Counted from the whole stretch's first letter, positions 1 to 54,414 are shown. The stretch: 54,414 nucleotides of DNA, filler included, from Bipalium vagum (GCA_037834085.1; 3 parts of 3 records of this genome joined end to end with filler, not necessarily neighbours in it); one strand, 5' to 3'. Notes: a model not told the origin generated them from the letters alone. Made by a program: numbers and translations.

Positions 1-69
<69 letters not shown>
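1..69. repeat. (ATT)n microsatellite
   Basis: Perfect ATT trinucleotide run at the window start. Confidence 0.98.
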
Positions 70-72
<3 letters not shown>

Positions 73-779
73 TTAACTCATAATTTATATTCTTTTAAAA
101 TATTGTTTATTGAAAATAAAACGCCATTATCTTTATTTTTATTATTTTATGTCTGATGATGATATGTTGCTTTATTTTGCAATAATGGCAATTGTATTTG
201 TTCACTCTTTCATATTTAAGGTTTTTTAAATAAAATATTAAATTGCAGCTTCAGTGTTAACATATTTTTTTTACAGTTTTCATTCCTAAAATAGAACAAC
301 ATTTTCTTTTGATGTCCATGTTTAAATATAAAAATTAATTTGTTTTAATTAATTCTGAAATTTTTATTGTGAAAAGCAGTAATGAATTGAAATAATAAAT
401 GTTAACTGAGTAAATGTTAATAAACTCTTTGTTAAAAGTCTTAAGCAGGTAAAAAAAAATCAACAATCAACAAGGTTGTCACACGCATGTGTCTCTTTCC
501 ATTTCTTCGAAATAAACTATAGATGGAACACCTGGACATCAAACTGACATAAAATGTCATATTTCTCTTTAAGAGTCAAGATTTTCTTTTTATTCATTAT
601 GGGTAATTATAAAACAAATTTAAAAAGTAAAGTAAATCATAAATTTAAAAAGTAAAGAAAAAAAAATTAAATATTACAAATCAATAATTAAAAAGTAAAC
701 GAAAACTAGACAAAGTTGAAACATCAACAAAATCGAAATTATTAGAAGTTAAAAATAAAAAAATCTTAAACTAAAATTG

Positions 780-898
780 TTCTGTTTAAACATAATCGCT
801 TTAACAGAACCAAAAGTAATAGTAAAGATAGAAATGAGAAAGTATAGGACCGAGATTTGTTTTGTTTAAACGGGTCTGTTTAAGCAGGTTATACTGTA
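780..898. mobile_element. pogo/Tigger-type terminal inverted repeat remnant (MITE end)
   Basis: Reverse complement reads TA-CAGTATAACCTGCTTAAACAGACCCGTTTAAAC, a CAGT-initiated pogo-like end with subterminal TCTGTTTAA repeats. Partner end not found. Confidence 0.45.
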
Positions 899-2235
899 CT
901 TAAAGATTTATCAATAATTCACATATTTAATTAATCATTTTAAAATTAATTTTTAGAATTACTCTGACAAAATGAGCCTAGAAATTCTTCAGAACATTTT
1001 CTATCCACAAAATGAAGATGATAATATTTATAAAAAAATGTAAAAGGACAATGAATGCATTAAACCTACACAAAAAATGACTTCTAATAGAAAAAAAGTT
1101 CATTACATAATTTTTATTCTTTTTAACTGAAAAATCAGTTTTAAATAACGAAGTTATATTTTAATAAAGATAGCTAAAAGGAAGAAAATTTCTCTCACAT
1201 TCTCAAAGTCTCTAACAATATCTAATTTTTTGAATTATTTAAAATAATCAAAACCTGGATTAGAATCTCCTTAGACTTCGATTATCAACGAGAAATGTAA
1301 TAAAAATATATTTATAAAAGCGTTTGAATTGCCAATTGAGTGATTTATAAACAAAATGGGATTTAACATATAAGCGCAATAATAACAGCAAGTCCAAGTA
1401 AAAACGGGGAGAATTCCAAACTGTCTGGAGACCCATATACAGCTGGGATGATAATGGAGAAACGTGGTCGCTTTAAATATCATCAATAATCATCATTAAT
1501 CTTTTTAATATGAAAATTCACACTATCACATATTATCATCAGAGCATCTCAAAGGAGGCTTTTTAGAAACACAGTCCCCGTTAAGCCAGATTGTAATTTG
1601 GCTGCTTTCAACTCTTAGACACAGTAGACAATACTAATGGAAAATTATTAACTGGAGGAAGTCTGGATCAGGTCTTCAATAGCTGTCCTACAATCTTTGA
1701 ATTTTTATTAAGTAATAATATAATGAAAAAATATCTCACCATACTTAATAACAATTAAGTAATAATTATAATAATAATATTATTATAATTCTTAATCACA
1801 TTGACCAGAAATGTGAAAATATATGTGAATATAAATCTTCGGGAAAGCTCTTTTCTTATTCACGCAAAAATGTCTGTAATCTGTAAGAATTTTATTTTTT
1901 TAAAATTATTTTCTCAAAGATGAATTTAATATGGTTTCATTTTGGCAAATCAGCCATTATTAAACTGTTATTTTTTCCTAATCTTAAAATATTGGTCGAT
2001 TATGCTTTAAACAAACGTTGTTTCACAATTACAAATATAAATAAATAAATATTATTAAATCGTAAAGTATAAATGTATAATTTTATCCGATTATGTTAAC
2101 TTAATTATCTCTGATTTATTTTATTATAAATTAATAAACTTTGTTTTATTGTTATGTTAGAACTACTCAATTTAAAAACCAAGATAAGACATTGACTTAT
2201 ATTCTTAAATATAATTTTTAAATTATGGTTTACGG

Positions 2236-2460
2236 TTAATGGAAAAATTACAAATTCGCATTGTCATGAAATATGTGTTCCGTAGATGACTCAGCACACT
2301 GGTGATTTTAATGGAAAATCAGCCCTACGAACAAAGTCGACAATAAATCGAAAGTTATAGTAGAAAGAAATTTATATGCAAAAGCATTTTAATTCATTTA
2401 GTTTTCTGGTCTCACGAAACAAGAGTGATTGTTATTTGTGATAAAAGATGGATTGCCTCT
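2236..2460 (+). mobile_element. degenerate mariner transposase 5' fragment
   Basis: MEKLQIRIVMKYVFRR, GDF..ENQP, TKVDN and IVICDKRWI (cf. RIVTCDEKWI), with stops and deletions. Confidence 0.6.
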
Positions 2461-2681
2461 AGCTTCATAGATATGATCAAAGTGTTAAAAGCATTCTTCT
2501 TAGTTGAATCATCTTGCCAAAAGAAGCATAAATAATAGATATGCTAGTCATATGTCTTTGAATGGTGATTTACTACTTAGTGGTGAGTGATTATAAGGGA
2601 GAAATTTGATCTTGCATCCAAGATACTTGGTGACATCTTTTTAACCCATTTAATTTTTTCTCGCTAATTCACAAATTCTAG

Positions 2682-3661
2682 TTAATCCATTAAATTAGGT
2701 CTATCATTCCCTGGAAATCCATGGGAGAAGAAATCCTTTAGCTGACTACGAATCCACTGATGCACTGATTTTTTGAGCTCTACGCCAGAATCGAATTTTT
2801 TTCCTTCTAGTTTCTCATTGAGGGGTCCAAATAGATGTAAATCACAAGGGGCGAGGTCGGCAGAATAAGTAGAATGTGGCAAACAGTCAGTTTTCAGTTC
2901 TATAATTTCATTCACTGTAGCCTGGGAAGTATGTGATCGTGTATTATCGTGCTGCAACAGGACACCACGACTAAGCAGTCCATGTCGATTTGTTTTAGTT
3001 TTAGATGATTTTGAATTAGATGACAATACAATGCACCTGTTACAGTAGATCCTTTTGATATGTAATGCTAAAGAATTGGGCCTTTTTTATCCAGAAAGAG
3101 ATTAGGCATCAGTTCACTTCTTTGGAGGTGAAGAAGAAGAATGTCTCCATTGTTTACTTTCTCTTTTTGACTCGGGTTAGAAATAATGAACCCAACATTC
3201 TTCACCATATGACGATGCTATCTAGAAAATCATCAACTTTTGTTTCATAACGATGCAGGAGCATTTGATAGATCTCCATCCGGCGGACTTTCATGTTGTA
3301 GGTAAGTTCGTCTTGGAACTTGTTTTCACATAAGATGTGATCAATTTCGGAAATTTTCTCTATTGTTTCAGTTGAATCTGATCTCCCAGATCGGGATTCA
3401 TCGCTCAGATTTGTTAATCTGCTTTGGAATTTCCTGTCATTTATATACCTGCTGAAGTGATAATCATGCATCCCCATACTTTGATAACATTCAGCAATGA
3501 ATATTAACAGGAATTTCGCCATAACTGCCTAAAAATCGAATTATTATTATCTCCTCTTTAATTCATTAAGGTAGAGATATCGCCATCATCATTTTAATGC
3601 GAATATTAATCATGGATATGCGTTTTTAGTAATTTAAGGTTACTTTTTGACTGACATCGTA
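2682..3661 (-). mobile_element. mariner (DD34D) transposon, frameshifted and internally deleted
   Basis: ORFs 3202-3522 (LSDESRSGR, FLDSIV) and 2682-3026 (LLQHDNTRSH...HSTYSADLAPCDLHLFGPL, 34 residues between the last two Asp). Terminus TA-CGATGTCAGTCAAAAAGTAACC at 3661; a related terminus occurs at about 28864. Confidence 0.92.
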
Positions 3662-4662
3662 CATGAAATTATTGTGTGATTATTTATCCATTTTGTGAAG
3701 ACACAGAACACATCATTTTAAACAATCATTAAAATATAAAATTTGATAGATCAGCTCCCAATTTTAATATTGACACATGAGATAGTCTACTTAAGAATTG
3801 TTTATAAATTTACAAGGTAATTGTGTGTTTTACCTATGAAGCTAAGAAATTTTCCACTGACCTAGTGATAAATTTTTAATTTTTACCATTTTATTTATGA
3901 AATCAACTAATTATCAATCAAAATTATCGTAGTTTATTATTGAATTCTAAATTTTTCCATTTCTTTAGTGGTGAGATACGGATTTCTTACGAGGTCCAGC
4001 ATTCAGAGAAAGTTAGTCAGCTCGATTCTAGTAGAGGTCATCAGTATACTAACGAAGCCCATCAGATACTGAAGAAGCAATTTGATCAGTCAAAGTCTTT
4101 CGATTTATGTGTACTCAGTCAAACTACTCAAAATCTAGGTAGTATTAAAATCTTTTAAGAAAATTAAAAAAGGAACATCAAGTTAATTGTAGATAGAAAA
4201 TGTGTTAAATAAAACAAACTTTTAAGGATATTAAAACCAAGAGCTTCGAACTCCCAAATCAGCCATAGCGACATTATACAAAAAATTAATTATTAAACCT
4301 TTGGGTGTTCAGTTCCTACTTTTCTAATGTATTGATTTAGTGCAATTATAAAATGCAATTATTTAATAATTAATTTAATTATAATTAAAATGACATTATA
4401 TTTACGTTTATGAACTCTATTAATTTAGTCTAAATTGTAATTGATTTTTAACTTTTAATCAATTTAAATTATTTTTGCACTTTTTATTTAATAATGATTA
4501 ATAAAAATTTCCTTAACTGAGTTATCATAAGAACATTTATAACTTATTATTTTTATTTAAAAAAATGTATAAATATGTCGAGTTATAGTAAAGATGTTGT
4601 AGAAATAATTGAAATTGTCAATAAATACATAGATTAAATAATAAAAAAATGTTTTAACAATT

Positions 4663-6380
4663 ATTTATTCGCTCCAAGGAAGATGAGAGGTCTCCCAGGC
4701 CATTACGATAAGCAGTGAGAGAAAGCCGGCCCATTTCCTGATGAAGTTCAGGCGCTGAATATTTAATAAAAATATCATTAAAGAAAAATAAAAGAATAAA
4801 ATTCGCTCGAAATCGATTAATTATAAAGAAGCACGATCCACTTTTAAAAATATTTTTTGTATTTAAATAATTTAAAAATAGTTAAATTTTTTATTTTTTG
4901 CATTATAAAGTTGATATTTTTTATTTATTCTAATTTTATATAGACAGTCGTGGCCATAATTCATCGGCCACCATGTCATTTATTTACTATTATTCCTGTG
5001 GACCCTGGTTTCTTCTTCCGAATAAAACCGTTAATGCAACTGTCTATAAAACGATTCTAGAAGAAAAACGTTAAACTGTTTCTTGCAATTAAAAATTGTG
5101 ATTATTTCAAAGGTGATGGAGTGCCAATGCCACCAGGTACGCATCAAAAAATTCAAAAACGTCTTGTACACGTTTTCAAATTAAATCTTTTGTAACCAAA
5201 TGTATTTTTTAAACCATTGTGGTGATGAATTATGGCGGCGACTGTTTTTTTAAAAAATAAATAGCCAAAGCCTTCAGCATGATCATTTCGTCACATGTTA
5301 ATAGTATCAAATAATTTAATAATAATTTTTTAAAGAATAAATTTATAAAAATGTGTTGGTTTAAAAATATTAAATAAATATAATTAATAATTAATTATAA
5401 TATATTAAATAAACGGATTTTCGATTTTCTATTGAATTTTCCCGAAAACTTGTATTCAATTTTGTATCATTTTCACCGCTTATATATTTGGAATATTTTT
5501 TACGAAACATTTGTAGGCAGAGATTTATCTTTTCGAGAGTATCAAAGAGACCTGTCATTTTGACATTAAATTAAAATGTGTAAGATTTATTTTTTGTTGT
5601 TGTTGATTTACATGATCTCAATTCTCAATTTCAATAAGAGGTTTCATTTGGAATTATTAATTTTTCTCAATAATAAATAATATCAATCAATTATTTGATA
5701 TATTGTATTACAGCTCTCACAAATTCCGAGCAATGAAAATTATCAAAAAATAAAAAATGATAAATGATAATATTATTTTATTATTTTTATAATAAAAGTA
5801 TGTTGACAATTTTTTTATTTTCTTTTTTCCAAAATATTTAATCAAAACGAATTTTTAATAAATATAAAATAAAAATTGATTTAAATCATATTTCTGTAAA
5901 TCCAAAGAAAAACTTAATTATTAATACCTGTTTTTTATTCATTAAAACAAAGATTATTTTTCTCTTAAAAGAGAAATATTTTGTTAACGAAAAATATAAT
6001 AATATTTTATTTATAAAGCAAATTTGACGTACATAAGGTTCAGAAATTAAATAAAAAAGCAAGAGTACCATGGATATAATCAACCAAGATGGGTTTATGA
6101 TAAATTTCATTCATCTGAATAATTGATTTGGTTCAGTCTACATAAAAGTAACCAAATATCCAGTAGCAGGGAAGTTCCAGATCTTCACCGATTGCACAAT
6201 ATTTGATATTGTACAAGACTTTAAGAATCCACTTGATTTCCTTTTTGGAATTCCAATATTGATTAGAATGTCTATTATATCGAATAGACATTGACCCAAG
6301 AGATCAAATAATCAACGTCTTCAGTTGAATATTATAATCCGATTTGGCCAGTTTTATTTTTTTCTTCAAGTCCGAATACT
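4663..6380 (-). CDS. putative multi-exon gene(s) of unknown product; model uncertain
   Basis: Open exon-like blocks bounded by AG/GT: about 6378-6010 (YSDLKKKIKLAKSDYNIQLKT / HSNQYWNSKKEIKWILKVLYNIKYC..., open only if 45- and 27-nt in-frame introns are assumed), 5551-5415 (LFDTLEKINLCLQMFRKKYSK...) and about 4755-4665. No homology recognised. Confidence 0.25.
4945..5244 (+). mobile_element. internally deleted Tc1-like element (MITE-sized)
   Basis: TIRs CAGTCGTGGCCATAATTCATC and rc CAGTCGCCGCCATAATTCATC; internal remnants NKTVNATVYKTILEEK and FKGDGVP (cf. FQQDNAP). Confidence 0.8.
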
Positions 6381-6852
6381 TTAAGATATTTTTATTATCA
6401 ATTATATCAAAGTTTCATAAAGAGTCAATTGGAAATTTTAAATCAATCAATTTTATTTAGAGGTTTCATTTGGAATTATTAATTTTTCTCAATAACGAAT
6501 TATATAAATCAATTATTTGATATATTGTATTACAGGTCTCACAAATTCCGAGCAATGAAAATTATCAAAAATTAAAAAATGATAAATGATAATATTATTT
6601 TTTTATTTTATAATAAAAGTATTTTGATAGAATTTTTTTATTACCCCTAAACATTTATTATTTTCTTTTTTCCAAAATATTTAATCAAAACGAATTTTTA
6701 ATAAATATAAAATTAAAAAGTGATTTAAATCATATTTCTGTGAATTCCAATTAAATTATTGAGAAAGAATTAATTATTAATGGCTGTTTTTTATTCATTC
6801 AAACAAAGATTATTTATCTCTAAAAAGAGAAATATTTAGTGTTAACGAAAAA
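5637..6852. repeat. direct duplication: 5637-5994 and 6459-6852 flanking a unique ~460-bp segment
   Basis: Both copies start AGAGGTTTCATTTGGAATTATTAATTTTTCTCAATAA, share CTCACAAATTCCGAGCAATGAAAATTATC, and end GTTAACGAAAAA. Confidence 0.93.
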
Positions 6853-7179
6853 AAAAACATTATTATTTTAAAGAAATCCTATTTGATTTTTTAAATTATT
6901 TTAATGCAAAATATTCATGTATTAAATATATGAAAGTACTTCTGATGAACTTTTAGTTTTTTCTTATAATCCCTGGACAAAAGAAGAAGAATGACAGAAA
7001 GTACTGAAGAAATTGTTGAAAAATCGAATTTTCCAATATTCAATGAGATTTATTTTGTTTAAATTTCAACCTATCATTCCGAAATTTGGAGAATAAGTAC
7101 AGTAAGCCACAATCCGAAACGATTTATCATCAGCACATTTTCGAAATCTTTTAGATGATAATCAGAGAATACATTGCAT

Positions 7180-7640
7180 AGCTTTGACACAGTTGTATAT
7201 TGTTTTCTTGATAATCACAGAGATTAGGAATTTTAACGATATTGGTTGTCGAATCTGCCTTAAGCTAGATGTGGTAGACTCAGATCTTGTCAAACCTAAA
7301 CTAAATATAACCCCTTATTCAGAGGAGCACGGAGAACAATTTCACTTAAATTTCCTTCATTTTGAGCAGCTCTATCAAAGTAATTGTAATAAAAATATGT
7401 TTCTAGGCCATTTTGGAATTAATACGAAAAAATCATTTCAAAAAGTCGAGATATGGTAGACTATTTTCACATTCTTAAATGTTCATATCTTTTTTCGCTA
7501 TATTTTATTAAATGATGGAAAACAAATTCACTTTACCAATAATGCAAAATTTCGCATTTCCTTGGGTAAGAATAAACATTTTCTTCCAACTTAGGTTTCT
7601 GAGATGTCCAAAACAATGAGTACTAAAAACATGTAGTTCC
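7180..7640 (+). mobile_element. DNA transposase 3' remnant, probably CMC/Chapaev3-like
   Basis: YSEEHGEQFHLNFLHFEQLYQSNCNKNM resembles the SDEHGERFHQDI..MEKRYQG.W...M transposase motif. Family assignment is from memory. Confidence 0.55.
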
Positions 7641-8164
7641 CAAGGCATTCAATAATTACTACTTGGTTTCAATATATTATCTTTATTATTTGACTTTCTA
7701 AATTATTAATTATAATTGTAACCAATGCTATCATATTGAGGTTTACTATATATTTTATTCTATGGTTTTCTATTAATAGTAATCTCGTTTCCTTCTTATA
7801 TAATTTTAATTTTAACCCTGTGTAATTTGTTTCAAAATATTATCTATCATTAATCATCAAATATGGCTGTTTCATTATTATTAGGTCGACACATAAGTAA
7901 TGTCGTTTTTAATGAAAAATTTTAAATAACAAAAGAAGTCACCCAACAGATATATTAACTAAATACATAAGCACCATTGTTTTCTACGATGTCACTCGAT
8001 TTAGAAACTTATTTTATAAGGTCATCTTTATAAAAATCCTGTGGTTTGGAATCGAAGAAGTCTTGGATGGCTATATTTATAGCTTCATGGAAATCGTTTT
8101 TTACCAAAAAATGTTGCGTTGCACGGAAAATATGGTAATCAAAAGGCGAGATGTTAGGAATGCT

Positions 8165-9515
8165 TTAGTATTAGCTATTAATTCTTTTTCATATCCGGGA
8201 ATCCTAGGATAGTCGCTTTAGTTAATTCCTCCTTCATCTCGCAAAATCCTCTCTCACATCTTTCAGACCATACCAATTTTATGTTATTACTTCCACACAA
8301 TTCCTCCAAGGCCCTCGATTTCTTTGAATAATTGTTTATGAATCTTCTATAATAGTTACATATTCTAAGGAAACTCCTTAAATTCTTGACACATTTTAGC
8401 TATTCGGAATTTTTAATAGCCTCGTTGGATCTGTTCGAATCCCTTTTTTGTCTATTATATTCCCCAGGAACTTTAATTCGTTCCGTAATAAGTTGCACTT
8501 TTCTGGATTCACTCGCAATCCTAACTGTTGAATACGGTTTAAAACTCGTCCCAAGCTCTCAAAGTTGATCTAAGCCTTCTGAATTCGTCAGTTATTTTCT
8601 TCGACTTTCTTTTCTTCCTGTAATCGATAACCAAACTGTCGTTGCATATCTATTCATCATACAAGATCAGGGTTCATGTCTTCCACTACTGTAAATCGTA
8701 TGAAATTCCTACTCTTCGAAATTTCTACATCTACTAGAATCTTTCCTACACCGATCATTTTGCTGTTTTTCGCGCATTTCAACACATCTTCGCAACCAAG
8801 AAGTTCTATATTATTTAATCTTCTAAATATATATTGACTCATCACATTTATCTGCTCCTGTGTCTAATAAGCATTCAAAGCACTTTCCTTTAATTTCAAC
8901 CTCAGCACAAGGTCTACCTTGTATAATGTCATACTTAATCTTCACTTCACCGGTCTCTTCTATGGCCATTATTCTGTTATCATTATTCTCATCATTCATA
9001 TCTTTATTACAACTATCTTTGCAATCTTTCTTTATGAAAGCATATACCTTTCTATCAACTTTCTCTTCATCTTTTATAATATTGATAAAACTACTTCTAT
9101 TATAAATATAAATATTGCGATTTGAACTGGCATCTAGTTTAGATCTCCAGTCAATTCCACTTCGGATAGAGCTTGCTCTTTTAGGTCTCCTCTCTGTAAC
9201 TGTTCGTTTCTTTATTAAAATAGTTAATCTTCTCTCCTTGCTACATAGTCTCCTTCTTCTACAATTGCATTTACGTTGTTTGCTCATTCACATCCATTAT
9301 CCTCCTATCCTTCTACCAACGTTTGAAAAACTGTTGTTCCCATCATATTTGCTGCTCACATTCTTCTTCGGTTAAAAAATAGATTGTCTGTAACTCTGCT
9401 GTCTCAAATTTGTGTAGCATTCCTCTGTACGGTGTCCATTCATATCACATCTCCTATATCTTATCCTGTCACACTGACTTCTCAGGTTCTGATCAGATCC
9501 ACATGAGAAACACGA
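8165..9515 (-). mobile_element. Ty3/Gypsy LTR retrotransposon internal fragment (gag zinc knuckles, aspartic protease, RT C-terminus, RNase H linker)
   Basis: CFSCGSDQNLRSQC and RRCDMNGHRTEEC knuckles; LLDTGAD protease; after a deletion GLRVNPEKC...LRSFLRICNYYRRFINNYSKKSRALEELC...LTKATILGFPDMKKELI. No LTRs remain. Confidence 0.9.
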
Positions 9516-9667
9516 TATCATGGTGAAGAATTACTCTATTTCAATTGGTCAAAGCTGACCACTTCTTTTCAAGTTTTTTTTTACCTGGTTGCAACAGCTC
9601 ATAATGAATAACACCCCTAGCAGACCACCAAAAAATTTAATAATACCGTTTGTTAGTGAAAATTAAT

Positions 9668-9739
9668 CGGAGATACTGGGATTCGAACCCGGGACCTTTA
9701 CATGCGCATGCACTGCTCTGACCGCCGAGCTACATCCCC
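9668..9739 (-). promoter_or_regulatory. tRNA-Ala-derived Pol III internal promoter (A and B box) inside the TRIM LTR
   Basis: GGGGATGTAGCTCGGCGGTCAGAGCAGTGCATGCGCATGTAAAGGTCCCGGGTTCGAATCCCAGTATCTCCG: tRNA-Ala-like 5' end, A box TAGCTCGGCGG, B box GGTTCGAATCC, acceptor stem pairs, anticodon arm non-canonical. Confidence 0.85.
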
Positions 9740-9764
9740 CGACTAACTTTCAATTTATCTCACA

Positions 9765-9776
9765 CCCCCCTCCTTT
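9765..9776 (-). other. polypurine tract of the TRIM
   Basis: AAAGGAGGGGGG immediately 5' of the TG start of the 3' LTR. Confidence 0.9.
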
Positions 9777-9878
9777 AAAGCTCACTTCCATACCCTTAAC
9801 CGCCCCGAGTCTGTTTTACTTCAATTTCTAATCCATTCCTTTACATTTATACTTCCGAGACCTCGTCCGCTGATTGGT

Positions 9879-9896
9879 GTCCTGGTGTGGTCGCCA
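9879..9896 (-). other. primer-binding site of the TRIM (probably tRNA-Arg)
   Basis: TGGCGACCACACCAGGAC abutting the LTR end ...CTGACA. It is complementary to a tRNA 3' end GTCCTGGTGTGGTCG-CCA, similar to tRNA-Arg(UCG) ends (identity inferred). Confidence 0.85.
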
Positions 9897-9934
9897 TGTC
9901 AGTAAAAATTAATCGGAGATATTGGGATTCGAAC

Positions 9935-10789
9935 GAACAAAATTGTATTTTTACAACAAGTCTTTACAAATAATTAAAAATAAATCAATTGCACATTTCT
10001 GTGAGCCTAGTATGGCATTTTTACAAAAGAAAAAATAAAAGATAAAGTTTATCACATAATTCAGTTTTGTTAATTATAGATTAATTCTTCATCACAATCA
10101 GTCAGATTTTGTCCGTCATCATTGTCGTCTGTCTGACTTTGTGGTTCACCATTGGCAATATCGTCCAGTTCAGTTTGAGTCATCTTCAGCTTTCCGACAT
10201 TCCGATGAAAATTCCACTGCGTTGCGCGCCACTTGATATTTGAAGATACGCAGAATTTTCCGATTTCCGTTGATTTACGTTTTGAGAACTGCAGCTTTTT
10301 GAGAATTTCGTCATTCCGCGTTTCCCATGATCCGAGGCATTCAACGGTAAATGTGTCCAGCATTATTGTCCATTGCGGCAGATCTTCATAATGCCTGAGA
10401 TTTTTCTCATGATTCCAAAACATGTTGTTTTCGGTGTCATAAGGGTATTTGACGTCTATGAGAAGAAGACGTTTTTGATTTGTGAATTCGATTTGAAAAT
10501 CCACTCGTTGTGTAGAGTTGATATATTGACTCTCTGCGTTGACAAACACTTTTGCCGTTGTGTTTGATTTGATCTGATCTGCGAGATAGTCTTGAATCGT
10601 GTTGTGATGAATGTTCTGAAATATTTTCGACTGATCCTAGCCGACGAGAACATGCGATAGAGTTTCCTCTGGTTCATCACATCTTCGGCATCCTCTGAAT
10701 GGTGATACCAAGCAGAAATGGATATTTCGCCATTGAATATGTCTTGTGGAGATGAATGATTGACAAATTGAAGACGCGAAGCGACCAGC
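9935..10789 (-). mobile_element. 5'-truncated RLE non-LTR retrotransposon (NeSL/R2-type) inserted in the TRIM 5' LTR
   Basis: One frame 10789-10070 with a single TAG: WRNIH...CRRCDEPEETLSHVLVG*...HHNTIQ (CCHC knuckle and RHN motif), then RVD...LLIDVKYPYD...KNLRHYEDL...CLGSWETRNDEILKKL (PD-(D/E)xK endonuclease). 135-bp 3' UTR ending TTTTGTTC. Confidence 0.92.
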
Positions 10790-11523
10790 ACTTTCAATTT
10801 ATCTCACACCGTTTTCCCATGGTTTTAGGGTAACCGTATGTCTTTGTCCAGATGAAAGCCACTGCCTTTTACAACTGGAGTTATCGTATATAACCCATTT
10901 CTCGTCACCAGTTATGATACGATTCAGAAAATCTTCATCTTTTTGTTTAGAAATCAACGTGTTGCAAATTGAATAACGCTTCTTTTTTGGTCTTCGGTAA
11001 GTTCTTGAGGCGCTCATATTCTTTACCGAACCTCTTTAAACTTCGACGAATTGTTTCCAGATTGAATCCTAATTTTGAATTCATTTCAAAGAGTGTTTGA
11101 CATGGATTATCTTCGATAGATACCTTAACAACTCCTGTATCCACAGTAGTTGGCTTCCCTGATCTTAAAACGTCTTCAAAATTACCATTCAAAAATTGGG
11201 AAATCATCTGTGACATTTTCTGATAGAAAGAGTATCGGTATAGATGTTGTTGATTGACCTAGTAGCCTTCGCTGCCGTTTTATCATGTCGAAACCCATAT
11301 AGTATACAATAGCGTATATGATTTTCATTTGGTATTTCCTCTGCCATTTCTACAGATTTAATGAATATAATCAAATTATTCAAAAAATATTAAAACATTA
11401 AAATTCGTAAATTTACCCCCAAAAATATTAATTTGATATATTTAAACAAATTACTTATTGATTGAATATTAATTATTAAAAAACGACATTACTTATTTGT
11501 CGAACTAATAATATAATCATTCG

Positions 11524-11745
11524 TATTGGATTGTTCGGAAAATCACTTTTTATACCTATCTTTAAATCTTAATTTAAAGCATCCAAGTCATTTTAAAGGT
11601 TTGGATATTCAAATTGCCTGGTAGATGGCAGATCATCTTAGAACAAACAGGACAATACATCATTAATTTAAATATTTATTATTAATAAAACTTTGGTCTT
11701 ACGTTTTACTAAAAAATGTGAAGTGACCTTCCAAATAATCCAATA
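11524..11745 (+). mobile_element. mariner-derived MITE / deletion derivative
   Basis: TIRs TATTGGATTGTTCGGAAAATCACT and rc TATTGGATTATTTGGAAGGTCACT; internal LPGRWQIILEQTGQYII, a mariner C-terminus. Confidence 0.85.
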
Positions 11746-13599
11746 ATTATATTTTTATAATATTTTTATTAAATTATATTTTGATATTATTTTAATTTGC
11801 ATTTATTTGATAGTATATTTAATTTTATTATTATGACCAGAAACGAAACCTTTTATAATTATACTTTTTTGATTTTTCTTTTTTAAAAATACTTTAAAAC
11901 TTTTTACCATACTAACGTATTCTTTTCAATAGGAGCAACTCTTTCATTTTTCTAAAACAAATTTTATATCTTATAATTTAAAAAGAGGAAAAATTCATAA
12001 ATCGAAACAACTTAGAATGTTTTTATAATAACTGAATCCTCAATATAACACACTCAATTCTTTAATCGGACGGAAACCCCTTTCTAAATTGAGTCTTATA
12101 ATATTAACTAATGTTATTAATTTCCTTTCTTTTCTCCTAACTGAGATAAGACACAATGTCTACAAAAAATAAGACTTAATTGCGGATACTTGATTTTGGA
12201 CTTAATGAAATATTTACCTTTTTATTTGATAGATTTTTATATTAGAATCAGTAGCATAGATTATAATCGAAGTAAGAACAGAAAGTGTGAACAAAATTAT
12301 TACCAGAGTTTAACGAAAGTAAGCCCAGTTTAAATATAAGACGAAGGACCTCCAATTGAGTGACCCTATCGTTTTGAAGTTTCTAAAATTCAATTTATCA
12401 ATATTTTTAGAATATTGTGCGGCATGTATTTGTATGGCAATATTTGAGTGAATATTTTTGCTTTACTTATACAAATTTCTGACACATTCAAATTGAATTT
12501 CTTTAGGTATTAATTCTTATTTTTAGTTAATATTAACAACTAAAGTCATAGTTAATACTATTTATAAGTCCAAATTAAAAAAAAGAGTTTGAAACGTGCA
12601 TGTCGAGTGGATCAAAAGTATTTAAAATCTTCTGGGAGTGCAGAAATTACACATTTTAATTACAAGCTATATCAATTTCTATATATCAGTTTCTATATCA
12701 ATTAAGAGGTTAAATATTATTGTGAAGCATAAAATGATAAAATGATATTATTAATGATAATATTAATAATAAAATTATAAAAGGTGGACTGATCATTATT
12801 TTTTTATCAACTTGATATTTTTGATATAAAAATAATCATACACGAAAAATATGAATTTTAAAGAAATTTTAACATTTCCAATTTTTTATCTTAAAATGTC
12901 AGCACATTTCATCTTAAAAAAGAATCAGAAAATTGTATTACTAAATCAATCAGTTGTACAAATTAAAATGTCAACTGATTTCCGGATACACCAATTAAAT
13001 AAAGAAATTAATAAACTTCGTGCAATGATAAATTTAATCTTTCAATATATTTATTTGTGCTAACCTTTGTTGAAGCCCATCCCACAGCAGTCCAGCAACA
13101 TATGCGTTAAATCTTGAAGAACTGAGGGACTTTATCTATTTCGAAAAAGAACAAATCAAACATTTGTGCAAACGGGTTTGAGACAGTTCTGTACAGAATC
13201 ATTTTAAAGAACTTAAAATTTTATGACAAAAATTATCGGGTGACAGATTTACGAGGAGAAATTTTATAAAATTTAGAAAAGAAAATTAAGATAACACTAA
13301 AAAATAAAATTATTTGAAGGTAAGAAATTAAAAGGATACTTATTTTGGATACCCAAGAAAATAATATGTTAAACTGTCTCTTCACATTTCCAATCATTTG
13401 TTAAGAATCAGAAATTTACATTGTTTATACAAACTGTATATTTTTCCAATTTTTAAAATGTTCGTCATTTAAATAATTAACTGAGATTATTTTATGTTTT
13501 AAAGGTTTTTTTTAATTCTAAAATTATATTTTGTAAAAATTTATGTTTGAAAATAAAAAGGCCGCATTATATCTAATTTTTTTATGTATAATATATATT

Positions 13600-14070
13600 G
13601 ATTAATTAATTTATCGAATAAACAGTTTTTGTTTAAATAACAGCAGATTTTGACGCGTGTTTTTTTATTCAAAAGTGTCTTATCTTGATATCGCTGCTAA
13701 TATGGCGACCGCACTACTTTAATTTCTTGATGATGAAGGAAATTTTGTTAAAAAATGTAAGAATTATTTGGACATGTTAGGCTATCAACGAATGTAAGAT
13801 GAATGGTAGTGATAGGATTGATGAAGAATGATCTTATAGACAAGTACGAATTAACAGATTCTAAAATAGATTACAATGAATTAATAGAGCGAATGAAAAG
13901 TGAATTTAAAAAACCAAAATCAAAGTTGAGGAATTTCAAAAAACTTAAAATTATAAGCTTGAAAAAGAGCGTATCGATGTTAATGTCAACAAAGTTAGTG
14001 ATTTGATAGACTGATTAAGGGATACAAGTGGGTTAAAAAAGCTATGGAAAGAGATTTGCTATTACATCGC
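13600..14070 (+). mobile_element. Gypsy-like 5' remnant: LTR end, PBS and gag N-terminus
   Basis: ...GCTGCTAATA followed by TGGCGACCG at 13703 (PBS-like), then a degenerate helical gag-like frame (LMKNDLIDKYELTDSKIDYNELIERMKSEFKKPK). Confidence 0.55.
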
Positions 14071-14400
14071 TCGGGTTATCATAGTGGGATTTCCTTCGAT
14101 TATTGTTAGAACTGTGTCATTATCGATCTCTGTGGACTCACCAAGACGTAATTGATCTTCACAAAATATACCGAAACCGAAATTTTTATACAAATTAAAG
14201 GACGTCGCATAGTTGATACATTCTCACAAAATACTATACATATCAACCTGTGCGGTTTGGTAGCATTTGTAATGCTTTTCAATTGGTATATGATACGAAT
14301 ACTTGATATTGTCAGCCACAGTCGATTGATTTTTATTGAATTGTTATACAAAAATAAATAAAGTACCAAAGGTCATCGATATATTCTATAAACAAAATTT
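14070..14400 (-). mobile_element. degenerate mariner transposase N-terminal (HTH) fragment
   Basis: IRIIYQLKSITNATKPHRLICIVFCENVST...EDQLRLGESTEIDNDTVLTIIEGNPTMIT. Confidence 0.65.
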
Positions 14401-14559
14401 TCATTATTTTTTCTTTATTTAGTTATTAAAGATTCATTTTAAAAAGTCTAAAAACGTATTAGCCAATCTGATATTTTGGTTGAAAAAAGGAAAAACATTT
14501 TAGTAAAGTATTACAAAAATATTCTATAAATAAAAGGACTCTGAGATTCTTAATTAAAA

Positions 14560-14565
14560 TAATAA

Positions 14566-14596
<31 letters not shown>

Positions 14597-14601
14597 AATA
14601 A
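14560..14601. repeat. (AAT)n microsatellite
   Basis: Direct reading. Confidence 0.9.
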
Positions 14602-14621
14602 TTTATAATGATAATATTTAG

Positions 14622-15326
14622 ATTTTTTGTTTAGACAAGACCTGCTGCTTTGGTGATATTGAATTACTTCTTAATATGCCAACGTCTGCTTTTACTACCA
14701 CTGCTGCGAGCCACTGTGTCCTTCTTGTTTTGCAGGCTCAGAATTTTGATCGACTTCTGGTTAGAAAAAATCCTTCCAGCATTTTACTGATGCTAGAATC
14801 ATCTTATCAACGTCTTGATCTTTGGTGTAACAGACTTGGATATGTTGTACCTTTGTTACATATTCTCAAAGAACAGGCGAATCGTGCATTGAAAAATTTG
14901 AAGGGTGACAAAAATGCCTTAACTCTTACACAAGTCATGCAACAAACGGATGAAAATAAATACCAATATTTTACCCCACCGAGAGGTGCGATAATTGACA
15001 TATTTGGACCTAAGACGGTATTCTATTATATACGGAACCAGTATCACCTCCGAAAACAACACATGAAGACCAATCTCGATCAAAGAAGTCGTAAAAAGAT
15101 TTTTTCAAATCACGAAAGTTGGATCTCGGAAAATAGGAGAAAATTAAAACAACTTCCAGATAAAATTAATAAGCCTAATGACATAAACCTGAAACCCTAT
15201 GATCTGCAACCATTGGATGACTGTTATACGAAGCTATTAGAGGATCGGATAGCCGAATTTCTAAAAATTCCCAATTCCACCCGACCAACCTTTGTTGAAC
15301 CCCTTTCCAACAAATCGGTAAGCTGA
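14622..15326 (+). CDS. large exon of a cyclic-nucleotide-binding (cNMP) domain protein
   Basis: After the TTTAG acceptor (14621) a 234-codon open frame starts IFCLDKTCCFGDIELLLNMPTSAFTTTAASHCVLLVLQAQNFDRLL, matching the FGE...A.V.A...C.LL.L...F..LL cNMP pattern. Possible GTAAGC donor near 15318. Upstream exons not resolved. Confidence 0.7.
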   Translation: MFCLDKTCCFGDIELLLNMPTSAFTTTAASHCVLLVLQAQNFDRLLVRKNPSSILLMLESSYQRLDLWCNRLGYVVPLLHILKEQANRALKNLKGDKNALTLTQVMQQTDENKYQYFTPPRGAIIDIFGPKTVFYYIRNQYHLRKQHMKTNLDQRSRKKIFSNHESWISENRRKLKQLPDKINKPNDINLKPYDLQPLDDCYTKLLEDRIAEFLKIPNSTRPTFVEPLSNKSVS

Positions 15327-16385
15327 CAATTTATATGATAACTCCGTATATTGTGAAATAAAAATCGATTATCAGAAAAAAATCCCCGAGGTTTTATTAA
15401 TTCATTTATGAAATACTAAGCTGTGTAATAGGAATAGGGGTTAAAGAATAATGGTATTTTCAATAAACCGAAGGCGTTTAAAATATAATTAATAATTATT
15501 ATCACAAAATCTCTTTGCCCAAAAAAAACAGCAAATTGAACGATTTAAACAAACACCAAAATAAAAATTATTTAAATAATTATTTGACCCAATCGTCCAT
15601 TGCCATTAGTCTAATTAATTTTTATTTATTTCCAGATCGAAAATTTGAAAACCGGTGAATAAATAAAATAAATAATTGAAAAAATAGCATTATAATTAAC
15701 ACTTGAAACCTGAAAATATAGTTCTAGGATTCGCTGATTATCGATTGATGATTTTTAATTAAATCTTATACTACTCACAAAAAGTCAAAAAAAATATTTA
15801 ATTTTATAAGTTATACTTTTTAAAATATTAAAAGGTATTTTTAAATTGATCACATATGCAGGGTGCTCCAAAAGTAACCGAATTCCAAACTTAAATAAAA
15901 GGTAAATATAATAACCAACAAATTTAATGGGTATATTTAGTATTAAAAAATATTCAAAAGGTTCTTTAGGAGCATTTGAAACACTTCTAGATACTTCAAA
16001 TTTGCAAGCAAGATTGAACATTGTCAAATTACTCGGTACAGGTGTTCTGTAGTTAGCTTCTCGTCTTTCTTCAGCATGTTTGTAGCGAGTCCTTGTTTAG
16101 TAATTCTTAATATCAAAGATACATTCGTTCAGATCTAAAGTCCTATGCTGCTCTTTTAAGAATGAGAGTGCAGAAGCGCACGCTGCACAAAAGTCAAGCA
16201 ATTACGTCTCACCAAAATCAATAATATCACCCAAAAAATTCATTCCAAAGACTAATAATCGCAGAAGGAATTGAATAGTAGCGGAGATAACAAAAAATGA
16301 TATAAAAGAAGAAATTACATTAATCGCTCTTCAAATATAATTATTTTTTTAAGTTTAATTTAAGTTTGCCGTGATACCTTCATAT

Positions 16386-16485
16386 NNNNNNNNNNNNNNN
16401 NNNNNNNNNNNNNNNNNNNNNNNNNNNNNTTAATTAATTAANNNNNNNNNNNNNNNNNNNNNNNNNNNNNNNNNNNNNNNNNNNN
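16386..16485. other. artificial contig spacer (N44-TTAATTAATTAA-N44)
   Basis: Six-frame stop linker inside a 100-bp N gap. Confidence 0.97.
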
Positions 16486-16589
16486 TATAATTTTTCACTT
16501 TCAGAAATATTTCAAACGCACTGATTTTTTTGAAACACTCTATATAAGTAATATATTTAACAACTGTAACAAATTTAAAAAGTATATCT

Positions 16590-17035
16590 AATAAAGTTCG
16601 CGAATGGTTTGTCTAGAATGCAGTTCAACGGCTGCTTGTCTTGCCTTATCAACAATGGGGTTTTAGGACTTCCTCAGTCACAGTTTGTCAAACTTAGATT
16701 TAAAATTGTCAAACAAATGACGTGTGGTACGTGTGTTAGCAAAATCCTTACCAAATGAATAATTAATGCTTCTAACATCTTCTTGAGCATTATGGCCCAT
16801 TTTCTACTTGTATAAAAAAGGACATGAAAAAAATAGTTTTCAGGTTACGCCATTCTTAAAATTTGAATATAAATTCAATATTTATATAATGATTTAGTAT
16901 TATATGCTATATATTATATATTCTAAGCTTTAAAATGACAAACAAATATTTTAATTTAGTTAATTATTACATGATTTACACCTTTCCAAAAATAAATTGC
17001 TTTTAAAACGGACATTTCATACTGCACAACCTAAT
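16590..17035 (-). mobile_element. mariner 5' fragment with TIR
   Basis: TIR TATTAGGTTGTGCAGTATGAAATGTCCGTTT; KMGHNAQEDVRSINYSFGKDFANTRTTRHLFDNFKS...AVELHSRQTIREL. Confidence 0.75.
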
Positions 17036-20000
17036 ATGCATGAAATTTTATAGATTAACTTATTTTTGAAATTTAAACCAGAATTTCCAGGTCTGAAATA
17101 AATTTTTTTAAATAGTAGCTGTTTTATCACTTAATAAATTTACACGAAAAACATTTACTCGTTGTTTACAATTTTTTATAGTAAAATTTAATTCATATTT
17201 CCATTTTTTCTTTATCTGAAATACACAAATTACCTTTATATTATTTTTATATACTTTGAATTCTGAACATACCCAATGGGAACTTATTAATAACAAGAGT
17301 ACTATACAATCGGGTTTAATAATAAAGAAATATTTCTATTTTAACTATTGTATTAATTAAAAATTGCTTTTTCTTGGCTAAGCTAACACATCGTCAAGTA
17401 GCGTAGTAATTATTTAAAATCCTCTTTATTGCCTGAACTTATCAAGCGTCTTATTTATTTAGTTTCGTAATAATTTTTCATATATTTTATAAAATAATTA
17501 TAAATTTAAAAAACTGCATATTTTCGTATTCAATTCTTTAATTTTTTTATCAACTTTTATTTTATAATTAATTTTGGGGATCCAATTTAATTGAGCTCTT
17601 TATATTGTAAAACTTAAACATTTTATTTTAATAATACCAATTTAAATCTATTTGAAATTCTTTGTTAAAATGAATGTTATATTATTCAAACATATATAAT
17701 TAGAACAATTTATATTCATCTTTTTCTTAAGAAAATAAAATTCTTAATTTTATTAAAAGACCTAAAAAAAAATTTTGTTTTAATTACCTAGGAAAATATT
17801 GAATTTTGATTATAGATACTTATCAATTAAATTTAATCAGTCTCATTTCAGTTGTTTTTTCTTAATATTGACAATAAATATATTTTAAACTCATTTATAA
17901 CTTATTTAATTTATAGTGATAATAATATTTTATTTATTAAAAGAAAAGGTAAGAAAAATTCAAAAAATAAATTAAGCTGAGTGTAATCCAAAGTTTATAA
18001 TAATAAAAGAAATAATAATAATAATAAATAAATGTATAATAAGCAAATATTTAAATAAATTTTAAATATTAAAAAAAATAGTGCTAATAAATGAATAACT
18101 AATATAAATTTAGGTAAATATATTTTCACTTCAAATGAATTAAATATAAAAAATAATATTATAAAAAAAAGTCAAAACAATTAATCGATACTTTAAAAAT
18201 GATTTTATCAAACAGAACTAATAGAATTAATTATTTTTTAATTACCAATTTCAAATAAAATTTTGATAACGGTTTGGAAATAAATTCATTTATTTCTTTA
18301 TTTATTTACTTATTGATAGATCATTGGTCCATTATTCGACCATTGGAAACCGTGGAGTCATTTCAACTATTCTTGATCCTCATTCATTTATATTGGAATT
18401 TTGGTGTTATTTATTAAGGTAATTTAGGTCTTTTAATCCAAATTATTGATTTGTGCAACCATTAATATTTATATTTTTTATATTTTATTTAATTATTATC
18501 ATCCAATCATCGACTTGAGTTTCAAAATTTCAAAATGAAATTTATACATACAATTTATTTATTTCTAAACAGTTTTTTTATGATTCAGGTAAACGGCTTT
18601 AAAAATATTTTTTAAAAATAAAATCATAAAATTTTTGCAAAAAAGTGATTTTATTTTAGTAAATATTTTCTTCAATAAATTAATTAAAATAAATATTGAT
18701 AAACGTATTTTCAAACAAAAGGGAAAAAAGAATAAAAATACCAAAAAAAATAATAATAATATTTTAATAATATCAATAATTTATCAAAATAAAAATTTTA
18801 CTAATAATAAAATATTTTAAAGTTGAAAAATAAAGAAAATTAAAAAAAATATTAATTGATTATTTTATATTTCTAGAAAAAAAAGAAAGATTAAATTGAT
18901 AATAATTCTTTTAAAAACATGATCTTTTGTGATATAGTATTTACACAAGTACAATGATGCATGTCTTTATGATTAAAATTAACAAGGATGAATAAAAAAT
19001 AAATATTAAATATATAAATTATATTTATTAAATATAATTTTTAAGTATTTGAACCCTTTAACCAATTCAAAATACAGTTTTTTAATATATTAATTCTGTT
19101 TAATATATTAATTGAGAATTGAAAACAGGAAAACTGTCAAACTTCGATTTAGTAAATTTTAAAATACCTGAAGCATTTTTTCATTTGGCTCTGAATCAAT
19201 TAAAACAAATAATATCTAAAAAAAATATGGAGAGCACAAAAAATCTTATCATTGCTCATTCAATTTATGAAAAGTGCATTTTAATGAAATTGTGCATTGT
19301 CATGGTGAAATATTACCTTATTTCAATTGACAAAAATGGACCGTTTTTAGATTTACCATTTTTACACTGTAGTATACAGTATTTAATTTTTGTTAACTTG
19401 ATTACTCAATAACTTATTCGCGACCGAATCCCCAATCACACCATTGGTTCTTATAGTGTAATTCTGGTTTTTTAGCTTTTACCTAAGTTAAAATTTTATT
19501 TTCCAATTAACTACATTTCATATAAGCATATTTTTGATGTTTAAATATTAACCAATATACTCATAATTTTTTTATGGTTAGGTTCCTCGATAATTAAGAT
19601 GGGCAAATCAATTATTATAACAAAAAAAAAGATTATTAACCACAAGCGCCAAAAGATCGATTGAAAATTAGTCAACACTCTTATGAATCATGTCCTCAAT
19701 AAGTATATATTCCGTTGATAAAAAGTCAATTGATCCATGCTCTCATCCTTCGATCGACTCACGACAATACAACTTCGAAATACAAATACAAAATTCTAAT
19801 AAGGGTAATGATAATAAGGAAATGATGATTAGAAATAATAAATTAAGTAAACTAGTGTCAGTGAACAATAATAATAAAATTTATAAAACAATATAATTTA
19901 GGAAAATTCGATTATAAAAATTTAACTATTGAAAATGTTAATAATCAAAAATAAAGTGGAATAAAAATTAATAAAAAGAAATATATAATAAAAAATATAA

Positions 20001-20589
20001 ATGGAAACGTTTTATCAGTCGGAAAACTCTTCCGGGTCCATGTTTCAACAATTCCCATAATGGGTTGTTCGCTGCGACTGAGCTCAAGGGAACCTAAGTA
20101 TGACATTAAACAAAAAAGCATAGTTAGTTGTATAGTCCTCTTTCTGCTCTTTTTGCTTCACAAATATCAGATATCACTTTTAAACTTTTACCAAATATAA
20201 AAACTCTCATACAACTCTATTTTCTCAGCTCTGTTTTTCAACATCGTTTTCATTTTTCATGGCATAGGGTAACCAATGGAGACTCGTCAAGTTTGAGTCT
20301 AATTTATTTAGCTAATAAAGTCGATTATAATCAAAGAATAGCTGCTCACTGACGGCAATTCTTCTCTGAGCTTTCAGCTCCAATTAGTGATTTTGTAAAG
20401 TAAAAATTCTAGTCGGGCGTCAAAGTAAATGGATTTATCCATAAAGTCCATCAGATCAAGAGAAATTCATAAACTCGGGCAAATTTATTGAAAAGTTCTG
20501 TTTAGGGTGAAGATGAAAAATACTTTTTCTTATTTTATATTCTTTCACTTTACCATATTATTCTTAATATTAACGAATATTAAGAAGCA

Positions 20590-21245
20590 GGGGTTTCGAA
20601 GCAAAGAAATTATCCAGAAAGTCTCGAATCTCAGAAACATTTTAAAAACGATAAAAGCTTGAGTGTTTAATTGATCGAAACAGATGGTAATCTGTGGAGG
20701 CCAGGTCCAGGGAATAAGCCGCATAAAGAGAAACTTCCCAACCTAATTGTGATATTGTCTCCTGCATAAGGTTTGCCACGTGCGGTCTGGCATTGTCATG
20801 CAGTGAGATAGTCTTATGCCACCCTTGGCCTGAAAAAGGTCTTTTTTCTTTATTTTTTTAGCCAATTGCAACAATTGTTTGTTGTAACATTCAGGTGATT
20901 GTTATCCAGTACTATTTATAGAATTCCGTGCTTCTCATCTTGTATAGTTAACATCTCTGCTACAGAATTTAGAAAACCACGATCGAATTAAAGCATTAAT
21001 TTTATCCTGCTCCAAGTCCGTTTTTAAATTCTTATAAAATTAGATTTCGATTTCTCATCTTGTTTGATATGGTTTCTAGACACTAAAAATAAATTAAAAA
21101 GTAATTTAAACCAAAATTAAGAGTATTACTATATTAAACATTAAACTTCGAATTGATATAATGATTAATATTTATAAATTTAAAGAAAATTACAACAATG
21201 GTGATGCATTATCAAAACGGCAATTTCTTTTCCGGTTACCTCCCT
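20590..21245 (-). mobile_element. internally deleted mariner (DD34D)
   Basis: [44 protein letters not shown]...FLDNFFASKP; TIR-like GGTAACCGGAAAAGAAATTGCCGTTTT near 21240. Confidence 0.88.
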
Positions 21246-21249
21246 ATCC

Positions 21250-22309
21250 TTGAGTTTTATTTTCAACTAGGCTCATAAATTCTCAATAGGATTCATGTCC
21301 GGTGATTGACTAACCCATTTCACGACCTCAATGCCTGTATCTTCGAGTCACCTTGTTTTTGTCGTATATTTCGGATCCCTATCATAATGAAAGCTAAAAA
21401 TATTTTCCATACCAAGTTGATAGCCATTGGACCAATTTTTCTTTCAAAATGTTAAGATAGTCGTATTAGATCTAATTGTAAGATAGATGTAATTTCGCCA
21501 TCCAAGCATTCGAAAAACATCCCAATACCATGACTGATTGACTACCATGCTTTACTGTCAACTGGAGGCACTATACCTTAATTCCTTCTTTCACTGTCCT
21601 CCACACAGTAAATTTTCCTTTGCTCCCAAATACATTAAATTCGTGCGACCACAAGTCTGTATTCCAATCCATTTGTTCACTCAGACGTTTTCTGACTCAC
21701 TTCATCTTCCTTTGATATTCTACTTAGAAATGAAAGGCTTTTTCTTGGTCATTCAACCATGTAAACCTATCTCTCAGTCGGTTTCTGATAGTTGATTACG
21801 AGACGATTATAATATTTTCCTTATTCAATTGTATATGTCGCATCTCTGATTAATCCGATCTTTCCTGACAGTTGACTTCGAGATAGAGATAAGAGGGTCC
21901 CCTTAGGGAAATATTTATTCACGATGGATTGAACAGTTAACTTTGGACATTGCAACATATTAGAGATCTCACTACAGCTGATTCAATCATTTCTTAATTT
22001 AAGAATTGCATTTCTGAAATTAACTGAGTGTTCTTTTGACCTTTGCCCCATTATAATGTTTTTATTGCTGAAGAAATCGGAGTTCATTCAGATTACATGT
22101 TTTATAATGTAAAATTAATAACTAGTTATAATAACTATTTACCTTTATTTAAAATATATGGTCAATACATATTATTAAAACAAAATGATATGAACAATAC
22201 TGTTAGAATATAAATATTTGCATAAATTTTATTTTATGTAATTTTATTTTGTTTTCTAATTAAATTTCATAAACAGTTTTGTTAAATGCAAGGAGTTACA
22301 TCAGTACTG
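21250..22309 (-). mobile_element. degenerate Tc1 (DD34E-type) transposon
   Basis: FHYDRDPKYTTK...GIEVVKWVSQSPDMNPIENL; TA-CAGTACTG terminus at 22309. Confidence 0.82.
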
Positions 22310-35900: not shown

Positions 35901-36409
35901 TTAATATTTCGAGTAGTCTGTGATGCAATTCTTTAGGATTAAAATTTGTATTTTATAATGATGCGAGTTTCAGAAATATCCATTAAAAAATGATTAATTA
36001 CAATAATTGATTAATATTTATCAGCTTATAAAGATTACTTTAAGCAGGAGAAATATATGTAAATTAGTAACACAAAAAACTAAATGTTAAAATATTAAAT
36101 TAATGTCAAATAATCTTAAAGTTGAAAGTATTATTAGTTAAATCATCCTTGAAAATCTAATATGTTAAGGGATAACGATAAAGAATGAGTAAACACATAT
36201 ATTTACAACATTTATTATACTGTTGGGTTTACCCAAAACACCCACCCGTCCCCAATGAAAATTGTAAAAGAGTGTTTAAAATAATAATAATAATAATAAT
36301 AATAATTATGAAATTGGACCCAAAAGGACAAAAATAATAATAATCATAATAATAATACTAAGAATAATAATTAAATAATAATTTTAGCTAATTAAAAAGT
36401 ACAAAAGTT

Positions 36410-36509
36410 NNNNNNNNNNNNNNNNNNNNNNNNNNNNNNNNNNNNNNNNNNNNTTAATTAATTAANNNNNNNNNNNNNNNNNNNNNNNNNNNNNNNNNNN
36501 NNNNNNNNN
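36410..36509. other. artificial contig spacer (N44-TTAATTAATTAA-N44)
   Basis: Identical to the spacer at 16386-16485. Confidence 0.97.
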
Positions 36510-37499
36510 AAAAACACCAAATTACATACATATTACGTGCAATAGCTTAAATATTAAAAATGTAATAAATGTTAACCAATTTAAACTTTTTTATAAAAAT
36601 GTTTTATTTTATGTAAGCATCATTTTTTTCCAGCTGTGTATATTAAGGTATTGAAATAATATTATATAAAAATAATATATAATAATAATATAATATATAA
36701 TATGAAAAAATTAGGAATATTTCTATTTTCTCCCAAACTCTTTTGTCTTTTTGATACCGATAATCAGAAAATGGAACGTGCAGTCTTTTGATATTATCCA
36801 TCTGTTTATGTATTCAATTCCCATTGGTCAATAATTCATAATTAATATCAGCTGAACTTTTTAAGTTAATTACTTAAATATTCACTTTACAGAATTTTCT
36901 ATTTTCAAATTTATTACCAAATGAACTCTTAAGAAATTTTTCAGTAATATAAAAATATAAAAATAAATAATTTAAAATTTGTCCTGACAAATAATTTTAA
37001 TTTAGCAAATATTTTTTTCATAATTTTTTATAATTCTCTTTCCATTAAAAAGACACGCTTGTTTATTTTTTCAGTATAATGAAAAATATTTTTTTAAAAT
37101 AAATTATTTCAAAAAGAAATTTTGAATTTCAAAAAAAATTATTTTGCACGATAAATAAAATATAAATAAACTAATATATTAAATTTTCATCAAAACGTCT
37201 GTGAACGATCATTAAAAGTATATTTATTGGTTTTGGGGGATGAAAAAAATGTCTCCGACAGGAAATTCTTCAATGCTGTCCTCATTTTATTTATACTAAT
37301 TATGCAAAAATGATTAATCATAAATTTTCAAAAATAATATTTCAATTTTATTTTTTAATTAGATAATTTTGTTTTCATTTTAATAAACATCCAACCATAA
37401 CTGGTAGTAATAAAAATTGATAAGAAAATTCAACAAATTTCAATCTAAATACGAAAAAAATGAAAATAATGTTTAGGGAAAAATATTAAAATAATACCA

Positions 37500-37940
37500 T
37501 TTAAAATGATTTTGTATTTCATTTATTTATCTAATAATTTTATTTTGTTATCGATTACTATTAATTATATAGTTATACTTATAAAAAATATATTAATTAT
37601 TATTATTGTTAATTATATATTTATATTTTTAATTATAATTACTATTAATAAGATTATTAATATATATACATTTATATTTACAATATTAATTATTAATATT
37701 ATTAGTGTAATTTTATTAATTATATATTATTATTTTTAATTATATATTTATATTAAGACTTATAACATTTCTAATAATTATTAAATATTATTTATTTATA
37801 TTTATAATTATAATTACTATTAATAAGATAATAAATAATCATATATTTATATTTATAATATTAATTATTATATTATTGATTATTAGTTATATAATTAATT
37901 ATTTATTACATTATTAATTTATTATATTTTATAATATTTA
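37500..37940. repeat. almost pure A/T low-complexity tract with a degenerate ~175-bp internal repeat
   Basis: AATTACTATTAATAAGAT and TTTATATTTA(C/T)AATATTAATTATTA each occur twice. Confidence 0.7.
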
Positions 37941-38157
37941 TCAATCAAGAAATTGAAAAAAAATACTGAAATAAAAAATCACGCTTTTATTTGTAGAATT
38001 TCATATTAAATTTAAATAATATTTTCAAAAAAAACAGAAAAAATAATTTAAAAATATAATTTAATTTTTGTGCAGACAGAAAATATTTTTCTTATTTTCC
38101 ATTGTCTGATCAGGCTTGAAATAGTTTTTTTTATTAAAAAAATATCATTTTTTTAAG

Positions 38158-40200
38158 GAGAACTGATGTCAAGTCTCCAGTTCATGAATGCAATAATAAC
38201 AATTCTACATGTCCTGAACAACTTTCCTTGCAGAAATCCGACCCATAATTTTCGACTGTGGAAAAAGTTTGAGTTTGTTCTAAATTTCTGGAGAAAAAAT
38301 GGAAAAAAGCTACAAAACAGCCTTGCTTCACTTTAGCTTGCAACAGTATCACACATCGTTTCTTCTGCTCCGAAGAAATGAAGAATTCAAAGCAATAGTT
38401 TGAAAAATTATGTTCCAATCTATTTTTTTCCATTTCAACATACGGTCTCCCCAGCAAACCGTGATCCTATTAATCATTTCCGAGATTCTGGATAGAGATA
38501 CAGGTAAGGAACAGACCCGGGTTTTTCTTTTTTGCCGAGACTCCGACCGAACTTTGAAAGGGCCCTGGCAAATGTGATTTCGATGCAATTTTCGATATAT
38601 TATAATGAATAATTAATTTCTCGTAATCCATTAACGTTCCATTAAATATTTGGGTTGATTATAATAAATGGTGAATTTGTTTATTTTATAAATTGCCTGT
38701 TGTCCAAAAGCGGTGTAGCACATTTCTAGGTGGCTTTTTCAGTAATGATTTATGTCAAATGTTGTGATAGTAAAGCGCAAGGACGGATTATTGAACATTT
38801 TGCCTGCCTTGTTTTAACTGGGAAAGATGACATTCAATTTTTATCGAAATTATAAAATAGCTCAAGCATTTTTTTTCCTTAAAAATTTTCATTTAATTCT
38901 TTCCGTTTGAAAGTATATTGATGAATTTAAATTTTTTCTTAGTAAAATAATTATTTTGTTTAAAATAGACGAGAGAGGACCAATCAATTATTAATAATTA
39001 AAATTTAATAACTTGTCAGGAAGAATAATAATTATTGTTAAATTATTTCGTAATTTTTAACAATTTAACTGATATGAAGAATGTGTGCATGGTAATATTG
39101 TTATATATACTTAAGATAAAACTGTTAACTTTTGATTCAATGAAATACATTTATTAAAAATCAATATTTTTCAACATAACATCAATTACACTAATACAAT
39201 GTTTTATTCTACGATAAAAAGAAGTCAGAATTTTTACATATTCGTTGTGATATCTTAGCTGCCTTTTGCTGATTGCATCTGTCAGATCTGCTCTCCAAAT
39301 CCAACGTCCGTGATATCTGCTGTTCAGAAAATTTCTGAATTCAAAAATGTAATGACCAGAAGCTTCATCGTTTTGAAAAACTAATTTTGATTAGTTCATT
39401 TGTGCAAATAAGATTTTCAAAAAAGATGAATCATTGTGGATTTCATTGATTAAGGTTTCGATTCGTTCTTCAAATTTATATGATTTTTTAAAATTAAAAT
39501 TATTTATATAATAAAAATAAACATTTACCTATTTGAATATTCAATATTTTGAGCAGATTATGTTAATCCCATTGTGCTATAGTACCCAATACAAAGCTCT
39601 ATAATTCAGAAAAGGTATTTACACGTTTTGAGATAACTTTAAATCAATTGATTACACTGCCCAGGGACAATCTTTTCTGAGATGACAGAAATTTTATTAT
39701 GCGTCTCCAGACGCCAATCAGAAAAATGCATACTTTCAATAGTCTAGTAAGTCTGGTTTATGAGATAATGATTCTGTATTTATGATAATAAAATTATCTA
39801 TTATTTTTAAATTGTTTCTTTTTAGAATAATTAATAGTTCCCTGTTTGAAATCCTTGATTTAATGACTCCTAACCGAACCGGTTTTGTAAATATGACAAT
39901 AGAGCGAATTCTAAATGATAATAAACGTTTATCTCAATTCCCATTGATATTCCTTAACAAGCCAGTTAAACATTAGGAATCATTTTCTACAGCATATGAA
40001 GTCAATTTCCGAATAATATCATCATTCTGATCTGTAATATGAGATGAAAAGATGTTCAGATATAAACCATAGGGAAAACACCCATATGTATTCCGATTTC
40101 CCATAGATTTGTCTCTGGTGTAACATGTTTGGCTTTGATCAAAGTTTAAATTGGAGACAGGTCTATGTTTTTCATAATTAAATTAAAAATATACCAACTG
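38158..40200 (+). pseudogene. gene-like region with short GT-AG intron candidates; no fully stop-free model found
   Basis: Exon-like blocks (ELMSSLQFMNAIITILHVLNNFPC; QTVILLIISEILDRDT; VAFSVMIYVKCCDSKAQGRIIEHF; FICANKIFKKDESLWISLIK; TIFSEMTEILLCVSRRQSEKC; IINSSLFEILDLMTPNRTGF) separated by GT-AG segments, several of 46-60 nt. Confidence 0.3.
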
Positions 40201-40911
40201 AACCAGCTTTGCTGGTGGATTATTTTCCTCCAGTCTCAATTAGCATATTTTATTTTCGATCCAGGTGGAATTCATAAAAATACCACTTGCCATGGTTCAA
40301 TAATAACTTCTCTATTATGATCCTTATTTTATTGAAAGATTTTTTAAACTGATTGGCAGTTTTTCTTATATTTATGATGGTGTAGATCAGAAAATGTTAA
40401 TAAAAAATTAATTGTAACATAAAAGAGATAATATATCAATTATAATTTAATTAATATTTGATTTAGAAAAAAAATTTACTAATGAAAATTTTAAAATTTA
40501 ATAATAATGATAAATAATAGTAATAATTTTAATTAATAAAATTTAATAATAATTATTTAACAGATAGGAGAAATTATTAATAACATGTTTATTATTATTT
40601 TCAAATATTTAATATATTTAAATTTAAAATTAGTAAAATTCGACCAAATCAATTAATAAAATTGAATATTTATAAAATTTCCAACATTGTTCACTTATTG
40701 ATTGATATTGATCTTTTTCTAATTGACGATAACAAGACATAATATCTGTATTTTCTTTCACAGTATGGATCTCTTAAATAAATATTAATATTTTTTGTGT
40801 TTAGAATTAAATATAATAATATTTGTATAAAATTAAAAAACTATTAAATAATTAATTTATTTCCTTTTTCATCGACATTCAGATTATGAATATTTTAAGT
40901 TACAGTATATT

Positions 40912-41000
40912 ATTTTTATTTTTATTATTACTTTTATTACTTTTATTACTTTTATTACTTTTATTATTTTTATTATTTTTATCATTATTTTTATTATTAT
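40912..41000. repeat. 9-bp minisatellite (TTTTATTAC/T)n
   Basis: Direct reading. Confidence 0.85.
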
Positions 41001-41547
41001 TTTTTATAATTACATTTTTGTGTTAATATTATTATTATTAATTTATTATAGTTCTAAATAGATCAGAAAAATCATGGTTTTGCATAATACAGCTTACGGA
41101 ATGGAAAAGCTGATTGTAAAGTAATATTTCAATGCAGATTGAAAGAGAAAAGCCCATTTCAATGATCAAACGACAGAAGAATAATCTTCATAAAAATCAT
41201 GCAAATGAATCTTATTTACTCTGAACTTTCTCGGATTGACGTAGGCTTAATTTCCTAATTTTTAAATTTAACATAAATTACCCACGGCTAACATATGCGG
41301 GCAGTCTTTAATAAAGTCTAGGCATTTTCTGATATTTTTCCTGCTTTTCCCAAAGAATGAAAAAACTGGTGAGAAAGTCTTGCTCAGAAAGATTCACAAT
41401 AAATATTTTTAAAAGAATATGAAAAAACGTATTAAATATATTTTTCAGATTTTTCAACTTTTTAGAGAACAAAAGAGGGGAGAGAATTTTTGCTTCATTT
41501 TTAAATTATATTGAAATATTTATTGATTTAATTGATATTAGAATATA

Positions 41548-41593
<46 letters not shown>

Positions 41594-41849
41594 TTAATAT
41601 TTCAAAAATATTTATTGTATTTTTTTAGTGAAAAACGTCTTGTTATAATTTTATTCTTAAAGTTGTCTTTTCTTTCTCATCATCCTCAATCTACTGCTGA
41701 AACTTTGCATATCTGTTGCAAATTCTCAAATCCTGTCTTTCAATGACTTTCCTCTCTTCTTTTAATCGGTATGTAACCTGTCTATACATCTCTTTTCTCC
41801 AATGAAATCGGAGCTAATTTCATCCATTACGATGAATTTCCACTATAAG

Positions 41850-42540
41850 ACTAAAAAGTACTTGGACTCTACCAGAAATATTGAATATTCTGATTTTTTC
41901 GCTCTAGATTAAATTAATTCAAAATAATGTTCGAAGATTTATAATTTCGAAGTGCGATCCTTTATTTACTTCTCGGGGTATCTGACATCAGGAAATTATT
42001 AATTAGCTTCAAAAAGTATATAGTGAAGAAACCCCATCGCAGGCAATCATTTATAACTGGATCCGAGAATTTTCATCTAGTGAATCAATTGTTTTTGATG
42101 TAACCAAAAGTGGAAGACCTGTAGAAATTAATGAAAAAAATCCGAAAATATTGAAAGATATTGTGACAAATGAACGAGAAATTATTCAAGCGCAACTATC
42201 TGAAAGAAAAATTTATGCAAAAGAACCCACAGCTGTTTCTAGAACAAATGGAAATCCGAAAGTGATTTTTAGCGGTTAAGATGATTGGTAGACAAAATTG
42301 GCCTGTGAAAAGAATCTTCGTCTTCTGGATGCAGTCGAACCAAATTATCTATCGAATAAAATAACTACAAATGAGACAACATTGAATTTCTACTGTTCTT
42401 ATTCTAAACGAGATTCAATGGAATGGGTTTTCGAAAATGAGAAGCCATCCAAGGTCTTTCATGTCTGATTTTCGCATCGTAATGTGTCATGAATTTCTTT
42501 TTGGATAGATAAAATGGTTTCAGATAGTTCTTGATGGTTT
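41850..42540 (+). mobile_element. degenerate mariner 5' two-thirds
   Basis: LQKVYSEETPSQAIIYNWIREFSSS...FDVTKSGRPVEI; KITTNETTLNFY..YSKRDSMEW. Confidence 0.85.
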
Positions 42541-42599
42541 TAAATATTTATTAATGTTATCTTTTTTACTTTATTTAAAATCCGTGAGAAAACTATGGC

Positions 42600-42950
42600 T
42601 TTTAATCTCCACACTAAACAGAAGAACTAAAACCAATCGATGAAAGTGAAACAAACAGTCTTGTAAATGAGAGATATTGACAGAAAAAAATTAAAGAAAG
42701 AAGTACAAAATGATGATTGAAAATTACTGAAGGGGTAAAGGGAATTTAATTAAGATCCTTTCAGTAGTGATAGGCTAGTAAACAAAGTTGGAATTCTCGC
42801 TTTGCAGATTATCGTTTCTGTATTTGAATAAATGGTGTACGACGTTTAATAAAATAAGTCTATAATAATAATAAGTTTTAAATAAGTCTACCGATAAAAC
42901 TATAGAAGACTATTAAAGAGACATTGCTGCATTTTCAAGAACAAGAATAA
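42600..42950 (+). mobile_element. heavily deleted Gypsy pol remnant
   Basis: Frameshifted LKKEVQN..KLLKG...RLVNKVG...ADYR, resembling the RT N-terminus. Confidence 0.4.
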
Positions 42951-42972
42951 ATTTTATTTAACCAAAAAGATC

Positions 42973-44000
42973 TACAGACCTTTATAACCCCCATAAATTA
43001 TGTTTAAAGTTTGTGAATAACCTAGCACCGCTTTTTTCTGCTCTTTCTCTTGAAATTTTCAACCTAACATTCTTAAATTTACGAACAGAATCATAAATCT
43101 TGTTTAATCATTTGTAATCTTTCTTGCATAAAGCCCAGAATCTTTCAAAGGTCCGCTAATTAAGAACAACAGATCTATTTTTGTTCCTTTTAACATAACC
43201 GATTTCATATTGATTAATGTAATCACAAACAATTTGTGAATAATGTGACATAGTCATATCAGTTTCAGTTTGATAGTAAAATGTTCTAGGCGGATACCGA
43301 TGCATTTTTCAAGATAAATTGACTTATTTATAGTACCATTAAGGATATAAGGTTCAGATAATTGACCATCTTATGAGATTGTTTTCATTATCAAATAATT
43401 AGGATGGAACTTTGATTTTCGTTTTGTTTTAGCACCAATATTAAGTTCGTCTTCATCAACAAAATTGTAGTACTCTACCTGAAATTTGACTTGAATCAAC
43501 CGGAAGATGCTTCTCAACATCAATTACAAAAAATTTCCTGCCACCGGAAGGAATTGAGCTTTTGTAAAGTTTTCTAACAGATTTTTTGAACGTTTTTTCT
43601 CATCTTTCACATATTTAGGACCACAGATCTTCTTCTTAGTTATAATATTCAATCTTTTCTTTGCACCTGATTTTATGGACTTTGGAATTTTCAATTTACA
43701 CGATTTTAGACGTACATTTGTGACAGGATTGCGCTTATCATGGGTCTTAATCTTCTTTAATTGAATATCAATAAACATGCATGGTTTTGAACAATACTAT
43801 TTTAAGTAATTCACTATGCCAGTATCAGCATAAGGTTTTAAAACACTTTAGATTGTTCTTAAATTTAATTCTTCCTCCTTAAAGTGTTGAATTGTTATTT
43901 TCCGTCTTCATTTTTTAATTAAAAAATTCCACAATTCTAATTGCATCTTCTTCAGACGTTTTCGATTTCATATTGATAATTTTTAAAACTGACTGCAAAT
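42973..44000 (-). mobile_element. degenerate Tc1/mariner-superfamily transposon, DD37E-like
   Basis: TIQHFKEEELNLRTI; KRKSKF; GQLSEPYILNGTINKSIYLEKCI; RTFERFWALCKKDY (cf. LRPIE.FWA..K..VY). Confidence 0.72.
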
Positions 44001-45517
44001 TAACTAAGTACAGATAATTAAAATGATAAAGTAAAGCAAACAAAATAAAATAAACTTGCGGATTTTCCAGAAGAGTTAATTAGAAATCGCCAAATTAAAC
44101 CCCGTTTAGCCTTTAGATTTTTTCAAAATAAAAACTTAAAGAAAAAAATTAAAATTTCGAATGCCAAAGTTAATTATAATTATAATTTCAATTAATTATT
44201 TGAGGCCTCTTAAACAAAATATTATAATTAGCAAAACAATAAAATTCTTAAATTTAATATCTCCATTAATTAAAACAAAAGTAATTTTATTTTCTTAAAA
44301 AGGGAATAATTAGATTTTTTAAAAAATTTTATCCTCAGTTATTTAATAATTATATTATATAATATAATCATTTTATTTTTGAAAATACTCTCAACAATTA
44401 TCTGGTGATTTATTATTAATTAATTTATTATAAAAAATAATAATTATAATAAATATTATTAAATTACTAAATTATTATTTTATTAAAAATAAACCTCTAA
44501 ACAAATTTGCGATTTCCATAAATTGTCCGCAATCAGTTAAGTGAAAAGTTTCTGGGCATTTAATTTAACAAAATCGGGATATATATTGTGGTAAAATATG
44601 TATTAAAATTATACTGAAATTTAATGGAAAAAAAGAAGCAAATGTAAACGCATTTGGTTTTCTAATTAGCTAATAAAGCCCAATAAATTTCCCCTACTTG
44701 CTTGTTCATACATTCCCATGGTCATATTATGATGATTAATTTCATAATTAACTTAATAATGAATTATGAATATTAATTATTAATTATTAATTATTTGCCT
44801 CGAACGATAAATTAATAGTCGGTTCCGAGACAATTTCTTTAATCATACATTAATAAAAAAGCATCGAAATTAGAACCATATTTTTATGAAGCTCTCCATT
44901 TGTTATGTGGAAATGTTGTCAGTATTTATTTTCATATATCATTTGAAGAAAATGGATATTAAATCTCTCTGAAGATTGCAAATTAAACCGACCACTCTGC
45001 GATATGAGGAATATTTTTAATTTAATATTTTATTTTATTTTTTAAGAAAAGATAGAATGGTAGGAAGAGAAATAAATGTTGGTTGAGAAATGAATATGGA
45101 TTTGTTTTAATTAAGCAATAATAATTAAAAATTTTTTTCGTTAAAAAAATTATCAAAAAAAATTAATAAAAATCTAAAAATATTAATTATTTCTAATTAA
45201 TTTCTTTTTAATAATATATAAATTTTAATTTTGAAAATAATTTTAAAAGAAACAGTTTAATTTGATAAAAGATTTAGTTTAAATCCTTTTATTTATTGTT
45301 TTAGTATTCTCTTACAAGATTTTCTTTATTATTTTAACATTATAATTAATAAAAATAATATAAAGAATTAATTCGAATAAAAAATTATCAAAATAAAAAA
45401 TCAATATTGCTCCAACTAAAAGCATGTCATAATTTTGAATTTTAAAAATAAAATCAATGAAATTTTTACGAAATATCTTTCAATTAATGTTTATATTAAT
45501 TATGATAATCGACTTAC

Positions 45518-45850
45518 ATAGGTACCCCGGGAAATGGGAGCAGGCAAGAAGGAGGAATAATGACATGGTCGATAGTTGATCGGAAACCTTCTTCATGGTG
45601 GACTGTGTCAAATTGTCTTCCGAAGCAGTTTTCCAAAATATGACACAACGACCGTAAAAACCAATGAATGTCCAGATCGATTTCTATTAGCTGATCATAA
45701 TTCGTGCTTTCCATCATACAAAAATTAATGAAGCTGCAATTTGTTCTGACACTGATGGCTTAAGTCGTGGGTTCTGACTGAATAGCAAGTCGACATTCAA
45801 TACCGGGGCTTAAAATTGATTCTCGTTTACAAATGGAAAGACTGTTTTAT
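45518..45850 (-). CDS. probable internal exon(s) of an unidentified gene
   Basis: GC-elevated block with open minus-strand frames ending at a GTAAGT donor (45517). Reading frame ambiguous. Confidence 0.3.
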
Positions 45851-46139
45851 ATATTGAACAATACATGTTCTGGTATATTATACAAGTGGAAAATTGGGGG
45901 GGGGTGTTTCTAATAAAATGTCGAGTTTAGGAAATGAAAAATAATATATTTTAATTTTAAGCAAAATTTAATAATAATAATAATAATAATTTACGCGAAA
46001 TAATTTTTCTTTAATTTATAAATTTTAACTAAAATATTAATTAAACTTTGCAGCTTTACTTTTTCGTTCAAACTTTATTCATTTTACATAGAAAGTGATT
46101 TGAGACTTCTGGAATAAAATAAAATAATTTTAAATTTTT

Positions 46140-46640
46140 ATCCCCCAATTAAAAATTTTGTAGTTTTTCTGTATTCCTTTCACTTTCTTTTTCTTGGATG
46201 ATATTATCTTTCGTGTATTTTCTTCATGATCTTAAGTGGGGTTGGTTTCCATCATATTTTTCATCTGTCTGTCACTTGTTACTGTTCTCTTTATTCGCCT
46301 ACCGAATAAATAGTCTGATGTTATTCCAATTTCTTTTTCCACGTTCATTTATCCTGTATTTGATATCTGGTGTTGTGCAACTTCAGATTTTTCATCCGTT
46401 TTTATTCTTCTGCGAAATAGTCTTTCTCTGATCCCAGTAGTATCATGGTGATAAGGACCTTTTATCACACTAATAGAATCACATTAATAGAATTCTTGAA
46501 TTCAAAATTCCTACCGCTGGTCGCGTGAACTTACATTGTTGCTTCGAATCTTTGGATCCACTTTCATTTTCATTTATCTGTCATCTCAATATCTTGCTTT
46601 TTTATAGTCGTCACATATCGATTGTTAATACACTATCGAT
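46140..46640 (-). mobile_element. degraded Gypsy integrase C-terminus with PPT-like end
   Basis: DEKYDG...II...ERN..KL.NF* followed by TTGGGGGA. Confidence 0.4.
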
Positions 46641-47499
46641 ATGAGGATTGATTGATAAAAATGAATTTCATTTTATTTTTAATATGTTATTTTTGCTTCG
46701 AGTAAATTGATTTTGTTACAGAAATGAGTTCTATTGATCTCAGTTGACTTTATGATAGCGTACTACGATTAATATATGTGGTTTTATTTATATGTAGTAG
46801 TTTTGTATTTAAATGGTCGATAAAAAAGGAACATTAAAAAGTTATTAAGTAGTCAGATTAGCGAGTCGGTTAATAAAATAAAATAACAAATCAAACAAAG
46901 CCCTGAGAGACTTTGGTTACGTTAAACATATATAAAATGTTTACATTACAAATTCTATAGTATTGAGACACAGTTCTTAAGATTTAATTATTTAATAATA
47001 ACAAATAATACTGTAACATATTTGACAAATTCAATAAATCAATATAATGTGCCCTTATTATAAAACTTTAAAATTTGATAACATTTCAAAACTAAATAGA
47101 AGTTTTAGAGTTCTCTACAAATTTTTAGAATTTGATTAAACAGTACTTTAACTTTTGACACTTCATAAAAATCTAAAAATTCTAAAAGATCTAAAAGATG
47201 TTTAATATCTTTTCGTGCTTAATCTATTTGTTAGCAAAGTTATCGGTATTTCTACATTAACAAAACAGGGCCTTTTAAAAAATATTTGGATTTTGATTTT
47301 CGTTTTGATAAACTTTTGCACAAAGATGATAATGATTCTGTGTTCCCTTCTTTTATTAATTATCTTTTAATATTTTCTTCTAAAACTATTTATAAATTTT
47401 ATCTTATTTCAATTTAATTTTTTAGTTTTGATTTATTTGTTCCTTTCTTTCTTTACAATATGTTATTTAGCCTATACATATAAATTTCAAGACTCCAGG

Positions 47500-47987
47500 G
47501 ATATCCAAATGATAAAATGTTAGATTTAAAGGGTTTTTAAAATTTTAGTGGGATAATGCTTTACTAGTAGGATGATGTTATTTTCAAATGGATGTCTTAA
47601 CATTTATGCCGGCAATTAAACATTTAATCACCAAAGAACACCACCGATGAGGTATATTGATAACACTTTCATTTTCCACAAAATTCTTCAATCTGTGTTC
47701 ATAATTCAGAACGTGTACATGAGTCCTATATTTAATTCCTTTGGCGTTTTTGATTTCACTAATTGTTGGTTTTAAAAAATTTCCATTGCCTGAATAACAT
47801 CGAATTAAATCAATTTTCAAATCTACATTCATATTTAAATTTAAAATATTTTTCAGCATTGATTCATTTAAACAAAACATACTTTTATATCATCACTCAA
47901 AATATAAAGATTTAAATAAAATATATTTTCATTCAGAGTTGACAGTCAAGGAGTTTATTTCCTCGGTTTTCACACAACCGGTATATT
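47500..47987 (-). mobile_element. rosa/DD41D-type Tc1-mariner 5' fragment (DUF4817-like HTH)
   Basis: MNVDLKIDLIRCYSGNGN...KNAKGIK...LKNFVENESVINIPHR; terminus TATACCGGTTGTGTGAAA. Confidence 0.62.
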
Positions 47988-48395
47988 TTCATATTATAAA
48001 ATCTATAAAAGGTATTTATATAATTTAAAGGAAAAATCAATTGTGAAACCAAATCTGTGTTCACTATATTCAATTATATCAGATAATGATATTAATTTAA
48101 GATTAGCTATTCGGAAAAGTATTATTCTTTCCTATTTCTAAGGTTTTCAAACTCAATTTCAATAATATTTATAAATCCCCCACGACTGACTCTGAATTTT
48201 CTCAACCGATTGTCAAAATTTATCCTTTGGTAAAATATAATAAGAGCTGAACAATGTGTTATAGAACCTCGAATAAAAACTTTAAGAAAAGTTATAATTT
48301 ATTCTGAATGTAAAACTATTACAAAATGGTTGATATAATCAATTGATGTCAGTTTCTATGAAATATTTCTAATAGTAGGTAGACAAGTATAATGT

Positions 48396-51300
48396 TTAAG
48401 ATTTGAACGACGTTGTTTGGGCAAGAGTGGCTCTTTCCTGTAATTAAAAAAAATTCTCAAAATTATCCATCATAATAAATAGCATCAACCTCATTTGTTT
48501 TATTAAACAGCACAGTTATCACCTGAACGCCAGTACCCCAAGTAGAGCTTTGGCACTCCAGATCATTAGAACCAGCTGGTCGATTTCCTTTACTCCAGAT
48601 CTGAAGACCATTTAAAGTATAGAAATTCTTGTACAAAAACAGAAATAAAAACTTTAATAAATCTCGATTCCCCAGTCGGTTTCAGAATGGTTGAATTGGG
48701 AAGTTCATATTGAACAACCGACCGTTCGTTGTCGATATTTCTGAATATTTTAAAGCCACTTATATCTTCATCCTTAAAGACGTTACCAGACTAAAAGTGC
48801 ATCTTTCTAAACGAGATAAATTACCTTCTTGCCTGTGTTTTCTAAAATAATATGTTTTCCGTCTACACAGGCTTCATGGATAATTACACTTCCTTTTGCC
48901 GTTCTTTGGTGGCTTACATTAGACTTTCGTTCTGCTTTCATTTGACTTGACGACGCTGAAATAAAAATAAAATCTCCAAAATTATAAAAAAATATTATTA
49001 TTAATTATAGATATTATTGTAAATATTTTCAGGTCTTTTATTCTTACAATGTTTTAAATTTTACAAAAATGTCATTATATTATTTTTTTTTAATCTACAT
49101 TATTTTATATTTTATATGTCGAAAAAATTATGTAATTACCCTCAAACAATTATTGATTTTATTGCTATTAATTTGGCTGAAATTATCCTTTCTATTTATA
49201 TATTTATATATATATATTTTTTTTTTATATTTTTTTTTATATTTTTTTTTAATATATTTTTTATAAAAAATATGTTATTTTTTTTATATATTTATTTTTT
49301 TTTATATTTATTTTTTTATATAGTAAATTTATCAAAATTATATAGAAGATTTATCATGAGAAAATTTATAGAACTTTATTTATTTATTTGTCGAAGTCAC
49401 TTAAAAAATAAATTAAAAACATTATTTAATTAAATTTTAAAAATTAAATTAAACATAAGTTAATAATTATTAAAAAAATATTTCTTTGTTTCTCTCTGAA
49501 AAAATAGGTAAGTTAAATCACCTGTTACTTTAGAAATCATAGATTCCTGTAATCCTCCAGATTTAAATATTGTTTGTTCCATCATACTCCTTAAGCCACA
49601 TCTTCAGAAAAATGTCAATATTATCCTTCATTTTATTCTTTACCTGTTTTCTTCTCCTTCCAGCAATTTCCTATATGCTGCAATTTCAAGTTCTAAGCTT
49701 AATTTCATATCCATAACCATTTGAAATTCTTTCATTATCGCATCGAGTTCGTCCTGAGATTTTTGCAATTCTCCTTTCAGCTTATTCTTTTCCATTTCGA
49801 AGTCGGCAGTTTGATGATCAAAATCTTTTCTCAATTCCTCAAGATACATTTCCAATTGTGCATTCTTAAAATTAAAATAAGATTGATCATTAGAAGAATT
49901 ATTCTATAATTATTAACTTTTGATTCAATCTCCGGACATCGAGATCGAAGATTTGACATTTGTGTTTTTAATCTACTACTCTCCTCCTTTAAATGTACAG
50001 CTTCCATAGCCTCTCTAGGCGTTGAATGTCTTATTTCCTGAATCTTGACACTATGATGATTTTCACAATCATTTTTCATTTCCTCCAGTTTACCATCATA
50101 TTCGGTCTGTAATTGTCTCAATGATGTTCCCATTTCAGTTCTCCAGAAATCCCGATTTTCAGCTGTAGTATCCCGATATGCTAACGTAGCCAGATCTTTC
50201 ATTTCCTTCAGATATGTATATAAATATCAGTTTAATTAGTAAGTGATTATAAAAAGTCAATTTCCAGAATTTTACAATCTATGAAAAAATTGAACAATAT
50301 TGAAAATGGATCTTCATGATTTTAGTGAAAGTTTAGTGAGATATAGAAGGATTCTGTTGTGAAGATTACTGCAACCAATGAAAATGGATTTATTTCAATA
50401 ACCCAAAATGGACGAAACCGTAGCTTGATTCAGAATAGATATCTTTGTTTACCACTTGTGACTAAAAAGATATTGATGAGTGATTTTAATTTTCTTAAAT
50501 CAAAGATTTATTGATATTAAATTATTATTCATATTTAAAGGTGCATTTGTATTAAATTGAATATAATTTTTTGAATCCTAATTGTTTCACAAAACTTTAA
50601 CAACAATATTATTATTATTATTAACTTCGGTCTATCTTGTATTAAAACTCCTAAAATTAAGATTGAAAAGCTGTAAATAATAAAAATAAAACAAGTTACA
50701 TTATCATGAATTTCCTTCATGAACTCGATTTCATCTTTAAGAGAAAGCAATTCAGCTGCTAAAGCCATGTGGTTCATTGATTCTTGATCAACATCCTTAA
50801 AAAGTGAAAATCAATTTGATTTTACTGGCTTTTAAAGTACCATTTTAGTTCTTTTAGCTTCATCTCTTAATCGACCCAGTAGTTTTTTATTCCTTTGCCT
50901 TTCTTCTTCCAAAAATGCAATTCTTCTTCGCAAAAGTCCAATTTCTCCTTCATATTCCGATAATTGTCGACTTAATTTTTCAATCATCTCTCGATCAAAT
51001 CCATGTTGATTGTTTGCTTCGTCAATTCTTAATAATTATTTCGAAAATTTTTCATCGTCAATGTCATCATTACCCTAGAGTGTATTCTTGAAACTGTTCT
51101 TCTAGTTTGTTCACCTTCGGTGTTAAATCGTGCCGAGCAGCTTCTGCTTCATCGAGCAGTTTTTTCAGCTGTTCCATTTCAACTTCGTACATGCTTTTTA
51201 TCTTTTCAGTCTCCTTGCCCCACCTATCACGTATGGAATTGACTTCGTTTGCTAATCGTTTATTTTGAGCTTCTAAAAATAGAACCTTAATGAAATATAA

Positions 51301-51555
51301 TTTGTAAAATTTCCAGCTGAAACGATTTTCATGAAATACTTTTTCAATATAATTTGCCAATCTCTCATTAAGATCCTGCATCTCCCTTTTTTCTTTCTCT
51401 CGTCCAGAAACTGCATCATTGATGGTGTTATGAACGTATCCGTTTCCAGATGATTGAGCAGCACTAAAGGATTGCTTCATTTCATACTCCTTTGTCATTC
51501 CCGGAGTGGTTTTGTTGATAGTGATCCCGGATCGTGAATATGCTTTAGTGGCCAT
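48396..51555 (-). CDS. cytoplasmic intermediate filament protein with lamin-tail domain (invertebrate neurofilament/IF type), 567 aa, 11 exons
   Basis: Exons 51555-51340, 51285-51074, 51027-50841, 50795-50700, 50205-49918, 49864-49644, 49601-49522, 48955-48825, 48772-48653, 48600-48490 and 48437-48396 splice to one stop-free 1704-nt frame. Motifs EKREMQDLNERLANYIEK, LAYRDTTAENRDFW, KLSLELEIAAYRKLLEGEENR, and a tail (RTAKGSV...IILEN...IKIWS...TWGTG...LFN..NEERA). No CaaX. Confidence 0.96.
50270..50470 (+). mobile_element. degraded mariner fragment inside intron 4 of the IF gene
   Basis: KITATNE.WIYFNNPK (cf. RIVTGDEKWIYFDNPK). Confidence 0.6.
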
Positions 51556-52949
51556 CAAGAATATACTGAAATTTTTTATTTCTGACTTTATATAATCAAA
51601 TTTTTGACATTAAAATAAAATCGATGAGCCGTTCAACTAAAATAGTGTGACAGCTCTTATTATGAATACTTTAAAAGTAATAAATTCATTTTATACATTT
51701 TTTCTCAAGTAATAAATCTTATTAATATTTTCGGTTCTAGTTATGGATTGATGTTATATAACAAAGCTATTGATAATAATAATAATAATTTTAATAATAA
51801 TAATTTTAATGATAATAATAATAATATTATTAATAATGATAATTTTAATTTTAATAATAAATTTATTAAATTATTAAAAGAATTTTCTGATTTGAAAATT
51901 CTTAAATCTTAATCAATTTACCATTGATTATTTAATTATACATCAATTATTGTTTAACAATATTGGATCCCTTCTTATGCAAACCAGGGTGAAATCTCAT
52001 CTATTAAAAAATTGCTAATTAAAATTGCCAGAGAACATCAGGAATAGAATTATTAAAATCTTCAGTTTTCATTTATTTGCCCAACTTAGCAGACGGAAGC
52101 AAAGAAAAAAGATGGGTATTTTATAAATTGAGTGAAAGAAAGAAGCAGTAAAAATTAATTGCAAAATTTTGAATGTAATGAATGTAAGAAAGTCTTTTGT
52201 GTAATGTGACGTAATTGGAAAAAAATTACAAATCAAAAGCAGAAAAAATCAATCAAAAAGCAGAATATCAGAAATCAATTAAATTGAAAAGAAACTTTTT
52301 TTGTGTGAAAAATGTTGTAAATCAAATATATCGTCGTAAATTAAAATAAATTAAATTAATGGAAATAAAAACGAAATATTTATTATCCTAAACATAAAAG
52401 ATAACGGGTTGAAAAGTGTTATCATGTGCAAAATAAAAAAGTGAAATAATTAATGTCATTCGCAATGAACATCAACAAATGCAGTTAAGCTATGAACTCA
52501 GGCAATAAGTCAAAGATTGTCTGTCAGAAATATGAAAGTGATATTTCTACAAGAAGACGCTCAGCATCAGGTTACAAAACCTGTAAGTGAGACGTTATAA
52601 AGGGCTGATATTTGATCTTACCTCACTCCATTGCAGTTAAGAATTCAAGGATTATAAGGGTATAACAAGTATGTAAATATTAGGATTGCTAATAGTCAAT
52701 ACAATTTTGTCTTTGATAAACTCATGAATTGTCCAAAAATGGAAAAATGTTAGGATATTTGCAATAAAATTTTATTTTAACATTTCTAAATATCACTGAA
52801 TTTTACACCTTTAAAAAGGCGGACTCATACTTATACATATAATTTAATAATAATAATTTTTACTTATTTTTTAAATTTACAATGATATGTTTAATCGGAA
52901 TATGAAAATCTTTAATTTTTTTTTTAAAGAATAGTTGAAATAAACATTT

Positions 52950-53334
52950 TTAATTAGGATTTTCACAGAAAAATCTGTATGCCATTGTACAGTGTCTTCG
53001 AGATAAATCCTGAAAATATATAATTTTAATAAAAAGGCGTAATTAAGAAAAACAAATAACTTTATTACAATAAGAATTAGCACATAACTGAATGAACGTG
53101 TAAATTGTAGGATTGTTTGATGAGGTCACCATATATGATCACTCTAAAATCAAGTGAAAAGTCATTATCATAATTTTGTTTGTGGTCAGATCGTTTATTG
53201 ATACTTTTATTTTTTGGCATTGAATATATCTGTAATGGTATGTCATTTTTCCAACTCATAAACTTCAAATCTTTTTCTTGGCTTTCTTCGAGCTCGAAGT
53301 TATTCCAACACTGCTGTTCATATTCTGAATCCAT
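52950..53334 (-). CDS. putative two-exon gene, unknown product
   Basis: ATG at 53334 (MDSEYEQQCWNNFELEESQEKDLKFMSWK...), 79-nt GT-AG intron 53088-53010, second exon DLSRRHCTMAYRFFCENPN*. Confidence 0.4.
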
Positions 53335-54295
53335 AATTAATATTAAATAATTCAATAATATTATTAGTATTATTAAATAATAATTGATATATCTATTTTA
53401 TTGAAAAATTAGCTTACTTAAACAAAAATAATTATAATGATCATTCAAATAAGTTTCTTTTAATATATCTTTGAAATTGTTCCAGATTTATCTCGACAAC
53501 CCAGTAATTGATTACAGTACAACTATTTCGAATGTAAAACTAACCCAATTTCCTTTTTTATGAAAAATAAATTTAATTATTATTTTCAGACATCAAGCGA
53601 ACCGAAAGCTTTCTTTATAAAAGTAAACACATCTCAAAACCATCAATAATAATATATCAGCTGTTAATGGAAATTGTAAATAAAATGAAATAAAGTTGTT
53701 GATTTTACAAAGTGTCCCATTCAAATTTTGTGGCAAAATAATCACCAATTATATATTTATTTTAAAAATAATATTATCTTTTTCATCTCGATTTATAATT
53801 TCTTAAATAAATTCATTTTAAGATTTTATCTTTTTAAAAAATTCTGTGGATGCTTGAAGTGCGATGCGCTTTCAATGTAAAATTAGTCCTCCGGCCAATA
53901 TTTCTTTTATTAATTTTGAACATTTTAATTTCATTTTAAAAATGAAATTTAATTAATTACATTTTCTCTGTTAAAGGCCAAAATTAAGATTCGATGATAT
54001 TTAGGAAATATTATTTATTTATTTACAAAAAGCTCATTTTTATAAAAATGCGAAGTTGTCAATATTGTAGGAAAAGAAAGACTGCCGCCTTTTTTCTTGA
54101 CATTTCTATTATATTTTATGTTTTATTTTATTTTAATACTAAAAATAATAATATATAATATTAAAAATAGAAAAATAAAAAATTAATTCTTTTAAAATTG
54201 AAAATTTCTCCGAGAAATAAACGATTTATGTTTTTAAAAAGTTTGTTTAAGTTGTTCTGATGTTTGATTCCACGTCTGTGTTGTTGGCTGCAAAT

Positions 54296-54414
54296 AAAGG
54301 GTGTCTCAAAAATTACGCAAGATTTGAATTAAATAAAAAACACCGTTTTTTTTTCATTAAACTGTTAATTTTTTATTGAAATATGAAGTACATAGATTAG
54401 GGTTATGTATGAAA
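54296..54414. mobile_element. terminus of a rosa/maT-type Tc1-mariner element running off the window
   Basis: TA-AAGGGTGTCTCAAAAATTACGCAAGATTTGAATT, a CAGGGTGT-type TIR; related ends at 15859, about 16543 and about 22968. Confidence 0.6.

What the first reader, a model, noticed from the sequence alone, without database searches (positions are those of the whole stretch)
9897..10808. Site-specific RLE non-LTR retrotransposon inserting at the tRNA B-box inside the LTR of another retrotransposon (hyperparasite system)
Seen: a NeSL/R2-type element (CCHC knuckle plus PD-(D/E)xK endonuclease) sits in the 5' LTR of the TRIM, co-oriented with the tRNA-like sequence. Its 3' end is joined as ...TTTTGTTC|GTTCGAATCCC, directly upstream of the T-loop/B-box. 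The same junction (...TTTTGTTC|GTCGAATCCC) recurs at 28615 on a different contig. The 5' junctions differ: 855-bp vs about 323-bp insert, and about 57-bp vs about 7-bp target deletion. Established: RLE elements target multicopy small-RNA genes (R2 28S rDNA, NeSL spliced leader, Utopia U2, YURE tRNA-Arg), and precise 3' with variable 5' junctions is the TPRT signature. Inference: this lineage uses a mobile tRNA mimic as a self-renewing safe harbour, or targets tRNA T-arms with the TRIM acting as a decoy. Insertion separates the A and B boxes and should disable that LTR promoter. I know of no described RLE family targeting a TRIM LTR.
Basis: partly seen in the sequence, partly recalled or inferred. 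Interest (0 to 1): 0.9.

Follow-up and report, generated by a model that had tools for sequence, protein, structure and literature searches.

The report
Retrotransposon that targets a miniature retrotransposon's LTR
A dead, 5'-truncated copy of an R2-like (restriction-like-endonuclease) non-LTR retrotransposon sits at one fixed position in the tRNA-like box of a tiny LTR element's repeat, and hundreds of other copies in this genome sit at exactly the same position, so this jumping gene specialises in inserting into another jumping gene.

Summary
On the minus strand the window holds a 360-bp TRIM with 114-nt LTRs, PBS, PPT and a 5-bp TSD (AACGG), nested in a mariner. Each LTR carries a tRNA-Ala-like module (Rfam tRNA 37.5 bits), which places the TRIM in the published "Helenus" class. 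Its 5' LTR is split by an 855-nt 3' fragment of a roughly 5-kb non-LTR retrotransposon. That element has an RT and a C-terminal CCHC plus PD-(D/E)xK nuclease, both matching R2 proteins best, and an Ulp1-like protease as in NeSL/Utopia.

In the genome, about 268 LTRs carry the element and about 1,402 are empty, so roughly 16% are occupied. All 100 listed 3' junctions, and 47 of 48 flanks read in loci, join the element end ...TTTTGTTC to LTR base 77, inside the B box. This holds in two LTR subfamilies with different tails. No junction lies in a distinct tRNA gene. At least 15 different 5' junctions, with variable truncation and 1-60 bp target deletions, show many independent TPRT events.

Precedents exist: RLE elements that target tRNA genes, and Tx1L, which targets the Tx1D transposon. 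This is therefore a new variant of a known kind. Active co-evolution ("hyperparasite") and promoter knock-out remain inference.

The parts
7876..11513 (-). Host mariner-like DNA transposon in which everything else is nested (TIRs 7876-7910 and 11479-11513)
   Evidence: Inverted repeat I21, 35 nt, 94% complementary. The N-terminal ORF 11204-11383 hits Pfam HTH_48 of Mos1 transposase, E 1.7e-9. The transposase reading continues across the TRIM once the TRIM and one TSD copy are removed (read).
10809..10813 (-). Target-site duplication AACGG, upstream copy
   Evidence: Same 5 nt as 9646-9650. 5-bp TSDs also flank two other TRIMs with occupied 5' LTRs: L028 AATAT/AATAT and L068 AACTA/AATTA.
10790..10808 (-). 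5' LTR of the TRIM, bases 1-19 (starts TGTGAG)
   Evidence: 100% match to bases 1-19 of the intact 3' LTR.
9935..10789 (-). 855-nt 5'-truncated, dead copy of the RLE non-LTR retrotransposon
   Evidence: 75-95% identical over its full length to dozens of genomic copies. One frame of 240 codons with one stop.
10637..10690 (-). CCHC zinc-knuckle remnant: CX2CX8HX4, then TAG where the fourth Cys is expected
   Evidence: Translation. The fourth Cys is present at this position in copy L068.
10070..10549 (-). Restriction-like endonuclease (PD-(D/E)xK) domain and C-terminal tail, ORF of 159 aa
   Evidence: 57% identical to the C-terminal ORF of the near-full copy L068. That ORF aligns to the RLE domain of R2 protein 9nl2_A, residues 950-1118, E 1.1e-5.
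9935..10069 (-). 3' UTR of the element, no poly(A), ending ...ACAATTTTGTTC
   Evidence: The terminal 16-mer occurs 194 times in the genome, against 23 for the reversed control.
9897..9934 (-). 5' LTR, bases 77-114: B box/T-arm remainder, tail and CA end
   Evidence: Direct repeat D7 with 9651-9688, 92%.
9879..9896 (-). Primer-binding site TGGCGACCACACCAGGAC
   Evidence: Directly follows the LTR end. The same LTR-PBS junction occurs 514 times in the genome at up to 2 mismatches.
9765..9776 (-). Polypurine tract AAAGGAGGGGGG
   Evidence: Directly precedes the 3' LTR. A similar tract sits at the same place in L068.
9651..9764 (-). Intact 114-nt 3' LTR (TG...CA) = the empty target site
   Evidence: The 37-nt empty-site pattern has 1,402 genomic matches at up to 3 mismatches.
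9668..9739 (-). tRNA-Ala-like module with A box and perfect B box; degenerate anticodon arm
   Evidence: Rfam tRNA 37.5 bits (gathering 29), E 6e-6. ARAGORN calls a tRNA of undetermined type. A G3:U70-type acceptor stem and a CGC anticodon position are read directly from the sequence.
9646..9650 (-). Target-site duplication AACGG, downstream copy

Best explanation
The insert at 9935-10789 is a dead, 5'-truncated copy of a roughly 5-kb site-specific non-LTR retrotransposon of the restriction-like-endonuclease (R2-like) group. Its domain order is an N-terminal Cys-rich region, an Ulp1-like protease, RT, a CCHC knuckle and a PD-(D/E)xK nuclease, as in NeSL/Utopia. Its genomic target is one position in the B box/T-arm of the tRNA-Ala-derived module carried by the LTRs of a Helenus-type TRIM.

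Shown here: the element's poly(A)-less 3' end (...TTTTGTTC) is always joined to LTR base 77. The element always has the same orientation as the tRNA-like module. The 5' ends are truncated at different points, with 1-60 bp of target lost. 5' LTRs, 3' LTRs and solo LTRs are all hit. Two LTR subfamilies with different tails are both hit. About one LTR in six is occupied.

Inferred, by analogy with R2: the protein binds the tRNA-like DNA and nicks the bottom strand at base 76/77. It then primes reverse transcription of its own RNA from that nick (TPRT), and a sloppy second-strand step produces the 5' truncations and target deletions. The multicopy, self-amplifying TRIM therefore serves as a harmless landing pad. 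Each insertion splits or deletes the A/B-box pair of that LTR.
For: Anatomy of the window. TRIM features (PBS, PPT, TG..CA ends, 5-bp TSD).

Domains: the RT hits Pfam RVT_1 at E 8.7e-6 in two copies. Its best solved-structure hits are R2 proteins at E 1.9e-12, against 3e-3 for L1 ORF2p. The C-terminus aligns to the R2 RLE domain at E 1.1e-5. Ulp1/Peptidase_C48 scores 21.8 bits against a gathering threshold of 20.7.

Specificity: 28 of 28 loci whose match reached the element's 3' end have the 3' end joined to LTR base 77. 141 of 194 terminal 16-mers are followed by the strict target pattern; reversed controls gave 0 and 23. 19 of 20 of the remainder are mutated LTRs and 1 is a chance hit. 100 of 100 listed junctions carry the LTR-type acceptor and tail, 24 of them from the second LTR subfamily. 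No junction lies at the canonical tRNA-Ala T-loop.

Independent events: at least 15 distinct 5' junctions, with the LTR ending at bases 17-75 and insert lengths from about 600 to 4,980 nt. The LTR 5' half lies upstream of truncated copies whose 3' flank is unique, so the LTR halves are target and not part of the element.

Occupancy: 268 occupied against 1,402 empty sites. 11 of 47 occupied LTRs are 5' LTRs, against about 514 PBS junctions among about 1,700 LTRs.

A 203-nt contig from a public run (X1) matches 10679-10881 without a mismatch, across the 5' junction and the LTR/mariner junction.
Against: No biochemical evidence exists for cleavage or DNA binding, and the recognition determinants are unknown. 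Clade placement rests on domain architecture and weak Pfam scores; no RT tree with reference families was possible. Most copies, including the window's, are degraded. Only one long open frame (1,223 aa) was seen and it could not be fetched, so current activity is unproven. I did not enumerate genuine tRNA genes that share the same GGTTCGAATCC core. A low rate (below about 3%) of hits in real tRNA genes is therefore not excluded. Pattern counts miss diverged copies on both sides, so the 16% figure is approximate. Pol III activity of the LTR is assumed from box conservation only.
Confidence: 0.85

Rival explanations
1. The element's evolved target is a genuine tRNA gene family (an Ala-type T-arm). 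TRIM LTRs are hit only because they copy that sequence and vastly outnumber the real genes (the decoy reading).
For: Related RLE elements do target tRNA genes: NeSL-1_TV targets tRNA-Pro, LIN15_SM tRNA-Arg and LIN25_SM tRNA-Glu (PMC4640811). Both LTR subfamilies that are hit share only the tRNA-like part and differ in their tails. This suggests recognition lies within the tRNA-like module.
Against: 0 of 100 listed junctions and 0 of 48 flanks read in loci lie in a distinct tRNA gene; 47 of the 48 carry LTR-type acceptor and tail sequence and 1 is a chance match. There are no junctions at the canonical tRNA-Ala T-loop GTTCGATCC. The one canonical tRNA-Ala-type 3' end seen has a different T-loop from the LTR. 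With about 2,000 LTR sites the element can persist without any tRNA gene.
Confidence: 0.12
2. The association is inherited, not targeted: one or a few ancestral insertions into an LTR were multiplied by TRIM retrotransposition, LTR recombination or segmental duplication.
For: Some copies are clearly duplicates of one locus, with the same flanks: L073/L080 and L081/L089. TRIMs do amplify.
Against: At least 15 different 5' junctions were found. Each lies at a different element position and LTR base, with insert sizes from about 600 to 4,980 nt. Several element subfamilies (70-95% identical) and two LTR subfamilies share the same 3' junction. An LTR carrying a multi-kb insert is unlikely to be copied faithfully into hundreds of differently truncated versions.
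Confidence: 0.02
3. The 38 nt after the junction (T-arm plus tail ending CTAACA) are the element's own 3' end, shared with the TRIM as LINE and SINE partners share tails. On this reading the copies are random insertions, not LTR insertions.
For: After CTAACA most flanks are unique sequence. On its own that pattern would also fit an element terminus.
Against: The 5' half of the LTR (bases 1 to about 75) lies directly upstream of 5'-truncated copies of many different lengths. A truncated element cannot carry that half itself. About a quarter of copies are followed by the TRIM PBS. Whole TRIMs with an occupied 5' LTR are flanked by 5-bp TSDs. Two different tails follow the same junction.
Confidence: 0.01

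Closest known systems
NeSL / Utopia group of RLE non-LTR retrotransposons, including tRNA-gene-specific relatives NeSL-1_TV, LIN15_SM and LIN25_SM (Kojima & Jurka 2015, PMC4640811)
   Same: RT followed by a CCHC zinc knuckle and a PD-(D/E)xK restriction-like endonuclease. An N-terminal Cys-rich region and an Ulp1-like cysteine protease upstream of RT, as reported for nematode NeSL and Utopia-1_TSP. Strict insertion at one position of a multicopy small-RNA-type sequence, with no poly(A).
   Different: The target is not a cellular gene (SL1, U2 or a tRNA gene) but the tRNA-derived module inside the LTR of another retrotransposon. The site is in the B box/T-arm, whereas LIN15_SM sits further 5' in tRNA-Arg (supplement S6). 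Clade membership by RT phylogeny was not tested.
R2 (28S rDNA-specific RLE element)
   Same: R2 proteins are the best solved-structure match for both RT and RLE. It shares the precise 3' junction, variable 5' truncation and small target deletions. Occupancy of a fraction of a multicopy target (about 16% here) is comparable.
   Different: The target differs. This element has an extra Ulp1-like protease. No HDV-like ribozyme was detected at the 5' end of the one near-full copy (that copy is degraded). The target units are dispersed and mobile, not a tandem array homogenised by the host.
Tx1L non-LTR retrotransposon inserting into the Tx1D DNA transposon of Xenopus (cited in Cosby et al. 2019, PMC6719617)
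   Same: A sequence-specific non-LTR retrotransposon whose target site lies inside another, multicopy transposable element.
   Different: Tx1L is an APE-type (L1/Tx1 clade) element and its host is a DNA transposon. Here the element is RLE-type and the host is a non-autonomous LTR element with a tRNA-like sequence.
Helenus TRIMs (TRIMp3; Kojima 2024, PMC10886601), which describes the target element
   Same: Two short LTRs carrying a tRNA-like sequence with conserved A and B boxes, plus PBS, PPT, no coding capacity and a total length of about 360 bp.
   Different: The TSD here is 5 bp, whereas the paper reports 4 bp for animal Helenus and 5 bp for fungal and plant Helenus. The paper does not mention any element that targets Helenus LTRs.

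Membership tests
RLE-type (R2-like) non-LTR retrotransposons | Non-LTR-type reverse transcriptase | tested here: met
   Pfam RVT_1 at E 8.7e-6 in two copies, below the gathering score because the ORFs are fragments. phmmer against PDB: R2 proteins at E 1.9e-12, L1 ORF2p at 3e-3.
RLE-type (R2-like) non-LTR retrotransposons | C-terminal CCHC knuckle followed by a PD-(D/E)xK restriction-like endonuclease | tested here: met
   Alignment to the RLE domain of R2 protein 9nl2_A, residues 950-1118, E 1.1e-5. CX2CX8HX4[C] is read in the window and in L068.
RLE-type (R2-like) non-LTR retrotransposons | No apurinic-endonuclease (APE) domain N-terminal to RT | tested here: inconclusive
   No Pfam hit to an endonuclease/exonuclease/phosphatase domain in the N-terminal ORFs of two long copies. 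Those copies are degraded and only the ORF pieces were scanned.
RLE-type (R2-like) non-LTR retrotransposons | TPRT signature: fixed 3' junction, variable 5' truncation, small target deletions | tested here: met
NeSL / Utopia clade | Ulp1-like cysteine protease upstream of RT (present in NeSL and Utopia-1_TSP) | tested here: met
   Peptidase_C48 scores 21.8 bits against gathering 20.7 in L034, and 18.8 bits in L068. The match covers only the Cys-box region, GYDCG. This is weak evidence.
NeSL / Utopia clade | RT groups with NeSL/Utopia/YURE in a phylogeny | not testable with these tools
NeSL / Utopia clade | Target is the spliced-leader (NeSL) or U2 snRNA (Utopia) gene | tested here: not met
   The target is the TRIM LTR. 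It is therefore not NeSL or Utopia in the strict, target-defined sense.
Helenus TRIM (target element) | Two short LTRs, PBS, PPT, TSD, no ORF, miniature size | tested here: met
   114-nt LTRs and a 132-nt internal region. PBS TGGCGACC..., PPT and TSD AACGG. 514 LTR-PBS junctions genome-wide.
Helenus TRIM (target element) | tRNA-derived sequence with A and B boxes in the LTR | tested here: met
   Rfam tRNA 37.5 bits, above gathering 29. ARAGORN hit with an undetermined anticodon.
Helenus TRIM (target element) | Transcription by RNA polymerase III from the LTR | not testable with these tools
   Only box conservation is seen, and no RNA run held the stretch.

The most novel reading that the evidence does not exclude
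This RLE lineage is an obligate parasite of the Helenus TRIM. It recognises the tRNA-mimic LTR rather than any cellular tRNA gene and persists because TRIM amplification keeps creating fresh sites. By splitting the A/B boxes it inactivates about one LTR in six, which would make a three-tier TE food chain: autonomous LTR element, then TRIM, then RLE element, with TE-versus-TE antagonism. The same junction in contigs from a differently labelled organism (X2) hints that the relationship is conserved across species.
Probability: 0.35. Interest if true: 0.75.

Novelty: new variant of a known kind. Interest (0 to 1): 0.62.

Why it matters
Site-specific RLE retrotransposons such as R2 are models for TPRT and are being engineered for targeted gene insertion. 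Every new natural target specificity adds a protein-DNA recognition pair to study.

Here the target is unusual. It is a dispersed, mobile, self-renewing tRNA mimic rather than a host gene array. That lets one ask how a site-specific element survives without host-maintained targets. It also lets one ask whether it discriminates a tRNA-like TE from real tRNA genes that share the B box, and whether TE-on-TE insertion limits the spread of pol III-type TRIMs.

There is also a practical point. Helenus LTRs inflate tRNA gene predictions, and composite copies such as this one confuse repeat annotation.

Tried and rejected
2. Pfam has no model that hit the RLE domain or the N-terminal ORFs. I used solved R2 structures by sequence instead.
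3. I scanned the near-full copy for an R2-like 5' HDV-type ribozyme or any other Rfam family. Nothing credible was found, and the weak snoRNA-like hits in the window insert are noise.
4. Organism identity could not be established, because run and organism names are coded. No RNA run held the stretch, so expression is unknown.
The copy with a 1,223-aa open frame, genuine tRNA genes and further junctions could not be read as loci. I listed junction sequences through pattern searches instead.
7. My first TSD script printed nothing and was rewritten.
8. Considered and rejected: a shared LINE/SINE-type tail, a single ancestral insertion spread by the TRIM, and assembly chimera. These are covered under the rival explanations. 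The junction recurs on hundreds of contigs, and one public-run contig matches the window's 5' junction exactly.
9. An RT phylogeny with NeSL, Utopia, YURE, R2, R4 and HERO was not possible without reference sequences.

Full report
**1. What is in the window**

Everything relevant lies on the minus strand of 7876-11513, which is a mariner-like DNA transposon. Its terminal inverted repeats are 7876-7910 and 11479-11513. Its N-terminal ORF matches the Mos1 HTH domain at E 1.7e-9.

A miniature LTR element (TRIM) is nested in the mariner:
- 5' LTR 10808->9897, interrupted by the insert.
- Primer-binding site TGGCGACCACACCAGGAC at 9896->9879.
- Internal region of 132 nt ending in the polypurine tract 9776->9765.
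- Intact 114-nt 3' LTR 9764->9651, with TG...CA ends.
- A 5-bp target-site duplication, AACGG, at 10813-10809 and 9650-9646.

The mariner transposase reading resumes directly after the TRIM.

The intact LTR contains a tRNA-like module at 9739->9668. It scores 37.5 bits against Rfam tRNA, above the gathering score of 29, and ARAGORN cannot assign it an anticodon. The acceptor stem has the G3:U70 pair, the loop carries CGC at the anticodon position, and the B box GGTTCGAATCC is perfect. I read it as a degenerate tRNA-Ala derivative (read from the sequence plus general knowledge).

**2. The insert**

LTR bases 1-19 (10808->10790) are followed by 855 nt of foreign sequence (10789->9935), and then by LTR bases 77-114 (9934->9897).

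The insert translates in one frame for 240 codons with a single stop. It shows a CX2CX8HX4 knuckle, with TAG where the fourth Cys is expected. The Cys is present at that position in another copy. A nuclease block follows (VDF...IDVK), then an acidic tail and a 135-nt 3' UTR without poly(A).

**3. What the element is**

Longer genomic copies extend the insert to about 5 kb.
- The near-full copy, L068 2362-7341 (4,980 nt), again sits in the 5' LTR of a TRIM, with PBS, PPT and 3' LTR downstream.
- RT pieces hit Pfam RVT_1 at E 8.7e-6 in two copies.
- By sequence against all solved structures, R2 proteins are the best RT match at E 1.9e-12, ahead of L1 ORF2p at about 3e-3.
- The C-terminal ORF aligns over 170 residues to the restriction-like endonuclease domain of an R2 protein (9nl2_A, residues 950-1118, E 1.1e-5).
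- The window ORF is 57% identical to that C-terminal ORF.
- Upstream of RT lies a short match to the Ulp1/C48 protease Cys box: 21.8 bits against gathering 20.7 in one copy, and 18.8 bits in another.
- Further upstream is a Cys-rich ORF without a Pfam match.

This domain order is the one Kojima & Jurka describe for nematode NeSL and Utopia-1_TSP (PMC4640811). I therefore call it an RLE-type element with NeSL/Utopia-like architecture. I could not build an RT tree, and its target differs from both of those families.

**4. Is the insertion site-specific?**

- In all 28 loci whose match reached the element's 3' end, the end ...ACAATTTTGTTC is joined to GTTCGAATCC..., that is, LTR base 77 onwards, followed by the LTR tail ending CTAACA. 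Beyond that point the flanks differ. Six continue into the PBS (5' LTRs). The others run into unique sequence (3' or solo LTRs).
- The terminal 16-mer occurs 194 times, against 23 for the reversed control. 141 of these are followed by the strict target pattern, against 0 for the control.
- Of 20 sites that failed the strict pattern, 19 are the same LTR with point mutations and one is a chance match.
- A pattern that prints 18 nt past the junction listed 100 junctions. All carry the LTR-type acceptor stretch, and all but one continue into an LTR tail. 24 of them belong to a second LTR subfamily with a different tail, AATTTATTTGAACCTAACA.
- None is a different tRNA gene. No junction has the canonical tRNA-Ala T-loop GTTCGATCC.
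- At up to 3 mismatches there are 1,402 empty and 268 occupied sites of the main subfamily. That is roughly 16% occupancy.
- LTR-PBS junctions number 514. So about 30% of LTRs are 5' LTRs, and 11 of 47 occupied LTRs are followed by a PBS. There is no obvious position bias.

**5. Many events or one?**

The 5' half of the LTR lies directly upstream of copies of very different lengths, from about 600 nt through 713, 722, 855, about 1,020, 1,315 and 1,424-1,460 nt up to 4,980 nt. The LTR part ends at bases 17, 19, 34, 58, 62, 65, 70, 72, 73 or 75. The element part starts at a different position in every copy.

This is the classical signature of target-primed reverse transcription: a fixed 3' junction, 5' truncation and small target deletions. 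It excludes a single ancestral insertion spread by the TRIM.

It also excludes the idea that the T-arm and tail are the element's own 3' end, because truncated copies cannot carry the LTR's 5' half. Whole TRIMs with an occupied 5' LTR are flanked by 5-bp TSDs.

Copies are 70-95% identical to the window's, so the family has several subfamilies and a long history. A protein search found 2,761 first-look candidates, mostly with stops, and one open frame of 1,223 aa.

**6. Independent support**

Contigs from public runs were laid on 9400-11600.
- Run X1, possibly the source sample, has a 203-nt contig with no mismatch over 10679-10881. It spans the 5' junction and the LTR/mariner junction.
- Run X2, labelled as another organism, has a 336-nt contig over 9905-10240. 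It crosses the 3' junction with 30 nt on the LTR side, one letter short of the tool's bridging criterion.
- No RNA run held the stretch.

**7. Mechanism**

Shown: target, position, orientation, junction pattern and occupancy.

Inferred by analogy with R2: the protein binds the tRNA-like DNA, the RLE nicks the bottom strand at base 76/77, and the RT copies the element RNA from its structured, poly(A)-less 3' UTR. Second-strand steps are imprecise.

The element ends in GTTC and the target resumes with GTTC, so the exact junction is ambiguous by 4 nt. In several copies the first target base varies (G, A, T or C). This may reflect untemplated addition at initiation or subfamily differences, and I did not resolve it.

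Both LTR subfamilies share only the tRNA-like part, so recognition probably lies within that module. The insertion lies inside the B box. In the window copy the A box is deleted outright. Loss of a pol III promoter is plausible but untested.

**8. Comparison with what is known**

- TRIMs with tRNA-like LTRs were described as "Helenus" in fungi, several animal phyla and one plant. That paper does not mention elements targeting them (PMC10886601). The TRIM here fits that class but makes 5-bp TSDs, whereas animal Helenus is reported to make 4-bp TSDs.
- RLE elements specific for tRNA genes exist: NeSL-1_TV (tRNA-Pro), LIN15_SM (tRNA-Arg) and LIN25_SM (tRNA-Glu). LIN15_SM sits further 5' in its tRNA.
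- A non-LTR element specific for another transposon also exists: Tx1 into Tx1d (PMC6719617).
- Full-text searches found no RLE family that targets a TRIM or Helenus LTR. Repbase itself could not be consulted.

**9. Verdict**

The finding combines two known themes, tRNA-type targets of NeSL-like elements and TE-in-TE targeting. The resulting configuration has not, as far as I could find, been described: an RLE retrotransposon specialised on the tRNA-mimic LTR of a Helenus TRIM, occupying about one LTR in six.

I rate it a new variant of a known kind. It is of clear interest to transposon specialists and to those mining R2-like enzymes for new target specificities. The "hyperparasite / co-evolution" and "promoter knock-out" readings remain hypotheses.

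Noticed in passing
window 8190-9525 (minus strand): A fragment of an LTR retrotransposon without LTRs is also nested in the same mariner, just downstream of the TRIM. It holds a gag CCHC knuckle ORF (9372-9521), an aspartyl protease (8823-9287; Pfam RVP, 22.3 bits) and an RT C-terminal piece (8396-8554). It might be related to the TRIM's autonomous partner, but this was not tested.
   Followed up: partly
window 2682-3522 (minus strand): A second, separate mariner-like transposase remnant. The ORFs contain DDE-region-like motifs as read from the translation, but there was no Pfam hit at E<=0.01.
   Followed up: no
window 5625-6011 and 6447-6869: Two copies of an AT-rich unit of about 390 nt, 822-858 nt apart and 73-97% identical block by block (families D1-D4, D6, D12). 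Nature unknown.
   Followed up: no
window 1-72 and 14546-14602: (ATT)n and (AAT)n microsatellites near the two ends of the piece. They account for most of the reported long 'inverted repeats'.
   Followed up: no
window 14676-15326 (+): A 216-aa ORF with no Pfam match. It may be a gene fragment or chance.
   Followed up: partly
genome-wide, e.g. G000:C560:8238-8272: A second TRIM LTR subfamily: acceptor-like GGTGTCTCC and tail AATTTATTTGAACCTAACA. There are about 180 empty sites and at least 24 occupied ones. It is hit at the same base by the same element.
   Followed up: partly
L073, L075, L076, L078, L081, L084, L086, L089, L090 (3' junctions): The first target base after the element end varies (G, A, T or C), while the following TTCGAATCC is conserved. 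Possible causes are untemplated addition at TPRT initiation or subfamily-specific ends.
   Followed up: no
G000:C126248, C119153, C10476, C214219, C243759: Several copies carry about 50-66 extra nt at position 85 of the window insert, so the match splits into 1-85 and 84-855. This indel distinguishes subfamilies within the coding region upstream of the CCHC knuckle.
   Followed up: no
G000:C203645:4-759 (minus): One family member lies in an open frame of 1,223 aa without stops, at a contig edge. It may be intact or nearly intact. It could not be fetched, and whether it belongs to the LTR-targeting subfamily is unknown (60% aa identity to the query).
   Followed up: no
L030 702-793: An LTR with an internal deletion (bases 58-78 missing) and no element, next to an occupied LTR. 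It could be a footprint of an aborted or lost insertion, or ordinary decay.
   Followed up: no
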